Source of the DNA: a virus
Taxonomy: Duplodnaviria > Heunggongvirae > Uroviricota > Caudoviricetes
Length of the DNA stretch: 13,247 bases
Strand: one strand, 5' to 3'
Virus record (IMG/VR): IMGVR_UViG_3300023038_000160
Below are positions 1 through 13,247 of the stretch, piece after piece (positions within the stretch are counted from its first letter, which is position 1; the number at the start of each line of letters is the position of its first letter). The notes under the pieces were generated by a model. The model saw only the letters and a list, made by a program, of their open reading frames with translations. It had not been told where the DNA came from and made no database searches. A program made the position numbers and the translations under genes.

Positions 1-22
1 TTCGTGAACATGTCCTTTCAGG

Positions 23-98
23 GCCGATATAGCTCAGTTGGTAGAGCAGCGCATTCGTAATGCGAAGGTCGTAGGTTCGACTCCTATTATCGGCACCA
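23..98 (+). tRNA. thrW: tRNA-Thr, anticodon CGT (reads ACG), CCA end encoded
   Basis: 76-nt cloverleaf readable by eye: acceptor GCCGATA/TATCGGC, D-arm GCTC-AGTTGGTA-GAGC, anticodon arm GCGCA-TTCGTAA-TGCGA, T-arm GTAGG-TTCGACT-CCTAT, discriminator A plus CCA. From memory it matches the enterobacterial tRNA-Thr(CGU) gene, a known integration target. Confidence 0.9.
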
Positions 99-703
99 TC
101 AAGAAAATCAATAACTTAGCTTAACTTCTCTAAGAAATTGTATCTTCTGTTATCACTTACAAACGCCTATACGTTGTTATGGGCTTTGGTAGTGTAACAC
201 GTATGGGCGAGTAGTTCCCAGGCTCAACCTCGTAACAAGTTCCTTTGAAGCTGGAAGACGTGCCACCGTCTCTAAACCTTCTACCAAAACTCTTAGCAAG
301 ATGTTCCACACCTGGCGCGGTGTCCAATGATGCTACACGTCGTGAGACGTTGCAGAGGATAAACAGGCTAAATGATGGGAAGAGTTTTAAGTGCAATAGT
401 GGATTAAAGCCCACCTCTTCAAAACCTAACTTGATCGGGAAAGAATCAAGCTCTAGCACGGTTTCGTCCACCGGAGTACAACGGGTGCCTGATAAGAGAA
501 GAACTGCTAAGACTTCATAGCTTTTGTGAAAAAGCCCTTTTTAGTGGATACGCCTACGGCGCTTATTTTTTGGTATAACCATCAAAGGCGCTTTATGGCT
601 CCTATTGTCTTGAAAATGTATCTTTACTTGTATTGTGTTTTATGCGTAGTCTCCCTGTGTAGTATGTAACTTGTTAATTTTCATATGAATACAGAGGCAC
701 ACG

Positions 704-856
704 ATGAAAAACATTGCAGCTATCAAACGTAATAACCGCAAGATTCACGCTCGTAAGTTCCTGTCTACGCCAGAGGGAAAAGCCTGGCTAGAACGTAAAC
801 AGCGAGAGAACGAAGAAAGAAAACTCCTTAGTGAGTTGAAATGGCTTAAGGATTGA
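704..856 (+). CDS. Small basic hypothetical protein (50 aa; MKNIAAIKRNNRKIHARKFLSTPEGKAWLERKQRENEERKLLSELKWLKD)
   Basis: ATG with GAGG 9 nt upstream; below the 60-aa cutoff of the ORF track; ends 14 nt before a palindromic hairpin. Lys/Arg-rich, possibly nucleic-acid binding. Confidence 0.3.
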   Translation: MKNIAAIKRNNRKIHARKFLSTPEGKAWLERKQRENEERKLLSELKWLKD

Positions 857-869
857 ATCACCAGTAGGC

Positions 870-905
870 GCATAACACATCCAGCGATCAAAGATGTGTT
901 TATGC
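870..905. terminator. Palindromic hairpin between convergent small ORFs (GCATAACACATC ... GATGTGTTTATGC)
   Basis: 12-bp near-perfect inverted repeat with 11-nt loop; no strong T-tract, so it may be a bidirectional terminator or a protein-binding palindrome. The arm resembles the GCATTACACA motif family seen further downstream. Confidence 0.35.
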
Positions 906-922
906 ACCTGATAGTGAAATTA

Positions 923-1081
923 TTAAAGTCGTTTAGTTAACATCGCCATTGCTTGAGCAATAATTGCAACAGCGTCCATCTCTTCACTGGAAGCGATGCA
1001 AATGCGGTAACTAATAGCCACAACGAATACATCAATAACGAGAAAGTGAATAGTGTGAAGATGTTTTGAAAGTAAATGCAT
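923..1081 (-). CDS. Small hydrophobic hypothetical protein (52 aa; MHLLSKHLHTIHFLVIDVFVVAISYRICIASSEEMDAVAIIAQAMAMLTKRL), probably single-pass membrane
   Basis: Minus-strand ATG at 1081 preceded by GGAGG with 5-nt spacing; central ~20-aa hydrophobic stretch; not in the ORF track because under 60 aa. Preferred over the track ORF 937..1146, which is in another frame and lacks an RBS. Confidence 0.3.
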   Translation of the reverse strand: MHLLSKHLHTIHFLVIDVFVVAISYRICIASSEEMDAVAIIAQAMAMLTKRL

Positions 1082-1475
1082 AACTTCCTCCGGTTTGTAG
1101 ATAGGAGGATTAGAACACGCATTAAATGATGTTGCAACAATGGCAATTTACCCTAATAGTCTACTATTCACCTCAATCTACGTCAACCAATATTTGATGT
1201 AGATTTAATTTTCTTTTAAAAACAATATGTTGCTATTTGTTGGGTTTTGGAGTTAGGTTGTTTTTTGGACGTTTCCATCAAGTGTAAAGATACGTCTAGC
1301 CTTCATAGTGAGTTCAGTTACTGTCTTTTTCTCTGAAATCGGCGCAAACGTGATCATCGCTTGAGGTTGCTGCTCTTACTTCTCAAATTGTGATGGAGAA
1401 CGATAAAGGTTAGAGGGCACTTTTATTTTTTTAAGCAAGTGTATAGCATAAGAATAATCTAAAAAGGGAGGTTAT

Positions 1476-2027
1476 ATGCGCAGGTCTGCATTTGTGAGGA
1501 TGATGATTTTTACAACGTTGTTTGTAGGGGGAGCTTCTACCGCAGTTGCTAAAAACTGCAAAAAAGGAATACCTTGTGGTAACTCGTGTATAGCTGTTGG
1601 TAAGACGTGCCGGATTGGCTCTTATGCCCCTTCATCTTATAAAAATCATTCATACTCTTATCCTTCATCCTCTATTCGAAGCTCGCAATCAAATAATTCA
1701 CGAAAAACTGAAGGAGTGAAAACGACTCCTGCTGCCAAAAATTATCTTTGCCAATACTCTATTGCATCAATCGAAAACGGACGTTTAGGGGCATTACGTG
1801 TTCAGGGATACGCACAAGTAACTTTATATGCAGATAGCTTCAAGGCTAACAGATTAAATGGAACATATTTGATATCGCCAAAACTGTATGCTAACGGCAA
1901 GTTTATGATGGCAGATGATAAAAGCAAGGTTTATGCTTATGATTCTTGGCTATTAAATTTTGCAATAAGCGATCGTATCACAAGAACGACAGAACAATGG
2001 GATCGATGTAAGCTCAATCAAAAATAA
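1476..2027 (+). CDS. Secreted cysteine-rich hypothetical protein (183 aa) with predicted Sec signal peptide
   Basis: Strong RBS (AAAAAGGGAGG 6 nt before ATG); N-terminus MRRSAFVRMMIFTTLFVGGASTAVA is a basic n-region, hydrophobic core and AxA cleavage motif; mature part starts with C-x4-C-x3-C-x6-C and has two more Cys near the C-terminus; followed by an 8-bp stem hairpin. No family recognised by eye. Confidence 0.6.
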   Translation: MRRSAFVRMMIFTTLFVGGASTAVAKNCKKGIPCGNSCIAVGKTCRIGSYAPSSYKNHSYSYPSSSIRSSQSNNSRKTEGVKTTPAAKNYLCQYSIASIENGRLGALRVQGYAQVTLYADSFKANRLNGTYLISPKLYANGKFMMADDKSKVYAYDSWLLNFAISDRITRTTEQWDRCKLNQK

Positions 2028-2045
2028 CAGTTAGAGAAGCTCTTG

Positions 2046-2105
2046 TAGAGGCATTATTGAGTTATTGGTTTTAATATTTTTGTGCCTCTATGGGCTTTTT
2101 TTGCC
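2046..2105 (+). terminator. Putative intrinsic terminator after the secreted-protein gene
   Basis: Perfect 8-bp inverted repeat TAGAGGCA (2046-2053) / TGCCTCTA (2083-2090) followed by GGGCTTTTTTTGCCTTTTT; the loop is long and AT-rich, so efficiency is uncertain. Confidence 0.35.
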
Positions 2106-2787
2106 TTTTTGCAATGTAGGAGAGAGCACAGGAATCGTTAAAATTAATTATTGGGGTATTTAAGGTTATTTTCAGGTGATTTAAGGGTATTAAACTTGAT
2201 TTAATTGGTTAAAATATAAACAGATAGTTCTGTATCTTATTGATTTATAAGGTTATTTTTAAATAAAGGTAAATAAAAAATAAATAGCTATAAATACATC
2301 TTAATACCTATATCCCTTCCCTTATGGCTAGATTGCGAGAGGTGCTTAACGCGATTTTCAGCGCCCCCCGATCTGGAAAATCCAGAATCCCCAAATATCA
2401 GCAAGGAATTTCTTGCACAATCAACATCGTTTTTACCTATTAAATCATTACACAGAAAGCCTTTCTGTAATGCCTCTCACTAAACTTTCACTAAACACGA
2501 GAATGATCGGTTTTATGTCGGATCTGATGCTAGAAACAGCACCACGTCTCACAAGGGCTGTAAGCGATGAAACCAGTGTTTATGCGGGTGCGGGTCAAAA
2601 TATAGGCCAAAATCCATTTAACATAATAATCATAATATGCACTAAGGAACACATAGAACGCCTTGAATTGATGTATCATGGGAAAAGTGATGGATTTTTT
2701 ACGTAGGAGCACGAGAGGGCTTCTGTTTACTTTTGTGTGCTATGAAATATAATTAAAGGTTTTTTTGTTTTTATTGTGTGAAGTGGT

Positions 2788-3230
2788 GGATTACACAGGG
2801 GAATAGATTAAATGGTGTTCTGTTTATACAGGTTTATTTGTTAGATCAACAATTTGGCATTTCTAAACAGATGTTTGAACGTTGCCAAATGTCTTGACAA
2901 CACAAGAAAAGGGCTTGCTATGCCACGCATTACACGAAATAAGGCTGTAAAAACAAAATAAATTTTAAAATTTGCACAAACGAGAAAACTCGTTCAGAAA
3001 CAAGCAGAACAATTTTTAGCCAACAATTTCTGATGGTGTGCTGTAAGCCGCATTACACAAGGCTTTGCGAAAGTGATGTAAAAGTGAAGAAAGTAAGAAT
3101 TGCACTTTTAAGCTACTTTTTCATTGAATTTTTAGTATGGAATTACACAGGAATAAGTTAGGGATATTCTATGATTTACACAGGGAATATAGGGGGATTA
3201 TGGCACACACATAGAAAGGCATTACACAGG
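2788..3230 (+). repeat. Array of same-orientation motif copies, consensus G(C/A)ATTACACAGG(G)
   Basis: Copies at 2790-2799, 3142-3151, 3221-3230 (exact ATTACACAGG) and variants at 2929-2937, 3052-3062, 3174-3185; further variants outside this span at 4353-4364 and 4435-4444. Three copies extend to ...CAGGG(G)AAT. Irregular spacing, all on the + strand. Confidence 0.6.
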
Positions 3231-3276
3231 GTGAGTGCTATGTGACAAATGGATGTAACGGTAGGTCATAGTGAGC

Positions 3277-3416
3277 TACCCCCTATCAAGTCTAACAGGG
3301 GTTTATAAAGAATAATAAACCGATGATACCCCTATCAATATTGATACCCCTATTAACTTTGATATGACTACCCCTATCAAGTCTGATACCCCTACCCCTA
3401 TCAAAACTGATACCCG
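3277..3416 (+). repeat. Iteron cluster, core (G/C)(A/T)TACCCCTATCAA, candidate replication origin
   Basis: Direct repeats at 3277-3294, 3325-3338, 3343-3356, 3368-3380, 3385-3404 and a partial copy at 3409-3416, spaced 18-24 bp (about two helical turns), immediately followed by a very AT-rich tract (3417-3490) that could act as a DNA unwinding element. Confidence 0.65.
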
Positions 3417-3489
3417 ATAAGAATAAGTTAATAAGAATAATTAAATAATAATTAAATAATATTCTTTATATCTATATATATATGATTTT

Positions 3490-3660
3490 TTGCCTTCCGG
3501 CGTTAGCTTCACTCTCTGGCAAGCAGCCTTACTCCGCTACCTTTCGGGCTACGTTGGCTGGCCCCGTTCCGCTCACACCGAAAGCAAAGCGTTACTTTCT
3601 TCGTGTAACTATCGTTGGCGGTAACGCCCACGAAGAAATACTATTGCGCTATGCGCAGTA
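3490..3660. other. GC-rich structured patch inside the AT-rich noncoding region; candidate cos/pac-like packaging site, primosome site or structured ncRNA
   Basis: Sharp local rise in GC; nested hairpin TTCTTCGTG(3596-3604)...CACGAAGAA(3633-3641) with inner CGTT/AACG stem; motifs CCGTTCCGCTC and GTTACTTTCTTCGTGTAACT resemble, from memory, the terminase-binding R elements and adjacent sequence of lambda cosB. Not verified by alignment. Confidence 0.3.
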
Positions 3661-3722
3661 AGAGTAATCACCTAACCAATCATACTGATTGCTTATGTGT
3701 TAACTCTATCTCTCTACCTCTT

Positions 3723-3880
3723 AATTCCACTTCCTACATTCTGTAGTTGTGTAATTACTCGAAGAGAGAGCGGCTAAAGCTCAATTACACTCTGCTTTCC
3801 TCGTGTAATTTCACTAAGCCTCAATACAATTCCACTTCCTACATTTAATAACTCTCGTTATTCTCTGTAGTTGTGTAATT
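3723..3880 (+). repeat. Split direct repeat: AATTCCACTTCCTACATT x2 and CTGTAGTTGTGTAATT x2
   Basis: 18-mer at 3723-3740 and 3828-3845; 16-mer at 3741-3756 and 3865-3880; the two halves are adjacent in copy 1 and separated by a 19-bp insert in copy 2. GTGTAATT also occurs at 3809-3816 and, inverted, at 3782-3789. Confidence 0.55.
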
Positions 3881-4509
3881 GTTTTCGGTGGAAAAGCCAG
3901 AGGCGACACCGAAAGAGAATTCTGATCTTATTAATCTTATCTATCTTAGTTATCTTACTTACTTATCTTACTTTATCTACTTTATTATTAATAATAGCTT
4001 TATAAGCTCTATGTAGCTCTCTGACGCAAGAAACAGAGTTCAGGAAGGGAATCACCTTAGAAAAGTGTTCTTTGCGTCATAATGTGTTTTATGAAGGATT
4101 CAGAGGTGTTTCATAACAGGAATGTATAGAGGATACTTTAGGTAATTAAAAATAAGGGGTCTAAATGCTTCTCTAACAGCATTAAGCAGGGTAGAGAATG
4201 GAAACGCATTGCCTACACATATAAGCTCACTACAGAGCTTTACATAGCGTTTTATAAAGTGACTCTCTATCTTATATCTACAATCACCTTTTCATATACC
4301 TAACAAATACAAAATAAGCCCCTTAAATAAGCCTCTGGCGAGCTAAACAGCCATTACATAAGGGAATGTATTGCTTTTATCAAAATCTCGTTAGAACGCG
4401 TTTTAGAGCGTTTTAGACAATAATGAAGAATAGCACTACACAGGAGAGCACGAATTGTTAAGCAAAAATGTAAGTGCATGAAAAAGATCAGTTTTTTTGT
4501 GAAAAGGTA

Positions 4510-4538
4510 TTGACAAATGTTTCTTTATATGTAATAAT
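4510..4538 (+). promoter_or_regulatory. Sigma70-type promoter for the regulator/replication operon
   Basis: TTGACA (4510-4515), 17-bp spacer, AATAAT (4533-4538) with extended -10 TG at 4530-4531; a ~100-nt leader containing a short hairpin and T-run precedes the first gene. Confidence 0.5.
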
Positions 4539-4648
4539 AGGTATTAGAGGGACAGAAAACATTCTTCTCTAAATAATCAAAATCAATGCACTTTGAAGCC
4601 GTCAGGCTTGCAAGGTGTTTTTTCTTTTAACTGAATAAGGAGTTTTTT

Positions 4649-4837
4649 ATGAAATGGTTCACATCTGAGCACGTCGTTCAGGCATTTAAAAAAGGTGAGT
4701 TATCTCGCCACCAAGTAGTAATGAATCGTAATATGGCAAGGAGTCGAGGTTATCCAGAGCGAGCTGCTTGCTTCAATGAAGCACTCAAGATTATTGATGA
4801 ACTAAGAAAAAATGAAAAAGAATCTGAAACAGAGTAA
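4649..4837 (+). CDS. Small putative DNA-binding regulator (62 aa)
   Basis: Strong RBS AAGGAG 7 nt upstream; first gene after the promoter; basic helical segment LSRHQVVMNRNMARSRG. Family not recognised. Confidence 0.5.
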   Translation: MKWFTSEHVVQAFKKGELSRHQVVMNRNMARSRGYPERAACFNEALKIIDELRKNEKESETE

Positions 4838-4856
4838 AGAAGAGAAGGAGAAAACT

Positions 4857-5027
4857 ATGAGCGAAACTACAGAAAAGAAAAGACAACCACGCACTTGCTT
4901 TCATATTCCTGATGAAGTATTTCAGGTGTTATTTAAAGAAGCCAGAAGTAGACGTATCACTGTCACAGATTACATTCTTGATATGTTGAAAAGAGAGGCT
5001 GAAACACTCTCAAATAAAAGCAAGTGA
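4857..5027 (+). CDS. Ribbon-helix-helix (CopG/Arc-like) DNA-binding protein (56 aa)
   Basis: Start moved from the track's 4812 to the ATG at 4857, which has AAGGAG 7 nt upstream and avoids overlap with the previous gene; RTCFHIPDEVFQVLFKEARSRRITVTDYILDMLK fits a beta-strand followed by two helices. Confidence 0.55.
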   Translation: MSETTEKKRQPRTCFHIPDEVFQVLFKEARSRRITVTDYILDMLKREAETLSNKSK

Positions 5028-5080
5028 TTTTTATCACCATAGTAGCGCCGTAGAGCGTGATTACATCAAGGAGATTTTTA

Positions 5081-5749
5081 ATGATTAAACATACAAAACC
5101 TTTTTTAGGAATAGATTATGACTTACTAGCAATCACTTCCCTGGTGATTAACGGCAAAACAAAAGAAGTAAAACTACACCATAAGATCATTTATTCTTAT
5201 TTGTTAAGTTTATCTGGCACATACCAAAAGGTAACACCATCTTTGAAAGGTATTGGTGAGCGGTTAGGAGTAGGTACAGATCAGACGGTACGCCGTCATA
5301 TCAAAGATCTTGTTTCTTTTGGATGGTTGAAGATTGAGGAAAGGGCAGGTAGCACAAATGCTTATATTGTCCTTCCTTATGAACAAGAAGCCAAAACACA
5401 ACAAGAAGCTACCGTTAAAGCTGTTCCTGAACAGCTTCCCCCTACAGAAGATAATAAAGAGTCTTCTTTTGATGTTCTTGATGATTGGGATGCGCCTTTG
5501 CCGTGGGAGACGGAAGAAACACCTGTTTCATCAAGTGAAAAGGTAGCTAATGATAATGAGGAGGATGTGTTAGAGAATTTTGCCTCTCTTATCTGCCAGC
5601 AGAAAAACACCAGAACAGGAGGGGCATCCTTTATAGAATTTGCAACATCGTTAGCCTATAAGCACAGGTTAAAGCTACCAAATGGTATTGAGGCATATTT
5701 TTCTAAGAATTACCCAAATGTGTATGATGACTTTGATATTCCATTTTAA
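5081..5749 (+). CDS. Winged-helix protein with acidic C-terminal region; candidate iteron-binding replication initiator
   Basis: ATG at 5081 with AAGGAG 8 nt upstream (the track's 5057 start is a GTG without SD); wHTH-like segment SLKGIGERLGVGTDQTVRRHIKDLVSFGWLKIEE; D/E-rich region in the C-terminal half; located downstream of the iteron cluster. The Rep role is inferred from context. Confidence 0.45.
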   Translation: MIKHTKPFLGIDYDLLAITSLVINGKTKEVKLHHKIIYSYLLSLSGTYQKVTPSLKGIGERLGVGTDQTVRRHIKDLVSFGWLKIEERAGSTNAYIVLPYEQEAKTQQEATVKAVPEQLPPTEDNKESSFDVLDDWDAPLPWETEETPVSSSEKVANDNEEDVLENFASLICQQKNTRTGGASFIEFATSLAYKHRLKLPNGIEAYFSKNYPNVYDDFDIPF

Positions 5750-5760
5750 TAAGGAGGGTT

Positions 5761-6039
5761 ATGATTCAATATTTAGTAAAAAATCAAGTAGACAGAATTC
5801 AGTGTAATGACACAGGAAAACGCATCTACGAAACACTTGCTTACCTCTATAAAGGAAAGCCAACACCGCTAAAATATAGCGATGTGTTACACCGAGCAGG
5901 GTGCTCTGAAGATGGTTTAAAATTCTGGCTTAGACAGCTATCAAATTTCGGTGTTATAGAGATTAAAGAATTATCTTTCTCTACATTCAATCTCAAAAGA
6001 CTAGATAAAGAAATAGACTTCATCTATTCCACTCTCTAA
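5761..6039 (+). CDS. Small winged-helix-like protein (92 aa), function unknown
   Basis: Perfect RBS AAGGAGGG directly upstream; segment KYSDVLHRAGCSEDGLKFWLRQLSNFGVIEIKE resembles a wHTH recognition unit. Confidence 0.5.
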   Translation: MIQYLVKNQVDRIQCNDTGKRIYETLAYLYKGKPTPLKYSDVLHRAGCSEDGLKFWLRQLSNFGVIEIKELSFSTFNLKRLDKEIDFIYSTL

Positions 6040-6168
6040 AATCTCTCTATGTAATTAAAATATAAAAGGAAAACATTATTATGATAGTAGCTATGTATTG
6101 GTTATTGTTCTTTCTCACGTTAGAAACATATTTCGGGGTGTTTTCCTTTAAAAGAAAAGGAAAGGTAA

Positions 6169-6576
6169 ATGGCAAAAAGAAAAAACAACGTTGTTAAGAA
6201 AATAGGGGATTCAGCTTCTCTTCTAAGTAAACCTAAATCTATTCTAAGACGCAAAGACTTTAAAGAGCTAGTAACGCTCACCAAGCATAATAGCGCCCCT
6301 GGCGAATGGAAAACAGAGATCATAGAACATTCTCCCTCTGTGCCTTGTGGAGATGAATTTAACGCATTACAAGAAATCTTATCTTCAACACCTGGTGTAT
6401 TCTGGAAACCTAGAAAAAGAAAAGAGTATATTGTTGATAGCTCTGATTTACGCAAATACCAGATTTTAGGATTTGAAGACTATAACCACTACGTCGGTTA
6501 TCTCGCCACCAATGGCCTAAATAATTTAGTTCCTGAATTCCAAATTTTAGATAATGCTGATTATGGAGACTTTTAA
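6169..6576 (+). CDS. Hypothetical protein (135 aa), basic N-terminus
   Basis: RBS AAAGGAAAGG 4-5 nt before ATG; operon context; no family recognised. Confidence 0.5.
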   Translation: MAKRKNNVVKKIGDSASLLSKPKSILRRKDFKELVTLTKHNSAPGEWKTEIIEHSPSVPCGDEFNALQEILSSTPGVFWKPRKRKEYIVDSSDLRKYQILGFEDYNHYVGYLATNGLNNLVPEFQILDNADYGDF

Positions 6577-6577
6577 T

Positions 6578-6916
6578 ATGAACAAAAACACGTATGACAC
6601 AATTTATTCACTAATTAATTATTATGAGGATGATTACCTCCTGCCTTTAAACCGCGCTGAACTTGATGCATATAAAGAAAACACTCCAGCGGCACTAAAT
6701 GAGGCGTTTAAACACTGGGATTTAGCTGTGAATGCCTTTGAGCACCTCTTTAAGCGTGTAGAGATGCTCTGTAAGCGCGAAAACGCATATCTGACAGCGG
6801 ATCAGATATGGGAGTTATCAAACTGGATAGAAGATATTGAATCTGATGTTCGCTATGTAGGAGACGGACTTGTTGAACTAGCTCAACGCTTAGGCGCTAC
6901 TATCACAGAAGAATAA
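6578..6916 (+). CDS. Acidic helical hypothetical protein (112 aa from the ATG at 6578)
   Basis: GGAG 9 nt upstream of the ATG at 6578; the upstream ATGs at 6554 and 6563 lack an SD and overlap the previous gene. No family recognised. Confidence 0.45.
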   Translation: MNKNTYDTIYSLINYYEDDYLLPLNRAELDAYKENTPAALNEAFKHWDLAVNAFEHLFKRVEMLCKRENAYLTADQIWELSNWIEDIESDVRYVGDGLVELAQRLGATITEE

Positions 6917-6946
6917 AAAAAAGCAACAAAAAAGTTGTAAAATATC

Positions 6947-6975
6947 TTGACATTTCATATATTGTATGTTAGTAT
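6947..6975 (+). promoter_or_regulatory. Sigma70-type promoter with extended -10, driving a noncoding unit
   Basis: TTGACA (6947-6952), 17-bp spacer, TAGTAT (6970-6975), TG at 6967-6968. Confidence 0.5.
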
Positions 6976-6979
6976 AATT

Positions 6980-7187
6980 ATATGGGGTGATTATTTTTCC
7001 TTTATTGGTTCGATATTAAAAATTCTTCTTGTCGTTAAAGGGGAGTAAAATCTCCGCTCCCCGCTTCTCCTCCTTAAGTAAATACTGTGTCATTATTACC
7101 TCTTTTTTCCTTTGTTATGCATACATCTTGGAGTGTGCATAACATAGGGTAATTACAAAGGCGGCTTTAAATGCTGCCTTTTATTTT
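6980..7187 (+). ncRNA. Candidate ~200-nt structured noncoding RNA or regulatory leader between promoter and terminator
   Basis: No ORF beyond M-G-stop; alternative hairpins GGGGAG...CTCCCC (7040-7062); perfect 9-bp inverted repeat TGTTATGCA (7113-7121) / TGCATAACA (7136-7144); terminated by the hairpin at 7160-7178 plus T-tract. Confidence 0.3.
7157..7187 (+). terminator. Rho-independent terminator
   Basis: Stem GGCGGC (7160-7165) / GCTGCC (7173-7178) with one G-U pair, 7-nt loop, then TTTTATTTT (7179-7187). Confidence 0.55.
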
Positions 7188-7249
7188 GCCCGTTATGCAA
7201 CTTAAAAGTTGTATTTCTTACTTTAAACAAGGTAACAAGGTTTATATAA

Positions 7250-7462
7250 ATGTTGTTCTTAAATGATAAAGAGCAAATCATCAAGTATAAAGATGAAATG
7301 CTGCGAATTAATCCACAAATTACCGAAATGGTAGCTAAATACGCTGGGTGTTCTGTCGAAGAAGTAGAACGATGTGTTGAAAAATATTTTTCTCCTTCTT
7401 CTCCGTCTACACCTTCCCTTAATGAATTAATCAAATTAAAAGCTAAGGAGATTACTAAATGA
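7250..7462 (+). CDS. Hypothetical protein (70 aa), first gene of the head-like module
   Basis: ORF with weak SD; stop overlaps the next start (ATGA at 7459-7462), implying translational coupling; a 6-bp palindrome CAACTT-AA-AAGTTG lies just upstream. Confidence 0.4.
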   Translation: MLFLNDKEQIIKYKDEMLRINPQITEMVAKYAGCSVEEVERCVEKYFSPSSPSTPSLNELIKLKAKEITK

Positions 7463-7821
7463 TTATTGATTTAGACACTCTATTTCCAGTTCGAAAGACT
7501 TTCACAGATATTGTAAGTTATTGTACTGATCCGTTTGCCTCTGTAGAAAACAAGGTTTTTGCTTCTCTTCCTGCTGATGTTGAGTGCGGAGACTTGATCA
7601 CCAGCACGGGCGCTAAATATGAATCAGGAGATGATATCTATGTTGTTATGAGTGAATTTGTAACGGCTGGAGAAAACAAGCCTGTAGATGTGCTACGTGC
7701 TAATGCTGGTCTTGTCTGCATCAAAGCTGATGCGCTGAATGCTGTAAGTGAAGCAGCAAAAACAGCATTAATTAAAAAAGGCTTCCAGCTTGAAGGGTTC
7801 CATTCTGTTTTCACTTCTTAA
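7459..7821 (+). CDS. Hypothetical protein (120 aa) immediately upstream of the capsid gene; possible decoration or scaffold-type head protein
   Basis: AAGGAG 8 nt upstream; position is analogous to lambda D relative to E, but no convincing similarity to lambda gpD is seen by eye. Confidence 0.5.
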   Translation: MIIDLDTLFPVRKTFTDIVSYCTDPFASVENKVFASLPADVECGDLITSTGAKYESGDDIYVVMSEFVTAGENKPVDVLRANAGLVCIKADALNAVSEAAKTALIKKGFQLEGFHSVFTS

Positions 7822-7839
7822 TAAAAGGAATAATAATAA

Positions 7840-8868
7840 ATGATTCTAGGTAATGATTACGTTGATTTAGCTCCTCTGTTCTCTGCGCATAGCACTAGAA
7901 ATTATCTACTGTCTACCCTTGACTTCACTGATCCGGTGGGCGTTAGTTCTCATAAAGTAGCTGTTTCCCAGCTTGTCGAAAGCAACGAATCTCTGTTCAA
8001 CAAAGAAACCTCTCGTTTCTCTTCTGAGCATAACGTGACTAAGCGTGAACAAGGTAAAGAATGGCTGATCGAAATCCCGTATTTTCTTCGTGAAGATGTG
8101 ATTCGTCCTTCTGATGTTCAAGGCAAACGTAAACCTGGCACTGATTTTCAGGAAACACTCACTGATATTTATGCTGAGTATGTTGCTAAACATCACGTAG
8201 CGTATCAGCGTACAAAAGAGAGCGTATTGGCTGCATCTCTGTTTAGTGGTCGCACCTACACGCCTAAAACTGATGATGTTCTTATCGAGTGGGGCAAGCT
8301 GTTTAACGTATCAGCTATGAAAGCCACTGTGAACGCTTCCAGCACTGACACCACGAAGATTTTTAAAGAATTTGATCAGATTGCTACTGACATTATCGAG
8401 AAAGCACAAAGCCAGGCGGCTGCTGTAGAGCGTATTGTTGTTTTCTGTAAGCCGGAAGCCTTCTCTGCAATTCGATTCTCTGCGGGTATGGCAAACGCAT
8501 TCCAGTATGTAAGCCCACTGGAAGAGGGAAATGTTGTGTATCAGCGTCGTGACCTGCTACCAGGGGTGACAGCGTTCACTATTCCAGGAACTAACATTGA
8601 TGTTATTAAACTGGTAGATCCGCTACACCTTGCACATATGACTTCTGATGCGGTTGCGGTTCCGAAGTTTGCTAAAGGCTCTAATGTATATCAGAACATC
8701 TACGGGGCTGCTTCCAGCACCTTTGAACTGATTAATTCCGCTCCTGCTGAGGTGTACAGCTATAGCTATGAATCTTCTCGTGGTGATGCTGTTAACGTTG
8801 TTACAGAGAATAGCCAGATGGTTGTAAACCACGGCGTTGGCTTCTCCGTTCAAATCACTGTAAAATAA
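7840..8868 (+). CDS. Putative major capsid protein, lambda gpE-like (342 aa)
   Basis: RBS AAGGA; length matches lambda E (341 aa); by-eye matches to the recalled lambda E sequence: RIVVFCKPEAFSAIRF vs IIVFDPKGWALFRSF, LAASLFSGRTYT vs SAVLKGKYT, FELINSAP vs FTMIQSAP, and a C-terminal FSVQ vs FVSVQ; followed by a strong terminator. Confidence 0.6.
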   Translation: MILGNDYVDLAPLFSAHSTRNYLLSTLDFTDPVGVSSHKVAVSQLVESNESLFNKETSRFSSEHNVTKREQGKEWLIEIPYFLREDVIRPSDVQGKRKPGTDFQETLTDIYAEYVAKHHVAYQRTKESVLAASLFSGRTYTPKTDDVLIEWGKLFNVSAMKATVNASSTDTTKIFKEFDQIATDIIEKAQSQAAAVERIVVFCKPEAFSAIRFSAGMANAFQYVSPLEEGNVVYQRRDLLPGVTAFTIPGTNIDVIKLVDPLHLAHMTSDAVAVPKFAKGSNVYQNIYGAASSTFELINSAPAEVYSYSYESSRGDAVNVVTENSQMVVNHGVGFSVQITVK

Positions 8869-8886
8869 TATTTTAACGTGTAATAG

Positions 8887-8932
8887 AGGCGTGGCGTGAA
8901 TAACACGCTTCGCCTTTTTTTATTTATTTTTT
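8887..8932 (+). terminator. Strong Rho-independent terminator after the capsid gene
   Basis: AGGCG-tgg-CGTG aataa CACG-ctt-CGCCT stem-loop followed by TTTTTTTATTTATTTTTT. Confidence 0.7.
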
Positions 8933-8955
8933 AAATTTTGAGAGGTGATTAAAAT

Positions 8956-9159
8956 ATGGAAGTGATTCTGAAATCAAAAAATGGTGTACACGTACATTTA
9001 GATGCTAATGATTCTAGAGGCTTGTTAAATCTGAAATATCTATGTTCTCTCCTAGATGTTCCATATGAAGGAGTAAAAGCCCGTATGTTCAGACTAAACG
9101 AGAGTATTGATCAGGCTCTACACCATTTCTTAAGTAAAGAAGGTGGTAAAAATGATTAA
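8956..9159 (+). CDS. Hypothetical protein (67 aa)
   Basis: RBS GAGAGGTGA before ATG; no family recognised. Confidence 0.45.
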   Translation: MEVILKSKNGVHVHLDANDSRGLLNLKYLCSLLDVPYEGVKARMFRLNESIDQALHHFLSKEGGKND

Positions 9160-9174
9160 TAAGGGGGATTTTAA

Positions 9175-11001
9175 ATGTTAGAAATTAACACTTCTAAAAT
9201 TAAGAATACAGTAACATTTAGTGTAGATAAAGACAGCTTAAAAAAAACGAAAGACTCTATTACAGGCTTAAAGGAATTTGCAGAAAACATCAAGCCAGCT
9301 AAATTAAGGTTTGATAGTGTCACTAAAGGCTATAAGAAAGCACAAAGCGAAGTAGACAAGATTGCTCAACAGAAAGCTAAAACAGAAAAACAGAATCAAA
9401 GAGCACAAGCTGCCGCAGCAAGAGCACAGGCAAGGCAACAGGCACAAATAGCAGCACGTAAAGAGAAAGCAGAATTAAAACTTCTCGATGTGTCAAGCTC
9501 TATCAGTGCAATGCACCGTCTCTCTGTAGCGGAACAATACAAAGCTATTGCACAGGCTAGAGAGATAGCAAAACAATATGAGCAAGGCGCTATCTCGCTT
9601 GCACGTATGAATAGCCAGATGAAACGCTTACAACAACAACAACGTAAGATTAATGGCAACAGAAAAGCTCAATTTGCCCCCGTTAAGGGAGGATCAGGGA
9701 ATTCCGCCACTATGGGCGCTCTGTTATTTGGAGGCGCTACGGCTGCTGCTGGCGTGATGGCTGTTAGTAAAACCTCTGAATTTATGGCTAATAGCTTTGC
9801 GAATGCTGAAACACAAGGAGAATTAATCCAACGTGCAAGGCTTGGCGGTGTAGACGTTAACCAGATGTACAACATTACAGAATGGGCGTATAGAAACGGC
9901 GTTGACTCTATGATGGGTGATCAAGGGGCTAGAAAATACCTGGATCAGATGAAAGATGTTAGGGAACGTGCCGCAAAATCCTACAGTGAAGCTGAATTGG
10001 TGAAAGACAAGAAAGGAAAATCTGAATGGAAAGGCGGTGATAACGGTATTAATGAACTTCTAAACATCGGTGTTATTAACAAAAGCGACCTTAAAAAATT
10101 TGCTGATAATCCGGCTGGATTAATTTCTAAGGCTGTTAATGGAATGATGAAAAAAGGGTTTTCAGACTCCCAAATTGGACAACGTTTAGAAGACCTGGGC
10201 GATGATTTGATGCTTACATCAAAATATTGGCAACGTTCCGTTAAAGATGTACAAGAAAGTATTAATCAGCAAAAAGCCTCTGGAAAATGGCTAACAGAAA
10301 CACAGCAAGACTCTATTGTTAAATTCAGAGAACTAAACAGACAGCTTTCACAGCTTTCTGATGCAAGACAAGTAGCATTTGTAGACGGCTTTATGAAATC
10401 TCTCGATCCAAAAGTAACGGAAGAGTTTATGAAAAACCTTTCTAATCTCACTCCGTATTTTACGAAGCTTGGAGAAGCTACAGGAAGTCTCTTTGAAGCC
10501 ATTATGAAGATTGTAAACTGGTTTAATCGTAATGATGATAAGACAGATGCTATTCAGAAAAATATGGGAGATGCACCGCCATTAAGCAATGAAGGAATGA
10601 AACAGAATCTTTCTAACCTCGTTCCTGACCAATATAAAGGCGCTGGCACTGCAACAACTACACCTGATAATACTCATTCCATCTTTAACACAATTAAGGG
10701 ATGGCTTTTCGATGATAATTCTTCTGTGTCAGATGTAAAAATGTCAGTCAGCGAAGCACCGATAACCAATCTCAAACAGGGTGCTTTAAATAATCTTGCA
10801 ATGACAACTCCGGCTTATAATTTATCTCCTGTGTTTAATCTGAATCCTACATTTGAAGTGGTAACAGAGGTTCCTCTTACTATTAATTCTGACACATCAA
10901 GATTAAGCGATTATGTGGATTTTACAGCGAGAGCAAGTCGGGATAGCTTCTTGAAATCATTAACATTAACCAGCTTATCAGGACAATCTAACGGCGGGTA
11001 A
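9175..11001 (+). CDS. Large coiled-coil protein with Gly/Ala-rich hydrophobic segment (608 aa); candidate scaffold, tape-measure-like or ejection-type virion protein
   Basis: RBS AAGGGGGA; N-terminal ~170 aa rich in Q/A/K/R (AQQKAKTEKQNQRAQAAAARAQARQQAQIAARKEKAELK), then GGSGNSATMGALLFGGATAAAGVMAV (~9697-9775), then an S/T/N-rich C-terminal part. Function inferred from composition only. Confidence 0.55.
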   Translation: MLEINTSKIKNTVTFSVDKDSLKKTKDSITGLKEFAENIKPAKLRFDSVTKGYKKAQSEVDKIAQQKAKTEKQNQRAQAAAARAQARQQAQIAARKEKAELKLLDVSSSISAMHRLSVAEQYKAIAQAREIAKQYEQGAISLARMNSQMKRLQQQQRKINGNRKAQFAPVKGGSGNSATMGALLFGGATAAAGVMAVSKTSEFMANSFANAETQGELIQRARLGGVDVNQMYNITEWAYRNGVDSMMGDQGARKYLDQMKDVRERAAKSYSEAELVKDKKGKSEWKGGDNGINELLNIGVINKSDLKKFADNPAGLISKAVNGMMKKGFSDSQIGQRLEDLGDDLMLTSKYWQRSVKDVQESINQQKASGKWLTETQQDSIVKFRELNRQLSQLSDARQVAFVDGFMKSLDPKVTEEFMKNLSNLTPYFTKLGEATGSLFEAIMKIVNWFNRNDDKTDAIQKNMGDAPPLSNEGMKQNLSNLVPDQYKGAGTATTTPDNTHSIFNTIKGWLFDDNSSVSDVKMSVSEAPITNLKQGALNNLAMTTPAYNLSPVFNLNPTFEVVTEVPLTINSDTSRLSDYVDFTARASRDSFLKSLTLTSLSGQSNGG

Positions 11002-11035
11002 TTCCCGCCATAACATTACAAGGAAAATTATTATT

Positions 11036-11749
11036 ATGGCGACCGCCGGGATTTTAACCATACGTGCAGCAAATACTCCAGAACAACACGTTCAGGCTGT
11101 TTACAAAGCAGAACAAGATATAAACTCTACAAAAAACGAAAATAGCAAAGCTAATAAAACAAAAGGAGAAAATGGGTTTGCTATTGTTACCAGTGGCTTG
11201 GCATCTTCTGGCAATGACGTTTATGAAAATTATATGGCACTGGCCTTTGACAGTGTTGACGATGTGAACGTGAGACGTTCGGCAGATGTTACAAGCTACC
11301 CCGTAGAAAATGGTGCTACTGTGTCTGATCACGTTCAAATTAAAAACAATAAGTTTTCTCTTAAAGGAAGGATCACTGAAACACCGATTAAAAGCGATCC
11401 TGGCTTGTTAAAGAGTGCAGGGGTGAACGGGAACAGAAGATCATTAGCTATCGACTACCTGAATCAGATTATGGACAGTAGACAGCCTTTTCTTCTTGTT
11501 ACAGAAAATAAAACTTTTGAGAACGTTGTTTTAACAGGAATCGAATACACAGAAGAGGCAAGCGAATCCCTGGTATTTGATCTTAGCTTTGAGCAAATAA
11601 GATTAGTTTCTTATGGCACTGTGAACACTGTAGCTATCAAAACACAGCCATCTAAGAACATCGGGGCTAATATGAAAAAACGTGTTAACACTGAAAAATC
11701 AAGTAGTGAAGGTGAAGACACTATTACTCCTGCCTTTAAACAGGAATAG
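11036..11749 (+). CDS. Hypothetical protein (237 aa), possible virion-associated protein
   Basis: RBS AAGGAAAA; same operon as the 608-aa gene; no family recognised. Confidence 0.5.
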   Translation: MATAGILTIRAANTPEQHVQAVYKAEQDINSTKNENSKANKTKGENGFAIVTSGLASSGNDVYENYMALAFDSVDDVNVRRSADVTSYPVENGATVSDHVQIKNNKFSLKGRITETPIKSDPGLLKSAGVNGNRRSLAIDYLNQIMDSRQPFLLVTENKTFENVVLTGIEYTEEASESLVFDLSFEQIRLVSYGTVNTVAIKTQPSKNIGANMKKRVNTEKSSSEGEDTITPAFKQE

Positions 11750-11790
11750 CTGTAAATGCCTCTAAAACGCTCTGTAACGATGTAATTATA

Positions 11791-11823
11791 AAAGAGGCTA
11801 CCAATCTATGTTGAAGCCTCTTT
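11791..11823. terminator. Bidirectional terminator hairpin between convergent genes
   Basis: Perfect 9-bp stem AAAGAGGCT / AGCCTCTTT with additional CAA/TTG pairing in the loop; AT-rich flanks on both sides; sits between the 237-aa gene (+) and the integrase (-). Confidence 0.5.
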
Positions 11824-11830
11824 ATTGCGT

Positions 11831-13165
11831 CTATGGCGTTGTTTTACGCCTTAAATTTGATTTTTTATTGATTGATAAGCCTTTCTCTATTTCAGGGTAG
11901 CGTAGAAGCTCAATATATTTTTTAAGCTCTACTGGAGAAGCTGCATTCTTGCTATATGTGCGGAATGTCTCTGTATTGCCGCGTGTATGGCCCAGGAGAA
12001 GGGCGATCCTGTCTTCTGGAATTTGATTTCGATCAAGAAGCTGTGCTACTCCGTGTCTCAGAGAATGAAACACCTTCCTTTCTGTTCCCTTTTCCCCTAA
12101 AGCCTTTCGTTTAGCTCTTGTAAATCTCTGCGTGTGCCACGTAGAGCGTTTACCATCAGCACGCTCTGTAATGCTGGCGTGATAGAACAAAAAGCCATTA
12201 TGAGGCTTTTCACGCAGCGACAACACCAACGGAGTGATAAGGCTATGTACAGGCACAACACGTGCCGCAGCTTTCGTTTTTCCCTGTGTGATTTCAAAAC
12301 ACAGCACACCTTCGATCTCTTTCACATCGTCTATTGTGAGACTTGCTATCTCATTGATCCGCATACCTGTATATAAACCGATAAGACACAAAGCTATCAT
12401 TTCTTTGTTTTCTGCTGAATTACCGGAAAATACTTGCAACACCTGCAATAGCTCTTTGTTAGAAAATGCCTCGTAGCTCTCTCTACTTTGTGCCACATCA
12501 AGCCTATGCCCTCGCCAGGGGGAGAGCGCCCTTTCTGGCGCATCGTGGTAACGTGATGAAGCTAACTCCCATAGCTGGGCCATTGGGCTGATATAATTTG
12601 CAATTGATTGTTGTGAAAGGGTTTTTTGCATGTGTTCAATCCAGCCTGTAACAGTGGTGCGGCTTACATCTTGCAATGCAATATCAGGCTTTTTACGGTA
12701 GGAGAGAAACATCTCTACCGCTTTTCTTGCCTTAGCTAAAGTGGCTGGCTTCTTCTTCGTGCTGTTAATAGTCAGGTAGATTTCAAGAATTTTAAGCAAT
12801 GATGGACACGAAGACGCTGTATCTTGCATTCTGGTAGCTGTTTTGGCGTATTTAGCCTTACTGCGTAACAGTTCCAGCGTGTTCTCTATTGTGCTGTTTA
12901 CAGGAGCGACACTCTCGCGTAAGCAATGGTATTCATCTGCAATCTGATCACGCTTTCTACGTGCAACACGAAGATTACTTGTGTGCAGACTCCTGACAAA
13001 CGTCCTTTTTCCTTCAAAAAAGGGCTGCATATACACAGGCAGCGTGATCCTTAAATAGTAGTTACCGTAAGAATCACAGATTATGTATTGATTGGGCTTG
13101 TATCTCATAAACTCCCCGGCTAAAGTGTCGGAGCGTTTGTAATGTGAAAATTGATTGTAACGCAT
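11831..13165 (-). CDS. Tyrosine recombinase / phage-type integrase (444 aa) with N-terminal arm-binding-like domain
   Basis: Catalytic signature visible in the translation: TGMRINEI (Arg), HSLRHG (His-x-x-Arg), LLGHTRGNTETFRTYS (His and catalytic Tyr). An alternative start at 13108 (MRYKPNQ..., GGGGAG 3 nt upstream) is possible. Codon composition looks more GC-rich than the rest of the island. Confidence 0.85.
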   Translation of the reverse strand: MRYNQFSHYKRSDTLAGEFMRYKPNQYIICDSYGNYYLRITLPVYMQPFFEGKRTFVRSLHTSNLRVARRKRDQIADEYHCLRESVAPVNSTIENTLELLRSKAKYAKTATRMQDTASSCPSLLKILEIYLTINSTKKKPATLAKARKAVEMFLSYRKKPDIALQDVSRTTVTGWIEHMQKTLSQQSIANYISPMAQLWELASSRYHDAPERALSPWRGHRLDVAQSRESYEAFSNKELLQVLQVFSGNSAENKEMIALCLIGLYTGMRINEIASLTIDDVKEIEGVLCFEITQGKTKAAARVVPVHSLITPLVLSLREKPHNGFLFYHASITERADGKRSTWHTQRFTRAKRKALGEKGTERKVFHSLRHGVAQLLDRNQIPEDRIALLLGHTRGNTETFRTYSKNAASPVELKKYIELLRYPEIEKGLSINKKSNLRRKTTP

Positions 13166-13247
13166 AGAAAATGATAATTTTTTCTATAAGATTCAATCAA
13201 TTAGTAATGGTCGTAGGTGATGGCATTAACACGAGATTAATCGAGTG

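Follow-up and report, generated by a model that had tools for sequence, protein, structure and literature searches.

PLE integrates through a large serine recombinase, and P4 carries a P2-type cos site. In the published Odn-RepA logic, which is matched here, the N-terminus of ICP1 Odn copies the DNA-binding domain of the PLE Rep (PMC8263062). For PISP TG93, a satellite plasmid of Vibrio, a "Capsid protein E" has been reported (PMC13230959), and PICMIs, minimalist satellites of Vibrionaceae, are described as integrative islands of small size that make use of virulent phages (PMC10803314). The stretch of DNA analyzed in this work (13,247 nucleotides, hereafter the window) probably corresponds to a complete member of a family of integrative satellites of Enterobacterales that would parasitize virulent Stephanstirmvirinae myoviruses; no description of this family was found in the literature searched. 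This interpretation is supported by an apparent copy of a helper terminal-repeat boundary on the island and by phage nucleases that bear island Rep domains. In agreement with the general definition of a satellite, the locus lacks a complete set of virion and packaging genes and does not belong to a full prophage.

The window contains a complete 13.1-kb island bounded by att repeats at E. coli thrW (Table 1). The link to a tRNA-Thr and the integrase proposed in the initial annotation were both recovered, the former as a tRNA-Thr(CGT) by ARAGORN and Rfam and the latter as a tyrosine integrase on the minus strand (Pfam Phage_integrase, 1.6e-17), and the att repeats, integrase gene and core-gene flanks indicate that this enzyme put the island at thrW. 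In E. coli strain 1500, in which thrW lies downstream of proA, the same island measures 13,130 bp from att repeat to att repeat and is flanked by proA-thrW on one side and by a truncated lysR/paoD on the other. Direct repeats with a spacing of 13,130 bp lie at positions 8075-8102 and 21205-21232 of locus L003. No further prophage genes were found beside the island of strain 1500, and the earlier view that the element is not a full prophage holds, its flanks in this strain being core genes with no contiguous prophage. Among 5426 complete E. coli genomes, 80% or more of the island is found in at least 80, and its compact architecture recurs in Klebsiella, Serratia, Citrobacter, Buttiauxella, Kluyvera and other Enterobacterales. 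All island ORFs are intact, dN/dS ranges from 0 to 0.2 in all nine genes measured, and the core genes are conserved in Enterobacterales and under purifying selection. The phage-like genes form the conserved core of the family; Rep and Int are its variable parts. Further variation comes from a cargo segment in which PADLOC gave no match and whose ORF at 1476-2027 encodes a Cys-rich product with, by eye, a signal-peptide-like N-terminus (phrog_2578, a family of unknown function).

Table 1. Coordinates of the features of the island in the window.
Feature	Position	Strand	Evidence or remark
tRNA-Thr (CGT), thrW, integration target	23..98	+	ARAGORN; Rfam tRNA, 71.8 bits
attL core ACTCCTATTATCGGCACCAT	80..99	.	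Direct repeat; attR counterpart just past the right end of the window
Variable cargo segment	849..2094	.	Missing from many metagenomic and genomic island variants
Mimic of helper terminal-repeat boundary; candidate terminase recognition/cleavage site	2327..2399	-	Identity to phi92
ATTACACAGG(G) repeat cluster	2447..3230	+	12 matches in the window vs 0.7 expected, mostly inside the cluster
Palindrome TTTGGCA-N-TAAACA-N-TGTTT-N-TGCCAAA	2853..2889	.	Also in phage terminal-repeat region
Replication origin	3277..3480	+	Iterons 3277-3404, then AT-rich stretch 3417-3480
22-mer AATTAAAAATAAGGGGTCTAAA	4144..4165	+	Common to non-coding region beside phage terminal repeat
Sigma-70 promoter-like site (TTGACA-17-AATAAT with TG)	4510..4538	+	Near-consensus; 5' of early operon
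Two small ORFs, candidate regulators	4649..5027	+	4649-4837 and 4812/4857-5027
Rep, HTH_36 winged-helix initiator	5081..5749	+	Pfam HTH_36, 1.2e-7; PHROG replication-initiator families, ~1e-10
Three ORFs, no assigned function	5761..6916	+	5761-6039, 6169-6576, 6554-6916
Promoter-like site (6947-6975) then terminator-like hairpin (7157-7181)	6947..7181	+	Structural operon leader; consensus matching only
Small ORF, first gene of structural operon	7250..7462	+	dN/dS 0.2
gpD-like head decoration (cement) protein	7459..7821	+	ORF just 5' of capsid gene
Major capsid protein, Phage_cap_E family	7840..8868	+	Pfam 2.4e-13, full-length match; dN/dS 0.11
Small ORF	8956..9159	+	Synteny only: place of phage 75-aa gene 5' of tape measure; dN/dS 0.05
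Tail tape-measure homologue, 608 aa	9175..11001	+	phrog_16051, 1.2e-54; kept in all family members
Dit-like tail-tube initiator / baseplate protein	11036..11749	+	Pfam Dit_like, 3.4e-29
Tyrosine integrase (DUF6538 + SAM-like + catalytic domain)	11831..13165	-	Pfam and PHROG; at attR end

These observations bear on the possibility that the locus is what deletions left at thrW of a decaying temperate prophage, related to Stephanstirmvirinae-like viruses and without present function. Such an origin would agree with a tRNA-linked integrase accompanied by a patchy phage-like gene set, and several copies in IMG/VR lie within predicted viral regions. However, the compact gene order and the size are the same in different genera, the att repeats have been preserved, the intact ORFs and low dN/dS values leave no signature of decay, replicon modules and the iterons that match them are exchanged as whole units, and Stephanstirmvirinae are virulent, with no temperate relative carrying this capsid clade among 50,697 phage records. 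We consider a prophage remnant very improbable. An intact or defective prophage was rejected given the lack of flanking phage genes, the intact ORFs and a layout shared across genera.

The iteron origin and Rep-like protein of the initial annotation were confirmed. The iteron TACCCCTATCAA occurs in four copies against 0.04 expected, with an extra variant copy at 3277-3289, and the Rep ORF is open from a GTG at 5057, the ATG at 5081 being the likely start. HTH_36 is the only Pfam domain of Rep, for which no RepA_N match was obtained. Across island variants, iteron sequence varies together with the type of Rep DNA-binding domain, and the replication module is often swapped, modules and matching iterons being exchanged together. 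The ATTACACAGG(G) repeats are confined to E. coli variants and were not found in the phage DNA examined. The sigma-70 promoter-like site preceding the early operon is the best of the window (11 of 12 positions matching), the overall count of promoter-like sites being not above that of shuffles. What had been taken for an excision/regulation module amounts to two small ORFs, and ORF profile searches identified no excisionase on the island. The first ORF is kept in many island variants. The second is weakly Arc/RHH-like (phrog_582, 0.004) and shares 43% identity with muut_153, encoded directly upstream of the phage nuclease gene discussed below. Among the three ORFs that follow rep, the one at 6169-6576 is a core gene of the family kept in every genus examined; its AlphaFold model is poor (pLDDT 53), and its C-terminal 28-residue motif is common to muut_46.

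The combination of a Rep/iteron replicon with an integrase, together with the frequent swaps of replication modules, could also describe an integrative plasmid-like or mobilizable element whose phage-like genes would be recombination-acquired cargo unconnected with transfer. Yet searches of the window detected no relaxase, oriT or conjugation genes, and it is the phage-like genes that are conserved while Rep and Int vary, all of which makes a plasmid-like element most unlikely.

Only three ORFs of the window exceed 250 aa, encoding the capsid protein, the tape-measure-like protein and the integrase. The initial assignment of a capsid gene was borne out by a full-length match to Pfam Phage_cap_E, as was the absence of large terminase, portal and prohead protease: profile scans of 20 ORFs against Pfam and PHROGs, and of 10 of them also against NCBIfam, yielded no match to terminase, portal, protease, sheath, tube or connector, and no small terminase was identified on the island. 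On the contrary, the statement that no recognizable tail set is present overlooked a tape measure and a Dit-like tube initiator. The label "lambdoid" was equally misplaced, since the closest phage relatives are Stephanstirmvirinae (phi92-like and phAPEC8-like), which are virulent myoviruses of 145-150 kb, and related virulent myoviruses. The -35/-10 regions at 6947-6975 resemble a promoter-like sequence located 5' of the phage portal gene. Of the 12 related loci that were compared, 7 have a counterpart of the first product of the structural operon (44-48% identity); the E. coli variants, Klebsiella and Serratia are not among these 7. The capsid protein belongs to a clade of chromosomal homologues spread across Enterobacterales (98-38% identity) and is collinear with that of Justusliebigvirus; the identity between these two proteins is just 22%, which makes compatibility with a helper portal and scaffold uncertain. 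The tape measure and tube initiator have their nearest phage homologues in Stephanstirmvirinae. Compared with the 659-aa tape measure of Justusliebigvirus, the island protein is 54% identical over its N-terminal 66 aa and 32% identical over residues 213-450; it matches 134 phage records, and all among the matches listed are Stephanstirmvirinae-sized phages of E. coli or Klebsiella. The Dit-like gene, present in some family members only, encodes a protein that shares 60% identity with the "tail tube initiator" of Justusliebigvirus and includes a 79-nt stretch with 91% identity at the nucleotide level.

A second connection with these phages lies in sequences of their terminus region. Positions 2333-2372 of the window (40/40), and more broadly 2327-2372 (44/46), are identical to positions 318-363 of phi92, a segment that covers both sides of the point (343|344) at which the left direct terminal repeat of 343 bp is annotated to end, within otherwise unrelated DNA. 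In 46 phage records this boundary sequence is conserved to 95% or more, and all E. coli island variants contain it. The same region of the island contains a second box, CCCCAAATATC, common to Klebsiella and Citrobacter phages. The palindrome occurs in islands of several genera (L003, L011, L015, L033 and L035) and, in phages muut and KP2025, is separated from the boundary site by about 180 nt; the 22-mer is 21/22 identical to phi92 147334-147355 and to muut. The 22-mer, the palindrome and the boundary copy are collinear and in the same orientation in island and phage, and together look like a mimic of the helper packaging site. One boundary alone is mimicked, no copy of the other terminal-repeat boundary having been found on the island. 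In islands outside E. coli the search returned the palindrome or shorter matches and not the boundary mimic. A helper would almost certainly be a virulent myovirus of phi92 type and no lambdoid phage; for the E. coli variant it is probably a phi92-like Justusliebigvirus. The core of the initial annotation, a helper-dependent compact integrative element with its own replicon and capsid gene but without packaging genes, is supported.

Chimeric nucleases of GIY-YIG type are present in phages muut and Mt1B1_P17, and their DNA-binding domains share 91-99% identity with Rep domains from different variants of the island. The first, N-terminal HTH domain of muut gene 154 shares 98% identity over 123 aa with residues 9-131 of the island Rep, the second HTH domain matches Rep from variants L022 and L028 at 91-93% identity, and its C-terminal end is a MUG113/GIY-YIG-type nuclease domain (Pfam MUG113, 22.5 bits for a cut-off of 22.3; phrog_681 endonuclease, 2e-18). 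MUG113 falls within the GIY-YIG clan. The tblastn matches of gene 154 include genes annotated as homing or GIY-YIG nucleases. The homologue of Mt1B1_P17 retains the C-terminal 220 residues and has a swapped N-terminal domain that is 99% identical to L030/L031 Rep. Gene 154 fits an Odn-type layout, in which a satellite-Rep-like N-terminus is fused to a GIY-YIG-superfamily nuclease domain, and these phage nucleases are seemingly aimed at the island replication origin.

Such apparent counter-measures could also be expected if the locus were an anti-phage defense island that is not mobilized: it would amplify upon infection by a phi92-like phage, and its decoy capsid, tape measure and tube initiator would poison helper assembly while the island itself stayed unpackaged. 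The structural genes are indeed homologous to parts of the helper that work in low copy or during nucleation, and no circular or packaged form of the island was found in the public assemblies searched; no attP junction pattern was found in IMG/VR or JGI metagenomes, and all 20 metagenomic contigs bearing the terminus mimic have the integrated arrangement. However, this explanation does not account for the exact copy of the terminal-repeat boundary and the collinear terminus elements, nor for a conserved capsid-plus-decoration pair under purifying selection in many genera, and the spread over genera with an integrase and att sites argues for horizontal mobility. We regard a purely defensive island as unlikely, though less so than the alternatives considered above, and it is partly a subset of the satellite explanation because defense and satellite lifestyles coexist in PLE.

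Under the satellite interpretation, helper infection would trigger excision and replication of the island, with Rep binding the iterons beside the AT-rich unwinding region, a step suggested by the co-variation of iterons and Rep type. The island capsid and gpD-like decoration protein would then build a shell, probably a small capsid sized for ~13 kb, around the helper portal, protease/scaffold and terminase. Judging from sequence identity, the helper terminase may recognize the boundary copy and neighboring terminus elements and package island DNA, while the island tape measure and tube initiator may join helper tail assembly, yielding satellite-specific tails or poisoned helper tails. Some helpers would respond with the chimeric nucleases, cutting island origins through their Rep DNA-binding domains as Odn does against PLE. 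With somewhat less assurance than for the satellite assignment itself, we favor the view that this family is the first in E. coli and its relatives to consist of satellites of virulent phages, and that its architecture is new: it would contribute capsid, cement, tape measure and tube initiator, obtain portal, protease, terminase and the remaining tail from helpers of the phi92 or phAPEC8 type, with a copy of their terminal-repeat packaging site, and be engaged in an arms race with their nucleases. If true, the stacking of two captured Rep DNA-binding domains would allow one nuclease to attack more than one type of satellite replicon at the same time.

The earlier judgment that the element is not P4-like, PICI or PLE agrees with our comparisons. 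The island resembles P4 in its range of size (11-13 kb), a tyrosine integrase linked to a tRNA, a replicon of its own, a variable cargo/defense hotspot and a candidate copy of the helper's packaging site. Nevertheless, Sid, Psu, Delta and the alpha primase-helicase had no match among the 20 ORFs scanned with Pfam/PHROG (10 also with NCBIfam), P4 uses the helper capsid protein, and its helper P2 is temperate and of cos type, whereas the candidate helper here is virulent with direct terminal repeats. Classical PICI/SaPI combine an integrase with a master repressor or AlpA, a primase-replicase, a small terminase and genes that redirect capsid size; they have no capsid gene, unlike the island, and no primase, small terminase or AlpA match was found in the scanned ORFs. 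As in cf-PICI and cf-PISP, the island encodes its own capsid protein instead of merely remodeling that of the helper. However, cf-PICIs have a PF05065-type capsid, portal, protease, connectors and small terminase and, being without tail genes, take helper tails, while the island head module is limited to capsid and decoration and is accompanied by a tape measure and a Dit-like gene; TG93, a plasmid, has a protease and a small terminase but lacks an integrase. Like PICMIs, the island is small, integrative and apparently tied to virulent phages, but PICMIs are reported to be without capsid-remodeling or structural genes, whereas structural genes constitute the conserved core of the island. The likeness to PLE is that of a compact chromosomal island that combines an integrase with a Rep/iteron replicon and is linked to a virulent myovirus of large size and not to a temperate phage, in which replicon modules differ between variants and against which some helpers carry a chimeric GIY-YIG-superfamily nuclease with an island-Rep-like N-terminus (PMC8263062). 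The island integrase is nevertheless a tyrosine recombinase, and its Rep is of HTH_36 type, in contrast to PLE RepA with its RepA_N iteron-binding domain; given an iteron origin and no RepA_N match, the replication logic would be the same with a different Rep family. PLE takes the ICP1 coat protein, resized by the TcaP scaffold, whereas capsid, decoration protein, tape measure and tube initiator are all products of the island itself, and the phage nucleases carry two Rep-like DNA-binding domains (91-99% identity) where Odn carries one (42%).

In E. coli strain 1500, the direct repeats GTTCGACTCCTATTATCGGCACCATCAA and GTTTTACTCCTATTATCGGCACCATTAA border the island at a distance of 13,130 bp, and its neighbours are proA-thrW and a truncated lysR/paoD. 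As that strain has no phage genes outside these repeats, we consider that the window holds the complete island. The converse situation, in which the module would be contiguous with a full prophage, is not the case in strain 1500, where the flanks consist of core genes. The G+C content is about 38% across the whole window, and that of the E. coli chromosome is well above this value. Using megablast, we recovered the same element at about 95% identity in at least 80 of 5426 complete E. coli genomes (at least 1.5%). The main features are compiled in the table.

Features of the island and of the compared loci (window coordinates unless another locus is named)
Feature	Location	Strand	Remark
tRNA-Thr(CGT)	23-98		opens the window
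attL	80-99		3′ end of the tRNA
attR	just past the last base of the window
ORFs beside attL	157-471; 245-520	minus; plus	overlapping; region 157-520, G+C 45%
Variable segment	849-2094		missing from many island copies
Cys-rich ORF	1476-2027		probably secreted
Terminal-repeat boundary match	2327-2372		phi92 318-363
ATTACACAGG(G) motif	2447-3230 and 4435-4444		12 matches versus 0.7 expected in the window
Palindrome TTTGGCA..TAAACA..TGTTT..TGCCAAA	2853-2889		in phages, within the terminal-repeat region, some 180 nt away from the boundary site
22-mer	4144-4165		matches non-coding DNA beside the phage right terminal repeat
Stretch near-identical to phage muut	5022-5449		96% nucleotide identity; spans the Rep DNA-binding domain
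Rep-like protein	5057/5081-5749		HTH_36 (Pfam and PHROG scans)
ORF 6169 C-terminal motif	6451-6537		residues 95-123
Promoter-like site and leader	6947-7249		TTGACA-17-TAGTAT with TG
Terminator-like hairpin	7157-7181
Candidate decoration protein (ORF 7459)	7459-7821
Capsid	7840-8868		Phage_cap_E over full length, 2.4e-13 (Pfam)
Tape-measure homologue	9175-11001		phrog_16051, 1.2e-54
Dit-like tail-tube initiator	11036-11749		3.4e-29
Tyrosine integrase	11831-13165	minus	leftward
muut_46	muut DNA (L004) 364-612		82 aa; hhalign probability 59% to the ORF 6169 motif
Short Phage_integrase-family ORFs	L006 2968-3585; L008 3138-3689; L042 264-845; L044 3816-4394	minus (all)	non-E. coli islands
26-nt shared stretch	Serratia island (L008) 5169-5194; Klebsiella phage KP2025 (L039) 2637-2662		96% identical

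The region beside attL, which some island variants conserve, gave no family match and could represent a gene, a pseudogene or a region of integrase arm sites. Islands outside E. coli carry an ORF of 183-205 aa of the Phage_integrase family close to the end that does not hold the full-length integrase; its consistent size among islands points to a functional gene, not a remnant. No counterpart was detectable in the window, and the idea that the minus-strand ORF beside attL is a leftover of this gene was rejected for lack of similarity. The variable segment behaves as an accessory cargo slot, and the equivalent arm of Klebsiella islands encodes a Dam methylase. A search for known defence genes with PADLOC returned no credible match.

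Chromosomal homologues of the capsid form a clade ranging from 98% to 38% identity in E. coli, Citrobacter, Enterobacter, Klebsiella, Cronobacter, Dryocola, Sodalis and Serratia. The same compact layout recurs in Klebsiella, Serratia, Buttiauxella, Kluyvera, Scandinavium and Citrobacter loci, and comprises small ORFs, a variable Rep, ORF 6169, the decoration gene, the capsid, a small ORF, the tape measure, sometimes the Dit-like gene, and the integrase. Swapping affects Rep and Int, and the core is made up of the structural genes together with ORF 6169. Comparison of the window with strain 1500 gave dN/dS values of 0.11 for the capsid, 0.08 for the tape measure and 0.12 for both the decoration and Dit genes, with small ORFs between 0 and 0.2, which rules out a decaying remnant. 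An E. coli-type copy was also found on a 9.4-kb contig (JAEWTL010000083.1) of a “Bacillota bacterium” metagenome-assembled genome, in which the ORFs beside attL are 96-99% identical and the capsid 72%; this host assignment is probably a binning error.

Only three ORFs in the window exceed 250 aa. Pfam and PHROG scans of 20 ORFs confirmed the integrase and the Rep-like protein proposed in the initial annotation, as well as its lambda E-like capsid, and agreed with its view that terminase, portal and prohead protease are absent; sheath and tube likewise gave no match, and neither an excisionase nor a small terminase was found. The statement that no recognisable tail set is present did not stand, as it had missed the tape measure and the Dit-like initiator. 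ORF 7459 and ORF 8956 have no BLASTP similarity to the phage genes in equivalent positions, and it is only by fold and synteny that ORF 7459 can be tied to decoration proteins. Profile searches with the ORF 6169 and ORF 7459 families against PDB sequences yielded nothing, and the AlphaFold model of ORF 6169 (pLDDT of 53) was not good enough for its fold to be searched. In Klebsiella, homologues of the ORF 6169 family number in the hundreds. The C-terminal motif of ORF 6169, RKYQILGFEDYNHYVGYLATNGLNN, resembles part of the phage protein muut_46 and may mimic a helper protein.

The “lambdoid” label initially given to the head module was not borne out, and we reject this relationship: in tblastn, the capsid matches no phages other than virulent myoviruses of Pseudomonas, Limnohabitans and Curvibacter, with 22-26% identity, the nearest being those of Pseudomonas (about 25%). 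In pairwise alignment, the capsid is collinear with that of Justusliebigvirus (phi92-like phages of about 146 kb) at 22% identity. The tail-tube initiator shares 60% identity with its Justusliebigvirus counterpart, including a 79-nt patch of 91% nucleotide identity, and the tape measure aligns with a 659-aa phage protein over its first 66 residues (54%) and residues 213-450 (32%), its phage matches being overwhelmingly to Stephanstirmvirinae. Given these unequal identities, the shell genes read as an old, separate lineage and the tail genes as nearer to the candidate helper. Several 146-kb “Campylobacter phage” records (MG065639.1, MG065645.1, MG065656.1, MG065689.1 and similar ones) match the Justusliebigvirus terminus site and the tape measure as E. 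coli phages do, and are probably mislabelled or derived from contaminated preparations.

Sensitive blastn of the 2.6-kb non-coding region produced one short, sharp match, to phi92, with 44 of 46 positions identical and 40 of 40 across 2333-2372. Because the left direct terminal repeat of phi92 is annotated at 1-343, this match straddles the inner boundary of the repeat. Conservation of the 46-mer is at least 95% in 46 phage records and about 80% in Klebsiella and Citrobacter relatives, and all E. coli island variants fetched contain it. Island and phage agree in the order and orientation of the palindrome and the 22-mer, and the DNA around these shared elements is unrelated between the two. 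Taken together, we read these elements as a mimic of the helper packaging region, with a putative role in packaging. One boundary only is copied, as neither the second terminal-repeat boundary nor the inverted CCCCNAAATATC box was found in the island. Islands outside E. coli lack the boundary mimic and carry only the palindrome or shorter matches. The 26-nt stretch that the Serratia island shares with the terminus flank of phage KP2025 may likewise have been borrowed from a phage, in this case by a distant member of the family.

The iteron origin proposed in the initial annotation appears real, judging from the repeat counts: TACCCCTATCAA occurs in four copies against 0.04 expected, plus one variant copy, and an AT-rich stretch follows. 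Iterons differ with Rep type (ACCCCTATCA with the Rep type of the window, CCCCCACAGAATTCTGTTA in variants L024 and L027, ACATCAAAATGATGTA in Klebsiella), as is expected if Rep reads them. According to blastn, the array is absent from every phage record, about 58 kb of muut having been viewed directly. The ATTACACAGG(G) motif, often followed by AATA, has about nine plus-strand copies between the terminus mimic and the iterons, is confined to E. coli island variants and absent from the phage DNA fetched, and may be a site for a regulator or partition-like protein. Rfam detected the tRNA alone and no structured RNA in the 2.6-kb non-coding region, and the predicted folding of 3480-3670 is unconvincing (z = −1.9). 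A near-consensus sigma-70 promoter-like site precedes the early operon. A second promoter-like site resembles sequence upstream of the phage portal gene and is followed by a 270-nt leader, with the terminator-like hairpin ahead of the first structural gene. Recognized by consensus match only, these features hint at two-stage control, and the leader could indicate antitermination of the capsid and tail operon.

The only other near-identical stretch shared with a phage leads to gene 154 of muut, which encodes a three-part protein of 332 aa. Its first HTH_36 domain is 98% identical to the Rep of the window over 123 residues, its second is 91-93% identical to the Rep of island variants L022 and L028, and its C-terminal MUG113 domain (Pfam, 22.5 bits for a cut-off of 22.3; phrog_681 endonuclease, 2e-18) is similar by tblastn to genes of T5-like and other phages that bear a homing or GIY-YIG endonuclease annotation. 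The homologue in Mt1B1_P17 (Phapecoctavirus), 76% identical over the whole alignment, is near-identical from residue 112 onward, and its first domain is swapped for one 99% identical to the Rep of variants L030 and L031. Since only a handful of phage records carry this family, the nuclease gene is accessory. Its architecture is that of Odn of phage ICP1, which copies the DNA-binding domain of PLE RepA and cuts the PLE origin (PMC8263062), with two captured domains here and far higher identity than that of Odn. If true, this would be a second, independent example of an origin-directed nuclease in phage counter-defence, with a modular, two-headed specificity readable from sequence.

As the most likely mechanism, we propose a satellite of phi92-like virulent myoviruses integrated at thrW, every step past integration being one that we infer. 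Upon infection, the island would excise and replicate from its Rep/iteron origin. It would then build its own capsid shell, probably around the portal, protease and scaffold of the helper, and probably small, given that a T=4-sized head suits 13 kb of DNA, as P4 and SaPI heads illustrate. The helper terminase would package the island through the terminal-repeat mimic, and the tape measure and tube initiator would act at the centre of the baseplate, either in satellite-specific tails or in sabotage of helper tails. A ruler of 608 residues in place of one of 659 would predict tails about 8% shorter. In the IMG/VR and JGI metagenomes, the attP pattern had no match and no circular or packaged form was found; the 12-15 kb contigs are integrated copies without terminal overlap.

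To our knowledge, no described satellite strategy combines its own capsid with its own tape measure, and what a parasite gains by bringing a tail ruler along becomes a concrete question. Knowledge of satellites that exploit virulent phages comes mainly from Vibrio (PLE, PICMI), and a counterpart in E. coli, Klebsiella and Enterobacter would, if true, open the biology of such satellites in the best genetic model. It would also bear on phage therapy, for which phi92-like and phAPEC8-like phages are candidates, with the island present in no fewer than 1.5% of complete E. coli genomes and ORF 6169 homologues in hundreds in Klebsiella.

We class the island as a new family of phage satellite; no description was found in the full-text literature searched, which omits much subscription literature, and an earlier description elsewhere is possible. 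The initial exclusion of P4-like, PICI and PLE elements holds. The island is neither P4-like nor a classical PICI because it has none of their marker genes, and it is not a cf-PICI because it lacks portal, protease, connectors and small terminase and possesses tail genes. A plasmid satellite reported from Vibrio does possess a Capsid-E gene (PMC13230959), but unlike the island it carries a protease and a small terminase. PLE is the closest in its working, both having a virulent helper, a Rep/iteron replicon and Odn-type counter-defence. Two defining features of PLE, the serine integrase and RepA_N, are nevertheless absent from the island, and PLE relies on a stolen coat protein resized by TcaP, in contrast to the island with its own capsid gene.

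Follow-up and report, generated by a model that had tools for sequence, protein, structure and literature searches.

The gene at positions 1476-2027 (plus strand) of the window, that is, of the whole stretch of 13,247 nucleotides that was analysed, encodes a protein in which two extracytoplasmic modules are joined that, judging by sequence matches, are shuffled independently in nature. The observations made on this protein and on its genomic setting are best integrated by assuming a moron-type cassette, carried by an island at the thrW locus, whose product is periplasmic and most likely acts in superinfection exclusion; as a whole, this account is put forward tentatively. That the protein is exported and that its gene is cargo can be read from the sequences as very probable, and the exclusion function, for which the argument is one of analogy, is a possibility that we regard as rather doubtful.

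The window corresponds to an island of approximately 13 kb at the Escherichia coli thrW locus, and in the best-matching complete genome proB-proA is found just upstream and the pao genes past the far end. The island is integrated at a tRNA-Thr(CGU) gene, thrW (23-98, plus strand), which forms its left end and was recognised by ARAGORN and Rfam and by the proA-thrW flank in NZ_CP040269, while the far end carries a tyrosine integrase gene on the minus strand (11831-13165; Pfam Phage_integrase and phrog_1). Pfam and PHROG matches identified a lambda-E-type major capsid gene (7840-8868), a tape-measure-like gene with a 608-residue product (9175-11001), a Dit-like gene (11036-11749) and an HTH_36 replication-initiator-like gene. 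Because no terminase or portal gene was found in the Pfam and PHROG scans of the window, the island is more like a phage satellite than a prophage. Its kind looks like a satellite family without prior characterisation that bears capsid and tail genes, and a literature search found no paper describing this type of island. Homologues of the capsid gene are present in 396 of 5,426 complete E. coli genomes (about 7%), at thrW, glyU and other sites. The tRNA gene lies 1.4 kb upstream of the gene under study, which agrees with its earlier placement next to the tRNA end. Two small conserved ORFs are found in between, neither of which has a PHROG match: one on the plus strand (704-856), encoding a basic protein of 50 residues similar to WP_000788776 and having its 3' end altered at the cassette junction, according to a junction alignment, and one on the minus strand (923-1081), encoding a hydrophobic protein of 52 residues similar to WP_000550449.

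The gene itself consists of 183 codons plus a stop codon, starts with ATG, and is found both in the ORF list and as an annotated CDS in NZ_CP040269, its product being similar to RefSeq WP_001323651.1, a 'hypothetical protein'. Homologues of the protein number 68 at E <= 1e-3. Comparison with a 71%-identical homologue from a second island lineage gave dN = 0.22 and dS = 1.52 (dN/dS ~0.15), and this is therefore a real gene under purifying selection, by which a pseudogene reading is effectively refuted. A Shine-Dalgarno sequence, GGGAGG (1466-1471, plus strand), can be read directly 4 nt before the ATG. Downstream, RNA folding revealed an intrinsic-terminator-like hairpin followed by U tracts (2034-2112, plus strand), in which the hairpin proper (2034-2100; -28.4 kcal/mol, z = -3.7 against shuffled sequences) runs into GGGCUUUUUUUGCCUUUUU; a simple terminator scan had missed it because its loop is long and branched. 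That scan did detect a terminator-like hairpin upstream (1175-1205, plus strand), which would shield the gene from transcripts that start further upstream. In the sequence before the gene no consensus sigma-70 promoter was detected and only a weak -10-like AATAAT (1453-1458) can be discerned by eye; expression from the resident island is for this reason an assumption. The preliminary description had presented the gene as its own transcription unit, with a strong ribosome-binding site and a downstream hairpin. Both of these elements are present, and the proposal is backed by the flanking terminators and the cassette boundaries, but not by a promoter. The GC content of the gene (0.39) lies within that of the island around it (0.33-0.40), so that composition does not point to the gene having been acquired separately.

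The N-terminal residues 1-25 (1476-1550, plus strand) form a predicted Sec-type signal peptide, which was recognised by reading of the sequence and by hydropathy. The n-region, MRRSAFVR, contains three Arg; the h-region, MMIFTTLFVGGA, is a 12-residue hydrophobic core with Kyte-Doolittle values of 1.5-1.7; and the c-region, S-T-A-V-A, places Ala at positions -3 and -1 before Lys26, so that SPase I is predicted to cleave after A-V-A. The protein thus has what is expected of a Sec/SPase I substrate, namely a charged n-region, a hydrophobic h-region of 10-15 residues and small residues at -3 and -1, and the clear Sec signal peptide noted beforehand is borne out. This region diverges fast between lineages (dN 0.52), and its n-h-c layout is kept in diverged homologues. 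A lipoprotein (SPase II) reading was rejected, as there is no lipobox and the first Cys, Cys28, is preceded by V-A-K-N. Given such a signal peptide, the mature protein of 158 residues should reach the periplasm. The term 'secreted', used in the preliminary description, holds in the sense of predicted export to the periplasm, but nothing points to a crossing of the outer membrane. A hydrophobic N-terminus directly before the barrel domain described below was likewise found in all distant relatives and in 73 of 73 prophage relatives, the latter being encoded by the viral contigs that an IMG/VR scan retrieved. The combination that the preliminary description had named as speaking against it, no secretion together with homology to a cytoplasmic housekeeping family, did not turn up: scans against Pfam, NCBIfam and PADLOC gave no match, and export signals are found in all of the relatives. 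As all relatives have a signal peptide, the protein is not taken for a cytoplasmic or housekeeping one.

All six Cys of the protein (residues 28, 34, 38, 45, 92 and 178, by translation) lie in its mature part, as had been noticed from the start. Among 42 homologues C28, C34, C38, C92 and C178 are invariant and C45 is kept in at least 90%. The first four define a mini-module that spans residues 26-48 (1551-1619, plus strand; KNCKKGIPCGNSCIAVGKTCRIG); the four-Cys cluster pointed out previously is thus real, although its spacing is C-x5-C-x3-C-x6-C and not C-x4-C-x3-C-x6-C. In the comparison with the 71%-identical homologue this module accumulates 12 synonymous differences and no non-synonymous one. 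An exhaustive HMMER search of 1.84 billion representatives returned matches that fall into two independent groups, one restricted to the barrel and the other to the Cys region. The latter, which matches only residues ~5-60, is composed mostly of small exported proteins with the motif C-x2-G-x-P-C-G-x-[ST]-C-I-x6-C just past the signal peptide. The motif was present in 195 of 226 fetched proteins, and in 159 of these 195 the first Cys falls at residues 20-29, right after the signal peptide. It is found fused to SH3_3, SNase (staphylococcal nuclease), Excalibur and Ada-like domains, repeated in tandem (two or three copies), or by itself in proteins of 42-83 residues. No Pfam or NCBIfam model covers it, and a literature search on the motif strings found no paper mentioning it. 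AlphaFold2 (AF2) modelling of the module with 123 sequences yielded one small beta-hairpin of moderate confidence (core pLDDT ~77-80), too small and uncertain for a fold search. It may be that the motif stands for a mini-domain, so far undescribed, that serves hundreds of exported proteins outside the cytoplasm, for anchoring or for binding metal. A degenerate version without the first Cys, G-x-PCGDS-[HY]-I-x5-C-R-V-G, is repeated several times in giant polyvalent proteins of phages or plasmids (P0173, P0182, P0209), one of which also bears ART-PolyVal domains, and because of these copies the motif is not confined to exported proteins; the paper on polyvalent proteins contains no description of it.

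The mini-module is followed by a low-complexity linker rich in Ser, Tyr and Pro (residues 49-85; 1620-1730, plus strand; pLDDT < 50), with 12 Ser in the 43 residues counted (46-88), which is the fastest-evolving part of the protein apart from the signal peptide. The C-terminal part (residues 86-181; 1731-2018, plus strand), as defined by AF2 and PHROG, is a predicted 8-9-stranded beta-barrel with Cys92 on its first strand and Cys178 on its last, and a disulfide between both would probably close the barrel. In the AF2 model built with 42 homologues this all-beta barrel is confident (residues 85-181, pLDDT ~87-95) and all the N-terminal parts are of low confidence. Residues 86-181 match phrog_2578 (E = 2.4e-17) and phrog_14768 (E = 1.2e-16), both families of unknown function, and contain the conserved signature FKAxRPxG...DDxxKVY...SDRIxKTTEQWxxC. 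Scans of the 183-residue protein against Pfam (E <= 0.1) and NCBIfam gave no match, and in PADLOC-DB no family was hit at E <= 1; none of the sources searched provides a name for a member of either module family. As for the fold, the barrel has no solved relative that convinces: Foldseek against the PDB gave nothing below E = 0.04 for it, a profile made from its alignment retrieved a single match among PDB sequences, at chance level, and the structure matches in BFVD were uncharacterised phage proteins only. A profile search of a 5.8-billion-protein set with the same alignment retrieved mostly fragments of the same family.

The HMMER group that matches only residues 86-181 comprises exported proteins of 175-348 residues in which the barrel comes right after the signal peptide and is followed by differing C-terminal domains; among the prophage proteins that have the barrel without the 4-Cys module (227-342 residues) there are at least four different C-terminal domains. 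Since its two modules match independent groups, the protein is considered a chimera made of a signal peptide, the 4-Cys mini-module, a disordered Ser/Tyr-rich tether and the barrel. This order of 4-Cys module and barrel occurs, among the homologues found, only in elements of Enterobacteriaceae and Morganella. The Morganella homologue (L083-L086), of 219 residues and 36% identity, has the same order and is flanked by a gene for a UmuC-like polymerase and one for a glycosyltransferase, a setting that differs from those of the E. coli islands and of the prophages. By its sequence, the 183-residue protein is a member of the uncharacterised phrog_2578/14768 family, with whose prophage proteins it shares the barrel match, the signature from FKAxRPxG to SDRIxKTTEQWxxC and the Cys pair. 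It differs from them in architecture: in the prophage proteins the barrel follows the signal peptide and precedes a variable C-terminal domain, whereas here it is C-terminal, with the 4-Cys module and the linker in front.

The limits of the segment that carries the gene were defined by blastn against related islands (L010, L011 and L001) and by junction alignments. A larger variable segment (855-2094, plus strand), which also holds the minus-strand ORF 923-1081, is absent or replaced in thrW islands that are about 95% identical, and variants of it fall into classes across E. coli genomes. L011 has ~110 bp in its place and L010 has other DNA with a recombinase-family gene, in both cases with ~95% identity on either side, while the island of an O104:H4 strain (L012) is common to the window up to position 1356 and then diverges into other DNA. 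The smallest gene-specific segment is therefore 1357-2094 (plus strand), with its left edge set by L012 and its right edge by L010 and L011; this moron-like cassette contains 119 nt of upstream sequence, the ORF and the terminator, and its size is bounded between 0.74 and 1.24 kb. As in morons in the sense of Juhala and Hendrix, the segment 855-2094 is extra DNA between segments that are adjacent in related genomes, and it has a terminator of its own (the hairpin 2034-2100 and the U tracts). Morons in that sense also have a promoter of their own that is active in the repressed element, for which the weak AATAAT would be the only candidate here, and a base composition unlike that of the neighbours, which is not seen. 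The gene occurs in 131 of the 5,426 complete E. coli genomes (99 at >=99% identity and 32 at 60-80%), against 396 for the capsid gene, and about two thirds of the genomes with the island capsid gene are without it. These figures, together with its absence or replacement in near-identical islands, identify the gene as accessory cargo, as had been proposed in the preliminary description.

A 68%-identical homologue is found 500 nt from a tRNA-Gly(CCC) gene, at the end of the second island lineage, which is located at glyU, and DNA similarity between the thrW and glyU lineages is confined to the gene itself. In one glyU-type island (L004, 10590-11556) this homologue is followed by a second signal-peptide protein of 165 residues and by a 143-residue protein ending in a CxxC...CxxC zinc-ribbon-like motif, which may constitute a small cargo operon. 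Other occupants of the variable spot are a 'recombinase family protein' of 180-183 residues on the opposite strand (L010, 4290-4829; L012, 8024-8575) and, near the end of another glyU island (L013, 5507-7031), a YecR-family lipoprotein gene accompanied by a recombinase-family gene. The spot tends to collect envelope proteins.

The prophage relatives were also examined for their genomic positions. In 39 of the 73 contigs the barrel gene is followed, on the same strand, by a tape-measure gene that begins 10-105 nt after its end. One of these neighbours was confirmed as phrog_1107, and the whole set of 39 shows homology to that gene (28-100% identity, in many cases only 28-36%), so the association spans diverged phages and not one clone. 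For at least 14 of the 39, a phrog_791 protein (of unknown function) is encoded on the upstream side and is taken by position only to represent the tail-assembly-chaperone region. A second slot is represented by 20 of the 73 barrel genes, which lie on the same strand as a cI/S24-type repressor gene and begin 15 nt past its end; these 20 copies are essentially one prophage lineage, their repressors being 94-100% identical. The place right after the repressor resembles that of rex, where genes are expressed in lysogens. In isolated phages the barrel was found only in two Klebsiella genomes, identical and derived from prophages, where it lies in a moron-rich stretch before the tape-measure gene. 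In the slot before the tape-measure gene, a lipoprotein gene with a lipobox (LTGC or LAGC) is often present beside the barrel gene (L016, 5300-5815; L041, upstream ORF); those two examples have no PHROG match, and the slot seems to accumulate several envelope morons.

The first of these slots is that of HK97 gene 15, the founding 'moron' and a proven superinfection-exclusion gene (PMC3594210), which likewise lies between the tail-assembly-chaperone region and the tape-measure gene (PMC3594210). The likeness extends to the gene under study, as both it and gene 15 (whose product is YebO-like) are self-contained accessory units for an envelope-targeted protein and share a cassette anatomy of short upstream region, ORF and terminator. 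However, gp15 is a small inner-membrane protein, whereas the 183-residue protein is predicted to be soluble and exported, with two modules and a cleavable signal peptide; no relation in sequence or fold exists between the two (no YebO match in the Pfam scan at E <= 0.1), and the present gene is on a satellite-like island, not beside a tape-measure gene. P1 Sim is an exported phage protein that stops later phages at the envelope. The same is true of T4 Sp, T5 Llp and the Cor proteins of phi80 and N15 (PMC11436027, PMC3594210). With all of these the protein has in common that it would be exported, made by a resident or infecting phage element and active at the envelope; it differs from Llp and Cor, which belong to the lipoproteins or outer-membrane proteins and act by blocking FhuA, and no homology to any of these proteins came up in the searches made.

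Superinfection exclusion, one of the two roles suggested in the preliminary description, is supported circumstantially in that 39 of the 73 relatives occupy the gp15 slot and 20 the place after a cI-type repressor, and satellites are known to carry anti-phage cargo at their ends (PMC11364771). The argument from the slot is one of positional analogy only: gp15 is unrelated, and morons in such slots also encode functions other than exclusion, such as Bor, Lom and SodC (PMC3594210). The mechanism proposed for exclusion would be the following. A weak AT-rich promoter between the two terminators would drive expression from the resident island, and the protein would be exported, oxidised in the periplasm and active in the cell envelope, to the benefit of island and host. 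Its target would be a periplasmic step in genome delivery by an incoming phage, at the tail tip, the tape-measure channel or the passage through the cell wall, and a block in the cytoplasm would be unlikely. The barrel would act as the constant working or docking part, and the 4-Cys module with its tether would serve at the N-terminus for anchoring or as a second module for binding, in place of which the prophage relatives would use their variable C-terminal domains. A broader proposal, which we consider unlikely as it stands, is that the phrog_2578/14768 barrel defines a new and widespread family of periplasmic exclusion proteins directed against delivery through tape measure or tail tip. In it the swappable module (variable C-terminal domains in prophages, the 4-Cys module in satellites) would set specificity or anchoring, and the satellite version would keep out competitors but spare the helper; separately from this, the 4-Cys motif would be an undescribed mini-domain.

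Among the alternatives, it is improbable that the protein is a periplasmic inhibitor of, or immunity protein against, cell-wall hydrolases, with the barrel binding and neutralising an enzyme of the lysozyme or amidase type, as in MliC/PliC/PhiA or T4 Sp. Candidate targets would be host lysozyme, effectors of the T6SS or colicin type, and muralytic domains associated with phage tails, and this explanation overlaps with exclusion if the enzyme is that of a phage; the 183-residue protein does not match the Pfam MliC model with its conserved motifs and is no member of the MliC/PliC lysozyme inhibitors. We give the same low probability to a moron for host fitness or virulence, in which an envelope or surface protein would bind a ligand in serum resistance, adhesion or the capture of nutrients or metals, like Bor, Lom or the neisserial surface-lipoprotein barrels. 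Indeed, morons often serve the host (PMC3594210), metal binding by the four clustered Cys is possible, and the structural neighbours of the barrel include NHBA-C, HpuA-C, fHbp, TbpB lobes and PmSLP-1. Yet the scores of these neighbours are weak, the protein has neither a lipobox nor a known route to the surface, and within the searches made, in which the contexts of distant relatives were surveyed on viral contigs, the barrel family is found only in prophages and satellites. The carriers, moreover, show no pathotype pattern, their sources being molluscs, pigs, poultry, dogs, wastewater, soil and humans, and the role as a virulence effector suggested in the preliminary description finds no specific support.

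A component of the satellite life cycle, that is, an envelope factor that aids release or tampers with lysis or injection by the helper phage during induction, is a long shot. The homologues at the tRNA-proximal end of two island lineages are consistent with such a role, as are the tape-measure-like and Dit-like genes of the islands and the ties of the prophage relatives to tape-measure genes, but about two thirds of the genomes with the capsid gene, and islands 95% identical to this one, do without the gene. Furthermore, phages assemble their tails in the cytoplasm, whereas the protein studied here is exported. Finally, a decaying or functionless passenger ORF, for which the patchy distribution and the lack of a known function could be invoked, is scarcely credible for an intact frame that is >=99% identical in 99 genomes, has a confidently predicted fold, and shows a dN/dS of ~0.15 with 0 non-synonymous against 12 synonymous differences in its Cys module.

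If the exclusion reading is true, a family of domains that so far bears only the label 'hypothetical' would turn into a new class of factors excluding phages at the envelope, present in prophages and satellites of Enterobacteriaceae, with the tape-measure neighbourhood and the varying second module as an experimental handle, and this would bear on host range in phage therapy and on competition between satellites and phages. If it is false, the gene is still a clean case of turnover of moron-like cargo at the tRNA end of an uncharacterised island family. The 4-Cys module is a separate and cheap target for domain annotation, as it stands at the front of many exported proteins of the SH3, nuclease and Excalibur kinds and has no Pfam or NCBIfam match.

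Some further features of the island deserve mention. The only trace of a right-end attachment repeat within the window is a 10-nt match (GGTCGTAGGT) between 13209-13218 and 68-77, in the region of the tRNA T-arm; a repeat search found nothing longer inside the window, and the right boundary of the island is consequently not firmly placed. Beyond the cassette, a stretch of ~2.7 kb (2095-4811) has no convincing ORF and no RefSeq annotation but is 86-94% conserved among island variants; Rfam, applied to the whole window, matched the tRNA only and found no RNA family in this stretch. Within it, at 3280-3418, four or five direct repeats (TACCCCTATCAA...GATACCCCTA) are spaced by 18-24 nt and resemble iterons of a replication origin that would belong to the neighbouring HTH_36 initiator-like protein.

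Follow-up and report, generated by a model that had tools for sequence, protein, structure and literature searches.

The gene-free stretch at positions 2713-4648 of the window, by which we mean the whole 13,247 nucleotides of DNA analysed here, is likely to be the cis-acting control region of a ~13 kb island at tRNA-Thr that has the sequence traits of a satellite, and to combine a replication origin, a gated promoter and other conserved sites. The preliminary description had proposed that DNA sites or RNAs in this stretch carry core functions, a proposal now supported by comparative evidence, namely conservation, co-variation of iterons and initiator, a recurrent promoter-terminator layout and covarying hairpins. 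The several repeat and structure classes that it had mentioned are likewise real and comprise an 8-mer array, iterons, hairpin repeats, CT-rich tandems, tandem GCGTTTTAGA and inverted repeats (Table 1). Roles are proposed below for roughly half of the region, and 2787-3261 and 3916-4234 stand outside them.

Table 1. Features of the gene-free stretch and its surroundings, in window coordinates
Feature	Position	Strand	Remarks
Copy of helper terminal-repeat boundary	2327-2372	+	Left of 2713-4648, within the same gene-free stretch
Flanking ORF, TTG start	2413-2706		No protein family match
Dispersed ATTACAC(A/G) array	2447-3879	+	Copies at 2447, 2790, 2929, 3052, 3142, 3221, 3784
Flanking ORF, GTG start	2530-2712		No protein family match
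Inverted repeat ATTTGGCA...TGCCAAAT	2851-2889		Adjoins variable cargo/recombinase slot; conserved across genera
Left conserved block	2955-3261	+	Invariant core ATGTAAAAGTGAAGAAAG...ATTGCACTTTTAAGC: two conserved arms, variable loop 3070-3119
TTTACACAGG variant of the ATTACAC(A/G) site	3175	+
Single conserved dyad site GGTAGGTCATAGTGAGCTACCCCC	3262-3285	+	Conserved in alignment A2
Five iterons CCCCTATCAAnnnnTGATA	3280-3418	+	Internal dyad in each; predicted initiator-binding sites
AT-rich segment	3419-3490		Predicted DNA-unwinding element, read from sequence
Invariant 57-nt core GGCAAGCAGCCTTACTCCGCTACCTTTCGGGCT.CGTTGGCTGGCC.CGTTCCGCTC	3518-3574	+
Covarying structured element	3594-3701	+	Three-way junction 3595-3638; GCGC-TAT-GCGC hairpin 3646-3656; hairpin 3669-3699
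Further hairpins	3702-3914		Repeat units 3721-3756 and 3826-3880; closing hairpin 3883-3914
ATTACAC copies, opposite strand	3749, 3803, 3873	-
CT-rich short tandem repeats, period 9-13	3925-3988	+	Specific to the window's lineage
Inverted repeat, 14-nt arms	4022-4079		12/14 complementary, 30-nt loop; inverted-repeat scan
Right conserved block upstream of promoter	4235-4509	+	GGCGAGCTAAAC; dyad TACATAAGGGAATGTA 4355-4370; tandem GCGTTTTAGA 4398-4417
Sigma-70 promoter TTGACA-17-(TG)nAATAAT	4510-4538	+	Predicted; 11/12 consensus matches
5' leader stem-loop, A-rich loop	4544-4572	+	Predicted fold
Intrinsic terminator, 12-bp stem then UUUUUUCUUUU	4588-4629	+	Between promoter and RBS of first gene (ATG 4649)
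Cognate replication initiator, 230 aa, O-like or DnaD-like	5057-5749	+	Pfam HTH_36, 1.2e-7

Coding potential and conservation

The ORF scan agreed with the preliminary description that 2713-4648 holds no ORF of at least 60 aa on either strand; the longest has 59 aa (3482-3661, plus strand) and the longest stop-free run spans 72 codons. The description had also taken the length of this non-coding stretch as notable. Its non-coding nature stands, but its ORF-free length is not unusual, as 23-33% of 2000 shuffles or Markov simulations of this sequence (35.7% G+C) were likewise without an ORF of at least 60 aa. Because the ORF-free state is common in simulations, it shows the non-coding look of the DNA and nothing more; the absence of ORFs is by itself unremarkable and conservation is what counts. 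The gene-free stretch is probably longer than previously described and extends over ~2028-4648; RefSeq annotates no gene over the positions of the two flanking ORFs in relatives, whose annotated gene-free gaps measure 1.7 to 3.0 kb.

Of 5426 complete E. coli genomes, 800 (about 15%) match the region, with full-length copies in about 4%; IS insertions excepted, the matches never lay under an annotated gene. Citrobacter, Kluyvera, Buttiauxella and other genera also contain relatives. In comparisons of divergent lineages, identity is 78-79% over the right part of the region (4235-4648; coverage 97%) and 82-85% over part of the left block, in the latter case even where most genes cease aligning; the capsid, tape-measure and tail genes reach 0-71% in the same comparison, below both outer blocks. 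In these alignments most island genes show lower cross-lineage conservation than the outer blocks. BLASTN searches against phages with 2713-4648, 3490-3910 and 3030-3240 as queries gave chance-level matches only, and when the entire window was scanned with Rfam covariance models (E up to 1), the matches were the tRNA and three chance ones, all outside the region.

It is very improbable that the region is decayed coding DNA or encodes small proteins under the 60-aa cut-off. The 59-aa ORF falls barely below this threshold and is accompanied by several ORFs of 30-45 aa, but none is conserved: in relatives with 88-95% identity, frameshifts or stops disrupt the ORFs of 30-59 aa, and L014 and L015 are lineages without the 14-codon ORF that overlies the terminator. 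Searches of the ten longest segments free of stops revealed no Pfam or PHROG remnant, conservation is centred on repeats, dyads and hairpins, and indels are not multiples of three.

Predicted replication origin

A lambda-type replication origin at about 3262-3915 is predicted with good support. Five CCCCTATCAA iterons (0.64 expected) provide at least three dyad-containing direct repeats at about two helical turns, the last four being 18-24 bp apart and the first isolated 49 bp upstream. Relatives have different iterons at the same position, which fall into four or five families and sort with the type of initiator; the GGTAGGTCATAGTGAGCTACCCCC dyad, single in the window, is the unit of the main iteron array in L016 and L021 (3-5 tandem copies, 22-24 bp spacing). 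The iterons are followed by an AT-rich segment whatever their type (at least five examined). After it comes the 57-nt core, which is near-invariant, with flanks down to 68% identity, and which was found beside at least five different iteron types (56 metagenome and 10 viral-contig loci).

The putative initiator matches PHROG replication-initiation families, including O-like ones, at about 1e-10. Its counterpart in L016 shares the C-terminal part (144-230, with 80 of 88 residues identical) and has a different N-terminal domain as well as different iterons. Judging from such comparisons, a change of iteron type goes with a change in the initiator's N-terminal domain, as in a domain swap, and the island thus appears to encode in cis a cognate initiator that co-varies with its iterons. 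In the mechanism that we propose, the O-like initiator would bind the dyad iterons and the AT-rich segment would unwind; the core and the adjoining hairpins would presumably give helicase or primase access to the unwound DNA, as do the ori-lambda palindrome or plasmid single-strand initiation signals.

The ori-lambda layout consists of dyad iterons, an AT-rich segment and a palindromic segment, and the origin lies inside the O gene. The predicted origin resembles it in the O-like initiator and in the succession of four to five dyad iterons at about two helical turns, AT-rich segment and palindromic, G+C-richer segment. It differs in that the palindromic part is larger, at about 400 bp, and includes an invariant core, and in that the origin is situated not inside the initiator gene but ~1.6 kb upstream of it, so that it would be ori-lambda-like while working without the lambda arrangement. 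No P-like helicase loader gene was recognised in the island (Pfam, PHROG), and no DnaA-box or IHF consensus sites occur in the region.

Structured element next to the core

The repeat scan found 36-nt hairpin repeats in the region, and folding z-scores of -3 to -5.7 were restricted to about 3590-3900. Six sequence types of the element at 3594-3701 all fold into helices P1, P2 and P3 with Watson-Crick pairs, and covariance model R1 detected it in the window (plus strand) as well as in 33 loci. Paired states account for 96% of cells versus 75.6% in shuffles, and 22 of 33 pairs have changed on both sides; this extent of pairing and compensatory change was reached by none of 500 shuffles, and slid controls did not come close. 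Compensatory changes also separate the E. coli type of the further hairpins (3702-3914) from the L011 and L004 types. L002 is among the lineages that lack the extended hairpin cluster. The inner helices, missed by RNAalifold owing to register errors in MAFFT alignments of divergent sequences, were recovered by the covariance model, which was built from one sequence type.

The composition of the pairs (756 Watson-Crick, 6 G-T and 4 A-C in 794 cells) is near-purely Watson-Crick, which suits DNA, and the GNRA-like loops on the plus strand suit RNA. We consider it unlikely, though deserving of some weight, that the core and hairpins (about 3518-3915) are a plus-strand structured non-coding RNA, such as a primer, a regulatory RNA or an anti-helper sRNA like PLE SviR or P4 CI; RNA rather than DNA sites would then dominate the middle of the region. 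Such an RNA would fit the strong covariation of both the three-way junction and the further hairpins, the P3 loops, most of which are GNRA-like on the plus strand (GTAA, GAAA, GTGA, GAGA), the strand-wise folding z-scores (-6.9 on the plus, -8.3 on the minus strand) and the constant orientation of GCGCTGTGCGC, which all lineages checked in E. coli and Citrobacter have on the plus strand; moreover, a preprint on the non-coding region of PLE reportedly describes an sRNA encoded there. However, G-U pairs are as rare as A-C pairs, so the counts distinguish no strand and the structure is equally good on both, as expected of DNA inverted repeats. Other P3 loops are not of GNRA type (ATAA, GAA, CAAA), no conserved sigma-70 promoter precedes the core and no terminator follows it, Rfam gave no match, and complementarity to the helper genome is not above chance.

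Parallels to the hairpin cluster exist in the single-strand initiation signals of plasmids and phages (G4-type, phiX-type) and in phage origins with their stable GNA/GNRA DNA mini-hairpins. The cluster shares with them short hairpins beside an unwinding element, Watson-Crick-only pairing and GAA, GAAA or GTAA loops. We offer this parallel as a lead and make no claim of membership.

Left block and ATTACAC sites

The left block is kept at 74-87% in all E. coli lineages (alignment A2, nine islands). Together with its ATTACACAGG sites and the inverted repeat, the conserved block 2787-3261 would form a third element of the control region. Exact copies of ATTACACA number seven against 0.58 expected, all within 2447-3879, and none of 200 shuffles reached this; the positions of ATTACAC(A/G) sites were mapped in relatives as well. 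A role of ATTACACA as a promoter or site of the helper was rejected, since the motif is not enriched in the genome of phage BME3, and the presence of ATTACACAGG did not track with the island's Arc-like protein across relatives. In Buttiauxella L007 and Citrobacter L011, conservation of the 2851-2889 inverted repeat amounts to 84-85%; this repeat also has a weak co-linear likeness to one within the DTR of phi92/BME3 (p of the score about 0.02).

Alternatively, the stretch could be a recombination or inversion region for small serine or tyrosine recombinases, either a multimer-resolution site or an invertible segment between opposed ATTACAC copies, a reading that we regard as improbable. A 183-aa serine or 192-aa tyrosine recombinase is encoded directly left of the region in many relatives, the inverted repeat is kept across genera beside this gene slot, the first ATTACACAGG at 2788 coincides with the cargo/backbone junction, and ATTACAC copies are on the plus strand left of the origin and on the minus strand right of it. 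Yet the window and many relatives (L001, L002, L016) keep the region without such a recombinase, all island alignments are co-linear with no inverted variant among the loci fetched, and the minus-strand copies are parts of hairpin stems in one lineage only.

Predicted operon control region

No other DNA of the island is as well conserved between lineages as the right block (alignment A3, lineage comparison), whose GGCGAGCTAAAC, dyad TACATAAGGGAATGTA and tandem GCGTTTTAGA are presumed operator or regulator sites. The promoter downstream, predicted to be strong, has a -35 element that is invariant in nine islands and has equivalents in Citrobacter, Kluyvera and Buttiauxella. The leader stem-loop covaries, forming in eight of nine folded leaders with at least five different stems (AGAA/UUCU, AGGAA/UUCCU, GGGGAGA/UCUCUCC, GAAGG/CCUUC and GUUCUG/CAGAAC). 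A G+C-rich hairpin followed by a U-run lies before the first gene at a conserved position, as in intrinsic-terminator leaders, and this position is kept with three unrelated hairpin sequences, those of E. coli/Citrobacter, Kluyvera L008 and Buttiauxella L007 (four genera). The layout of promoter and leader terminator thus survives complete sequence replacement in other genera.

Transcripts from the predicted promoter would end after about 85 nt unless termination were overcome, and we infer that either helper infection or the product of the island's first gene, at 4649-4837, would overcome it. No antitermination factor was recognised in the island or the helper, and the leader showed neither a boxA nor complementary repeats nor any counterpart in the helper; searching its motifs in the helper genome gave one 12-nt match, inside the DTR and in opposite orientation, which was judged to be chance. 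The constitutive-looking promoter, short structured leader and terminator before the operon recall the CI, C4 and CA RNAs of P4, P1 and N15 as well as lambda N/nut, and the 5' hairpin with its A-rich loop recalls boxB. In contrast to these systems, the island showed no seqA/seqC-type complementary repeats, boxA consensus or N- or Q-like factors, and the Rfam C4 model gave no match; by analogy, the resemblance is one of mechanism only.

An inverted 42-nt copy from the right block is present at 11753-11794, in the window's lineage only; an inverted repeat flanking the operon was on this account rejected as a general feature.

Probable helper phage and satellite status

Comparison of the flank 2000-2700 with a helper genome, the only step at which the helper match surfaced, revealed the copy of a terminal-repeat boundary at 2327-2372. 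It matches 62 phage records at 44 of 46 nt, nearly all of them named or sized as phi92-type (Stephanstirmvirinae); in phi92 the match (318-363, minus strand) spans the inner boundary of the left DTR (343 bp). The boundary copy is present in 11 related islands, and the sister lineage L013 has instead an 83-nt match across the DTR boundary of phAPEC8-type phages. The boundary copies are specific to the genus of the helper. The copy is probably a packaging signal, that is, a candidate site for terminase, and the helper terminase would then use such DTR-boundary copies. An extended copy of the whole helper DTR over 2341-3113 is not claimed; of its co-linear matches there are two, both weak (p about 0.02 and 0.15), and L013 has no equivalent.

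The Dit-like tail protein of the island is 60% identical to a protein of BME3, a phi92-like phage; its tape-measure-like protein is 32-54% identical to BME3 over aligned segments and its capsid protein 22%. Only these capsid and tape-measure-like proteins and the integrase exceed 250 aa, the latter a tyrosine integrase (11831-13165) as expected of an integrating element. No terminase, portal, sheath or tube was found among the island ORFs, none of which is large enough for a terminase or portal, and the island accordingly has no full set of virion and packaging genes. Given the DTR-boundary copies and the 60% identity of the tail protein, the island is probably a satellite, and probably a PLE-like one of virulent Stephanstirmvirinae.

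PLE of Vibrio cholerae is an integrated satellite (13-18 kb) of the virulent myovirus ICP1, with an iteron origin and regulatory elements in a large non-coding region; its packaging depends on the helper via a helper-like signal, and its TcaP scaffold remodels the ICP1 coat protein. The present island is likewise integrated and of comparable size, and has its own putative initiator, a predicted iteron origin in a large non-coding region that also holds predicted regulatory elements, and a candidate helper-like packaging signal. The two are not related in sequence, and the present island has homologues of capsid, tape-measure and Dit proteins of its own in place of a TcaP scaffold, is hosted by Enterobacteriaceae and would have a DTR phage as helper.

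A more far-reaching reading, for which we see the case as evenly poised, is that the stretch is the hub of an undescribed satellite family of virulent phi92/phAPEC8-type myoviruses, which would be the enterobacterial equivalent of PLE. Such a hub would combine genus-specific mimicry of the DTR boundary for packaging, swaps of iterons and initiator domain around a fixed core with a new covarying element, and an operon behind a leader terminator that infection unlocks. If so, a parasite of phi92-, phAPEC8- and rV5-like phages would have its functional hub in a common, unannotated piece of E. coli chromosomes. These phages are widely considered for phage therapy, and the islands could block therapy candidates or spread on them. 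E. coli would also gain a tractable counterpart of the Vibrio PLE/ICP1 system, with handles in the 46-nt packaging-signal candidate and in an origin of exchangeable specificity modules around an invariant core, and the terminator-gated promoter may reveal how lytic phages are sensed without a repressor gene.

We found no paper describing the island, and its identity with the Sakai prophages Sp1/Sp2 or with CP-933H at thrW was rejected, as these are different elements. PADLOC defence models applied to the small proteins gave two weak matches only, both to one candidate family, PDC-S05 (E 0.002-0.007). Integration sites of the islands comprise tRNA-Thr, tRNA-Gly, tRNA-Leu and the thiM riboswitch.

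Island architecture and distribution

The island carries a single operon between a tRNA-Thr gene and a tyrosine integrase (see table). The operon's products are two small proteins, a 230-aa HTH_36 protein matching phage replication-initiator families (O-like ones among them), several proteins without assignment, and structural proteins, namely a major capsid protein of lambda-E type, a tape-measure-like protein of 608 aa and a Dit-like tail protein. Of 5426 complete E. coli genomes, 800 match the gene-free stretch upstream of the operon (2713-4648), and in 225 the match covers at least 80% of the stretch; annotated genes overlap it there only at IS insertions. The same architecture was found at thrW, tRNA-Gly, tRNA-Leu (Buttiauxella) and the thiM TPP riboswitch, always with a gene-free gap of 1.5-3.0 kb between a variable cargo slot and the operon. 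Identity with Sakai prophages Sp1 or Sp2 was rejected, as those are different elements, located at thrW in O157.

Left of position 2787, the cargo slot separates the tRNA from the conserved backbone. Many relatives carry a small serine recombinase or a 192-aa tyrosine recombinase there on the minus strand; the window instead encodes a secreted-looking protein. Locus L012 harbors a shortened relative with the origin region, the two small genes and the initiator, without structural genes. The island around it has an integrase of its own and a GmrSD gene, and sits in the thiM TPP riboswitch, a copy of which is found at each end. A contig from a MAG titled 'Bacillota bacterium' (L010, JAEWTL010000083.1) contains an E. 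coli-type island behind tRNA-Thr, and its public label is likely wrong.

Positions of features in the window and in related loci and phages
Feature	Sequence	Position	Strand
tRNA-Thr(CGT) gene	window	23-98	
183-aa secreted-looking protein (PHROG of unknown function), cargo slot	window	1476-2027	
40-nt perfect match to phage BME3	window	2333-2372	
Left block	window	2787-3261	
Inverted repeat in left block	window	2851-2889	
Predicted iteron origin	window	~3262-3915	
57-nt core	window	3518-3574	
Covariance model match	window	3594-3701	+
Right block (operon control region)	window	4235-4648	
5' leader stem-loop, A-rich loop (first predicted fold of transcript)	window	4544-4572	
Intrinsic terminator	window	4588-4629	
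Operon	window	starts 4649	+
42-nt inverted repeat	window	4374-4415 / 11753-11794	
16-nt direct repeat GTTATCTCGCCACCAA	window	4699-4714; 6497-6512	
Capsid, tape-measure-like and Dit-like genes	window	7840-11749	
Tyrosine integrase (far end)	window	11831-13165	minus
Cargo slot	L012	8331-8870	
Cargo slot	L013	8246-8797	
Cargo slot	L014	8186-8737	
Cargo slot	L015	7919-8497	
Cargo slot	L007 (Buttiauxella)	3747-4328	
Shortened relative in island with duplicated thiM TPP riboswitch	L012	3713-3808, 12603-12699	
Tandem iteron families TGTAACG; CCCCTATC; ACCTAGGAAATGA; TAGGTCA..CTAGGGGG	L016 (O157-type)	9600-10010	
TTGCGCTGTGCGC, lineages without hairpin cluster	L005	5175-5286	
TTGCGCTGTGCGC, as above	L002	9849	
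TTGCGCTGTGCGC, as above	L013	9752	
TTGCGCTGTGCGC, as above	L014	9690, 9788	
TTGCGCTGTGCGC, as above	L015	10130	
Match to island	L031 (phi92)	318-363	
AATGATAATCATTATC and ATGATAATGCAAATGATAATTATTCTCATTGATA	L031 (phi92)	75-100, 262-295	
Corresponding structural genes	L028 (BME3)	13619-22806	

A conserved non-coding stretch

The preliminary description had reported no ORF of at least 60 aa on either strand of the stretch, which both the ORF list and an independent scan confirmed; the longest ORF has 59 aa (3482-3661) and the longest stop-free run 72 codons. The G+C content is 35.7%, and because 23-33% of simulated sequences (shuffles, first- and second-order Markov) likewise lacked such ORFs, the ORF-free run is normal for non-coding DNA of this composition and no statistical anomaly. 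The stretch is non-coding: its 30-59-aa ORFs are disrupted by frameshifts or stops in relatives only 5-12% diverged, the ten longest stop-free segments yielded nothing credible in Pfam or PHROGs, and an Rfam search gave no match within it. The bordering ORFs 2413-2706 and 2530-2712 have non-ATG starts, gave no match in family searches and have no annotated gene at their equivalents in RefSeq relatives. The gene-free stretch probably reaches left to ~2028. The several repeat and structure classes noted before are real, with seven copies of ATTACACA (0.58 expected) and five CCCCTATCAA units (0.64 expected) besides hairpin repeats, CT-rich tandem repeats, a tandem GCGTTTTAGA and several inverted repeats.

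In close relatives the stretch is conserved to the same degree as the genes (for locus L001, 94.8% identity versus 94.7-96.4%). Against distant lineages, identity is 78-79% for the right block (97% coverage) and 82-85% for part of the left block; the capsid, tape-measure and Dit genes reach only 0-71% in these comparisons, and most early genes are unalignable. Judged by these alignments, the DNA is under constraint though non-coding. This conservation, together with the predicted iteron origin and terminator-gated promoter, supports the earlier proposal that the stretch would carry core cis-acting functions.

The backbone common to recombinase-bearing relatives begins at the first ATTACACAGG, the left end of the left block. 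The inverted repeat of this block is conserved as far as Buttiauxella and Citrobacter, and its most invariant positions fall in 3040-3155, as two arms around a variable loop. ATTACAC copies are concentrated in the block on the + strand and recur in the window's lineage on the minus strand, within hairpin stems right of the origin.

Predicted iteron origin

Five CCCCTATCAAnnnnTGATA iterons, each with an internal dyad and the last four spaced 18-24 bp, are followed by a 70-bp AT-rich segment. Other lineages have different dyad repeats at this position (ACAGAAnnnTGTTA, GGAAATGAGTTCC, TGTAACGAnnnGTTACA, TAGGTCAnnGTGAnCTAGGGGG; spacing 22-24 bp), and across lineages the iteron family sorts with the initiator family. 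CCCCTATCAA iterons are common to the window, L001, L012 (initiator 92% identical) and Citrobacter locus L011 (45%), whereas L013 and L015 (initiators 70% identical) share one other type and L002 and L014 (97%) another. The L016 initiator is near-identical in its C-terminal part (80 of 88 residues over 144-230) but its N-terminal DNA-binding domain is unrelated; the iterons of L016 also differ. This is the pattern expected of a cognate initiator-iteron pair. Right of the AT-rich segment, the core is essentially invariant, with flanks dropping to 68% identity; a pattern scan located it in 10 viral-contig and 56 metagenome loci, again after the AT-rich segment and downstream of at least five iteron types. 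The prediction of an iteron origin is well founded. The O157-type island L016 contains remnants or arrays of four iteron families in tandem, which suggests that origins are rebuilt through module insertion.

Origin-proximal hairpins

Folding z-scores fell below -3 only at about 3590-3900 and were -6.9 and -8.3 for the whole hairpin block. Six sequence types can form the same three-way junction with all pairs Watson-Crick, and a covariance model built from one type recovered the others, including the window. In the model alignment, 96% of cells are paired (75.6% in shuffles, 27-42% with partners slid), both sides changed in 22 of 33 pairs, and the covariation score of 0.372 (versus 0.112) was reached by 0 of 500 shuffles; as the alignment was fitted to the model, these figures are biased in favour of the structure, though they differ widely from the controls. 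By this comparative evidence, a structured origin-proximal element is demonstrably conserved.

The main rival to a role of this element as DNA is that it functions as RNA, which its P3 loops, mostly GNRA-like on the + strand, would suit; GNRA-like loops stabilise DNA mini-hairpins too. Against RNA, both G-T pairs (6 of 794 cells) and A-C pairs (4) are nearly absent, as suits DNA palindromes folding equally on either strand, and no conserved promoter was found upstream of the core. We therefore favour action at the DNA level, in which core and hairpins may serve helicase or primase entry, like the ori-lambda palindrome or single-strand initiation signals. All E. coli and Citrobacter lineages checked have one or two copies of GCGCTGTGCGC, always on the + strand, even where the middle section is otherwise unrelated. 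Lineages without the hairpin cluster retain TTGCGCTGTGCGC with a different hairpin (AGCCTACGGCTTGCGTAAGGCT) ahead of it, which hints at a shorter functional equivalent.

Operon control region

The operon is preceded by a promoter, TTGACA-17-(TG)nAATAAT, with 11 of 12 consensus positions and a -35 element invariant across nine islands, from which transcription should start near 4545. The leader stem-loop is followed by the terminator, which leaves ~10 nt to the first gene's ribosome-binding site. The terminator stem shows compensatory changes among E. coli lineages, Kluyvera and Buttiauxella have wholly different terminator hairpins at this position, again preceded by promoters of equal quality, and the 5' hairpin is retained with at least five different stems. 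Because this layout is kept through compensatory changes and sequence replacement, it is probably functional, and gating of the operon by termination is a well-founded prediction. No divergent repressor gene was found upstream of the operon, and no leader counterpart in the helper genome. A helper factor and the basic 62-aa product of the first gene are candidates to overcome the terminator. GGCGAGCTAAAC, the dyad TACATAAGGGAATGTA and the tandem GCGTTTTAGA, conserved upstream of the promoter, look like operator sites.

The whole operon is flanked by a 42-nt inverted repeat that is 74% complementary and contains GCGTTTTAGAG; its distal copy is conserved only in the window's lineage (window, L001, L016). 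An exact 16-nt direct repeat lies within two separate operon genes.

Relationship to phi92-like phages

Identity of the tape-measure-like protein to its Justusliebigvirus and Phapecoctavirus counterparts is 32-37%; the Dit-like protein is 60% identical to the BME3 protein next after the tape measure, and the capsid protein 22% to its BME3 counterpart over the full length. The island may make or modify its helper's heads as well as its tails. Its structural gene order mirrors that of phi92-like phages (decoration, MCP ... small ORF, TMP, post-TMP protein), and a 23-residue N-terminal stretch, AANTPEQHVQAVYKAEQDINSTKN, is identical in the Dit-like protein and its phage counterpart.

When the flank was compared with the BME3 genome, a perfect match of 40 nt emerged just left of 2713-4648. 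Extended to 46 nt (44/46), it is present in 62 phage records, almost all phi92-type as judged by name or genome size, and in phi92 lies across the inner end of the left terminal repeat (343 bp). Exactly at the end of this repeat (...GAAAATCGCGTTA), the island copy runs on into phage unique sequence. Eleven related islands have this boundary copy. L013 lacks it and has an 83-nt match (81%) to phAPEC8-type phages, spanning the same boundary of their 328-bp terminal repeat. The copied repeat boundary thus belongs to a different helper genus in each of the two island lineages, which strongly suggests that the copies act as a packaging or terminase signal and that the islands live as satellites, as PLE does with ICP1.

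Control regions of this kind are known from lambda, P4, PICIs and PLE. We found no paper describing such an element in a search that covered few subscription journals, so an earlier description is possible; as far as could be established, the particular combination of elements and the apparent helper are new.

Within the phi92 terminal repeat, AATGATAATCATTATC and ATGATAATGCAAATGATAATTATTCTCATTGATA resemble the Fur-box consensus. Several 146-kb 'Campylobacter phage' records (MG065639 and others) carry phi92-type terminal-repeat sequence and are likely mislabelled.

Follow-up and report, generated by a model that had tools for sequence, protein, structure and literature searches.

The element and its control region

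The window, i.e. the whole stretch of 13,247 nucleotides that was analysed, is a 13-kb integrative element located at a tRNA-Thr gene (thrW). It encodes its own capsid, tape-measure and tail proteins and carries no terminase gene. Its early operon displays the gene order p62-RHH-Rep-p92, p62 and p92 being proteins of 62 and 92 aa. Matches to the noncoding region of the element were found in 750 of 5,426 complete genomes, and a search of genome contigs with p62 yielded nothing beyond Escherichia and MAG fragments almost identical to the element of E. coli. The tRNA is where contigs of 12.5-13.4 kb break, so that they correspond to integrated copies; for this reason, their ends were rejected as a clue to the physical termini.

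The element looks like an undescribed satellite of phi92-like (Justusliebigvirus) phages, because its tail genes match those of these phages and because positions 2333-2372 are identical to the boundary of their terminal repeat. Indeed, positions 2327-2372 match phage positions 363-318 (E = 2e-12), a segment that spans the terminal-repeat boundary (343/344), which maps to 2346/2347 in the window. No paper tying satellites to phi92-like phages, nor any describing this element, was found in the library searched.

A gene-free control region of about 2 kb carries about ten copies of a short DNA word, GCATTACACAGG, nearly all on one strand. The noncoding setting that had been claimed for these copies holds, since the sole ORF of more than 55 aa there (3482-3661) is disrupted by indels in homologues. 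The relevant features are as follows.

2327-2372 (+): mimic of the inner boundary of the helper direct terminal repeat; 44/46 identical, 40/40 over 2333-2372
2445-2460 (+): copy TCATTACACAGAAAGC, 5' arm of a small palindrome (2445-2472), just outside the range first proposed for the family
2788-2803 (+): copy GGATTACACAGGGGAA, exact 10-mer; a promoter-like sequence (2726-2753) lies about 35 bp upstream; copy found only in the thrW-type left arm
2927-2942 (+): copy GCATTACACGAAATAA
3050-3065 (+): copy GCATTACACAAGGCTT, conserved block 1, kept in type A and in type B, the sister lineage
3099-3105 (+): variant heptamer ATTGCAC, block 1, invariant in all loci
3140-3155 (+): copy GAATTACACAGGAATA, exact 10-mer, block 1, kept in both lineages
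3173-3188 (+): copy GATTTACACAGGGAAT
3219-3234 (+): copy GCATTACACAGGGTGA, exact 10-mer, best profile score; the type B orthologous site is TCATTGCACAGATG
3280-3480 (+): five CCCCTATCAA iterons (3280-3408), then an AT-rich stretch; presumed origin, flanked by motif copies
3749 (-), 3784 (+), 3803 (-), 3873 (-): four exact ATTACAC heptamers right of the origin, spanning 3749-3879
4179-4194 (+): weak copy GCATTAAGCAGGGTAG
4351-4366 (+): copy CCATTACATAAGGGAA, conserved block 2
4433-4448 (+): copy GCACTACACAGGAGAG; the early promoter (4510-4538) has its -35 hexamer about 65 bp further downstream
5761-6039 (+): gene for p92, a predicted winged-helix protein and the proposed binder; contains motif-like 5795 (-) and 5805 (+)
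7105-7152: inverted pair GCATAACA(A/T)AGG (7105-, 7137+), a hairpin in the late-operon leader
650 (-), 5805 (+), 7105 (-), 7137 (+): motif-like copies outside the region

Reality and conservation of the motif family

Exact matches to ATTACACAGG are located at 2790, 3142 and 3221, and copies with one mismatch at 3052, 3175, 4435 and, just beyond the range of the original prediction, 2447; all of them lie on the + strand. Looser copies occur at 2929 (ATTACACGAA) and 4354 (ATTACATAAGG). The whole window contains 12 matches to ATTACACAGG with at most one mismatch for 0.70 expected, a count reached in none of 200 shuffles, and exact ATTACAC occurs 12 times for 2.06 expected. As the word had been chosen post hoc, the largest family of non-overlapping 10-mers, with at most one mismatch and on both strands, was also sought in 2400-4650. 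This family is that of GCATTACACA, with eight members, whereas shuffled sequences gave a mean of 4.88 and a maximum of 7 (0/120 reached 8). The same-strand, irregularly spaced family with three exact 10-mers put forward in the original prediction is thus clearly in excess over chance. A 13-nt profile of the motif gives 5.7 hits/kb in 2713-4648, whereas the coding part of the window has 0.93/kb and a phage genome of 148 kb has 0.30/kb, and 10 of the 11 hits within 2713-4648 are on the + strand.

The consensus is (G)(C/A)ATTACAC(A)(G/A)G, in which TACAC(A) alone is almost invariant. The CAGGG(G)AAT tail that had been noticed on three copies is indeed present at 2790, 3175 and 4354, with a CAGGAAT form at 3142. 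Only a 12-19-nt core is common to the copies, their flanks being unrelated. The left copies are separated by 139, 123, 90, 33 and 46 bp, an irregular spacing that displays no helical phase. Nor does the motif show clear dyad symmetry, an unusual situation for the target of a dimeric winged-helix regulator.

Among type A loci, conservation of the motif cores does not clearly exceed that of their flanks: on the left side, 51% of the core columns are variable versus 66% of the others, and on the right side 54% versus 20%. In a comparison of about 60 related loci, the array remains constant when the Rep/iteron type and the RHH protein are exchanged, and two block 1 copies are kept across lineages whose surrounding sequence has diverged. 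T(T/C)ATTGCAC copies of type B take the place of the type A ATTACAC, among them the orthologue of the 3221 copy and one copy in the late leader. Type B has two strong motif copies and no statistically significant array; therefore, the array is not essential to the family.

The related GCATAACA palindromes reported at 870-905 and 7113-7144 do exist and give strong hairpins on folding (z = -5.1 and -6.6, respectively), and the 7105-7152 hairpin sits between a promoter (6947-6975) and a terminator (7157-7181). Three hairpins have the heptamers in 3749-3879 as their stems, AATT(A/C)CAC...GTGTAATT, and the hairpins of 3480-3930 are about 97% or more identical among type A copies. Sliding-window folding identified 3560-3920 as the only strongly structured zone and gave no excess folding energy across the left array (2760-3240) on either strand (z of about -2 to +1). 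In an Rfam search at E up to 1, the tRNA was the sole match with a meaningful score.

Several simple readings of the copies were rejected. Taken on the opposite strand as TGTAAT of a sigma-70 promoter, they have no fitting -35 hexamer or extended -10 in view. As small ORFs, they lie in inconsistent frames, and block 1 carries a frameshift in locus L001. Serine recombinase res or inversion sites do not fit either, as the window and other thrW-type loci are devoid of a recombinase yet keep the array.

Candidate binders encoded by the element

The general idea of the original prediction, several sites bound by a second DNA-binding protein, still fits best, this protein being other than the Rep that binds the iterons. 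Comparison of loci narrows the possible binders among the Rep-like protein, the RHH protein and the winged-helix proteins.

The iterons right of 3275 are of the CCCCTATCAA type in the window and in loci L001 and L002 (Rep at least 92% identical), of the TTGGAAGTGGT type in L004 (Rep 36%) and of the CCCCACAGAA/CTGTTA type in L003 and L005 (Rep 33%). Thus, the hypervariable iteron block co-varies with Rep types spanning 92%, 48-60% and 33-36% identity. No such change affects the left array of any type A locus. Likewise, the RHH proteins of type A loci with the same array are 98%, 56% or 45-48% identical, and that of L004 is an unrelated CopG-like protein. The constancy of the array while Rep, iterons and RHH are swapped argues against both proteins, which are therefore disfavoured as binders. 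The copies do not behave as Rep-binding iterons by their position either, the nearest being separated from the first true iteron by about 50 bp and from the AT-rich stretch by about 180 bp, nor as RHH operator or centromere arrays of the ParR, omega or Arc type, as the repeats are not co-inherited with one RHH protein. The p62 protein was also rejected as binder: L027 carries a full array and a 63%-identical, type-B-like p62. Its model is a plain three-helix bundle without significant fold match, and its match to the NCBIfam 'RNA-binding regulator' is weak (E = 0.023, far below the model cut-off).

The 92-aa protein is, on sequence and model grounds, the favoured binder. It models as a winged helix (order H-beta-H-H-beta-beta; pLDDT 78 in the AlphaFold model), whose best Foldseek match is the DNA-binding domain of CodY (E = 9.5e-4), with further matches to ArsR/SmtB, PefI, BlaI and the centromere binders TubR and AspA. 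As for a winged-helix regulator with a multi-site array, p92 is co-inherited with the sites: it is found at 89-100% identity in all array-bearing loci with enough sequence except L002, a truncated element that stops right after Rep, has the array without p92 and may be decayed. In the metagenome set, all 23 loci encoding p92 at 89% identity or more carry 7-14 + strand hits upstream. Furthermore, the recombinants L004 and L027 both keep p92 and the array, and p62 and p92 are the only window-like proteins left in L004, a minimal recombinant element. Shared descent could nevertheless explain much of this association, because the co-occurrence amounts to one lineage and two informative recombinants. 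The more diverged relatives of p92 (68-77% identity) belong to remnants that lack the noncoding region. No p92 homologue was found among 50,697 phage records; p92 thus resembles the motif, which is not enriched in a phi92-like genome or its terminal noncoding region, in being particular to the satellite. In type B, the homologue at the same position is 21% identical and differs in its third helix, a difference that parallels the change from ATTACAC to ATTGCAC and speaks for p92 as the binder.

The suggestion that the copies act as partition-like centromere sites is unsupported, because the element encodes no partition NTPase: none of the 17 window ORFs screened has a ParA-, ParM- or TubZ-like match in PHROGs, Pfam or NCBIfam. 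Handcuffing or looping across the origin and operator function may each apply.

A proposed array of p92 sites around the origin

The copies may constitute a dispersed operator or architectural array for p92 around the origin, a tentative explanation to which we give slightly less than an even chance. According to this explanation, the ATTACAC copies would be recognition sites for a DNA-binding protein encoded by the element, most probably the stand-alone p92, the last gene product of the early operon. Seven or eight co-oriented sites (2445-3234) would lie to the left of the origin, inverted heptamer pairs to its right in the hairpin zone (3749-3879), and further co-oriented sites (4179-4448) would lead to the early promoter, motif-like sites being present as well in the leader of the late operon and close to the beginning of the p92 gene. 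By coating or bridging these sites, p92 could form a nucleoprotein complex that would govern the firing of the origin and/or transcription across the control region, with feedback on the early and late operons. We infer both the binding of p92 and the function of the complex from sequence patterns and the fold model.

Alternative explanations

Rather unlikely, in our view, is that the copies are packaging or terminal-repeat signals, i.e. recognition or phasing sites for helper-type terminase machinery that cuts and packages satellite concatemers; p92 or a helper protein would then tag satellite DNA in the manner of a small terminase subunit. In favour of this, the phi92-type concatemer junction, read as its reverse complement, runs collinear with the noncoding region: beyond the boundary mimic, 2842-2891 matches phage 184-135 (E = 1.6e-5), 4144-4184 matches PHB05 146798-146758 (E = 0.002), and 3099-3112 weakly resembles phage 23-10, the sequence ATTGCACTTTTAAG around 3099-3105 being similar to that found 10-23 nt from the left end of phi92-type genomes. 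The copies of 2445-3065 map inside the repeat-equivalent stretch (about 2347-3121), the phage repeat has one motif-like AGAAAGGCATTACTCA at the matching place, and the element is devoid of a terminase gene. However, the motif is not enriched in the phages. The PHB05 genome (147.7 kb) contains nine matches with at most one mismatch, about the number expected by chance, and 0.30 profile hits/kb, and the phi92 junction region has 0.44 hits/kb at a profile threshold of 8, not above the PHB05 genome at that threshold. A helper terminase is therefore not expected to read the motif, and mimicry of a helper promoter or other cis-motif was rejected on the same count. Moreover, other copies (4179-4448, the late leader and within the p92 gene) are distant from the repeat-equivalent stretch, and the best fold matches of p92 are transcription regulators; p92 is also far below the size of known small terminase subunits.

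A related proposal, which we judge unlikely, is that the array and p92 form a satellite-specific 'self-marking' system, in which p92 would polymerise on or bridge co-oriented sites inside and beside the helper terminal-repeat mimic and around the origin, and would thereby couple replication to hijacked phi92-type packaging. If true, this would be a recognition of DNA for packaging without any terminase gene, in previously undescribed E. coli satellites of large lytic Stephanstirmvirinae phages.

The chance seems small that the copies are mere remains of local duplications or of recombination joints, without present function. Iteron modules and left arms are swapped in this highly mosaic region, the type A cores do not stand out from their flanks by conservation, and the sister lineage manages with two strong copies, all of which would suit relics. 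Duplication would not readily account for unrelated flanks around a short shared core, for copies at distant and unrelated places (650, 5805, 7105/7137), for the strong strand bias or for the retention of two block 1 copies across diverged lineages.

Host DnaA boxes near the origin occur in many iteron plasmids, and the copies, which flank the iteron/AT-rich origin, might be low-affinity DnaA boxes, or sites for another host factor, helping to open or regulate it. Their core TACACA corresponds to the 3' two-thirds of the oriC R2 box TTATACACA, and the 3175 copy (ATTTACACA) is one mismatch from TTWTNCACA. We regard this as quite improbable. Most copies read (C/A/G)ATTACACA, with two mismatches at box positions 1-2; compared by eye with TTWTNCACA, most copies have two mismatches, one copy has one and one has three, and the copies as a set do not match that consensus, although their sequence alone would still allow low-affinity binding. 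In addition, conservation runs 3' into AGG(G), outside the DnaA box, and the spacing of 33-139 bp is unlike that of the closely packed oriC arrays. Nor would a fixed host factor predict the change to ATTGCAC that accompanies the p92 homologue of the sister lineage.

Finally, the motif could act as RNA, a long transcript from 2726-2753 carrying repeated AUUACACAGGGAAU bound by a CsrA-type GGA reader or by p62. The strict same-strand bias, the conserved sigma-70-like promoter just upstream of the first copy (TTTACT-16-TATAAT; TTGACT in L001 and L003), the ability of several copies that contain ACA..GGA to form AUU/AAU mini-stems, the weak 'RNA-binding regulator' match of p62 and the strong hairpins formed by the GCATAACA palindromes in transcribed leaders would fit, but this is very improbable: the left array has neither excess folding energy nor an Rfam match, several copies lack GGA, including the conserved 3052 copy, the recombinase-type left arm keeps the core copies without that promoter, and the p62 type does not track the array (L027). 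A CsrB-like protein-sponge RNA was rejected for 2760-3240 on the same evidence, i.e. no structure beyond chance, no Rfam match and GGA absent from several copies.

Relationships with known systems

The motif family is a variation on a known theme, because multi-site arrays for small proteins are familiar in the control of origins and operons. As in the TubR-tubC, AspA and PapI/PefI-type systems, a small stand-alone winged-helix protein is encoded beside the replication module and goes with many short repeated sites that extend over noncoding DNA, TubR, AspA and PefI being among the fold matches of p92. Known centromere arrays, however, are tightly packed and work with a partition NTPase, whereas the sites of the satellite are 33-139 bp apart and co-oriented, with no NTPase and a putative binding of p92. 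The short direct repeats beside an AT-rich origin, with pairable sites on both sides, also recall lambda-O-type and plasmid Rep iterons and their handcuffing. Unlike in those systems, the element has separate true iterons (CCCCTATCAA, five) that change with Rep, while the ATTACAC family does not.

Satellites such as P4, with its ori and crr repeats, and the Vibrio PLE possess, as here, a large noncoding region with an origin and several repeat families. The P4 and PLE repeats are bound by the replication initiator of the satellite itself, whereas the ATTACAC family is independent of the initiator and its region also mimics the helper terminal repeat. The interest of the array comes from this setting, an apparently unreported kind of E. 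coli phage satellite in which a gene-free control region of about 2 kb unites helper mimicry, a swappable iteron origin and a motif array. If the binder of the array were identified, the regulatory logic of the whole family would become accessible, i.e. silence, helper sensing, replication and packaging, and such satellites could influence phage therapy using phi92-like phages.

T5-like phages harbour a comparable stretch, the Noncoding Repeat Region 3, a gene-free region of 1.2-1.6 kb that is dense in repeats and palindromes, lies beside the terminal repeat and contains DnaA boxes (Davison, bioRxiv 10.1101/866236). The T5 boxes fit the DnaA consensus, whereas the satellite copies do not, and the tail genes and terminal-repeat mimic indicate phi92-like rather than T5-like helpers. 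Positions 4389-4445 nevertheless match the left edge of this T5-like region in many phages, weakly (about 78-90% identity over 29-57 nt, E = 0.004-0.5); this short match of borderline significance includes CACTACACAGGA in some of them.

Motif statistics

The ATTACAC-like 10-mers dispersed between 2788 and 4444 were originally predicted to form a multi-site array for a second DNA-binding protein. The motif family is real: the window holds 12 copies of ATTACACAGG with at most one mismatch, for 0.70 expected, and 12 exact copies of ATTACAC, for 2.06 expected. As the word had been picked after reading the sequence, an unbiased search for the largest 10-mer family was run on 2400-4650. This family, GCATTACACA, has 8 non-overlapping members, a size attained by none of 120 dinucleotide-preserving shuffles (mean 4.9, maximum 7), and thus exceeds chance. 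With a 13-nt profile derived from nine copies, the noncoding region scores 5.7 hits/kb, compared with 0.93/kb for the remaining window and 0.30/kb for a phage genome of 148 kb; of the 11 noncoding hits, 10 are on the + strand. The copies share the consensus (G)(C/A)ATTACAC(A)(G/A)G(G), plus a looser ..AAT tail; among homologues, near-fixation is limited to (T/A/C)TACAC(A). The array is a variation on a known kind, and the element surrounding it merits separate attention.

The element and its likely helper phages

Genes of the element
23-98, tRNA-Thr(CGT), at the window start
4649-4837, + strand, p62, 62-aa protein
4812-5027, + strand, Arc-like ribbon-helix-helix (RHH) protein
5057-5749, + strand, Rep, lambda-O/DnaD-like initiator with an HTH_36 domain
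5761-6039, + strand, p92, 92-aa protein
between p92 and the capsid gene, + strand, several small proteins
7840-8868, + strand, major capsid protein, Phage_cap_E family
9175-11001, + strand, tape-measure protein
11036-11749, + strand, 237-aa tail protein
11831-13165, minus strand, tyrosine integrase, at the window end

No terminase, portal or partition gene was found among the window genes, nor any conserved ORF in 2713-4648. Copies of the element in E. coli genomes adjoin proA and thrW. Of the 5,426 complete genomes of this species, 750 contain DNA related to the noncoding region, nearly always on the chromosome.

Stephanstirmvirinae phages, such as the Justusliebigvirus phages phi92 and PHB05 and the Phapecoctavirus group, have counterparts of the tape-measure protein (~32-37% identity) and of the 237-aa tail protein (58-61%), and PHB05 shares the gene order decoration-like protein, capsid, small protein, tape measure, tail protein. 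The likeness extends to noncoding DNA. PHB05 318-357 is identical to window 2333-2372 (40/40). Window 2327-2372 agrees at 44 of 46 bases with phi92-like phages at the point where their 343-bp direct terminal repeat has its inner boundary, and this 46-mer is found in 62 of them. Since the annotated repeat of phi92 is 1-343, the match spans its inner boundary, which falls at window 2346|2347. Two further collinear matches, both to terminal noncoding DNA of the phage, link phage 184-135 to window 2842-2891 (E = 1.6e-5, with a TTGGCA...TGCCAA inverted repeat in common) and PHB05 146798-146758 to window 4144-4184 (E = 0.002); phage 23-10 and 223-208 weakly resemble window 3099-3112 and 3213-3228. 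The noncoding region is therefore collinear with the reverse complement of a helper-type concatemer junction. Because it combines phi92-like tail genes and its own capsid gene with the lack of a terminase, the element looks like a satellite of lytic phages of the Justusliebigvirus type, and is best read, from sequence, as a satellite of phi92-like phages. No paper describing such satellites was found in the literature library searched, and the element probably represents a new satellite family. The lone motif-like sequence within the phage repeat is that of 223-208, AGAAAGGCATTACTCA; as the phi92-like phage shows no enrichment of the motif, the array belongs to the satellite.

The left arm also carries a 183-aa protein (1476-2027; signal-peptide-like N-terminus, PHROG 2578, function unknown), almost confined to the window copy and partial in locus L027, which is probably inserted cargo. 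In all loci of both noncoding lineages that have the left arm, a 50-aa basic protein (704-856) is 94-100% identical; its start codon is closely preceded by a minus-strand motif copy (650-665), and a GCATAACACATC hairpin (865-912, z = -5.1) lies 3' of its gene.

Layout of the control region

Features of the noncoding region
2726-2753, promoter-like site
2788, 2927, 3050, 3140, 3173, 3219, plus 2445, + strand, co-oriented left motif copies
3099, variant ATTGCAC
3280-3408, five CCCCTATCAA iterons
to ~3480, AT-rich stretch 3' of the iterons
3560-3920, GC-richer zone with about seven hairpins (folding z = -7.3)
between the hairpin zone and the right copies, second AT-rich stretch
4179, 4351, 4433, looser co-oriented right copies
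4510-4538, near-consensus early promoter, TTGACA-17-AATAAT
4588-4618, conserved leader hairpin, then U-run, 5' of the p62 ribosome-binding site and start codon

As copies lie to the left and right of the iterons and AT-rich stretch, the motif brackets the presumed origin; the left copies are oriented towards it and inverted pairs occur on the right. Copy 2788 is ~35 bp 3' of the promoter-like site and copy 4433 ~65 bp 5' of the early promoter, copies 5795/5805 fall within the start of the p92 gene, and an inverted pair lies in the leader of the late operon. Stems of three hairpins of the 3560-3920 zone are built from AATT(A/C)CAC and GTGTAATT. The leader hairpin with its U-run may represent an attenuator or a ~90-nt small RNA.

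The hairpin zone, possibly a priming signal, an RNA or a packaging element, is nearly invariant in window-like (type A) loci and replaced by unrelated sequence in the other noncoding lineage (type B). A 19-nt loop insert sits in its third hairpin in the window and its first in most homologues, a difference suggestive of gene conversion between two 36-nt repeats. A near-consensus strong promoter (6947-6975) precedes the late operon; after it comes a ~200-nt leader with a 12-bp GCAUAACA hairpin (7113-7144) directly 5' of an intrinsic terminator (7157-7181) and U-run. This promoter-leader-terminator layout (6947-7250) is that of lambda PR'-tR' and suggests by analogy control by antitermination, possibly via a helper factor.

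Comparison across loci

Some 60 related loci were assembled from E. coli genomes, IMG/VR and metagenomes. Their noncoding regions form two lineages, type A and type B, the latter including the ST131 copy L003. Both conserve block 1 (~3045-3155; copies 3050 and 3140 plus ATTGCAC 3099) and block 2 (~4290-4445; copy 4351). The iteron block right of 3275 is hypervariable and tracks the Rep type, while the array does not change with it, which disfavours Rep as the binder. RHH is likewise disfavoured: the same array accompanies RHH proteins of 98%, 56% or 45-48% identity, and an unrelated CopG-like protein replaces RHH in L004, a minimal element that has a Rep and RHH of its own and no structural genes. 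A complete array also occurs in L027 with a type-B-like p62 (63% identical); p62 is modelled as a plain three-helix bundle, for which no fold match was found.

Across the window and L001-L027, the iteron cassette (3275-3410 and equivalents) shows at least 4-5 repeat types between conserved flanks, each with a different Rep, a pattern that indicates frequent swapping of origin/initiator modules. Within block 2, 4370-4445 (CGTTAGAACGCGTTTTAGAGCGTTTTAGA ... CACTACACAGGA) weakly matches ~150 T5-like phages (E = 0.004-0.5) at the left edge of noncoding Repeat Region 3 in their terminal repeat; in phage EscoHU1 (L028, 9001-9058) the match precedes what by eye resembles a LexA box.

p92 as candidate binder

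The original prediction is supported in part: a multi-site array stands as the best reading, with p92 as the best candidate binder. The p92 model is a winged helix (pLDDT 78), and among PDB structures Foldseek matches it best to the CodY DNA-binding domain (E = 9.5e-4), ArsR/SmtB, PefI, BlaI, TubR and AspA; a homologue was found in none of 50,697 phage records. Every type A locus with sufficient sequence, L004 included, encodes p92 at 89-100% identity, and all 23 metagenome loci with p92 at >=89% identity have 7-14 + strand motif hits upstream, the basis of this association being for the most part shared ancestry plus two recombinants. The sole exception is L002, where the array is present and the element stops just after Rep. 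The type B homologue, encoded at the equivalent place after Rep, is 21% identical (pairwise E = 7e-9), differs at most positions of the third helix and is frameshifted in L003 and L005. Type B has T(T/C)ATTGCAC copies in place of ATTACAC: TCATTGCACAG is orthologous to the 3219 site, two or three minus-strand copies are found right of the origin, and the late leader has one. Strong ATTACAC copies number only two there, and the unbiased test found no statistically significant family in type B. Motif and p92 thus covary across two lineages, which is suggestive but not proof.

Interpretation of the array

We tentatively favour, at somewhat less than even odds, dispersed candidate p92 sites around the origin and control region. 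p92 would both shape the origin region and feed back on transcription, roles suited by the placement of copies near promoters, the p92 start and the late leader; it might act by repression, by looping across the origin or by marking DNA for packaging. The spacing is irregular, and in type A the motif cores are not clearly better conserved than their flanks.

A packaging or terminal-repeat function is unlikely: four copies do lie inside the repeat-equivalent stretch (~2347-3121) of an element without terminase, but the motif is not shared by the helper. That the copies are relics of duplication is less probable still, given their unrelated flanks, their strand bias and their retention in both lineages. 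Weak DnaA boxes are slightly more doubtful again; their TACACA core is shared with the oriC R2 box, but the fit fails at positions 1-2 and the motif shifts in the sister lineage. Least probable is an RNA-level motif, which would fit the strand bias and the promoter upstream, but the left array lacks structure and recombinase-type left arms lack the promoter.

Short relatives and Rep tails

Apart from an integrase, a serine recombinase and defence-type cargo (GmrSD or HNH), the short relatives L002, L004 and L005, in E. coli chromosomes near thiM or tRNA-Gly, consist of just the 2-kb noncoding region and the p62-RHH-Rep(-p92) operon, without capsid or tail genes. Noncoding region and operon together thus act as a portable module. 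In L083 (metagenome contig OMGG01000255.1), block 2, p62, RHH and Rep are apparently deleted and p92 lies only ~200 nt past the hairpin zone. Unrelated Rep types all end in an acidic ...DDFDIPF tail (window 5729-5749; L004 6225-6245), replaced by YDSLPF in type B. A similar sequence, DFDDDIPF, forms the C-terminal tip of E. coli SSB, which recruits many replication proteins; the Rep tail may mimic SSB and so recruit host replisome factors.

Follow-up and report, generated by a model that had tools for sequence, protein, structure and literature searches.

Genomic organization of the island

The DNA analyzed here (13,247 bases; hereafter the window) carries two copies of a 10-bp attachment core, GGTCGTAGGT, the left copy being located inside a tRNA-Thr(CGU) gene at 23-98 (Table 1). 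Between the core copies, we identified genes for a major capsid protein, a tape-measure-like protein and a Dit-like tail protein, together with small ORFs. The start annotated for the integrase gene in an E. coli relative gives a protein of 425 aa (~11831-13108).

A survey of complete E. coli genomes revealed that about 80 of 5,426 carry ≥80% of the island at ~95% identity, and that its site in those genomes is thrW, next to proA. The closest E. coli relative, CP040269, is 95.6% identical over the whole length of the window. Furthermore, Escherichia phage muut, a Justusliebigvirus within the Stephanstirmvirinae, encodes homologues of the tail proteins and the Arc-like protein of the island. 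The island genes, the attachment cores, the integrase and the homology to muut thus identify the window as a phage satellite of ~13.1 kb integrated in tRNA-Thr.

Among the ORFs scanned, several of which match no family at all, none matched terminase, helicase, primase, loader or polymerase families, and neither Rep nor any other scanned ORF contains a helicase and/or primase domain of the SaPI/PICI Pri-Rep or P4 alpha type. Because no helicase, primase or polymerase family was matched, plasmid-style autonomous replication is unlikely. The preliminary description of this DNA had proposed that the element replicates autonomously after excision, a claim that we do not uphold; among analogues that have been studied, the closest is the satellite PLE, which, with a RepA that is a proven iteron-binding initiator, depends on replication proteins of its helper phage (PMC7145576).

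TABLE 1 Coordinates of the attachment sites, the putative origin region and the rep operon in the window
Feature	Position	Strand	Basis
Left attachment core GGTCGTAGGT, 10 bp	68..77	+	Inside tRNA-Thr(CGU) 23-98
Leftover single copies of other iteron classes: D-type TGGATGTAACGG, C-type TAGGTCATAGTGAGCTA	3250..3278	+	Same motifs form full arrays in WH4 (D) and WH3 (C) loci
A-type iteron array, five units and a half unit, TGATA-CCCC-TATCAA	3276..3415	+	Repeat count versus chance; class pairing with WH1
Iteron unit CTACCCCCTATCAA	3276-3289		
Iteron unit TGATACCCCTATCAA, canonical form	3324-3338		
Iteron unit TGATACCCCTATTAA	3342-3356		
Iteron unit TGATATGACTACCCCTATCAA	3360-3380		
Iteron unit TGATACCCCTACCCCTATCAA	3384-3404		
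Iteron half unit TGATACCC	3408-3415		
AT-rich tract, presumed DNA-unwinding element	3417..3487	.	71 bp, 8.5% G+C
Conserved G+C-rich structured element, ~180 nt	3488..3668	+	52.8% G+C; pairing kept despite sequence changes
Strong sigma-70-type promoter ahead of the rep operon	4510..4538	+	TTGACA-17-(TG)AATAAT, 11/12 matches
62-aa ORF opening the rep operon	4649..4837	+	Annotated in E. coli relative
Arc-like small DNA-binding protein	4857..5027	+	PHROG Arc-like repressor, E = 4e-3
Rep, putative initiator	5081..5749	+	Pfam, PHROG, fold match, conserved tail
Tyrosine integrase	11831..13165	−	Pfam Phage_integrase, E = 1.6e-17
Right attachment core GGTCGTAGGT, 10 bp	13208..13217	+	Repeat of left core

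Iteron array and AT-rich tract

The core ACCCCTATCAA, counted as 11 bases with one mismatch allowed, occurs five times in the 13,247 bases, exclusively on the + strand, with matches starting at 3279, 3328, 3346, 3370 and 3394. Only 0.18 occurrences are expected by chance, and none of 200 shuffled sequences reached five. Core-to-core spacings are 49, 18, 24 and 24 bp, so that the array, previously described as five to six repeats at 18-24 bp, does comprise five units and a half unit, but its first copy stands 49 bp off. Each A-type unit is semi-palindromic, with an inner dyad symmetry (TGATA/TATCA around a C run) that the earlier description had missed, and two units are stretched to 21 bases by a CCCCTA-type insertion.

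The AT-rich tract reported to follow the repeats was confirmed. It holds the least stable 70-mer of the whole window (3422-3491), which is also its lowest in G+C content; the computed stability of this segment, -62.9 kcal/mol, is more than 4 sd off the window mean of -88.5 (sd 6.0). In thrW-type loci, the iterons are followed by a tract ending in ...AATATTCTTTATATCTATATATATGAT(C/T) irrespective of iteron class, and in thiM-type loci by an AT-rich tract with another end. Iterons and tract reproduce the layout of iteron origins in theta plasmids that had been proposed for this region, but this likeness is incomplete, in that no DnaA box (TTATCCACA, ≤1 mismatch) was found between 2000 and 4700.

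The iterons lie in non-coding DNA ~1.6 kb upstream of rep, and the closest E. coli relative has no annotated gene across 2027-4649. At 3250-3278, the single D-type and C-type copies are fossils of other origin cassettes. A DNA search of the phage collection with the origin as query returned nothing significant.

Two further sequence features surround the array. A second AT-rich tract at 3925-3996, with CTTATCT-like repeats, contains the second least stable 70-mer of the window. In addition, ATTACACAGG (≤1 mismatch) is present in 12 copies against 0.7 expected; six + strand copies lie upstream of the iterons in 2447-3230, and GTGTAAT copies, inverted relative to ATTACACAGG, lie downstream at 3748-3878. 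The complete muut genome shows no enrichment of ATTACACAGG, and the idea that the ATTACAC motif is a phage promoter was rejected on this ground.

Rep and its operon

The winged-helix ORF with an acidic stretch noted in the preliminary description proved to be real. Rep consists of a WH1-type winged helix (residues ~10-100), an acidic linker (102-158) that is of low confidence in the structure model, and a small helical C-terminal domain (160-218). Its N-terminus matches Pfam HTH_36 (E = 1.2e-7) and PHROG families of the replication-initiation, O-like and DnaD-like types (E ~1e-10 to 5e-8); Pfam RepA_N (PF06970) is not matched, HTH_36 and HTH_11 being the only Pfam matches at E up to 0.1. By fold, the N-terminal domain is of the RepA_N/DnaD-N type: the top Foldseek match of the winged helix is 4RO3, the N-terminal domain of PLE RepA, followed by 4PQL, 5KBJ and 4PT7, all S. 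aureus RepA_N initiators.

These fold matches bear on another notion, in which Rep is a winged-helix centromere binder and the repeats form its partition (centromere) site, as on plasmids. Centromeres are likewise arrays of phased repeats, and the centromere binders TubR and AspA do appear among the weak fold matches; their matches are, however, weaker than those to RepA proteins, partition ATPase/GTPase families are unmatched in the scanned ORFs, and the element is integrated in the chromosome. We regard a partition site as extremely improbable.

The protein ends in DDFDIPF (residues 216-222; window 5726-5746). Within the family, D217, F218, D219, P221 and F222 never vary, and I220 hardly does; relatives show the variants DDFEIPF, EEDFDSIPF, RFDPIPF and EDFDLPF, and a DFDIPF-like tail is kept even in a Rep (locus L027) whose C-terminal half no longer aligns with that of the window. 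This tail resembles the tip of E. coli SSB, DFDDDIPF (last six residues DDDIPF), which docks PriA, DnaG and other partners (PMC5872125). As a tentative and rather doubtful proposal, the Rep tail may copy the host SSB tip, so that origin-bound Rep would plug into the pockets of PriA, DnaG primase or Pol III chi. A restart-type primosome or priming factors would then start replication without a helicase loader of the satellite's own, and the structured element next to the AT-rich tract would serve as the loading or priming site. That the tail imitates a phage SSB instead is unlikely, because none of the muut ORFs has an IPF-type tail.

A counterpart of the 62-aa ORF precedes rep in all related loci, and the Arc-like protein shares 43% identity with the protein encoded directly ahead of the muut nuclease gene (see below). 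An exact 16-base direct repeat, GTTATCTCGCCACCAA, occurs in two different ORFs 1.8 kb apart (4699-4714 and 6497-6512).

Co-variation of winged helices and iterons

To compare related loci, we fetched them per winged-helix class and read the DNA upstream of rep. Rep homologues share a common C-terminal half joined to at least five unrelated or very divergent winged helices, and each class of winged helix is paired with its own class of iteron (Table 2). The winged-helix class predicts the iteron class at the AT-rich tract in 44 of 46 related loci, a count that reflects shared ancestry and represents neither independent events nor a probability. Every one of the 24 genome or viral loci that could be assessed, the window among them, follows the rule, as do 20 of 22 such metagenome loci. 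Both exceptions are metagenome contigs (L060, WH3 with A only; L064, WH2 with C only), which may be assembly chimeras or orphan recombinants. The weight of the co-variation lies instead in the 5 to 7 distinct matched classes found on a near-identical backbone.

TABLE 2 Winged-helix classes of Rep and the iteron classes paired with them
Winged helix	Iteron class	Iteron
WH1	A	TGATACCCCTATCAA
WH2	B	CCCCCACAGAATTCTGTTAGACA
WH3	C	TAGGTCAyWGTGAGCTAGGGGG
WH3, divergent	F	Related to C
WH4	D	GTAACGATACGTTAC
WH5	E	AGGAAATGATTTCCT
WH5, divergent	E2	GGCAATGATTGCC, symmetrical differences from E

A-type arrays adjoin the AT-rich tract in every locus with a WH1 Rep, and class C is the most frequent among the fetched loci. 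All seven iteron classes are dyad-symmetric (for example, TGATA/TATCA, ACAGAA/TTCTGT, GTAACG/CGTTAC and AGGAAA/TTTCCT), and every class has a C or G run. The two WH5 sites, GGAAATGATTTCC and GGCAATGATTGCC, differ symmetrically, indicating that related winged helices go with related iterons. WH5 Reps with E-type iterons (AGGAAATGATTTCCT) are represented by L019 (3566-4297), L035, L044, L056 and L062.

The module also shows strict conservation of its architecture. The order of iterons, AT-rich tract, structured element, spacer of ~0.5-0.9 kb, promoter, two small ORFs and rep is fixed in all loci; neither the two chromosomal sites nor the divergent versions depart from it. In several loci, two or three complete cassettes of iterons plus AT-rich tract, each of a different class, stand in tandem with the cognate one last (L007, 3085-3660; L008, 3845-4420; L018, L025, L069 and L070). 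Recombination could have left such stacked cassettes as scars, or they may act as spare origins or as decoys against phage nucleases. A scan of genome contigs yielded one locus and a search of 1.84 billion representatives only 9 matches; the Rep C-terminal domain is thus confined to Escherichia and close relatives, and the comparison draws on these and on no distant homologues.

A variable head on a conserved tail would also suit a docking adaptor, and the repeats could in that case form a packaging-recognition site. Rep would then be a small-terminase-like factor whose N-terminus reads satellite DNA and whose C-terminus docks the large terminase of the helper, on an island that has capsid and tail genes and no terminase match among the ORFs scanned. 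Lambda Nu1 binds repeated cosB sites via a winged helix, which would be a precedent for such a factor. Rep, however, has no terminase-family match and its matches are initiators, the thiM-site islands described below carry the same module without any capsid gene, and an extreme AT-rich tract beside the sites is not known to be part of pac or cos recognition. Moreover, the island would be left with no replication module, unlike every studied satellite class (PMC7145576). A packaging site is therefore a very improbable explanation.

Phage nucleases built from Rep domains

The first 123 codons of rep and the spacer upstream of it are 96% identical in DNA sequence to phage muut. The muut protein concerned, muut_154, carries a WH1 domain (88% identical to satellite Rep), a WH5 domain (91%) and a C-terminal nuclease domain. 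Two other coliphage proteins have the same arrangement, namely inny_184 (WH4, 88%; WH5, 91%) and Mt1B1_P17 QNJ49226 (WH2, 83%; WH5, 85%), each likewise followed by a C-terminal nuclease. The C-terminal domain of muut_154 matches the PHROG family 'endonuclease' (E = 2e-18), Pfam MUG113 just above the cut-off and T5orf172 weakly, and it has homologues in other phages that are annotated as GIY-YIG or homing endonucleases.

This composition recalls ICP1 Odn, which combines a PLE RepA-like binding domain with T5orf172 and cleaves PLE origins at the iterons (PMC8263062). The nucleases of muut, inny and Mt1B1_P17 are predicted analogues of Odn, differing from it in having two DNA-binding domains. From the class pairing, the targets would be A and E iterons for muut, D and E for inny, and B and E for Mt1B1_P17; a nuclease matching class C has yet to be seen.

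Odn is thought to drive the swapping of PLE replicon modules, and one PLE variant escaped it through altered iteron spacing (PMC8263062). In the window, the gap between the half-sites is widened from 4 to 10 bp in two A-type units (3360-3404). By analogy, these widened units could be a form that escapes the nuclease.

Two other readings of the muut locus were discarded. The complete muut genome contains no iterons of classes A to E, which led us to reject the idea that the phage shares the satellite origin. The possibility that muut_154 is the phage's own initiator, with four copies of TGAAATGATTAC at 65.1 kb as origin, was dropped after the nuclease domain and a 2023 paper (see below) came to light. 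The repeat region itself, which is annotated as such (L010 15111-15172; genome 65111-65172), consists of the four TGAAATGATTAC copies followed by AT-rich DNA, and the core GAAATGATT is common to these repeats and to E-type iterons.

The satellite family and its conflict with these phages have been described before. Barth, Dunham and Seed (2023) proposed that three coliphage odn homologues target this satellite family (PMC10448857). Their study lists 224 putative satellites with modular RepA N-terminal domains and describes integration beside tRNA genes, capsid, tape-measure and baseplate genes, and matching phage nucleases (PMC10448857). CP040269 is included in its Table S6, so that family, RepA and arms-race idea had all been published before, from sequence analysis only. 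The word 'iteron' is absent from PMC10448857 and its supplements, which place no origin for these satellites, and we found no later paper on them in the library searched. The Figure 8 legend of PMC10448857 describes the second DNA-binding domain in each nuclease as lacking any detectable partner among satellites, whereas we observed that this domain matches the Rep of E-iteron satellites at 85-91%.

The structured element next to the AT-rich tract

The G+C-rich element that begins directly after the AT-rich tract is present and conserved in all loci. It is composed of an outer stem and two inner hairpins, whose pairing survives sequence changes among the window, L003, L013, L027 and L028. Hairpin variants across the divergent loci include GGCG-GUAA-CGCC, ACGG-UGAAA-CCGU, CUGAC-GAGA-GUCAG and CCG-UGAAA-CGG. 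On the + strand the loops read GUAA, GAGA and UGAAA, with GNRA-type loops among them, and these loops together with one U-G pair favor the + strand.

A search of the window and four divergent loci against Rfam assigned no family to the element. RNAalifold on MAFFT alignments gave a poor consensus, with the 3′ half of the element misaligned, so that the structural evidence consists of folds of single variants and of compensatory changes judged by eye. A 59-aa ORF at 3482-3661 was ruled out as coding by single-base indels between close relatives. The element may act as a structured RNA or, alternatively, as a single-strand priming signal.

Because the element adjoins the AT-rich tract, the tract could double as a promoter. 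In that reading the repeats would be operators, and Rep a transcription regulator of a promoter in the tract that drives a structured RNA or a long leader. Each repeat does have the palindromic form of a classical operator, a -10-like TATGAT closes the tract, and relatives of Rep are labelled 'transcriptional regulator', as in many database records. Several observations nevertheless argue for an origin. A consensus scan found no + strand promoter in the AT-rich tract, and a strong promoter dedicated to the rep operon lies 1 kb downstream. Rep is matched best by initiators in both family and fold, and an array of 3 to 6 phased sites with an adjoining 50-80 bp tract of <10% G+C forms an origin layout. 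Finally, the phage nucleases with a copied binding domain have a counterpart in the attack on PLE origins, which has been shown by experiment (PMC8263062). The structured RNA option keeps the operator-and-promoter explanation alive at low probability, and we hold it to be improbable; a dual role of the array, in replication and autoregulation, is possible.

A model of satellite replication and its relation to known systems

Taken together, these features make it very likely that 3276-3487 is the replication origin of the satellite, at which its own Rep would open the AT-rich tract and bring in outside replication proteins. Points that weigh against this reading are the missing DnaA box, the two metagenome contigs with a non-cognate array, the ~1.6 kb between the array and rep, and a possible promoter role of the tract. 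The N-terminal winged helix of Rep is expected to bind the semi-palindromic A-type iterons, probably as dimers, as the dyad symmetry of the iterons suggests. Several bound units about two helical turns apart would strain and open the 71-bp tract, and the conserved C-terminal part of Rep would recruit the replication proteins absent from the island, either from the host or from a helper phage.

The helpers are presumably Stephanstirmvirinae, for example muut, inny and Mt1B1_P17. In some of these phages, the same winged helices occur fused to a GIY-YIG-type (T5orf172/MUG113) domain, and the resulting nucleases would be expected to cut the origin. Such nuclease pressure would explain why satellites swap matched modules of winged helix and iterons. 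The preliminary interpretation of the region as an origin is thereby largely retained: the iterons, the unwinding tract and a cognate winged-helix protein are supported by the initiator matches, the co-variation and the phage nucleases, while autonomy is doubtful and the theta-plasmid comparison holds in part.

A lambda-like or PLE-like origin is the best-supported model. In the lambda ori, too, an AT-rich tract follows iterons that are dyad-symmetric in themselves, and in lambdoid phages specificity changes by a joint swap of the N-terminal domain and the iterons. Likewise, the winged helix of Rep matches PHROG families annotated as replication initiation O-like. In contrast to lambda, the origin here lies outside the initiator gene, 1.6 kb upstream; a P-like helicase-loader match is absent among the scanned ORFs, and the C-terminal domain of Rep is unrelated to O.

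The RepA_N initiators of pSK41 and pTZ2162 are similar to Rep in the fold of the N-terminal domain (4PQL, 4PT7 and 5KBJ) and also have semi-palindromic iterons. Rep differs from these staphylococcal proteins in its C-terminal domain and in having no Pfam RepA_N match. The rep gene itself contains the origin in many RepA_N plasmids.

The parallels with PLE are more extensive. Both elements are satellites of a lytic phage with its own replisome (PMC7145576, PMC8263062), and both have an initiator with a RepA_N-like N-terminal DNA-binding domain and neither helicase nor primase activity. In both, the iterons are semi-palindromic and located in a non-coding region, the N-terminal domain of the initiator and the origin swap jointly as a module, and the helper has a chimeric nuclease, consisting of the DNA-binding domain of the initiator and T5orf172, that is directed (here by prediction) at the origin.

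Several differences set the two apart. The N-terminal domain of Rep is only ~20-23% identical in sequence to that of PLE RepA, and its C-terminal domain, with DFDIPF at the end, has no relation to the one in PLE. Here we distinguish five or more specificity classes, compared with the two replicon modules described for PLEs (PMC8263062), and some relatives stack two or three origin cassettes. Integration here relies on a tyrosine recombinase, in PLE on a large serine recombinase. The window family, moreover, is known from sequence alone.

To the published account of these satellites, our analysis adds the location and sequence of the probable origin, the pairing of iteron classes with winged helices, the tandem cassettes and the satellites cognate to the second nuclease domain. 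It further adds the SSB-like tail of Rep, the conserved structured element and the reuse of the module by thiM-site defense islands. The published conflict between E. coli satellites and Stephanstirmvirinae thereby gains a concrete DNA target, and exact iteron sequences for at least five specificity classes make the arms-race model testable in a tractable host. The module also offers a compact, swappable set of origin and initiator, and a lead on how an initiator with neither helicase nor primase recruits a replisome.

Reuse of the module by other islands

The same origin/Rep module is present in smaller islands that have a serine recombinase. Five of these are located at the thiM site of the E. 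coli chromosome (L003, L004, L027, L028 and L029), and another is on a metagenome contig (L013). Defense cargo, comprising SIR2, AIPR, TIR and GmrSD, is found in L004, L027, L028 and L029. E. coli B/BL21 and E. coli C retain a remnant of one such island.

Follow-up and report, generated by a model that had tools for sequence, protein, structure and literature searches.

Why does a low-GC mobile island of Escherichia coli keep a short GC-rich stretch in the middle of its AT-rich noncoding DNA, and what might read it? The stretch in question lies at positions 3490-3660 of the window, the whole 13,247-nt piece of DNA analyzed here, and a first-pass annotation had proposed that it is either a packaging site resembling cos or pac or a structured RNA. 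We find that the GC island is not a lambda-like packaging site, and the cos reading is rejected. The best-supported reading is that of a folded module flanking the replication origin, for which searches of Rfam, PLSDB and a phage collection returned no family. Judged by sequence comparison, it is the best-conserved noncoding piece of the satellite family that carries it.

The satellite and its GC island

The window represents a low-GC E. coli island of ~13 kb, inserted at tRNA-Thr (thrW) downstream of proBA, and is a phage satellite belonging to a widespread E. coli family that is apparently so far without description. Pfam and PHROG scans of its ORFs identified an initiator and structural genes (Table 1) and detected no genes for a terminase, a portal protein or a primase. 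The capsid protein had earlier been described as lambda E-like, and it is indeed a member of Pfam Phage_cap_E; lambdoid kinship, however, did not hold up, as the closest phage relatives of both the capsid and the tape-measure proteins are phi92/rV5-like virulent myophages, which have low-GC genomes of ~145-150 kb. A literature search for satellites of phi92/rV5-like phages, for this satellite family or for the GC-island element found no description of any of them. The noncoding stretch of the satellite measures ~2.6 kb (2030-4648). Among 5,426 complete E. coli genomes, 750 carry this stretch and 438 contain the GC island. The distribution of the GC island by blastn within E. coli is bimodal, the island being either near-identical (95-99% identity in 425 of the 438 copies) or absent.

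The GC content of 3490-3660 is 53.8%, compared with 38.5% for the whole 13.2-kb window in the composition profile. The maximum for any 171-nt stretch of the window is 0.544, at 3492, and only 0.05% of such stretches reach the value of 3490-3660 or exceed it. To the left lies the AT-rich segment 3409-3488, with 13.8% GC, and to the right 3661-3925, with 38.5%. The earlier description of a GC-rich island within AT-rich noncoding DNA, located between the iterons and the split direct repeats, is therefore borne out, and the two motifs quoted at that time are both present (CCGTTCCGCTC at 3564-3574 and GTTACTTTCTTCGTGTAACT at 3591-3610).

An ATG-initiated ORF of 59 residues (3482-3661) runs across the whole GC island, which might be taken to mean that the island simply encodes a protein. 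We consider this extremely improbable, as single-base indels in close relatives would break the frame, and the ORF has neither a PHROG match nor a gene annotation in RefSeq. A tRNA/tmRNA search of the window returned tRNA-Thr at 23-98 as its sole match, with none in the GC island. A sigma-54 promoter, an RfaH ops element, a Ter site and a DnaA box were also considered inside the module by eye, and each was dismissed on account of incorrect spacing or key bases, or occurrence in one island type only.

Table 1. Features of the noncoding region and principal genes of the satellite (window coordinates).
Feature	Position	Strand or direction	Remarks
Iterons, five copies of CCCCTATCAA-type repeats, spaced 18-49 nt	3280-3408		Satellite origin
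AT-rich segment, 13.8% GC	3409-3488		Presumed DNA unwinding element, from its place between iterons and GC island
Helix P1, left arm, TTTGC then TTCCGGCG	3489-3502		Pairs with 3576-3588
Near-invariant 61-nt core, CTGGCAAGCAGCCTTACTCCGCTACCTTTCGGGCTACGTTGGCTGGCCCCGTTCCGCTCAC	3516-3576		
Helix P1, right arm, CACCGAA then GCAAA	3576-3588		
Three-way junction	3596-3638		J1 3596-3605/3629-3638; J2 3606-3609/3614-3617; J3 3618-3620/3625-3627, loop GTAA
Small conserved hairpin GCGC-TAT-GCGC, TTGCGCTRTGCGC	3646-3656		Also found where the upstream module is unrelated
Hairpin AATCA-TAC-TGATT	3678-3690		Place taken in relatives by CATC-TAAC-GATG or CAAC-TACC-GTTG
Long imperfect hairpin K2, contains TGTGTAATT	3721-3757		First copy of split direct repeat
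Small hairpin GAGC-GGCTAAA-GCTC	3768-3782		Loop motif GGCTAAR kept across island types
Long hairpin K4	3826-3882		Second copy of split direct repeat; within conserved block 3817-3903
Inner hairpin of K4, AATAAC-TCTC-GTTATT	3847-3862		Outer pair A-T here, G-C in GC-rich relatives (GATAAC/GTTATC)
Terminal hairpin TTTCGGTG/CACCGAAA	3883-3914		Conserved loop motif GCCAGAGG
Main promoter, strong	4510-4538	Rightward	Operon follows
Conserved hairpin and T-run	4590-4630		Downstream of main promoter
Initiator gene, HTH_36	5057-5749	+	Lambda O-like / DnaD-like replication initiation families (Pfam/PHROG scans)
Capsid protein	7840-8868	+	Pfam Phage_cap_E
Tape-measure-like protein	9175-11001	+	
Dit-like tail protein	11036-11749	+	
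Tyrosine integrase	11831-13165	-	

Conservation among related islands

Diverged relatives of the satellite were taken from E. coli genomes (L023, L025, L035 and L036), and further relatives came from Enterobacter, Citrobacter, another Escherichia and a probably mis-binned MAG, with one genome per species, as well as from 56 metagenome contigs. The arrangement of the noncoding region is constant in all of them, running from the iterons through the AT-rich segment, the module and the further hairpins to the strong rightward promoter and its operon. The module starts ~0-30 nt from the AT-rich segment, in fixed orientation, in all island types examined. The AT-rich segment of the relatives contains GATC-containing, 13-mer-like motifs and ATAAGAnTA repeats.

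Whenever the window was compared with a diverged island, the core of the module was the top-scoring conserved DNA block, and an alignment of 11 sequences from five diverged island types shows no variation in 53 of 55 core columns. The scans that collected the relatives demanded an exact 23-nt match inside the core, so that the conservation of that stretch is biased. Two observations escape this bias: the 35 nt on the right-hand side of the selecting 23-mer were unselected and are conserved to an equal degree, and the bimodal distribution within E. coli comes from blastn searches made without this requirement.

The elements around the core are far more changeable. Iterons occupy the same place in the relatives and belong to at least six unrelated families, and the iterons of the window are presumably the binding target of its own initiator. 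Initiators also differ despite a common core, as illustrated by the HTH_36/O-like protein of the window and the DUF6945 protein that L025 encodes at the same position, which are unrelated (BLASTP E=0.22), and the capsid proteins of islands with a common core are 18% identical. Two islands, L035 and L036, lack the core and carry at the same place an unrelated, GC-richer module that is strongly folded (z = -4.2). A hairpin loop of this replacement module displays the shared 8-mer CCGCTCAC, and the module terminates in the same GCGC hairpin as elsewhere in the family.

Folding and covariation of the module

When the 181 nt of 3485-3665 are folded as single-stranded DNA, z is -2.75 and -2.71 for the two strands, and 2 of 200 shuffled sequences fold as well. 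The nested inverted repeats that had been described here are correct in their outer part, in which TTTCTTCGTG (3596-3605) pairs with CACGAAGAAA (3629-3638). In place of the proposed single inner CGTT/AACG stem, the relatives favor two inner hairpins, TAAC/GTTG (J2) and GCG/CGC with the loop GTAA (J3). The outer stem and the two hairpins together form a three-way junction, which is predicted on both strands.

Stronger evidence than these folding energies comes from the relatives, as each helix of the junction exists in four to five distinct, fully complementary versions among island types A-F. Those of J1 are TTTCTTCGTG/CACGAAGAAA, GTGCAA/TTGCAC, TGTGCC/GGCACA and TCGTGC/GCACGA; those of J2 are TAAC/GTTG, TGGC/GCCA, AGGC/GCCT and TAAC/GTTA; and those of J3 are GCG/CGC, CCGT/ACGG, TGAC/GTCA, TCGT/ACGA and CTGAC/GTCAG. 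In relatives, an extra hairpin with three versions, absent from the window, lies between the junction and the GCGC hairpin, and the inner half of P1 has four versions (GCGTC/GACGC, GGCG/CGCT, TGG/CCA and TTC.GG/CC.GAA). The duplex energy of P1 is better than that of shuffles in 20 of 21 variants, by a modest margin (z from +0.5 to -3.6), and the enclosure of the core by P1 is more weakly supported than the junction helices. Because pairing is kept while the sequences of J1-J3, the extra hairpin and P1 change, selection is for a folded single strand, or else for a cruciform, and not for the sequence of the duplex.

Alignment of types B-F to a covariance model gave 88.9% paired cells versus 79.4% in shuffles, and a covariation score of 0.187 versus 0.076; none of 500 shuffles reached 0.187, and slid controls gave at most 0.07. 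Covariance model R1, built with the island type of the window left out, did not correct a shift in register by one column in types D-F, so that the counts for helices 2-3 are underestimated and the explicit arm versions listed above are the cleaner evidence. The model gave only weak matches to the window's type (E = 0.16-0.9), and it did not find the window at E<=1. At the level of sequence, compensatory changes preserve the base pairs of the helices, which fits RNA and folded single-stranded DNA equally. The proposal of a structured single strand at this locus was in this sense well founded, as the covariation that backs the fold holds alike for either molecule.

Conserved folding does not end with the GC island. 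It runs on to ~3925 through the hairpins from 3678 to 3914 listed in Table 1, giving a block of at least 440 nt (3485-3925). With RNA parameters, the z of the whole block in eight island types lies between -2.7 and -9.8 for the minus strand, and between -1.9 and -9.0 for the plus strand; minus-strand values are about -5 to -10 except in one of the eight islands, at -2.7. Within the hairpin arms at 3748-3880, TGTGTAATT is the reverse of ATTACACAGG, a motif repeated at 2788-3230. A long-range helix considered further downstream (4004-4023/4233-4252) was rejected, as one variant turns both sides into G-G.

The packaging signal probably lies elsewhere

The idea of a cos site came from motifs said to resemble the terminase-binding elements of lambda cosB, and this resemblance proved to be at chance level. 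Local alignment of 3480-3680 with lambda cosQ-cosN-cosB scored 19, compared with 18.3 +/- 2.1 for shuffles, and 203 of 500 shuffles did as well. A search for the cosB R-site CGTTTCCKTTCT with up to 2 mismatches found six matches in the whole window and none within 3490-3660. No cosN-like 12-mer (GGGCGGCGACCT-like, up to 3 mismatches) occurred in the region, and the count in the whole window was at chance level. In blastn searches of 50,697 phage records with 3400-3950 and 3495-3665, even E<=10 gave chance matches inside genes only. Moreover, TTCTTCGTGTAACT, the second of the motifs put forward earlier, sits in stem J1, and because the J1 sequence changes completely among related islands it is not a conserved binding site. 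Packaging by a lambdoid helper terminase fares no better, given the phi92/rV5-like relatives of the capsid and tape-measure proteins. A lambda-type cos site at 3490-3660 was, therefore, discarded on the combined grounds of alignment, missing R sites and cosN, missing phage matches and a non-lambdoid helper clade.

A broader version of this idea, in which the GC island is a cos or pac site of whatever kind read by the helper terminase, is in our view very unlikely. The satellite has no terminase gene, so a packaging signal must exist somewhere, and the island does share short words with lambda R3, namely CCGTTC and TTCTTCGT..TAACT; these words are all that it has in common with lambda cos. No 12-mer of 3490-3925, however, occurs in the first 50 kb of phi92, and the helper clade uses direct terminal repeats and not cohesive ends (PMC12210895, PMC12695924). 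Genomes of Stephanstirmvirinae carry such repeats at their ends, with a length of 342 bp in phage BME3 (PMC12210895; see also PMC12695924).

A copy of just such a genome end is found in the satellite, outside the GC island. Positions 2327-2372 read GCTAGATTGCGAGAGGTGCT and then TAACGCGATTTTCAGCGCCCCCCGATC, and these 46 bp are 95.7% identical to phi92 and to many Justusliebigvirus genomes. Their counterpart in phi92, 318-363, spans the inner boundary (343/344) of the left direct terminal repeat as annotated there. More than 40 related loci contain this copy, and certain other islands instead resemble different segments of the phi92 repeat. For the diverged island L025, no terminal-repeat copy was found in known phages. 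The stretch 3490-3925 has no match of this kind to phi92 or any other phage. On sequence grounds, 2327-2372, at a distance of 1.1 kb from the GC island, is the better candidate for the packaging signal.

RNA or DNA, and which strand

Signals as to which strand might act, and as which molecule, contradict one another. Folding energies with RNA parameters favor the minus strand, while with DNA parameters the two strands are equal. On the other hand, the J3 loops read on the plus strand (GTAA, GAAA, GTGA and GAGA) are GNRA-like, and natural variants with T-G pairs, L037 in J1 and L012 in P1, would be tolerable in a plus-strand RNA. G-T/G-U wobble pairs are rare, amounting to 3-11% of predicted pairs, and similarly so on both strands.

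Consensus scans for a sigma-70 promoter or terminator bracketing the block, on either strand, found none in four island types; phage-specific promoters were outside the scope of these scans. Rfam 15 likewise gave no match for the whole window at E<=1, and for 3400-4000 chance matches only at E<=10. The core was also considered as an antisense partner and rejected in that role, as no stretch of at least 9 nt in the islands is consistently complementary to it, and it has no 12-mer in common with phi92 positions 1-50,000, the other two thirds of phi92 having been compared by blastn only.

Discussion

Our leading interpretation, which we hold tentatively, is that the GC island forms that half of the satellite replication origin which does not depend on the initiator, acting as a folded single strand for helicase loading or priming. 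According to this proposal, the island-specific initiator would bind the iterons and open the AT-rich segment, upon which the adjacent module would become single-stranded and fold, with P1 around the 61-nt core, the three-way junction and the GCGC hairpin. The resulting fold would offer a fixed landing site for a step common to all islands, perhaps helicase loading or the first primer, carried out by replication proteins of the host or of the helper phage. The comparisons establish the fixed order and orientation of the elements, the covarying fold and a near-invariant core kept across different initiators and iterons; the single-stranded action of the module at the origin and the protein that would read it are inferred. 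Origin function is best supported because the module is universally coupled to the unwinding region, is independent of the initiator, can be replaced by another folded module, as in L035 and L036, and folds symmetrically on the two strands, with wobble pairs rare on both. The lack of sigma-70 signals around the module in four island types is also in keeping with action as DNA. Against an origin module stand the absence of sequence likeness to known ssi or primosome sites, plasmids or phages, the lack of a primase gene in the satellite, and the fact that iteron replicons ordinarily do without such a site. In addition, folded conserved DNA of at least 440 nt goes far beyond known ssi sites and would suit a large RNA better, the block folds strongly on the minus strand with RNA parameters, the GNRA-like J3 loops are typical of RNA, and 61 invariant nt exceed the needs of a usual protein site.

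These last points lead to the alternative of a large, structured noncoding RNA (at least 440 nt, 3485-3925, possibly longer) that would be made by the satellite, would have the GC island as its conserved core, and might be regulatory or might serve as a primer or R-loop RNA for the origin. We regard this as possible, though doubtful. As a regulator, such an RNA would act in induction control, in antitermination of the main operon or through interaction with a conserved host machine. Its appeal lies in the covarying helices and the three-way junction, in the conserved loop motifs (GGCTAAR, GCCAGAGG and CCGCTCAC), in a block that folds far better than shuffles in eight island types, and in an invariant core set within covarying stems, which is typical of functional RNAs. 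The plus-strand character of the J3 loops and of the T-G variants in L037 and L012 would fit as well, the hairpin and T-run after the main promoter could be a target for antitermination or termination by RNA, and satellites are known to use RNAs, such as SviR of Vibrio PLE and the P4 CI RNA. It is less easily reconciled with the absence of any Rfam family even at E<=10, of a conserved sigma-70 promoter or terminator on either strand and of a conserved complementary partner for the core in the islands or phi92, and with strand signals that contradict one another and wobble pairs that are few and about equal per strand. With similar reserve, we can imagine the candidate as a new large RNA specific to undescribed E. 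coli satellites of phi92-like virulent phages, one that contacts a conserved machine of host or helper, for instance RNA polymerase or the replisome; direct contact with such a machine would explain why 61 nt are frozen while all satellite proteins have diverged. A third alternative is that proteins read the island as double-stranded DNA, whether as a site for regulation, partition, resolution or supercoiling, or that it is a GC clamp limiting origin unwinding. The invariant core could serve proteins as a composite platform for binding, GC-rich DNA adjoins AT-rich regions in plasmid origins such as RK2, and the relation of TGTGTAATT in the 3748-3880 arms to the repeats at 2788-3230 suggests protein sites. 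This alternative nevertheless appears rather unlikely, since J1-J3, the extra hairpin and P1 retain pairing and not sequence, and a clamp would not require 61 invariant nt.

A folded element beside iterons is not without parallel, and our preferred reading, that of an origin module, can be set against several known systems. The oriV of RSF1010 is laid out as iterons, an AT-rich stretch and ssi sites, and its RepB' primase reads ssiA and ssiB. These two initiation sites are hairpins of 40 nt each (PMC8567376). The satellite resembles this origin in the order of its elements, in a hairpin module conserved independently of the iterons and in the single-strand fold, but differs in having no sequence similarity to it, no primase gene and one oriented module of ~170 nt (extending to at least 440 nt) in place of two inverted 40-nt sites. 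Other folded single-strand sites include the G-site downstream of oriR in R1 and R100 and the complementary-strand origins of G4 and phiX174, which are read by host DnaG or PriA. Here too, folded single-stranded DNA near an origin serves to start a strand, a role that is putative for the GC island, and recognition by a host protein, as at the G4 and phiX174 sites, would explain conservation across different initiators. Unlike these sites, the GC island resembles no phage or plasmid record to a detectable degree: no relatives, including ssi sites of the IncQ ssiA/B, G4 and phiX174 types, were found among 72,556 plasmid records (PLSDB) and 50,697 phage records, even at E<=10. AGCGG occurs twice on the minus strand, which we take to be a faint resemblance to the AAGCGG of PriA sites. 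By analogy, then, the module may act like IncQ ssi sites or the R1 G-site, without sequence kinship to either.

Lambdoid origins offer a further comparison, as their iterons vary between phages while the flank beside the AT-rich region is conserved. The satellite shares with them an O-like initiator and the combination of a variable specificity part with a constant part; unlike them, its origin lies outside the initiator gene, and its constant part is a long folded noncoding module. Among satellites themselves, the P4 CI RNA is a regulatory RNA, represented in Rfam by the C4 antisense family. SviR is an RNA of the Vibrio PLE satellite (bioRxiv 10.1101/2022.04.08.487710). Like both of these RNAs, the GC island is a conserved structured noncoding element in a large noncoding region of a satellite, near the origin; it differs in having no Rfam match, a much larger size, and no promoter, terminator or target complementarity that we could find.

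Whatever reads it, this is the one sequence left unchanged by satellites that exchange their initiators, iterons and capsid genes, and probably their helpers as well, and the pattern points to a shared partner with which contact is obligatory. Should the element be an RNA, it would represent a new class of large structured RNA. With the probable packaging signal moved to 2327-2372 and the helper clade named, the satellite-helper system becomes directly testable. And if the shared contact is a replication step, the module would give access to the way in which the satellites of virulent phages replicate in a cell that a phage has taken over.

Results

The window carries a 46-bp stretch that is 95.7% identical to phi92-like phages, with weaker similarity running on to approximately position 2400. 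In phi92, the direct terminal repeat has its inner boundary (343|344) within this match. The stretch was found in more than 40 related islands; in some others, the similarity is to different parts of the phi92 terminal repeat. It identifies the helper clade and is probably the packaging or terminus signal of the satellite.

Other non-coding elements of the island are also shared or repeated (see table). Copies of a ATTACACAGG-like motif, at least 10 in all, lie in opposed orientations on both sides of the origin and the folded block of hairpin-forming non-coding DNA, and may serve as binding sites for the initiator or for a regulator. In addition, two non-coding blocks are both kept in otherwise diverged islands. 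Between the promoter and the first ORF lies a conserved hairpin followed by a T-run, the hairpin region being 93% identical in a Citrobacter island; this looks like a leader terminator, which would hold the operon off until induction.

Within the nearly invariant core of the folded block, alignment A2 of the window with its relatives revealed single-base length differences at short homopolymer runs; these could reflect either genuine variation or errors in sequencing. The two long hairpins of the folded block are paralogues, and a 20-nt inner hairpin resides in the second copy in the window, but most relatives have it in the first (loci compared include L017 and L029). Four related loci (L039, L055, L071 and L086) carry a deletion of the segment that separates the copies.

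Features of the island and its non-coding DNA
Feature	Position	Orientation	Sequence or detail
Island (whole window)	tRNA-Thr 23-98 to integrase 11831-13165
Secreted protein	1476-2027		183 residues
phi92-like stretch	2327-2372		46 bp
ATTACACAGG-like motif	2788-2799, 3140-3151, 3173-3184, 3219-3230	+
ATTACACAGG-like motif	3748-3757, 3803-3811, 3872-3880	reverse
ATTACACAGG-like motif	4352, 4436	+
Conserved non-coding blocks	2854-2890 and 2970-3000		GATGTTTGAACGTTGCCAAATG and hairpin AAACGAGAAAACTCGTTCAG
Core homopolymer length variants	3540-3565		CTTTCGGG / CTTT-GGG; CGTTGG / CG-TGG; GCCCCG / GCC-CG
Two long hairpins	3721-3757 and 3826-3882		inner hairpin TTTAATAACTCTCGTTATTC
Near-consensus promoter	4510-4538		TTGACA, 17 nt, AATAAT
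Hairpin and T-run	4590-4630
First ORF	4649

Discussion

Several relatives illustrate how the island family varies. A higher-GC relative adjoining thiMD (L023; NZ_CM168012.1, positions 1723745-1735810) is interrupted by IS1 and has a small serine recombinase and a gene for a TIR-domain protein as neighbours. This relative retains its own iterons, the AT-rich segment and the same core as the window. Two further members, L035 and L036 (NZ_CP023061.1 and NZ_CP010137.1), differ in the folded module that follows the AT-rich segment, and where the window has its secreted protein they encode a small serine recombinase. An E. coli-type island fragment was also seen on a 4-kb contig (JAEYLX010000052.1) of a metagenome-assembled genome labelled 'Bacillota'; its presence there probably stems from contamination or faulty binning.

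The island's non-coding region is present in 750 of 5,426 complete E. coli genomes, in up to five copies per genome, and lies at thrW, a tRNA-Gly site and other sites. The island encodes its own capsid, tape-measure-like and Dit-like proteins, and no terminase, portal or primase was found among its genes. It looks like an undescribed family of satellites of virulent phi92/rV5-like myophages.

Follow-up and report, generated by a model that had tools for sequence, protein, structure and literature searches.

Genes and setting of the operon

The window analysed here, a 13,247-nt viral sequence of the Caudoviricetes (IMG/VR record IMGVR_UViG_3300023038_000160), contains four closely packed genes (Table 1), separated by gaps of 19, 53 and 11 nt (p62/p56, p56/p222 and p222/p92, respectively) and each preceded by an AAGGAG or AAGGAGG Shine-Dalgarno sequence, read from the sequence, 3–7 nt before the start codon. 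A sequence-only reading had proposed such an operon at 4649–6039, and the coordinates, strand and Shine-Dalgarno sequences of the four genes were confirmed. The extent of the operon has to be revised, since its start lies upstream, at the promoter at 4510–4538, and its end probably near 6916. No terminator was found from 6039 up to the next strong promoter, at 6947, and the promoter-like sites in this stretch are weak, which is why the transcription unit probably includes two further conserved genes. Both in the E. coli loci, except for a few with deletions, and in distant loci, a homologue of the 135-aa ORF comes after p92, or after Rep if there is no p92. The program-made ORF list contained p56 as a 71-aa form starting at ATG 4812 and overlapping p62, and p222 as a 230-aa form starting at GTG 5057. 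For p56, the 56-aa start was preferred because it has a Shine-Dalgarno sequence and is the annotated start in relatives.

Table 1. Positions of the operon, its control elements and the associated origin in the window
Feature	Position	Strand	Description
Cognate origin	3277..3480	.	TACCCCTATCAA iterons at 3277-3415, then AT-rich tract at 3417-3480; from TRF and direct reading
Sigma-70 promoter of the operon	4510..4538	+	TTGACA, 17 nt, TG-n-AATAAT; expected start near 4545
Leader hairpin and T-run	4588..4628	+	GCACTTTGAAGCC-GTCA-GGCTTGCAAGGTG; intrinsic terminator between promoter and p62 Shine-Dalgarno sequence
p62 gene	4649..4837	+	first gene of the operon; 62 aa
p56 gene	4857..5027	+	ribbon-helix-helix (RHH) protein, type 1 of 3, directly 5' of rep; 56 aa
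RHH-rep intergenic region	5024..5080	+	inverted repeat GTGAT-N4-ATCAC across the RHH stop codon; TAGTAGCGC...GCGTGAT
p222 (Rep) gene	5081..5749	+	initiator; 222 aa
Rep N-terminal domain, type a	5081..5410	+	winged-helix origin-binding domain, HTH_36/RepA_N-type; covaries with TACCCCTATCAA iterons
Conserved Rep linker	5411..5449	+	TVKAVPEQLPPTE; joint of domain swaps
Rep acidic region and C-terminal domain, type i	5450..5722	+	no family match
Rep tail	5723..5749	+	YDDFDIPF-stop; resembles the E. coli SSB tip MDFDDDIPF
p92 gene	5761..6039	+	predicted small winged helix, N-terminal beta hairpin; 92 aa
135-aa and 120-aa ORFs	6169..6916	+	probable distal genes of the same transcription unit

Among E. 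coli genomes and viral contigs, 40 related loci show the same arrangement p62-RHH-Rep-p92, six of them without p92, and it is also found in distant relatives, in which p62 is about 35–40% identical. All four genes are under purifying selection (pN/pS below 0.45), with pN/pS values of 0.07–0.25 for p62, 0–0.09 for the RHH gene, 0–0.44 for the Rep N-domain and 0.18–0.31 for p92. The recurrent order together with the low pN/pS values therefore makes the operon more than a chance arrangement. Five types of the Rep N-domain, three of the RHH protein and two of p92 form a natural allele set.

The operon is part of an island bounded on one side by the tRNA-Thr gene thrW and on the opposite side by an integrase gene; the island also contains genes for a gpE-like capsid protein, a tape-measure protein and a Dit-like protein. 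Neither a terminase nor a portal protein was matched among the island ORFs scanned, and family searches of the ORFs detected no helicase or primase encoded in the window, in agreement with the sequence-only reading. At least part of the interval 4400–6200 was matched in 1093 of the 5426 complete E. coli genomes (about 20%), and at least 80% of it in 103 of the 5426. Putative E. coli satellites of Stephanstirmvirinae phages were predicted by Barth et al. (2023; NAR Genom Bioinform lqad076, PMC10448857). They are described there as islands, likewise of about 13 kb, beside a tRNA gene with an integrase, RepA and decoration, capsid, tape-measure and baseplate proteins, and on this basis the island is a member of the same group. 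Large virulent coliphages of the Stephanstirmvirinae (phi92/phAPEC8-like) are probably the helpers.

The initiator, its origin and its C-terminal tip

The 222-aa protein had been read as an iteron-binding initiator, and this was borne out by its family matches and by the covariation of its N-domain type with the iterons. p222 matched Pfam HTH_36 (E 1.1e-7, 32 bits, cut-off 25), as did all five N-domain types, and PHROG 270, 428 and 391 (initiator, O-like) at 2–4e-10; matches to the PHROG initiator, O-like and DnaD-like families ranged from 1e-8 to 1e-10 across 100–146 residues. The best PDB match of the N-domain was a MarR winged helix-turn-helix (wHTH, E 3e-4). Pfam RepA_N (PF06970) was not listed for p222 at E ≤ 1 by hmmscan; the RepA_N assignment of Barth et al. 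(2023; PMC10448857) was obtained by HHsearch, and the Rep N-domain of the window corresponds to the Muut-type RepA_N shown there. The RepA of the Vibrio satellite PLE was not recovered from the PDB by sequence search with Rep.

Five or six TACCCCTATCAA direct repeats with a spacing of about two helical turns abut an AT-rich tract in the window. Each of the five Rep N-domain types has a repeat class of its own, while the p62 and RHH alleles that lie in between recombine freely; loci with Rep type b or c, for instance, include both RHH type 1 and RHH type 2. The cognate iteron class was found in 21 of 21 typed loci with a proximal array detected by TRF, which cover Rep types a–d; type e was paired with its iteron class through motif counts only. 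Taken together, the family matches and this covariation identify p222 as a winged-helix initiator with a well-supported role in replication, and the exchangeable N-domain would bind the cognate iterons at 3277–3415 beside the AT-rich tract. In distant relatives, this position in the operon is occupied by a helicase-HTH protein of about 490 aa. An involvement of DnaA was considered and rejected, as the origin has no DnaA box nearby and the two loose matches elsewhere in the window are at chance level.

The Rep N-domain also occurs in phages. Muut gp154, a homologue of the nuclease Odn, is about 98% identical to Rep residues 1–123 and fused to a T5orf172 nuclease, and satellite Rep type d shares 91% identity with the second RepA_N domain of the phage nucleases. 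The match to Muut stops at the linker at 5411–5449, the match to Inny spans it, and the same linker joins the two RepA_N domains in phage nucleases as well as unrelated N- and C-domains in satellites. These identities indicate that phages captured Rep N-domains for their nuclease; they took the RHH gene too. Muut and Inny both carry RHH type 2, and their alleles do not differ. The description of p222 as a Rep-like protein thus stood, but the phage nucleases copying its N-domain and the satellite context had been missed.

In types ii and iii, unrelated sequences take the place of the C-terminal domain of Rep, and the extreme C-terminus is conserved in character. An acidic stretch ending in [ILC]P[FW] was found on three unrelated E. 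coli C-domains and, among five distant wHTH Reps, on four, one of them a minimal Rep of 141 aa; the PF tail was absent from the fifth (L076). Variants on unrelated C-domains are YDS[LI]PF, EEDDFDIPF, FEDLPF, FDPIPF, DDDLPW and DEDQCPF. When the nearest E. coli genome was scanned for DxPF-stop, SSB and one satellite Rep were the only translated ORFs ending in DIPF, a further DIPF-stop match (L049) having no ORF above 40 aa. The tip of E. coli SSB (…MDFDDDIPF) is a docking peptide for PriA, the chi subunit, DnaG, RecQ, ExoI and others (PMC5872125, PMC7913777). Like this tip, the extreme C-terminus of Rep consists of acidic residues and then I/L-P-F, after a flexible acidic linker, but Rep is a sequence-specific initiator on double-stranded DNA rather than an OB-fold single-strand-binding protein. 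We infer that the Rep tail is a mimic of the host SSB tip. A helper SSB as the model was rejected, as Muut, Inny and Mt1B1_P17 encode neither a PF00436 or gp32-type SSB nor an ORF ending in DDxPF. Host DnaA or DnaB had been suggested as partners of the acidic tail; they are not supported as the obvious ones, since there is no DnaA box near the origin and the tail instead resembles the SSB tip, which points to SSB-client proteins as the predicted partners.

Promoter, leader terminator and accessory proteins

The promoter of the operon scores 11/12 and has an extended -10 element; TTGACA and the TGn -10 motif are kept in 36 of 36 distinct promoter variants, whereas the spacer sequence is variable. 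The hairpin between promoter and p62 has a dG of -15.2 in the window and is directly followed by U6CU4. All 14 leader variants form the same bulged stem of 11–12 bp (dG -12 to -17) before a U-run, with loops that are free to vary. Within the stem, two compensatory swaps (U-A to A-U and G-C to U-A) and one base pair deleted on both sides were found. The element is retained in distant relatives (L071–L076), is present as a single copy in the window and was missed by a simple terminator scanner because of the bulge. This pattern of covariation identifies 4588–4628 as an intrinsic terminator, and termination is predicted to yield a leader RNA of about 80 nt. A role as a site recognised by the helper was rejected: the hairpin is absent from four Stephanstirmvirinae genomes, as candidate helpers, and from the phage collection searched, and no Rfam family was matched.

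Transcription from 4510–4538 would reach the hairpin and U-run about 45 nt on, where most transcripts would stop; the genes of the operon are therefore predicted to be expressed by read-through only. Read-through presumably increases upon infection by a helper, so that both termination and antitermination would operate in vivo. The earlier proposal of a regulatory operon had not noticed this predicted gate formed by promoter and leader terminator.

The first gene of the operon is always p62. It had been called a regulator, a label that could not be sustained for what appears to be a three-helix orphan with neither a DNA-binding fold nor an informative match. The AF2 model (pLDDT 85.7) consists of helices 6–15, 20–33 and 36–61. 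No significant PDB match was obtained by sequence or fold, Pfam and PHROG searches were likewise empty, and the best BFVD matches were uncharacterised phage ORFans of about 60 aa. Only 26 p62 representatives were present among 1.8 billion proteins, a scan of genome contigs yielded four loci only, and word-based homologue searches with p62 and p92 recovered close Escherichia relatives only. Similarities to the NCBIfam 'RNA-binding regulator' (E 0.02, 15 bits, cut-off 100, three of 13 members) and to the PADLOC candidate system PDC-S05 (E 0.002, 16 bits) were too weak to be informative.

The RHH assignment of p56 in the sequence-only reading held. A profile built from five lineages matched the solved RHH proteins AvtR (4hv0, E 2.4e-4) and HP0222 (1x93, E 0.029) from residue 1, hhalign placed p56 in register with Arc, Mnt and CopG at E 4e-4 with a probability of just 34%, and single-sequence Pfam and PHROG matches were weak. 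The family profile thus assigns the fold to the Arc/MetJ/CopG superfamily. The RHH gene lies directly 5' of the initiator gene in the same operon in 39 of 39 typed loci and 7 of 7 distant relatives, and between p62 and the replication gene in all relatives, even those in which the replication protein is of the helicase type. The region at 5024–5080 differs by RHH type, but GTGA-N6/7-TCAC and TAGTAGCGC are retained, and part of it is also present 5' of phage odn genes, making it a candidate local control site. In a covariation search for an RHH operator, no 10-mer was specific to type 1 or type 2 loci beyond the gene and its junctions. The same promoter variants, in addition, precede all three RHH types, and a CopG-like repression of the operon at its own promoter is therefore unsupported. 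An 11-nt inverted copy of ATAGTAGCGCC near 6893 was discarded as an operator, because it lies in coding DNA, occurs in nine loci only, also with RHH type 3, and is attributable to chance. Most likely, p56 is a local regulator of rep expression.

A second winged helix had been proposed for the 92-aa protein, and the AF2 model agrees with this (pLDDT 89, pTM 0.80). Strands 2–6 and 12–15, helix 17–29, strand 35–38, helices 39–46 and 50–63 and strands 66–70 and 75–81 give the topology H1-S1-H2-H3-wing of solved wHTH domains, and Foldseek retrieved CodY-C, ArsR/HlyU, MarR, TubR and AspA at probability 1.0, with TM values of 0.5–0.6 for CodY-C, ArsR, HlyU, MarR and TubR; the match to the PefI HTH had an E value of 0.22. 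The model suggests that p92 is a small DNA-binding accessory protein, dispensable for the module because it is missing from six of 40 islands. No p92 gene was present in 50,697 phage records. A dispersed ATTACACAGG motif is commoner in loci with p92 type i than in those with type ii, a difference that is confounded with two island lineages.

Interpretation and comparison with known systems

We consider it likely that the operon is the early replication-and-control unit of an integrated satellite that parasitises Stephanstirmvirinae phages, gated by a terminator and equipped with an initiator that carries an SSB-like tip. In this reading, we propose that the tip …DDFDIPF-COOH draws SSB-client proteins such as PriA, DnaG and the clamp-loader subunit chi to the origin or, alternatively, helper proteins that use host SSB. 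Sensing of the helper and the onset of replication fall to this operon, which is also what the phages have plundered from the satellite. If the leader terminator is the gate for induction, it offers a concrete handle on the sensing of a lytic helper, and the modular alleles with their matching iterons represent a ready natural specificity set. A more specific proposal, which we put forward tentatively as possible rather than probable, is that Rep acts as an origin-bound decoy of host SSB, its swappable winged helix anchoring the SSB docking peptide on double-stranded origin DNA, and so delivers SSB clients without DnaA, a loader or an enzyme of the satellite, the leader terminator being opened only on helper infection, perhaps by p62 acting on the RNA. 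Candidates under the decoy proposal are PriA with the primosome, DnaG, the chi subunit and helper replisome proteins whose evolution has adapted them to host SSB as a docking partner. The bare form of the decoy would be the minimal Rep of 141 aa, composed of winged helix, acidic linker and DDDLPW. If true, the SSB-tip reading describes a compact way for an initiator to recruit a replisome, apparently undescribed as far as we found.

Alternatively, the leader hairpin could be the 3' end of a free-standing sRNA transcribed from the promoter at 4510, with the operon read from another start. A short hairpin, an A/U-rich single strand and a terminator hairpin with U-tail resemble Hfq-type sRNAs, and the sequence of the stem is more conserved than a plain terminator requires, but the lack of any further promoter-like site from the U-run (4628) to the p62 Shine-Dalgarno sequence at 4637 makes this explanation unlikely. 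A terminated leader can also act in trans, so that an sRNA and a gate are compatible. We judge it distinctly improbable that the whole module is purely transcriptional, with p222 as a MarR- or LexA-like island repressor, the repeats as its operators and no replication. MarR regulators are indeed the best solved-structure matches of p222 (E 3e-4), its relatives are named 'transcriptional regulator' or 'LexA family' in RefSeq and HTH_36 is a generic HTH model. However, five or six direct repeats at two-turn spacing that abut an AT-rich tract have the architecture of an origin rather than of an operator, the PHROG matches are to initiator, O-like and DnaD-like families, and a helicase-HTH protein takes the slot in distant relatives. 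Furthermore, phages fuse the Rep N-domain to a nuclease, as in the case of ICP1 Odn and the PLE RepA domain, and an SSB-like tail would make no sense on a repressor.

Two further explanations concern the small proteins, and we assign a very low probability to both. p62 and p56 could constitute a toxin-antitoxin or abortive-infection pair with an RHH antitoxin, serving island stability or defence independently of replication, given that both are tiny, adjacent and one of them is an RHH protein, that the RHH profile weakly matches MazE7 and other RHH antitoxins (E 0.28–0.8) and that p62 has its weak match to PDC-S05. Any of the p62 types A, B and C may be found beside any of the RHH types 1, 2 and 3, which would not be expected of a cognate pair; moreover, p62 has no toxin-like family or fold, the RHH gene is kept without p62 in lytic phages, and in the distant island L070 a second p62 paralogue lies directly 5' of a p92 homologue with no RHH gene between them. 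The sequence-only reading had regarded the RHH fold as typical of excisionase-like functions, and either p56 or p92 might be the excisionase or recombination directionality factor of the island, as the window has no recognisable Xis- or AlpA-like gene and directionality factors are often small DNA-bending proteins. The RHH types do not track the integrase, though: the same integrase (99% identical) is found in loci with RHH type 1 and in loci with RHH type 3, two types that share 16% identity, RHH type 1 is in addition paired with an unrelated thiM-site integrase, and p92 type i with three different integrases. In addition, Muut and Inny carry the RHH gene without an annotated integrase near the locus.

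In plasmid pMV158, CopG represses its own operon promoter and RepB is a rolling-circle nuclease. The window resembles copG-repB in having a small RHH gene directly 5' of, and co-transcribed with, an initiator gene, but it has no detectable operator at the promoter, identical promoter variants stand before three unrelated types of RHH gene, the initiator is an iteron-binding winged-helix protein and the extra gene p62 precedes the RHH gene. Promoter-proximal termination switches are known from lambda PR'-tR' with Q and from the PLE leader of satellite P4. There and, as predicted, here, a strong promoter that looks constitutive is followed within less than 100 nt by a terminator that has to be overcome for expression; the window has no recognised factor or site resembling Q, N or put, and the hairpin is absent from the candidate helpers. 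With lambda O at ori-lambda and with DnaD-like organisers, Rep shares the N-terminal winged helix for iterons and, as proposed here, a C-terminal part for host recruitment, as well as PHROG O-like and DnaD-like matches of 4e-10 to 5e-8. In contrast to lambda O, the window has no gene for a P-like helicase loader, the C-domain is unrelated and the iterons lie 1.7 kb upstream of rep instead of inside the gene.

In this operon, Barth et al. (2023; PMC10448857) name RepA alone, with no mention of an RHH protein, iterons or SSB and, in the sections consulted, no description of p62, p92 or a leader terminator; the second RepA_N domain of the phage nucleases, drawn there without a satellite cognate, here matches Rep type d. 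The closest functional parallel is PLE of Vibrio cholerae, from which the helper phage ICP1 fused a RepA domain to a T5orf172 nuclease to form Odn (Barth et al., 2020, PMC7145576; 2021, PMC8263062). PLE RepA and the Rep described here have no detectable sequence relation, Rep is shorter and has the SSB-like tip, and host, helper lineage and operon partners differ. Both systems combine a swappable N-terminal iteron-binding domain, the lack of an own helicase and a nuclease fusion in the phage. Mechanistic detail on satellites of virulent phages has so far come mainly from Vibrio PLE, and the satellite family described here could become an accessible second model, because at least part of it is present in about one fifth of complete E. 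coli genomes and the candidate helpers infect K-12.

Operon, promoter and leader

The sequence-only reading of 4649-6039 as four tightly packed genes, each led by a Shine-Dalgarno (SD) sequence, was borne out. The genes, named by protein length in amino acids as p62, p56, p222 (Rep) and p92, are separated by gaps of 19, 53 and 11 nt, AAGGAG(G) precedes each of them, and the same four CDSs are called by RefSeq in the copy of E. coli strain 1500, which is 96% identical. Over 40 related loci, pN/pS ranged from 0.07 to 0.25 in p62, from 0 to 0.44 in the Rep N-domain and from 0.18 to 0.31 in p92, and did not exceed 0.09 in p56. ORFs, SDs, RefSeq calls and pN/pS together confirm that the arrangement is not due to chance, and the region is a genuine and widespread operon for replication control, belonging to the satellite family predicted in 2023. 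From 6039 to the next strong promoter at 6947 there is no terminator, promoter-like matches are weak, and a 135-aa ORF is kept after p92 or Rep, so that the transcription unit probably comprises six genes. A search for a family match of the 135-aa ORF gave none; its retention in nearly all relatives indicates a core early gene. A 70-aa ORF in the +1 frame inside rep (5334-5546), over the acidic linker, is open in many variants and has no SD; the GAA/GAT-rich codons there probably account for it.

Features of the window discussed in the text
Feature	Position	Strand	Remarks
thrW tRNA-Thr	23-98		one end of the window
Type a iteron, TACCCCTATCAA	3277-3415		followed by an AT-rich tract
Operon promoter, TTGACA-17-TGtAATAAT	4510-4538	+	score 11/12
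Leader hairpin, GCACUUUGAAGCC-GUCA-GGCUUGCAAGGUG, then U6CU4	4588-4628	+	dG -15.2
p62 ORF	4649-4837	+	window sequence
p56 ORF	4857-5027	+	window sequence
p222 ORF	5081-5749	+	window sequence
Rep linker, TVKAVPEQLPPTE	5411-5449	+	conserved swap point, common to satellites and phage nucleases
p92 ORF	5761-6039	+	window sequence
135-aa ORF, starts MAKRKNN…FWKPRKRKEY…	6169-6576		follows p92 or Rep directly in almost every relative, distant ones too
Tyrosine integrase	11831-13165	-	other end of the window

The SD of p62 lies 8 nt beyond the U-run of the leader hairpin. Fourteen variants of this hairpin occur over E. coli and distant relatives, with stems that are kept and loops that are free to vary; two swapped pairs are compensatory, and in one deletion a whole base pair is lost. 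By comparison, this is strong evidence that a functional RNA hairpin is present, predicted to be a promoter-proximal terminator, which a helper factor or p62 may open. In all relatives, the motif TGAAAA[AT]GATCA, which includes a Dam GATC and resembles an IHF half-site, is found 20-35 nt upstream of the -35 element (4470-4500 in the window, and the corresponding site in the distant relatives L071-L076); L076 and L077 are islands with a gene for a methylase of the Dam family. The direct repeat GCGTTTTAGA (window 4398-4417), a candidate protein-binding site, is present ~100 nt upstream of the promoter in two copies (three in L019, a related locus) and is kept across all ribbon-helix-helix (RHH) and p62 types.

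The initiator, its origins and the phage nucleases

Residues 34-83 of p222 match Pfam HTH_36 above the cut-off (E 1.1e-7), and a longer stretch, residues 27-172, matches PHROG families of initiators and of lambda-O-like and DnaD-like proteins (2e-10 to 5e-8). Among proteins of solved structure, MarR winged helices are closest in sequence. Over the 40 loci, the Rep N-domain falls into five unrelated types (a-e), all of which match HTH_36, and each type has its own repeat class ~1.2-1.4 kb upstream of p62 (for types b to e ACAGAATTCTGTTAGACACCCCC, GGTAGGTCACTGTGAGCTAGGG, ACCTAGGAAATGAGTTCCTACCT and GGATGTAACGAT, respectively). Free recombination of the p62 and RHH alleles, which are situated between origin and rep, shows that N-domain and iteron are matched by more than mere linkage. 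Family matches and iteron pairing thus uphold the proposal that the 222-aa protein is a winged-helix iteron initiator. We did not find a DnaA box near the origin. The loci L004, L019 and L028 have stacked origins ~1.2-1.6 kb upstream of p62, in which a- and/or d-type arrays precede the cognate one; in all three the resident Rep matches the array closest to the AT-rich tract.

Gp154 of phage Muut (L001:4232-5230) is ~98% identical to Rep residues 1-123; beyond this part it has a second winged helix, followed by a T5orf172 nuclease. Barth et al. (2023; PMC10448857) drew the second RepA_N domain of the phage nucleases without a satellite cognate. The second winged helix of gp154 (residues 123-214) is 91% identical to the type d N-domain of satellite Reps (L005, L009, L028 and L036), and that of the homologues of the origin-directed nuclease Odn in L012, L013 and L014 likewise matches type d, suggesting that each phage nuclease would target two origin types.

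After the linker, p222 consists of an acidic stretch, a small C-domain without a family match and the end …VYDDFDIPF, compared with …MDFDDDIPF in E. coli SSB. Among ORFs translated at matches to the DxPF-stop pattern in the nearest E. coli genome, the end DIPF is confined to SSB and one satellite Rep; a further DIPF-stop match (L049) gave no ORF longer than 40 aa. C-domain types ii and iii are unrelated in sequence and still have the tail …YDS[LI]PF or …EEDDFDIPF. Reps of distant relatives end in …FEDLPF, …FDPIPF or …DEDQCPF, and a distant Rep of 141 aa comprises nothing more than a winged helix joined by an acidic linker to …DDDLPW. In our interpretation of these comparisons, the tail is a conserved putative effector mimicking the SSB tip, and we infer that it recruits a partner. 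The candidate helpers contained no recognisable SSB and no ORF with an SSB-like end.

The small proteins p56, p62 and p92

Single-sequence searches with p56 gave weak matches; a five-lineage profile matched RHH proteins of known structure, AvtR (E 2.4e-4) and HP0222 (0.029), and is in register with Arc, Mnt and CopG, in agreement with the RHH fold assigned from sequence alone. Three RHH types were distinguished; identity to type 1 is 46% for type 2 and 16% for type 3. RHH types 1 and 2 are combined with N-domains of types a, b, c and e in Rep, and RHH type 3, invariably paired with N-domain type d, overlaps the start of the latter. The excisionase role that had also been considered is unlikely, because RHH type is independent of integrase type. 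Uncoupling of RHH type from p62 type similarly argues against a p62-p56 toxin-antitoxin pair. A search for an RHH-type-specific operator at the shared promoter and elsewhere found none; the only DNA varying with RHH type is the RHH 3' junction, where a short inverted repeat spans the stop codon. In the phages Muut and Inny, an RHH type 2 gene lies directly upstream of the nuclease gene, encoding exactly the satellite allele in Muut and a protein different solely at the C-terminus in Inny, and Mt1B1_P17 and BI-EHEC retain the intergenic region alone, with no RHH gene. The best reading of p56 is a putative local regulator of rep, similar to CopG.

For p62, the AF2 model contains three helices (pLDDT 85.7), the PDB yielded nothing informative, and BFVD matches were uncharacterised phage ORFans of like size (TM ~0.8), so that the suggested regulator function found no support. 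HMMER, run exhaustively against 1.8 billion representatives, returned 26 proteins. All remote homologues examined are located in the same kind of island, nearly always as first gene behind the promoter, and this position is kept even where a ~490-aa helicase-HTH protein replaces Rep, indicating that p62 is a family-specific core gene, independent of the replication protein. In L070 and L071, satellites of other genomes, the replacement is a DEAD-like SF2 helicase with C-terminal HTH; both retain p62, RHH and p92, and L070 has two p62 paralogues, each at the head of a separate unit.

The assignment of p92 as a second winged helix agrees with a confident AF2 model (pLDDT 89, pTM 0.80), which has an extra N-terminal beta hairpin, and with Foldseek matches at probability 1.0 to the CodY C-domain, ArsR/HlyU, MarR, TubR and AspA. 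There are two p92 types, 20% identical, whose distribution follows that of the two island lineages and of the C-domain types of Rep: p92 type i accompanies C-domain type i in 17 loci, and type ii accompanies type ii in 14, a pairing inseparable from linkage. The gene is missing in 6 of the 40 islands and was absent from 50,697 phage records. A dispersed ATTACACAGG-like motif (window 2788-4444) is commoner upstream where p92 is of type i (3-7 copies) than where it is of type ii (1-3), a difference confounded by lineage; islands with p92 type ii have TGTGTTGATTTG repeats instead.

The island family and published work

Between thrW and the integrase, the window encodes a capsid protein resembling lambda gpE, a tape-measure protein and a Dit-like tail protein; the island of strain 1500 is flanked by proA-thrW and by a truncated LysR-family gene beside paoD. 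In 5426 complete E. coli genomes, at least 80% of the window was present in 80, and at least part of 4400-6200 was matched in 1093. Islands of ~7.5 kb at the thiM/TPP-riboswitch site of E. coli Z226-1 and TUM13936 (L005 and L007) have the same origin and p62-RHH-Rep(-p92) module. Capsid and tail genes are missing from them, and in their place are genes for a different integrase, a nuclease (HNH or GmrSD), a regulator of the HTH class and a serine recombinase; these islands are a minimal relative with the replication module alone in common.

We found no later experimental work on this satellite family in the literature. According to Barth et al. (2023; PMC10448857), the islands are putative E. 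coli satellites of Stephanstirmvirinae phages, and these phages carry Odn-like nucleases with RepA_N domains that match the islands' RepA; RHH proteins, iterons and SSB are not mentioned there. The initiator role is well supported and essentially published already. New in comparison are the covarying leader, a predicted terminator, the iteron class matched to each Rep type, a satellite cognate for the second RepA_N domain of the phages, the conserved tail resembling the SSB tip and the wider architecture of p62, RHH, replication gene and p92.

Follow-up and report, generated by a model that had tools for sequence, protein, structure and literature searches.

A conserved gene pair in putative satellites of phi92-like phages, and a short module that one of its proteins has in common with small proteins of candidate helper phages

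The island and its gene pair

The window, by which we mean the whole stretch of DNA analysed (13,247 nucleotides, IMGVR_UViG_3300023038_000160), is a low-GC island of 33-46% GC. The two genes considered here, ORF135 and ORF112, lie near its centre. The features of the window are listed below, with the grounds for each in brackets.

4510..4538, + strand: P1, near-consensus sigma-70 promoter, TTGACA-17-AATAAT with TG (11/12 consensus matches)
4812-5027: ribbon-helix-helix (RHH) protein (ORF calling and family scan)
5057-5749: HTH/Rep-like initiator (ORF calling and family scan)
5761-6039: p92, a 92-aa protein (ORF calling)
6081..6197, + strand: hydrophobic mini-ORF of 38 codons, MIVAMYWLLFFLTLETYFGVFSFKRKGKVNGKKKKQRC (fills the gap 5′ of ORF135)
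6169-6576, + strand: ORF135, 135 aa, signature protein of the island family (preceded by AAGGAAAGG, a good RBS)
6169..6288, + strand: ORF135 residues 1-40, Lys/Arg-rich tail predicted to be disordered (charge, pLDDT, alignments)
6448..6558, + strand: 'module X' (LRKYQILGFEDYNHYVGYLATNGLNN...), ORF135 residues ~94-130 (PHROG, hhalign, BLASTP, reciprocal HMM)
6565..6580, + strand: coupling junction, with GGAG RBS at 6565-6568, ORF135 TAA at 6574-6576 and ORF112 ATG at 6578 (sequence reading)
6578-6916, + strand: ORF112, acidic protein of 112 aa predicted to form a three-helix bundle (ATG at 6578)
6917-7249: non-coding stretch from ORF112 to p70
6947..6975, + strand: P2, strong near-consensus promoter 31 nt past the ORF112 stop (promoter scan)
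7157..7181, + strand: intrinsic terminator-like hairpin closing the leader 5′ of p70 (terminator scan)
7250-7821: p70 and p120 (ORF calling)
7840-8868: major capsid protein (MCP), lambda-E-type, Phage_cap_E (family scan)
8956-9159: p67 (ORF calling)
9175-11001: tape measure protein (phrog_16051 match)
11036-11749: Dit-like protein (Dit_like match)
11831-13165, - strand: tyrosine integrase (ORF calling and family scan)

A locus near-identical to the window (L001) adjoins tRNA-Thr and proA. No terminase, portal or protease was found among the window ORFs scanned against Pfam, NCBIfam and PHROG, and no recognisable capsid scaffold was found in Pfam or PHROG, despite the presence of the island's own major capsid protein. 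Barth, Dunham & Seed (2023) predicted 224 satellites of phi92-like virulent myoviruses, using as signature an initiator of the RepA_N type with an N-domain homologous to the T5orf172 nuclease DNA-binding domain of Inny, Muut or Mt1B1_P17 (PMC10055350). The predicted satellites are ~13 kb long and tRNA-adjacent, carry integrase, capsid, decoration, tape-measure and baseplate/Dit genes, and are without terminase, portal and protease (PMC10055350). The window has an initiator of this kind: residues 5-147 of its Rep match a protein of phage Muut at 88.8% identity (E 8e-78), and the Rep N-domain is 33% identical to a protein of Mt1B1_P17 (Phapecoctavirus). Its gene content also corresponds, with integrase, Phage_cap_E, tape measure and Dit_like genes and no terminase, portal or protease. 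Judged by these sequence matches, the island is a member of the putative family of phi92-like-phage satellites predicted by Barth et al. Muut itself is a Justusliebigvirus. Gene labels in that study were restricted to strong predictions, and ORF135 and ORF112 were left unlabelled (PMC10055350). The 'F5' satellites of E. coli, which block their helper SUSP1 in experiments (bioRxiv 10.64898/2026.10.15.759431), were considered as possible members of the same family and rejected, since they lie between tonB and yciI and have no capsid gene; their recombinase resembles the P2 DNA invertase.

The early operon from P1 reads p62-RHH-Rep-p92-(mini-ORF)-ORF135-ORF112. No terminator-like site was found on the + strand from P1 to 6916; the early operon therefore comprises six to seven genes, of which the pair are the last. 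Its position between the replication and head genes of a satellite-like island is as given in a preliminary description of this DNA. The mini-ORF overlaps the start of ORF135 in a different frame, and 10 of 14 island copies, although diverged in DNA, keep a peptide of 35-41 aa that has this pattern and RBS.

ORF135 consists of three parts: a Lys/Arg-rich disordered N-terminal tail, a family-specific alpha/beta core and a C-terminal aromatic module of ~36 residues. The basic N-terminus noted in the preliminary description is evident, residues 1-40 having a net charge of +9 and a pI of 10.8, while the remainder of the protein is acidic (pI 4.6). Family alignments show a conserved start to the tail, M-x-[KR]-K-x-[RK]-N-x-[ILV]-x-[KR]-[IL], and its charge lies between +4 and +10 across all 16 homologues. 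The AF2 model of ORF135 is of moderate quality (mean pLDDT 66.6), with an alpha/beta core at residues ~45-120 (pLDDT 70-90) and disorder predicted at residues 1-26 (pLDDT <50) and 122-135. The core carries an invariant K-P-R basic loop.

ORF112 is acidic and helical, as had been proposed, with a pI of 4.42 and a net charge of -12; across its family the pI ranges from 4.1 to 4.5 and the net charge from -9 to -17. AF2 predicts an antiparallel three-helix bundle (pLDDT 93.5, pTM 0.83) with helices at residues 5-34, 37-66 and 74-111. The structure prediction and structure-based search recommended in the preliminary description thus gave a confident but generic bundle for ORF112, and for ORF135 a model with no Foldseek match in PDB or BFVD. 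In PDB, Foldseek matched ORF112 to generic three-helix bundles only (best E 0.17), with neither Ocr nor ArdA among the 50 matches listed. Against PDB sequences the ORF112 family profile matched designed helical bundles only, and the ORF135 family profile gave no match. Both proteins are labelled hypothetical by RefSeq/PGAP. The earlier failure to recognise a family for either was confirmed by searches of Pfam, NCBIfam and PADLOC, which gave no match, and of PHROG, which gave only weak matches, on 25-36 residues of ORF135. No Pfam match recurred among 34 ORF135 relatives at E values up to 10, and no PHROG match recurred among 12 ORF112 relatives.

The ORF112 ATG lies 9 nt past the GGAG and 1 nt past the ORF135 stop. 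This start and its RBS are identical in seven E. coli alleles, and an upstream ATG at 6554 is dispensable. Throughout the family the two genes are separated by 1 nt or have overlapping stop and start codons, and by this arrangement ORF135 and ORF112 are translationally coupled. An optional gene encoding a helical protein of 67-90 aa lies between them in 9 of 17 island copies; it was considered as a possible paralogue of ORF112 and rejected (hhalign 8%). A natural in-frame fusion of this middle gene to ORF112 was seen in a single case, and may be a simple deletion.

Conservation and distribution of the pair

At 35% GC, simple arithmetic gives a chance expectation in 13 kb of ~0.09 stop-free frames of at least 135 codons and 0.5 of at least 112 codons. 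With 0.5 chance frames expected, length is insufficient to establish ORF112, and conservation decides. Over seven E. coli alleles dN/dS was 0.07 for ORF135 and 0.17 for ORF112, and every indel among these alleles was a multiple of three. Homologues in other genera, at 15-54% identity, have the same length, order and charge pattern. Both genes are under purifying selection, and the two reading frames first picked out from the sequence are borne out as genes by their conservation, dN/dS and in-frame indels.

A word-indexed search returned 387 homologues of ORF135, the E. coli forms being 86-99% identical and full-length forms from Klebsiella, Enterobacter and Raoultella 50-56% identical. The corresponding search with ORF112 returned 17 matches, apparently from E. 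coli only; the Klebsiella and Enterobacter islands have an ORF of 112 aa at the ORF112 position, with 24-36% identity. A search of 401 Enterobacteriaceae species genomes yielded 10 further genomes with the island. HMMs made from the family alignments (A3/A5 for ORF135, A4 for ORF112) detected a homologue of ORF135 in 17/17 island copies and of ORF112 in 16/17. The island hosts are E. coli, Klebsiella, Enterobacter and other enterobacteria, and the order of the pair is constant among them. The pair is always last in the early/replication operon and is followed by a strong promoter that is itself conserved, a leader with a terminator, and then the capsid and tail genes. It is retained when the Rep module is exchanged, both for a DUF6945 type (L033/L034) and for a helicase type (L003/L019/L035). 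When the window was compared with the Klebsiella and Enterobacter islands, ORF135 was the best or joint-best conserved protein (53-54% identity) whereas the MCP was only ~20% identical; in islands with an E. coli-type capsid the relation was reversed, with 63-72% identity for the MCP and 34-44% for ORF135. By this comparison the pair assorts independently of the capsid module.

An exhaustive profile search of 1.84 billion protein representatives gave an ORF135 family of 47 proteins. All of these are at most 135 aa long except one of 1354 aa with five short repeat matches, which was taken as spurious, and no credible fusion of ORF135 to another domain was found among the 47. Those distant relatives of ORF135 that could be placed lie within the same kind of island. 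The pair is present in 307 of 5426 complete E. coli genomes at a DNA identity of at least 90%, always on the chromosome. A wider stretch of 2.9 kb has matches in 570 genomes, and island DNA is matched in roughly 6-10% of complete E. coli genomes. No tblastn match to ORF135 or ORF112 was obtained in 50,697 phage records, and ORF135 was matched in two of 72,556 records of a plasmid collection, one of them a chromosome-sized record of 4.9 Mb. These comparisons show the pair to be fixed, syntenic core genes of the putative satellite family rather than swappable cargo. The accessory or cargo status implied by the preliminary description is not upheld, given the near-universal presence of both genes, the purifying selection on them and the lack of any match to defence models.

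Some candidates were set aside in the course of this work. P0150-P0173, short proteins that are related to the C-terminus of ORF135 and look standalone, are not independent genes, being truncated fragments with foreign N-termini. An array of the word GCATTACACAGG was dropped as a target of ORF135: the word is restricted to E. coli-type islands, and therefore does not track the conserved ORF135. No family-wide candidate site emerged from the 11-mers shared across 13 islands.

A module in common with small phage proteins

The best matches of ORF135 among 38,880 PHROG families were phrog_5488 (E 0.015) and phrog_15807 (E 0.044), both to residues 95-119, and there were no PHROG matches beyond these two. 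Six of eight ORF135-family members tested matched phrog_5488, with a best E of 6.9e-4. The two families correspond to small proteins of large virulent phages, phrog_5488 to rV5 gp104 (E 1.5e-42) and phrog_15807 to Muut gp202/phi92 gp076, a protein of 82 aa (E 2.7e-57). Alignment of family profiles with hhalign extended the relationship, giving 96.5% and E 8.3e-10 over 27 columns for rV5 gp104, and 93.7% and E 1.9e-7 over 32 columns for the gp202 family. By BLASTP, a Klebsiella ORF135 had 16 of 36 residues identical to rV5 gp104 (E 3e-8). Searches in both directions agreed. When 2365 six-frame segments of Muut were searched with the ORF135 HMM, using unfiltered hmmsearch, gp202 was the top match (E 0.005; next E 3.9), and when 3145 segments of 11 satellite loci were searched with the gp202 HMM, the top five were all ORF135 homologues. 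A profile search with a first-look filter let no candidate through in Muut or Mt1B1_P17, and the signal emerged only from unfiltered HMMER and hhalign. These comparisons show the C-terminal ~36 residues of ORF135 to be homologous to a module of rV5 gp104 and phi92 gp076/Muut gp202. The homology of ORF135 to small proteins of candidate helpers is new here.

The consensus of the module is K-W-x-x-L-G-F-x(4)-[HE]-Y-x-G-[WYF]-L-x-x-N-G-L, with an acidic D-x-D-x-[VL]-[YF] stretch after it, and the aromatic K-W-x-x-L-G-F...G-W-L..N-G-L pattern is present in ORF135. Similarity does not extend over the full length of the phage proteins of ~76-82 aa. Since only 24-36 residues align, ORF135 shares the module but is not itself a member of phrog_5488 or phrog_15807. 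The module is the sole part common to rV5 gp104 and phi92 gp076/Muut gp202. Its place varies, being at the N-terminus of gp104 but at the C-terminus of both gp076 and ORF135, and it therefore behaves as an independent unit. ORF135 thus has in common with rV5 gp104 and with phi92 gp076/Muut gp202 an aromatic module of ~27-36 residues and an acidic stretch, and with phi92 gp076 also a basic stretch immediately N-terminal of the module, whereas the rest of these proteins is unrelated. The profile of the gp202-type phage family gave no match in PDB. This family has a precomputed match to PF26220 (DUF8047), as has, faintly, one ORF135 relative.

The genes also differ in their surroundings. That for ORF135 lies in the early operon of a satellite, whereas those for gp104 and gp076 lie beside ribonucleotide reductase genes, flanked by the thymidylate synthase gene and nrdA in both Vequintavirinae and Stephanstirmvirinae; the stop of rV5 gp104 overlaps the start of nrdA. 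The gp202-type protein is present in 136 phage records of ~130-155 kb, which include Klebsiella phages and so parallel the hosts of the satellites. A module as short as this (27-36 residues) could, going by its sequence, serve to bind nucleic acid rather than to dock onto a protein.

Possible functions of the pair

The position of the two genes fits a late-gene switch as well as it fits an interaction with the helper, and such a switch is the main rival to the reading developed below. In this explanation ORF135 and/or ORF112 would let RNA polymerase initiated at P2, which looks constitutive, pass the leader terminator into the capsid and tail operon. The late switch of lambdoid phages comprises gene Q, promoter pR′, the 6S leader and terminator tR′, and the island has the same order of last early gene(s), strong promoter, terminated leader and structural genes, although the likeness is of position only. 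The pair closes the early operon, with P2 beginning just past the ORF112 stop. A promoter scoring at least 10/12 was found 3′ of ORF112 in 11 of 12 islands, L023 falling below the cut-off; it begins 13-31 nt past the ORF112 stop in 10 islands and at +93 in L002. A leader of 333-992 nt separates ORF112 from p70 in 12/12 islands, and in the window an intrinsic terminator lies 5′ of p70. P2 is near consensus, which makes control by termination plausible, and ORF135 has a conserved basic N-terminal tail. That tail would also recall the N protein of lambda, which binds the boxB RNA hairpin through an N-terminal arginine-rich arm; the tail of ORF135 is mostly lysine-rich, and leader type does not co-vary with tail type. 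More generally, the type of promoter spacer or leader 5′ region did not co-vary with the type of ORF135 or ORF112 among 12 islands, and L003 and L019, like L023 and L024, agree in ORF135 type yet differ in spacer type. The Pfam searches of 34 ORF135-family members included the Q, N, AlpA, Mor and Ogr/Delta models and gave no consistent match. The Q families have no sequence similarity to either protein in Pfam, ORF135 has no fold match, and neither a Q-binding element nor a pause site was recognised. The helper proteins that share the module are encoded in a nucleotide-metabolism cluster rather than 5′ of a late promoter, and the regulator of the island, unlike that of lambdoid phages, could equally be encoded by the helper. 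The support for a switch is positional, and we regard it as rather unlikely, if clearly worth considering.

A part in morphogenesis or packaging is improbable. ORF112 would then be a scaffold or size factor for the satellite MCP, and ORF135 a small-terminase-like or DNA-end-recognition protein. The island does encode an MCP without recognisable scaffold, protease, portal or terminase, and capsid scaffolds are typically acidic and helical, as ORF112 is. Against this, the genes belong to the early operon, a promoter and a terminator separate them from the head genes, the pair assorts independently of the capsid module, and matches to terminase or scaffold families were absent from Pfam and PHROG. 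The proteins for helper interference or redirection in other satellites (SaPI Ppi/CpmAB, P4 Sid/Psu/Delta and PLE TcaP/GpiP) are likewise small, specific to a satellite family with no relatives beyond it, and encoded between replication and morphogenesis genes. They have no homology to the pair, and most of them serve accessory functions restricted to particular lineages; ORF135, in contrast, is a universal protein of its island family. The preliminary description had also suggested an anti-defence role, for which nothing was found beyond the acidity of ORF112, and we consider a place for the pair among defence or anti-defence cargo, with ORF112 for instance a DNA-mimic anti-restriction protein, to be very unlikely. 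Because ORF112 is acidic (pI 4.1-4.5 and net charge -9 to -17 in its family), a DNA-mimic role retains this small probability, and the rapid divergence of ORF112 between genera (15-34% identity) would suit it. Its fixed position, near-universal presence and purifying selection all speak against cargo, as do the lack of PADLOC and Pfam matches, the generic bundles found by Foldseek (E at least 0.17) and the near-absence from phage and plasmid records noted above. Neither Pfam nor, among the 50 matches listed, Foldseek gave a sequence or fold match of ORF112 to Ocr or ArdA. Least credible of all, to the point of being scarcely tenable, is a toxin-antitoxin or abortive-infection pair made up of a basic toxin and an acidic antitoxin. 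Two small coupled genes with products of opposite charge would be expected of such a system; however, neither the known domains nor the free-standing distribution of type II systems was found for these genes. The pair is instead confined to a single position in one island family, toxin and antitoxin families went unmatched in Pfam, NCBIfam and PADLOC, and an optional third gene lies between the two in 9/17 copies. Disrupted fragments of ORF135 beside foreign junction sequences also fit poorly with an addictive module.

The reading that best accommodates the sequence evidence, which we put forward tentatively and as somewhat less than probable, is that ORF135 is a helper-mimicking docking adaptor and ORF112 its acidic partner. 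Module X would be the docking unit, with which ORF135 would occupy whatever the small protein of the helper binds. Docking would either tie the satellite to an early function of the helper or divert that function, most likely at the stage of replication or nucleotide supply and timed with expression of the satellite Rep. The basic tail of ORF135 would serve to bind nucleic acid. ORF112, which evolves faster and whose synthesis is tied to that of ORF135, would act as an acidic partner or modulator, for example by masking the basic tail. We infer that the two proteins form a physical complex from the coupling of their genes, together with the single fusion of the middle gene to ORF112. The preliminary description had listed the pair as candidate factors for interference with the helper, and this part of it survives in altered form: the homology of the ORF135 module to a protein of the helper lineage fits mimicry or docking, while the accessory and anti-defence parts of the proposal are not supported. 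The docking and late-switch readings are not strictly exclusive. In a more specific version, which we consider unlikely, ORF135 would be the founder of a class of satellite 'plug' proteins, in which a copy of a helper docking module hijacks or jams the helper's replication or nucleotide-supply complex, with ORF112 as a dedicated acidic partner.

Exchanges of domains between satellite and helper are known from PLE and ICP1 of Vibrio cholerae, in CapR and in RepA/Odn (PMC10055350). PLE CapR resembles ORF135 in being a satellite protein built around a domain shared with the helper, and in both cases a chromosomal satellite is set against a virulent myovirus in an arms race; the island in the window also has a Rep N-domain in common with a helper nuclease, as in the RepA/Odn case. 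CapR and ORF135 have no sequence relationship, and the shared domain of CapR is a known DNA-binding domain with the helper capsid promoter as its demonstrated target, whereas the module of ORF135 is a predicted docking unit.

As a universal signature gene, ORF135 provides a simple marker for finding satellites of this kind, and it is the most concrete molecular handle on the engagement between these satellites and their helpers. Phages of the phi92, phAPEC8 and possibly rV5 types, the predicted helpers, are in wide use as candidates for therapy and biocontrol. Since the module is shared, the satellite and phage proteins are predicted to bind the same partner. If the docking reading is true, it would provide a second case of domain sharing between satellite and helper in the same island, besides the Rep/Odn exchange, and a first clue to what the conserved orphan gene beside the ribonucleotide reductase genes does in large virulent coliphages of two subfamilies. 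Were the 'plug' version also true, it would give that gene its first function, and the hijacking step would be new among satellites.

The intervals flanking ORF135 and ORF112

The 129-nt 'gap' 5′ of ORF135 contains a mini-ORF, whose coding sequence overlaps the ORF135 start in the window, and the region directly 3′ of ORF112 carries a strong promoter followed by a structured leader:

6081-6197, + strand: mini-ORF of 38 codons
6947-7187: strong promoter, then a leader containing hairpin structures and a terminator

The predicted product of the mini-ORF, MIVAMYWLLFFLTLETYFGVFSFKRKGKVNGKKKKQRC, is hydrophobic and has a basic tail. A peptide of the same pattern, preceded by the same ribosome-binding site (GGGAAAC-TTTT-ATG), was found in 10 of 14 island copies despite divergence of the DNA. 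RefSeq annotates no gene for it in L001 and L033, the two E. coli loci annotated across the site; a 40-aa gene is annotated there in the Klebsiella locus L002. The product may be a small membrane protein, acting for example on lysis timing. At the other end of the gene pair, the first transcribed bases of the leader form a word conserved in many islands, ...ATCAC(G)TT(T)CTC(T)CC.

In 9 of 17 island copies, though not in the window, the ORF135 and ORF112 homologues are separated by an optional helical gene of 67-90 aa that carries a conserved A-A-P-F motif. Examples, among others, are:

L002, 8409-8633: optional middle gene
L021, 482-703: optional middle gene
L023, 12566-12769: optional middle gene

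In a single genome (locus L020), a clean deletion of ~107 nt has fused the optional gene in frame to the ORF112 homologue.

Counterparts in rV5 and Muut

The coliphages rV5 and Muut each encode a protein with the ~36-residue aromatic module found at the ORF135 C-terminus:

NC_011041.1, 81704-81934: rV5 gp104 gene
NC_052657.1, 30363-30611: Muut gp202 gene

The two proteins belong to separate PHROGs and have only this module in common, at opposite protein ends. Their genes occupy the same slot, in the order thymidylate synthase, an ORF of ~140-150 aa, the module gene and nrdA. Muut also has a counterpart of the N-domain of the replication initiator Rep (window 5057-5500; NC_052657.1 81246-81656), with 88.8% protein identity. 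This counterpart is part of gp094, a 332-aa protein that is the Odn-like nuclease of Barth et al. (PMC10055350).

Variant and disrupted islands

One contig (L021, G343:C92, 1-20000) carries a tandem pair of different islands of the window's family, and both have an ORF135/ORF112 pair, capsid or tail genes and an integrase of their own. In an E. coli island (L033, NZ_CM128603.1, 4687-6616), Rep and the 92-aa protein p92 are replaced by a DUF6945 protein and an HTH protein, and the ORF135/ORF112 pair follows directly.

Many database 'proteins' matching the ORF135 C-terminus alone were found to be truncated genes with unrelated N-terminal residues; truncation cases are P0150-P0155, P0161, P0162 and P0173, and locus L013. 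These matches point to frequent disruption of ORF135 in decaying islands, by insertion sequences or rearrangements.

Follow-up and report, generated by a model that had tools for sequence, protein, structure and literature searches.

A conserved, unannotated promoter-to-terminator unit for a predicted structured RNA ahead of the capsid operon in phage-satellite-like islands of Escherichia coli and its relatives

The thrW island and its noncoding gap

The stretch of DNA analyzed here, called the window throughout, is 13,247 nucleotides in length and starts with a tRNA-Thr(CGU) gene. Exact copies of its capsid protein are encoded on E. coli contigs between proA/thrW and paoD/paoC, and therefore the window represents an island of approximately 12 kb, with a GC content of 38%, that resides at tRNA-Thr (thrW) in E. 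coli. An ORF-poor left portion is followed by an early operon, a gap that lacks annotated genes, and a late operon with capsid and tail-like genes (Table 1). An iteron array and an AT-rich block in the left portion are likely to constitute the replication origin. The sequence of the gap was found in 307 of 5426 complete E. coli genomes (5.7%) at 90-99% identity. Strain E2865 (NZ_AP018808) is one of the carriers of the island. In the records that we inspected it carries no annotation, and the flanking hypothetical proteins alone are annotated.

The island is phage-satellite-like and uncharacterized, and it matches none of the described satellite types. Our literature search found no paper on the thrW island, on the island proteins or on an RNA at thrW, and a paper on tail-assembly interference proved to be unrelated to the island. 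The nearest phage matches of the capsid and tape-measure-like proteins (identity 22% and 34%) are in E. coli myophages of approximately 145-150 kb, namely phiWec188/190 and phages annotated under Phapecoctavirus and Justusliebigvirus. Because of these matches, the helper phage may be a large lytic myophage. The 135-aa protein of the early operon was kept in all 12 relatives tested and is represented by 387 clusters, with Klebsiella in the majority. Its AlphaFold model is of low confidence (pLDDT 51).

Table 1. Positions of the island features and of the predicted elements in and around the noncoding gap. Positions are those of the window.
Feature	Position	Strand	Description
tRNA-Thr(CGU)	23-98		start of the window
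ORF-poor region	leftmost 4.5 kb of the island
Iteron array and AT-rich block	3280-3461		likely replication origin
Sister unit, early operon	4510..4628	+	promoter TTGACA-17-TGTAATAAT, 5' hairpin, intrinsic terminator; first early gene 4649
Early operon			62 aa, 71 aa, HTH_36 replication-initiator-like, 92 aa, 135 aa, 120 aa
Gap with the noncoding unit			333 nt, between the early operon and the 70-aa gene
Palindrome O1	6924..6937	.	CAACAAAAAAGTTG; 9 nt upstream of -35, centre ~-51.5 from the inferred start
Sigma-70 promoter	6947..6975	+	-35 TTGACA 6947-6952, 17-nt spacer, TG 6967-6968, -10 TAGTAT 6970-6975
Predicted noncoding transcript	6982..7187	+	~206 nt; start inferred 7 nt past the -10 hexamer; 5' end (A)UGGGGUGAUUAU
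Helix P1 (predicted)	6984..7102	+	GGGGUGAU (6984-6991) with AUUACCUC (7095-7102); closes a multiloop
Hairpin W1	7040..7062	+	GGGGAGU/GCUCCCC, 9-nt loop; -12.2 kcal/mol, z -3.0
Longest unpaired stretch	7063-7094	+	fold prediction
Anti-Shine-Dalgarno-like motif	7069..7078	+	CCUCCUUAAG, within the unpaired stretch 7063-7094
Hairpin W3	7109..7148	+	core 7113-7124 / 7133-7144, 12 pairs; UUUUUCCUUUGUU tract just before
Intrinsic terminator	7157..7187	+	stem AAAGGCGGC / GCUGCCUUU (7157-7181, 9 pairs), then UAUUUU
Palindrome O2	7198..7211	.	CAACTTAAAAGTTG; 10 nt past the terminator U tract, first late ATG 52 nt on
Late operon	7250..11749	+	70-aa, 120-aa, major capsid, 67-aa, 608-aa tape-measure-like, Dit-like; Pfam and PHROG matches
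Phage_cap_E major capsid gene	7840-8868	+
Integrase	right of the Dit-like gene	opposite

A preliminary description of this DNA, made from the letters alone, had placed in the gap a near-consensus promoter with an extended -10 element and, about 200 nt downstream, a Rho-independent terminator that together bracket a stretch without an ORF. These three elements are borne out. The promoter scores 10/12 plus TG, and only one other site in the window, at 4510, reaches at least 10/12 with an extended -10. Most E. coli copies carry TAATAT as the -10 element, which is better than TAGTAT in the window. Within the initial transcribed region there are also -10-like hexamers (GATTAT, 6990-6995), which are common in AT-rich DNA. 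The terminator ranks first in a terminator scan of the window, and its stem (-13.7 kcal/mol, z -3.8) has pair probabilities of 0.83-1.0.

The only ORFs that start inside the predicted transcript on the plus strand are of 37 aa (TTG) and 21 aa (GTG), and the 37-aa frame is broken by 1-nt indels in natural E. coli variants. A 33-aa TTG ORF (6947-7048) opens at the -35 hexamer, ahead of the inferred 5' end of the transcript, so its first codon would not be transcribed from the 6947 promoter. No small ORF is conserved in the window RNA or in the eight long forms from relatives described below, and on this ground we rejected a small protein as the product of the unit.

The predicted transcript (taken as approximately 6983-7190) folds at -61 kcal/mol (z -5.25), and none of 200 shuffled sequences folds as well. 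Pair probabilities are 0.80-0.99 for the predicted helix P1, 0.94-0.99 for hairpin W1 and at least 0.97 for hairpin W3 (-21.3 kcal/mol, z -6.5). Compensatory support for P1 is absent among the E. coli variants. The perfect 9-bp inverted repeat reported earlier was recovered (7113-7121 with 7136-7144) and forms the core of W3, where flanking pairs extend it to a 12-pair stem. Direct repeats within 6947-7187 are limited to a 13-nt U/C tract whose copies lie 110 nt apart.

Two mutually exclusive hairpins had been proposed as well. GGAG/CUCC (7042-7045 with 7052-7055) and GGGGAGU/GCUCCCC (7040-7046 with 7056-7062) do overlap and have bases in common, but the first is predicted at -4.0 kcal/mol with an occupancy of approximately 0.01, versus -10.8 kcal/mol and 0.98 for the second, so that the pair is no real switch.

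A predicted RNA family ahead of capsid operons

Taken by themselves, promoter-like and terminator-like matches are not unusual in number. The window contains 36 promoter-like sites versus 35.7 in shuffled sequences, and 14 terminator-like sites versus 10, which is no excess. Within E. coli, moreover, the region of the unit is no more conserved than its flanks. Both facts would be expected if a promoter-like and a terminator-like match had merely fallen together by chance in AT-rich intergenic DNA without any function. We give this explanation almost no credence, because the comparative data described below show a conserved unit, kept across genera at 38-79% capsid identity, with covariation in the relatives; the fold z-scores are also strongly negative.

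Capsid homologs were traced at 79, 72, about 62, 56 and 38% identity, and led to related loci in E. coli, Buttiauxella, Kluyvera, Scandinavium, Citrobacter, Enterobacter, Cronobacter, Klebsiella and Serratia. Gene order is conserved, and in every related locus an ORF-free gap of approximately 560-1000 nt precedes the operon of the 70-aa, 120-aa and capsid genes. The promoter-RNA-terminator unit is present at the same position in 14 loci, the window and 13 relatives, that span capsid identities of 38-100%. In each of the 13 relatives the promoter comes directly after the upstream stop codon, mostly as TTGACA, 17 nt, TGT and the -10 element, and an A/T-rich stretch then leads to an (A)GGG(G)U start. 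Relatives also have a 5'-proximal stem-loop directly behind this start. A terminator is likewise found at the equivalent place in 13 of 13 relatives and ends 28-127 nt before the first late ATG. Across the 14 loci the terminator hairpins have predicted stabilities of -10 to -23 kcal/mol. What sets the pair of promoter and terminator apart from chance is thus its retention at one position in 13 related loci, which represent about ten genera.

Predicted RNA lengths vary from 206 nt in the window, which is the shortest form, to 362-932 nt in the relatives. Eight RNAs of approximately 550 nt align at 53-86% identity and show mosaic replacement of hairpins, wherein the new sequences still pair. RNAalifold yields a structure of 100 pairs for this form, 39 of which are changed on both sides, with n=8 related sequences from which the structure itself was derived. 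The structure leaves 91.7% of cells paired, versus 81.5% in column shuffles and 41-51% when the partners are slid, and the 39 pairs with changes on both sides compare with 24.2 in shuffles, none of 500 of which reaches 39. All five measures of the covariation test exceed those of 500 of 500 shuffles, again for eight sequences and a structure obtained from the same sequences.

The window RNA resembles the long forms in its promoter and first ~15 nt (local alignment 37-38 versus a shuffle maximum of 28). Further along, short motifs follow one another alike in both: a U/C tract (UUCUUCUUGUCGUU in the window, UUUUCCUUUGUURUG in the long forms) comes first, then a G-rich hairpin and then CCCCGC..UCUCCUC. 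The UUCUUCUUGUCGUU and CCCCGC..UCUCCUC flanks of W1 are thus collinear with the sequences on either side of the long forms' big hairpin, and the tract TTTTCCTTTGTTRTG that precedes W3 is also present in them. The window locus agrees with its relatives in the position of the unit between the region of the 135-aa gene and the capsid operon, in the TTGACA-17-TGn-10 promoter, in the (A)GGG(G)U start and in the terminator. From the promoter, the 5' end and the short collinear motifs, we regard the window RNA as the shortest member of an RNA family.

A search of the window and 11 related loci with Rfam 15, at both gathering and permissive thresholds, recovered tRNA only. The best sub-threshold matches in 6850-7300 have E values of at least 0.84, the C4/CI-type families gave no match, and the segment 7700-8420 of the related locus L028 returned nothing credible. 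The predicted family, which appears to extend across enterobacterial islands, is unannotated and has no Rfam counterpart. As judged from sequence, the gap holds a real and conserved promoter-to-terminator noncoding unit, unannotated to date, that we infer to be transcribed. The preliminary description was thus right about the class of element, a regulatory leader or sRNA ahead of structural genes, and the unit is conserved directly before the capsid operon. It had not noticed the conserved family, nor the matching leader and terminator of the early operon, the bracketing palindromes and the anti-Shine-Dalgarno-like motif that are considered below.

Terminators, palindromes and control of the late operon

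Control by alternative RNA structures, which had been suggested for the unit, was not substantiated. The overlapping hairpins lie 95 nt from the terminator and do not compete with its stem. A search for folds that would do so returned a single candidate, CCUUUG/CAAAGG, with a probability of approximately 0. We therefore rejected a structure-switching attenuator or riboswitch leader, for which no antiterminator fold exclusive with the terminator was encountered. An RNA switch of this kind is unlikely because nothing competes with the terminator and because a 17-nt insertion beside it is the majority allele in E. coli and is tolerated. Copies with the insertion would yield an RNA of approximately 222 nt. 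Without a competing fold, any read-through must depend on a factor.

The second strong promoter of the window, at 4510, has a similar arrangement. Its transcript would meet a 13-pair hairpin (4588-4618) and a run of U nucleotides that extends to 4628. This sister unit is kept, with compensatory changes in its stem, in four relatives from E. coli, Enterobacter and Klebsiella (L025, L032, L034 and L038). Both strong promoters, at 4510 and 6947, thus appear to end in a terminator before any gene, which by analogy is a layout for termination and antitermination. Strong promoters that run into terminators, with control exerted by termination and antitermination, are known from lambda and P4.

We consider it roughly an even call that the 6947 unit makes a leader RNA whose terminator acts as the gate to the late operon, with factor-dependent read-through and an RNA body that probably has a function of its own. 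Transcription from the 6947 promoter would produce a structured, pyrimidine-rich RNA of approximately 206 nt that stops at the intrinsic terminator. Since only 30 nt, free of any terminator, separate the upstream stop codon from the -35 element, the terminator at 7157-7187 would halt both the early-operon transcript and the 6947 transcript. A sigma-70-like promoter was found neither between the terminator and 7250 in the window nor between the terminator and the late operon in four relatives. The terminator would then be the sole barrier between the promoters at 4510 and 6947 and a capsid/tail-like operon that itself lacks a recognizable promoter. While the island is at rest, transcription would halt at 7187 and the short RNA would accumulate, and the late genes would be turned on only when RNA polymerase reads through. 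We infer that read-through would be brought about by a trans-acting factor for antitermination of the processive type, made by the island or by the helper phage. The RNA body would be more than a spacer, as it belongs to a conserved and structured family and exposes CCUCCUUAAG.

Several considerations weigh against such a gate. A helper of the large lytic myophage class, to which the best capsid and tape-measure-like matches belong, could drive the late operon from a promoter that is invisible to a sigma-70 scan, and a simple gate does not need a strongly conserved, covarying RNA body. The small proteins of the island include no antiterminator homolog: comparisons with Pfam, NCBIfam, PADLOC and PDB sequences were empty or sub-threshold, with no lead to an antiterminator or a repressor. 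In particular, the 120-aa and 135-aa proteins encoded upstream of the promoter, the place where a gene for a Q-family antiterminator was sought, gave no match in Pfam, NCBIfam or PDB.

A pair of palindromes brackets the unit. The window has exactly two sites of the form CAAC-N6-GTTG, O1 and O2, versus 0.18 expected, and they are 274 bp apart. With the relaxed pattern YAAC-N6-GTTR, 15 of the 23 sites in 13 loci fall in the zones of the promoter and just past the terminator, where the density is 8.1/kb versus 0.045/kb elsewhere (approximately 180-fold). Three placements are seen in these zones: a center at -51.5, a center between -17.5 and -19.5 that falls on the promoter core, and a location 32-55 nt ahead of the late ATG. 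In five loci the overlap with the promoter core is at -17.5. As an RNA hairpin O2 is weak (z -1.0; consensus -1.8 kcal/mol), and for this reason it is more likely to be a DNA site. The pattern of the palindromes is consistent with a dimeric DNA-binding regulator that has sites on both sides of the RNA gene. The presence of O1 and O2 also suggests that the promoter may be repressed instead of constitutive, which counts against the gated leader. In the gated-leader model, a protein bound at O1 and O2 would probably add control at the promoter or as a roadblock.

Two palindromes of the same type, 274 bp apart and at the border between the replication and structural modules, could also indicate that the region acts mainly as DNA, for example as a packaging site, an origin or a looped operator region, wherein transcription is incidental or merely activating. 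Indeed, pac or cos sites are often found at such a border. We regard this explanation as very improbable. The likely origin lies elsewhere, at the iterons and AT-rich block, and we rejected 6947-7187 as a replication origin on this ground. The phase of the palindromes relative to the promoter is fixed (-17.5 or -51.5), which points to control of transcription. In most E. coli copies the spacing between O1 and O2 is shifted by 17 bp. A DNA site would also leave the RNA-level covariation in the relatives unexplained.

The conserved 5' end and the stem-loop right after the start in the relatives call to mind the put RNA of HK022, an antiterminator that acts in cis. In a mechanism of this type, the 5' portion of the RNA would modify its own polymerase, and only transcripts started at 6947 would pass the terminator, which would serve to block read-in from the early operon, while control would be exerted at the promoter via O1 and O2. 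The upstream operon does enter the unit without a terminator of its own, and in five loci the palindromes lie over the promoter core at -17.5, as expected for the operator of a repressor. However, O1 of the window does not touch the core promoter, as its center is at -51.5. The RNA resembles neither put RNAs nor any Rfam family, and a body that varies from 206 to 932 nt is ill-suited to a compact polymerase-binding element. For these reasons we judge a put-type mechanism to be quite unlikely.

The RNA body, known systems and biological meaning

The best candidate for a functional site in the RNA body is the exposed motif CCUCCUUAAG, most of which has an unpaired probability above 0.8. The pattern YCUCCU(U)A(A)G is similar to the 16S rRNA 3' end. 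It occurs at 0.71/kb in the RNAs of five subfamilies versus 0.013/kb in the surrounding 396 kb, a 56-fold difference, and is often located in hairpin loops. The predicted RNA also has both of the features of Hfq-type sRNAs that we considered, a U-tailed intrinsic terminator and accessible seed regions.

These features form part of the case for the main rival to the gated leader. The RNA might be a stand-alone, trans-acting molecule, either of the immunity type or an sRNA that occludes Shine-Dalgarno sequences, in which the terminator is simply the 3' end. The late operon would then be transcribed separately, for example by a polymerase or with a sigma factor specified by the helper, and CCUCCUUAAG and the U/C-rich tracts would act on mRNAs of the island, the helper or the host. 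Such a role would account for a body that is conserved and covarying in the relatives and for an anti-Shine-Dalgarno-like motif that is both enriched and unpaired. Enterobacterial sRNAs usually end in a terminator with a U tail, as does this RNA, and the likely class of helper, a lytic myophage, is also compatible with the proposal. In the long forms, moreover, the pyrimidine (U/C) tract is the best pairing partner of the ribosome-binding region of the first late gene.

The searches for targets of the window RNA gave a different result. In a 12 x 12 matrix, the pairing between the window RNA and its own late ribosome-binding region is the weakest of the 12 (-10.9 kcal/mol). Duplexes with 14 translation-initiation regions of the island are no better than those of shuffled sequences, and duplexes with the early leader fall in the shuffle range. 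The longest exact complement to the RNA inside the window is 11 nt, which is at chance level, and among 50,697 phage records no enterobacterial phage has a similar or a complementary sequence. Nor did we find a candidate promoter downstream of the terminator from which the late genes could be transcribed separately. We therefore view a stand-alone RNA as possible, though on balance we doubt it.

The closest working analog of the unit is the pR'-6S RNA-tR' region of lambda, which is controlled by Q antitermination. In both cases a strong promoter follows an upstream gene, a noncoding transcript of approximately 200 nt runs to an intrinsic terminator, and structural genes without a promoter of their own are located just downstream, as found here in the window and in the relatives scanned. 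In lambda the short RNA accumulates while the element is silent, and in Shiga-toxin phages an sRNA is a by-product of the same arrangement. Unlike lambda, the island has no Q-like protein that we could detect, and its helper is more likely to be a lytic myophage than a lambdoid phage. The conserved and structured RNA body of 206-932 nt and the bracketing palindromes are additional differences. Given the lack of a Q homolog upstream and the conserved, structured RNA body, we rejected membership in the lambdoid class of Q-dependent late switches.

The immunity RNAs CI of P4 and C4 of P1/P7 are encoded in leaders upstream of the genes that they silence and act by premature termination, such that transcripts from constitutive promoters are cut short. 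The window unit resembles them in its position and termination logic. However, the complementarity between RNA and target that defines these systems was sought here and not found, and there is no sequence similarity. The earlier suggestion of an immunity RNA of the P4 type is accordingly not supported, as the RNA has no significant complementarity to the leaders or ribosome-binding regions of the island and no Rfam match, although such a role toward other targets is conceivable.

HK022 put RNA is a compact element of two stems that suppresses termination. Like put, the window unit places a promoter-proximal structured RNA upstream of a terminator and needs no alternative fold, but the element of this family is large and variable, and we have no indication that it counteracts its own terminator. 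Type III toxin-antitoxin systems (such as ToxIN; compare avcID) comprise a promoter, a noncoding RNA, an intrinsic terminator that sets the ratio of RNA to protein, and protein genes, and the same order of promoter, noncoding RNA, terminator and protein genes is found here. A type III antitoxin RNA was nevertheless rejected, as 6947-7187 has no tandem repeats, the downstream genes are capsid/tail-like and there is no PADLOC match.

Among phage satellites, the PLE of Vibrio cholerae produces an inter-inverted-repeat (IIR) noncoding transcript that is more abundant than any other transcript of the satellite (PMC7567579). Repeats with internal inverted symmetry lie on either side of it, and it shows antisense homology to leaders of the PLE (PMC7567579). 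The window unit likewise encodes a predicted noncoding RNA of a satellite-like element and is flanked by repeats, and the helper of PLE is a lytic myophage, as that of the islands may be. The two RNAs have no sequence relation, however, antisense homology to leaders is not seen here, and the PLE RNA has not been described as a gate for structural genes.

Through these findings, E. coli, Klebsiella and their relatives would gain a structured RNA family that has so far escaped annotation. They also point to termination-based control of the islands, in which the early and late operons would both be gated by leader terminators. If the helper is a large lytic myophage, the islands and their helper would parallel, in enterobacteria, the PLE-ICP1 system of Vibrio. 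More speculatively, and in our estimation improbably, the islands might be unrecognized satellites of large lytic enterobacterial myophages, and their 200-930-nt structured RNA might be active in exploitation of the helper. It could do so as a riboregulator that senses infection and opens the late operon, or as an abundant mimic of the 16S 3' end (through CCUCCUUAAG) that titrates Shine-Dalgarno sequences or a factor of the helper or host. If this were true, the mimic would reprogram translation during infection. For islands of this type in general, a reporter placed behind the terminator would offer a simple handle on what switches them on.

Early-operon leader and the 135-aa protein

The early operon is preceded by a leader that carries its own promoter, a 5' hairpin and an intrinsic terminator, all located before the first gene. 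This leader is kept in relatives, where changes in the stems are compensatory. Early promoters share their initial transcribed sequence, TATAGGGTAA(A)G, with late promoters from other loci.

The 135-aa protein encoded in this operon has a basic N-terminus and is the sole non-structural protein conserved in the relatives (12 of 12). It is represented by 387 clusters, with Klebsiella as the main source. Searches of Pfam and PDB gave no match, and the structure prediction was unreliable. Upstream of the ribosome-binding region of its gene, AAAAGGAAAGG, lies the complement UUUUCCUUU, and the two are predicted to form a local hairpin that sequesters the SD sequence. This putative hairpin uses a U/C motif that is also present in the noncoding RNA ahead of the capsid operon. 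An exact 16-mer, GTTATCTCGCCACCAA, is found in both the 62-aa gene and the 135-aa gene, and it looks too long for two identical copies to occur within 7 kb by chance.

Features of the island, with window coordinates
Feature	Coordinates	Location or composition
Iteron-like repeats	3280-3461	five copies of TACCCCTATCAA(N4)TGA, then an AT-rich block
Several repeat families	3721-3880	within ORF-poor 100-4600
Tandem ATCTTATTT array	3925-3988	within ORF-poor 100-4600
Early-operon leader	4510-4648	before the first early gene
16-mer, first copy	4699-4714	62-aa gene
Putative SD-sequestering hairpin	6120-6170	before the 135-aa gene
135-aa gene	6169-6576	early operon
16-mer, second copy	6497-6512	135-aa gene
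GTTATGCA/TGCATAAC repeat	7113-7200	three copies
17-nt insertion site	7150-7157	between hairpin W3 and terminator
Capsid and tape-measure-like genes	7840-11001	late operon

Short repeat and insertion allele of the noncoding RNA

Copies of GTTATGCA/TGCATAAC are located around the second hairpin of the noncoding RNA (W3) and downstream of its terminator. The same repeat recurs in the promoter spacer of an Enterobacter relative (L038, 7705-7712), and it may be an additional half-site for protein binding.

Among the aligned variants (L004, L008, L023 and others), the 17-nt insertion ATAGGTACAAGTTAATA is found in the E. coli copies whose identity is 90-94%. This identity class is the majority, accounting for 256 of the 307 complete E. 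coli genomes that contain this noncoding region, and the window allele, which lacks the insertion, is the minority form in this species.

ORF-poor left part and candidate replication origin

Very few plausible ORFs are found in the ~4.5 kb between 100 and 4600, and the equivalent stretch of strain E2865 has one 52-aa gene in its RefSeq annotation. The iteron-like repeats are also present in a Citrobacter relative (L031). Together with the adjoining AT-rich block, they are probably the replication origin of the island.

Structural proteins and relationship to large phages

The nearest relatives of the capsid protein and the 608-aa tape-measure-like protein are from E. coli myophages of ~145-150 kb, including phiWec188/190 and phages annotated under Phapecoctavirus and Justusliebigvirus. 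Genes for portal, terminase and protease are absent from the island, and this points to an undescribed type of satellite, whose helpers would be large lytic phages.

Follow-up and report, generated by a model that had tools for sequence, protein, structure and literature searches.

Introduction

PLE, a satellite of ICP1 in Vibrio cholerae, resembles the locus analysed here, as we read it, in being a small integrative island with a Rep/iteron replicon that exploits a virulent T=13 myophage, and in facing a helper that replies with a chimeric Odn nuclease whose DNA-binding domain was borrowed from the satellite Rep. PLE capsids are small (T=4). Instead of making a capsid protein, PLE reshapes that of ICP1 by means of an external scaffold, TcaP, and it is not known to carry genes for a tape measure protein (TMP) or a tube initiator. 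The cfPICIs go beyond mere re-sizing of the helper capsid and, like our locus, encode their own HK97-fold capsid protein. However, they encode everything needed for heads and packaging (small terminase, portal, protease, head-tail connectors, alpA, Pri-Rep), and tails are all that they borrow from the helper, whereas our locus lacks these genes and has tail genes. In SaPIbov5, the satellite protein Ccm is reportedly a homologue of the helper major capsid protein (MCP) linked to small-capsid formation; that element differs from ours in its Gram-positive host, its temperate cos siphophage helper and its lack of TMP and tube initiator genes.

The nearest relatives were reported by Barth, Dunham and Seed (2023), who predicted a ~13-kb family as satellites of large, virulent phi92-like E. 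coli phages (PMC10448857). These putative satellites encode Dec, MCP, TMP, a baseplate protein and Int, and are the predicted targets of odn homologues of Inny, Muut and Mt1B1_P17 (PMC10448857). The prediction rests on Rep/odn homology, with terminal repeats unmentioned, and our literature search found no follow-up paper on the family. phi92 has a T=13 capsid and a 148.6-kb genome, and its virion proteins gp123, gp124, gp134 and gp135 have been described (PMC13450770; PDB 21uy, 21vq).

Here we analyse a stretch of 13,247 nucleotides (IMG/VR record IMGVR_UViG_3300023038_000160), called the window throughout (Table 1). An initial annotation had described one of its operons as head-like and suggested either capsid-size redirection of a lambdoid helper or an anti-phage decoy. 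The operon and its ORF positions (70, 120, 342, 608 and 237 aa) stand, and a satellite or anti-phage role is still the best reading; the island context (att sites, integrase, origin, boundary mimic) and the earlier satellite prediction (PMC10448857) had been missed. We consider it likely, with a probability of roughly 0.7, that this operon forms the virion module of a ~13.2-kb integrative satellite at thrW that parasitises virulent phi92-like myophages.

Results

Table 1. Features of the window, in order of position.
Feature	Position	Strand	Remarks
tRNA-Thr (CGT), thrW integration site	23..98	+	ARAGORN and Rfam
attL core CTCCTATTATCGGCACCA	81-98		inside tRNA-Thr (thrW) region
Conserved extended boundary motif	about 2310-2410
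Putative mimic of helper terminal-repeat boundary, pac-like	2327..2372	-	reads ...GGGGGGCGCTGAAAATCGCGTTA|AGCACCTCTCGCAA on minus strand
Iteron array, TACCCCTATCAA-type repeats	3280..3418	+	repeat families D1 and D6
Sigma-70-like promoter, TTGACA-17-AATAAT with upstream TG	4510..4538	+	precedes regulatory/replication operon
Two small conserved genes, 62 aa and 55-71 aa	4649..5027	+
Rep-like initiator, N-terminal HTH_36 DNA-binding domain	5057..5749	+	Pfam, PHROGs
Three conserved genes, 92, 135 and 120 aa	5761..6916	+	position kept in Klebsiella and Enterobacter islands
Promoter-like site, TTGACA-17-TAGTAT	6947-6975	+	pattern match only
Leader of ~270 nt after this site	6947..7190 region	+	just upstream of head genes
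Terminator-like hairpin and T-run closing leader	7157-7181	+	pattern match only
70-aa protein, first head-module gene	7250-7462	+	conserved in Enterobacter islands; dN/dS 0.20
120-aa protein, probable decoration/cement (gpD-like)	7459-7821	+	dN/dS 0.12
MCP, 342 aa, lambda-E family	7840-8868	+	dN/dS 0.11
Intrinsic-terminator-like hairpin and T-run after MCP gene	8889..8925	+
67-aa protein upstream of TMP	8956..9159	+	conserved in related islands; dN/dS 0.05
TMP, 608 aa	9175-11001	+	dN/dS 0.08
Tail tube initiator, Dit-like, 237 aa	11036-11749	+	phi92 gp135 homologue
Tyrosine integrase (DUF6538, SAM-like, catalytic domains)	11831..13165	-	Pfam and PHROG
Partial tRNA-Thr 3' half duplicate (GGTCGTAGGT), start	13209..13218	+	attR core just outside window end

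The window represents a chromosomal island of ~13.2 kb, integrated at tRNA-Thr (thrW) and flanked by proA and, at its other end, by yagP'/paoD. The attL 18-mer is present again in sequence L001, 6 nt past the point matching the window end, and this copy therefore marks attR. At least 80% of the window is held by 80 of 5,426 complete E. coli genomes. Its closest relative, CP040269, is 95.6% identical and is listed in Table S6 of PMC10448857, so that the element was already known as a prediction. The island belongs to the same family as those elements, with which it shares a size of about 13 kb, a tRNA-adjacent position, a tyrosine integrase, a Rep N-terminal domain matching a phage T5orf172-type nuclease, and genes for Dec, MCP, TMP and a baseplate protein in the absence of terminase, protease and most tail genes. 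Beyond E. coli, a 12-gene backbone is common to Klebsiella and Enterobacter islands and is sequence-detectable only in part in Serratia; islands in other genera occupy different integration sites, and the integrase is kept at the same end in all related islands.

Comparison with the closest relative gave dN/dS values of 0.05-0.20 for five module genes, which are thus real and under purifying selection. These data bear on the idea that the island is a decaying temperate-phage remnant whose capsid and tail genes are functionless leftovers, as the thrW site, the low GC content of the region and the gene-poor left part (about 100-4600), which varies between strains, might suggest; in E. coli K-12, thrW carries the cryptic prophage CP4-6. 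Such a cryptic prophage is very improbable and already contradicted by the data, given that all five module genes are intact and selected, that the homologous phages are virulent ~148-kb myophages rather than temperate ones, and that a compact backbone of ~12 genes recurs at other sites in Klebsiella, Enterobacter and partly Serratia, when random decay would not be expected to retain the same four virion genes in every lineage.

For the Rep-like protein, the Pfam match is to HTH_36 (1.2e-7), and PHROG families of replication initiators are matched at about 1e-10. The iteron 12-mer is repeated at the matching position in E. coli and Enterobacter islands; the array is a probable replication origin. 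A 14-mer of the promoter preceding the regulatory/replication operon, AGGTATTGACAAAT, recurs in phage JohannJBalmer, in a promoter-like site that precedes the prohead protease gene. The two small genes that follow are probably regulators: they are conserved in Klebsiella and Enterobacter islands, the 55-71-aa gene weakly matches phrog_582 (Arc-like repressor), and their region has about 86% nucleotide identity with phage muut. No repressor or inducer logic was identified in the island, and the three genes downstream of rep gave no family match in Pfam, PHROGs, NCBIfam or PADLOC.

Certain helper phages encode a nuclease joined to a DNA-binding domain almost identical to that of the island Rep. 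In phage muut, gp154 is a chimera of an island-type Rep N-terminal domain, a second HTH_36 and a MUG113/T5orf172 GIY-YIG-type nuclease domain. Its N-terminus is about 98% identical to the island Rep DNA-binding domain over aa 9-128; 123 of 139 residues are identical to the Rep N-terminal domain, and its architecture is that of ICP1 Odn, which acts against PLE (PMC8263062).

The head half of the operon begins with small genes that may be translationally coupled, as proposed: the ATGA overlap of start and stop at 7459 fits such coupling. The 120-aa product had been suspected of being a decoration protein, a guess that is probably right, though short of proof. Three of its six best PDB-profile matches are decoration proteins (9zbi_G, 9c2d_J, 9ncf_J; E 0.1-0.7), hhalign against the phi92-like cement-protein profile gave E=0.0012 with a probability of 19%, and a remote relative, P0214, matches Pfam HDPD at 7e-4. 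The gene sits directly upstream of the MCP gene, matching the phi92-like phage arrangement, and its counterpart was labelled 'Dec' by Barth et al. (PMC10448857). It probably encodes a capsid decoration/cement protein equivalent to phi92 gp123.

Profiles and a structural model agree that the 342-aa product is an HK97-fold MCP of the lambda-E family, as the initial annotation had supposed from short matches. It matches Pfam Phage_cap_E (PF03864) over residues 19-341 with E=2.4e-13 and 50.3 bits (cut-off 22.9) as well as phrog_29 'major head protein', and Foldseek with its AlphaFold2 model (pLDDT 60, pTM 0.63) returned only phage HK97-fold capsid proteins, lambda gpE among them; its structural neighbours also include the ICP1 coat protein from PLE capsids (8g1r). 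The protein aligns full-length with the phi92-like MCP (phi92 gp124) at 22% identity and is nearer to Pakpunavirus MCPs than to that of the helper. A terminator-like hairpin with a T-run follows its gene, again as described. The apparent lack of a cognate portal and protease was borne out, since no window ORF of at least 50 aa matched a portal, prohead protease or terminase in Pfam, PHROGs and NCBIfam; scaffold, tube, sheath and baseplate-wedge genes are likewise absent from the island.

The head genes are thus as described, but the operon is not head-only, half of it encoding tail proteins. The 608-aa product, previously placed among scaffold, tape-measure and ejection proteins, is specifically a TMP by its matches to phrog_16051 (1.2e-54) and to the 659-aa phi92 gp134 (PDB 21vq_V; 1e-39), than which it is 51 aa shorter. 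Compared with the Justusliebigvirus TMP, its N-terminal 66 aa are 56% identical, its C-terminal part is 28% identical and its centre is about 69 aa shorter; the Gly/Ala-rich hydrophobic segment noticed earlier lies at about aa 170-197. Upstream, the 67-aa protein is possibly a TMP chaperone: its gene occupies the position of a 75-aa gene in JohannJBalmer, and the two products have no sequence similarity. The tube initiator matches Pfam PF21821 at 3.4e-29 and PDB 21vq_N at 2.1e-78, is 60% identical to that of JohannJBalmer, and is absent from Klebsiella, Enterobacter and Serratia islands.

These homologies speak against a lambdoid helper: every connection leads to phi92-like myophages, which are virulent. 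The MCP, the TMP and the tube initiator are homologous to phi92 gp124, gp134 and gp135, the best-ranked matches of the TMP and the tube initiator are only to Stephanstirmvirinae-type phages, and the island virion genes (probable cement/decoration, MCP, TMP, tube initiator) follow the helper gene order. The Klebsiella island TMP likewise matches those of Phapecoctavirus, at 40-42%. The likely helpers, judged from sequence, are therefore Stephanstirmvirinae (Justusliebigvirus, Phapecoctavirus). Divergence from phi92 is very uneven (MCP 22%, TMP 28-56%, tube initiator 60%), and counterparts of all phi92 virion genes other than gp123, gp124, gp134 and gp135 are absent from the island.

A further link to these phages lies in the long non-coding region. 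The 46-nt element at 2327-2372 matches at 44 of 46 nt in about 60 Stephanstirmvirinae phages, with one copy per unique phage genome, or one per terminal repeat where a record has both; none of 200 shuffled window controls gave such a match. In phi92 the copy (318-363) straddles the end, or inner boundary, of the 343-bp direct terminal repeat (DTR), and Klebsiella phage phi1_175008 has a 343-bp DTR with the same boundary. The core GTGCTTAACG...CCC...AAATATC is conserved in islands of three genera. An nhmmer search located related motifs at the corresponding position in 63 of the 108 related loci; all of them lie on the MCP strand, about 5-6 kb upstream in loci with the MCP gene at locus position 10001; none was detected in Serratia and several other long loci. 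Its spacer tracks host genus, being CCCCCCGAT in E. coli islands and E. coli phages alike and CCCCCATTTT in Klebsiella islands and the Klebsiella phage. We found only a right-boundary-type site, with no counterpart of the left DTR boundary in the island.

The element is probably a packaging-site mimic, that is, a putative terminase recognition and cleavage site. Alternatively, it could serve in regulation or replication, for example as a target of an early phage protein, by which the island would sense infection or recruit phage replication functions; the phage copies lie just upstream of the first early genes and the island copy is about 900 nt from the iterons. We regard this as rather unlikely, because the centre of the conserved core coincides exactly with the phi92 DTR end, as annotated from experiment, and with the end of the terminal duplication in the independent Klebsiella phage record, and because both phage DTR boundaries have GTTR|AGC in common, as expected for a cleavage site. 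Such a terminal-repeat-boundary mimic appears not to have been reported before.

No excised, circular or virion-derived copy of the island was found among metagenome contigs and IMG/VR matches: contigs of ~12.5-14 kb have no terminal overlap, E. coli-type contigs mapped onto the window have the chromosomal (tRNA-side) flank attached, and the IMG/VR matches look like provirus calls in bacterial genomes. This would suit an element that serves defence without being mobilised and protects the bacterial population without island transduction, its capsid, TMP and tube initiator homologues poisoning head and tail assembly as dominant-negative or decoy subunits, or its boundary mimic titrating the helper terminase. 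The helper-like termini of TMP and tube initiator could indeed let them enter helper tails, and the evolution of an Odn-like nuclease against island Rep specificity indicates that the island harms phages. Yet integrase, att sites, Rep, iterons and a conserved boundary mimic are what a mobilised element needs and would be superfluous for pure interference; an MCP with just 22% identity to the helper's seems ill suited to poisoning by co-assembly; the different integration sites in several genera show that the family moves; and no PADLOC defence model matches the island. A purely defensive element is accordingly unlikely, although defence is compatible with the satellite reading, because known satellites do both.

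Discussion

As a satellite, the island would be excised upon helper infection and then replicated through Rep and the iterons. The helper terminase would recognise the boundary mimic and package island DNA into a shell formed by the island MCP and decoration protein, which for about 13 kb would probably have T=4 or smaller geometry, compared with T=13 in the helper. This shell would use the helper portal, and possibly the helper scaffold and protease as well; the low identity of the MCP to that of the helper, and its closeness to Pakpunavirus, make this use of helper parts uncertain. The island TMP and tube initiator would enter otherwise helper-made tails, where their helper-like termini should preserve the interactions with helper partners; given the shorter centre of the TMP, the tail is predicted to lose about two tube rings in length.

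Relative to the earlier prediction (PMC10448857), our analysis adds the boundary mimic, the gene-by-gene homology to the phi92 virion and evidence of selection, and widens the family by islands from Klebsiella, Enterobacter and Serratia that have no tube initiator. Since helper parts would be diverted, a lower helper yield is to be expected, and the island may thereby double as a population-level defence.

Results

Boundaries and layout of the island

We delimit an island of about 13.2 kb, of which the window covers all but attR, from the recurrence of the 18-nt core at the 3' end of the tRNA gene, which repeats 6 nt past the window end in L001, the locus of E. coli strain 1500 (NZ_CP040269) that is 95.6% identical over the whole window and represents its best chromosomal match. 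Another candidate core, GGTCGTAGGT at 67-76 and 13209-13218, was dropped, the partner of the true core lying outside the window. The chromosomal site in E. coli is between proA-thrW and yagP'/paoD, and 80% or more of the window is present in 80 of 5,426 complete E. coli genomes; the GC content of the window is about 38%. From left to right, a variable and mostly non-coding left part is followed by iterons, a small-gene operon with Rep, three genes of unknown function, a promoter-like site ahead of a leader that carries a terminator-like hairpin, and a virion module whose genes encode, in order, a 70-aa protein, a 120-aa protein, the major capsid protein (MCP), a 67-aa protein, the tape measure protein (TMP) and a tail tube initiator. 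The tRNA was the sole Rfam find; 2000-4700 gave no ncRNA match even at E<=1.

Principal features of the island and their window coordinates
Feature	Coordinates	Strand	Remark
tRNA-Thr (thrW)	23-98		window start
attL core, 18 nt	81-98		tRNA 3' end
Iteron array	3280-3418		
Rep-like HTH_36 protein	5057-5749		in small-gene operon
MCP, 342 aa	7840-8868		
Tyrosine integrase	11831-13165	minus	window end

The segment at 849-2094 looks like a variable cargo slot, being absent from many otherwise near-identical E. coli islands; inside it, a 183-aa ORF (1476-2027) has a signal-peptide-like N-terminus and matches phrog_2578, a PHROG of unknown function (2e-17). Directly past the tRNA, 100-700 has a higher GC content (~45%) and overlapping ORFs on both strands without family hits, and may be the remnant of an older thrW insertion. 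Further direct repeats (TTCCACTTCCTACATT... and CTCTGTAGTTGTGTAATT) occupy 3721-3880; they form a second set, without Rfam match, in the long non-coding DNA that separates the iterons from the first operon.

Capsid and decoration genes

The initial annotation had taken the 342-aa protein for a lambda-E-type capsid protein without its usual partners, and Pfam, PHROG and Foldseek evidence agree on the assignment. The protein matches Phage_cap_E (PF03864) over residues 19-341 of 342 (E=2.4e-13; 50.3 bits, cut-off 22.9), as well as PHROG 29, 'major head protein'. Its AlphaFold2 model, built with 20 homologues, contains a long spine helix (103-136), and the top 50 Foldseek hits in the PDB are almost all phage HK97-fold capsid proteins, with phiTE, Bas63, Sf14, the ICP1 coat protein, chi/YSD1 and lambda gpE among the neighbours (E 5e-12 to 1e-5). 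The MCP is therefore predicted to have an HK97 fold, from a model of only moderate confidence (pLDDT 60, pTM 0.63). It is 22% identical over its full length to its counterpart in phi92-like phages (E=1e-8) and slightly nearer to Pakpunavirus capsid proteins (9zbi, phage P7-1). The missing partners were likewise borne out, as no ORF of at least 50 aa matches a portal, protease, scaffold or terminase in Pfam, PHROGs or NCBIfam. The ORF positions proposed earlier proved exact throughout, the 70-aa and 120-aa genes upstream of the MCP gene overlap in ATGA, as would fit coupling, and a terminator-like hairpin with a T-run follows the capsid gene.

Several weak signals point to the 120-aa protein as a capsid cement protein. 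Its gene sits where the phage decoration gene sits; decoration proteins account for three of its six top-ranking PDB profile matches (E 0.1-0.7), all three from phages whose MCPs are nearest the island's; an hhalign comparison with a phi92 gp123-like cement profile gives E=0.0012 at a probability of 19%; and a remote relative matches HDPD, the lambda gpD Pfam family, below threshold. The protein itself has no direct Pfam match (gpD-like/beta-tulip families PF26074 and PF02924), and BLASTP found no similarity between either it or the 67-aa protein and the phage genes at the same positions. Its AlphaFold2 model is too poor for use (pLDDT 50, pTM 0.37). In phi92, the T=13 shell has 775 copies of the MCP gp124 and beta-tulip cement trimers of gp123 (PMC13450770).

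Tail genes

An interpretation of the operon as merely head-like had left the 237-aa protein uninterpreted and overlooked the tail half of the module. The 608-aa protein does have the Gly/Ala-rich hydrophobic stretch ascribed to it, and its placement among scaffold, tape-measure and ejection proteins can be narrowed to the second of these: its matches to phrog_16051 (1.2e-54) and to phi92 gp134 (21vq_V; 1e-39) identify it, by homology, as a myophage TMP of the gp134 type. The BLASTP alignment with the phage TMP covers residues 1-66 and 173-608, 56% of positions being identical in the N-terminal 66 aa and 28% in the C-terminal 430, and the centre is about 69 aa shorter. The 237-aa protein matches PF21821 (3.4e-29; 101.9 bits, cut-off 24.2), phi92 gp135 (21vq_N; 2.1e-78) and the tube initiators of phiTE and Pam3, and is 60% identical to that of JohannJBalmer, matches that identify it as a Dit-like tail tube initiator. 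In phi92, a trimeric TMP (gp134, 659 aa) and a hexameric tube initiator (gp135) accompany a tube of 24 rings (PMC13450770).

Identity of the helper

Every homology link leads to the Stephanstirmvirinae, and on that ground the lambdoid helper that had been envisaged was rejected. In tblastn searches with the TMP and the tube initiator, genomes of Phapecoctavirus and Justusliebigvirus, virulent myophages of ~145-150 kb, head the lists. The island also keeps, in condensed form, the gene order of JohannJBalmer, in which the decoration and MCP genes are followed farther on by a 75-aa gene, the TMP gene and the tube initiator gene, and the TMP of a related Klebsiella island is 40-42% identical to Phapecoctavirus TMPs. 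We infer from these relationships that the helper is phi92-like.

Six 'Campylobacter phage' records of ~143-151 kb (MG065639, MG065645, MG065656, MG065689, MG065650 and MG065690), labelled with C. jejuni as host, match in the same way as E. coli Justusliebigvirus, Phapecoctavirus and related phages, some of them with the terminal-repeat-boundary element described below; the C. jejuni host labels of these records look doubtful.

The promoter-like sites at 4504-4517 and 6941-6975 are similar to those preceding helper structural genes at 4427-4522 and 2761-2857 of the JohannJBalmer locus: the 14-mer AGGTATTGACAAAT is common to island and helper, and in both ATCTTGACA is followed by ...TGTTA. This likeness may reflect a generic strong sigma-70 architecture, and a late-promoter motif held in common with the helper was not retained, given that generic sigma-70-like similarity and one shared 14-mer are not conclusive.

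A mimic of the terminal-repeat boundary of the likely helper

When the left half of the island was searched at the DNA level against phages, about 60 Stephanstirmvirinae genomes proved to share a short non-coding stretch with it. Window 2327-2372 agrees with the phages at 44 of 46 nt, including an exact 29-mer that was absent from 200 of 200 shuffles of the window. The direct terminal repeats (DTRs) of phi92 are annotated at 1-343 and 148270-148612, and the match lies at 318-363 of that genome, across the inner end of the repeat (...GGGGGGCGCTGAAAATCGCGTTA/AGCACCTCTCGCAA, with the slash at the boundary). Klebsiella phage phi1_175008, an independent record, has a terminal duplication of the same length, 343 bp, that ends at the same motif, and GTTR/AGC is common to the left and right boundaries of both phages.

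The core GTGCTTAACG, the C-run and AAATATC are kept in the E. coli, Klebsiella and Enterobacter islands. Of 108 related loci searched with a profile of the motif, 63 contain the element, in every case on the same strand as the MCP gene and, in loci with that gene at position 10001, ~5-6 kb upstream of it; most motif-less loci are short contigs. In the Klebsiella and Enterobacter islands it lies just right of a short integrase-like ORF. The spacer tracks the host genus: E. coli islands share CCCCCCGAT with E. coli phages, and Klebsiella islands share CCCCCATTTT with the Klebsiella phage. The simplest reading of 2327-2372 is a putative recognition and cleavage site for the helper terminase. It is a single site of the right-boundary type, neither BLAST nor pattern search having found a counterpart of the left DTR boundary in the island. 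The mimic appears to be unreported, since the term 'terminal repeat' occurs nowhere in the study that described this family of elements (PMC10448857).

Just right of the mimic, a TTG-start ORF of 97 aa (2413-2706) is without family hits, is unannotated in RefSeq and is probably non-coding; the same stretch would lie inside any island repeat equivalent to the helper's 343-bp DTR, if such a repeat existed.

Conservation across genera

Relatives of the MCP occur in E. coli, Citrobacter, Klebsiella, Enterobacter, Cronobacter, Serratia and Sodalis, with ~2,800 member sequences in one E. coli cluster at 98% identity. Islands of the same architecture are present at other chromosomal sites in Klebsiella, Enterobacter and Serratia loci, where tblastn recovered nine, 12 and only four window genes, respectively. 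The shared backbone comprises two small genes, Rep, three unknowns, the ~70-aa, ~120-aa and MCP genes, a ~63-aa gene, a TMP of 615-629 aa and the integrase; among the islands compared, the tube initiator is found in the E. coli lineage only. Against the closest relative, dN/dS rises from 0.05 (67-aa protein) through 0.08 (TMP), 0.11 (MCP) and 0.12 (120-aa protein) to 0.20 (70-aa protein), showing that module genes are under purifying selection. A decaying prophage was rejected in view of synteny and dN/dS.

The islands also differ in smaller features. In Klebsiella and Enterobacter, the tube-initiator slot (13331-13800 of both loci, L003 and L007) holds two small genes of 42 and 92 aa. A short ORF with a Phage_integrase domain (183-205 aa) and a ~66-aa gene lie at the end opposite the full integrase in Klebsiella (L003 2768-3585), Enterobacter (L007 3955-4726) and Serratia (L006 2932-3689); the pair sits just left of the boundary motif in the first two, no motif was detected in Serratia, and the E. 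coli window is without the pair. Accessory genes include a Dam methylase within the Klebsiella island (L003 4394-5083) and an HNH protein (L007 2311-3036), and the flank of one Enterobacter island carries a LlaJI-type restriction system together with a DNA methylase (L008 15548-20569).

A phage nuclease carrying the Rep domain

Phage muut shares 86% nucleotide identity with window 4845-5449, and residues 9-128 of Rep, its HTH domain, align with the N-terminus of muut gp154 with 123 of 139 positions identical. This 332-aa phage protein combines that domain with another HTH_36 domain and, at its C-terminus, a MUG113/T5orf172 nuclease domain of the GIY-YIG type; a relative is present in phage Mt1B1_P17. 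The architecture of gp154 is that of Odn, the origin-directed nuclease of phage ICP1, whose DNA-binding domain was taken from PLE RepA and which cleaves the origin of PLE (PMC8263062).

The odn-like gene of muut lies two genes downstream of that for gp151 (1844-2131 of the muut locus, L014), a small protein that matches DUF7325 and, weakly, LAGLIDADG, which suggests a cluster of homing-endonuclease-type genes at this spot.

Discussion

The island described here belongs to an already published family of predicted satellites. Starting from nucleases of Inny, Muut and Mt1B1_P17, Barth, Dunham and Seed (2023) described ~13-kb tRNA-associated E. coli elements with Dec, MCP, TMP, baseplate protein and integrase (PMC10448857). 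These lack terminase, protease and most tail genes, and the authors proposed them as novel satellites, listing 224 (PMC10448857). CP040269.1, whose RefSeq counterpart NZ_CP040269.1 matches the whole window, is an entry in their Table S6. The island agrees with that family in its length of ~13 kb, its att repeats beside a tRNA and its terminal tyrosine integrase, in a Rep N-terminal domain near-identical to that of a phage T5orf172-type nuclease, and in having MCP, TMP and baseplate protein without terminase, protease and most tail genes; only the Dec call is weak. What we add are the boundary mimic, the correspondence with phi92 virion proteins, and data on spread and selection; taken together, they make the satellite prediction directly testable. 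Our literature search found no experimentally characterised satellite of phi92 or Phapecoctavirus, nor an experimental follow-up to PMC10448857.

In contrast to cfPICI, the island's ORFs of at least 50 aa include no small terminase, portal, prohead protease, head-tail connectors, alpA or Pri-Rep, and Barth et al. likewise concluded that their elements are not cfPICI (PMC10448857). In contrast to P4-like satellites, Pfam, PHROG and NCBIfam identify no Sid/Psu/Delta or alpha primase-helicase families in the island. PADLOC found no defence system among ten island proteins other than MCP, TMP, tube initiator and integrase; the 62-aa protein alone gave matches, two weak ones to PDC-S05, a candidate family (E>=0.002). 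The earlier interpretation is supported in part: the best reading is still that the island acts as a satellite or in interference, albeit with another helper than the one first named.

We propose the following life cycle. Upon helper infection, the island would excise and replicate by way of Rep and the iterons, and the helper terminase would use the mimic site to package its DNA. Island MCP and cement protein may form a capsid matched to ~13 kb in place of the helper's T=13 head; known satellites with genomes of 11-18 kb have T=4 capsids. Helper tails would incorporate the island's TMP and tube initiator, the ends of which resemble those of the helper proteins. Since the TMP is 51 aa shorter than the gp134 that accompanies the 24-ring tube, a tail about two rings shorter is predicted. 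Helper yield would fall. With just 22% identity between the two MCPs, use of the helper portal, scaffold and protease by the island MCP is uncertain.

The data demonstrate the architecture of the island, its homology to three helper virion proteins and probably to a fourth, the cement protein, and the lack of all other virion genes. Also demonstrated are the boundary mimic, the purifying selection and a phage nuclease bearing the Rep domain; the mimic and the nuclease bear only indirectly on helper-dependent excision, replication, packaging and transfer. No excised, circular or packaged copy turned up among public contigs: 23 metagenome contigs of ~12-18 kb are free of terminal overlap, and seven of the nine metagenome contigs mapped onto the window carry its tRNA end. 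The IMG/VR matches are contigs of 19-76 kb with mostly isolate-genome-style identifiers, and for these reasons look like provirus calls.

It is tempting to hypothesize, with a probability that we put at roughly three in ten, that these islands are the first satellites to replace both size-setting helper proteins, supplying their own MCP (with cement protein) for the head and their own TMP for the tail, taking the rest from a virulent 148-kb T=13 myophage, and packaging through a single boundary mimic. Under this hypothesis, the tube initiator would join the TMP in setting the tail in the E. coli lineage. If true, this would be a new hijacking strategy, between that of PLE and P4, which re-size the helper coat protein, and that of cfPICI, which encode a complete head of their own: the island would bring its own capsid and tail-ruler proteins while borrowing portal, terminase and tail.

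Should the prediction prove correct, a satellite of large virulent phi92-like phages is widespread in E. coli and related bacteria, locked in an arms race with its helper, through Odn-like nucleases, that parallels the Vibrio PLE-ICP1 system. As phi92-like phages are under development as therapy against encapsulated and avian-pathogenic strains, the island could cut phage efficacy and move DNA between strains. The boundary mimic, a specific cis element, would be the first clue to terminase recognition in this phage group.
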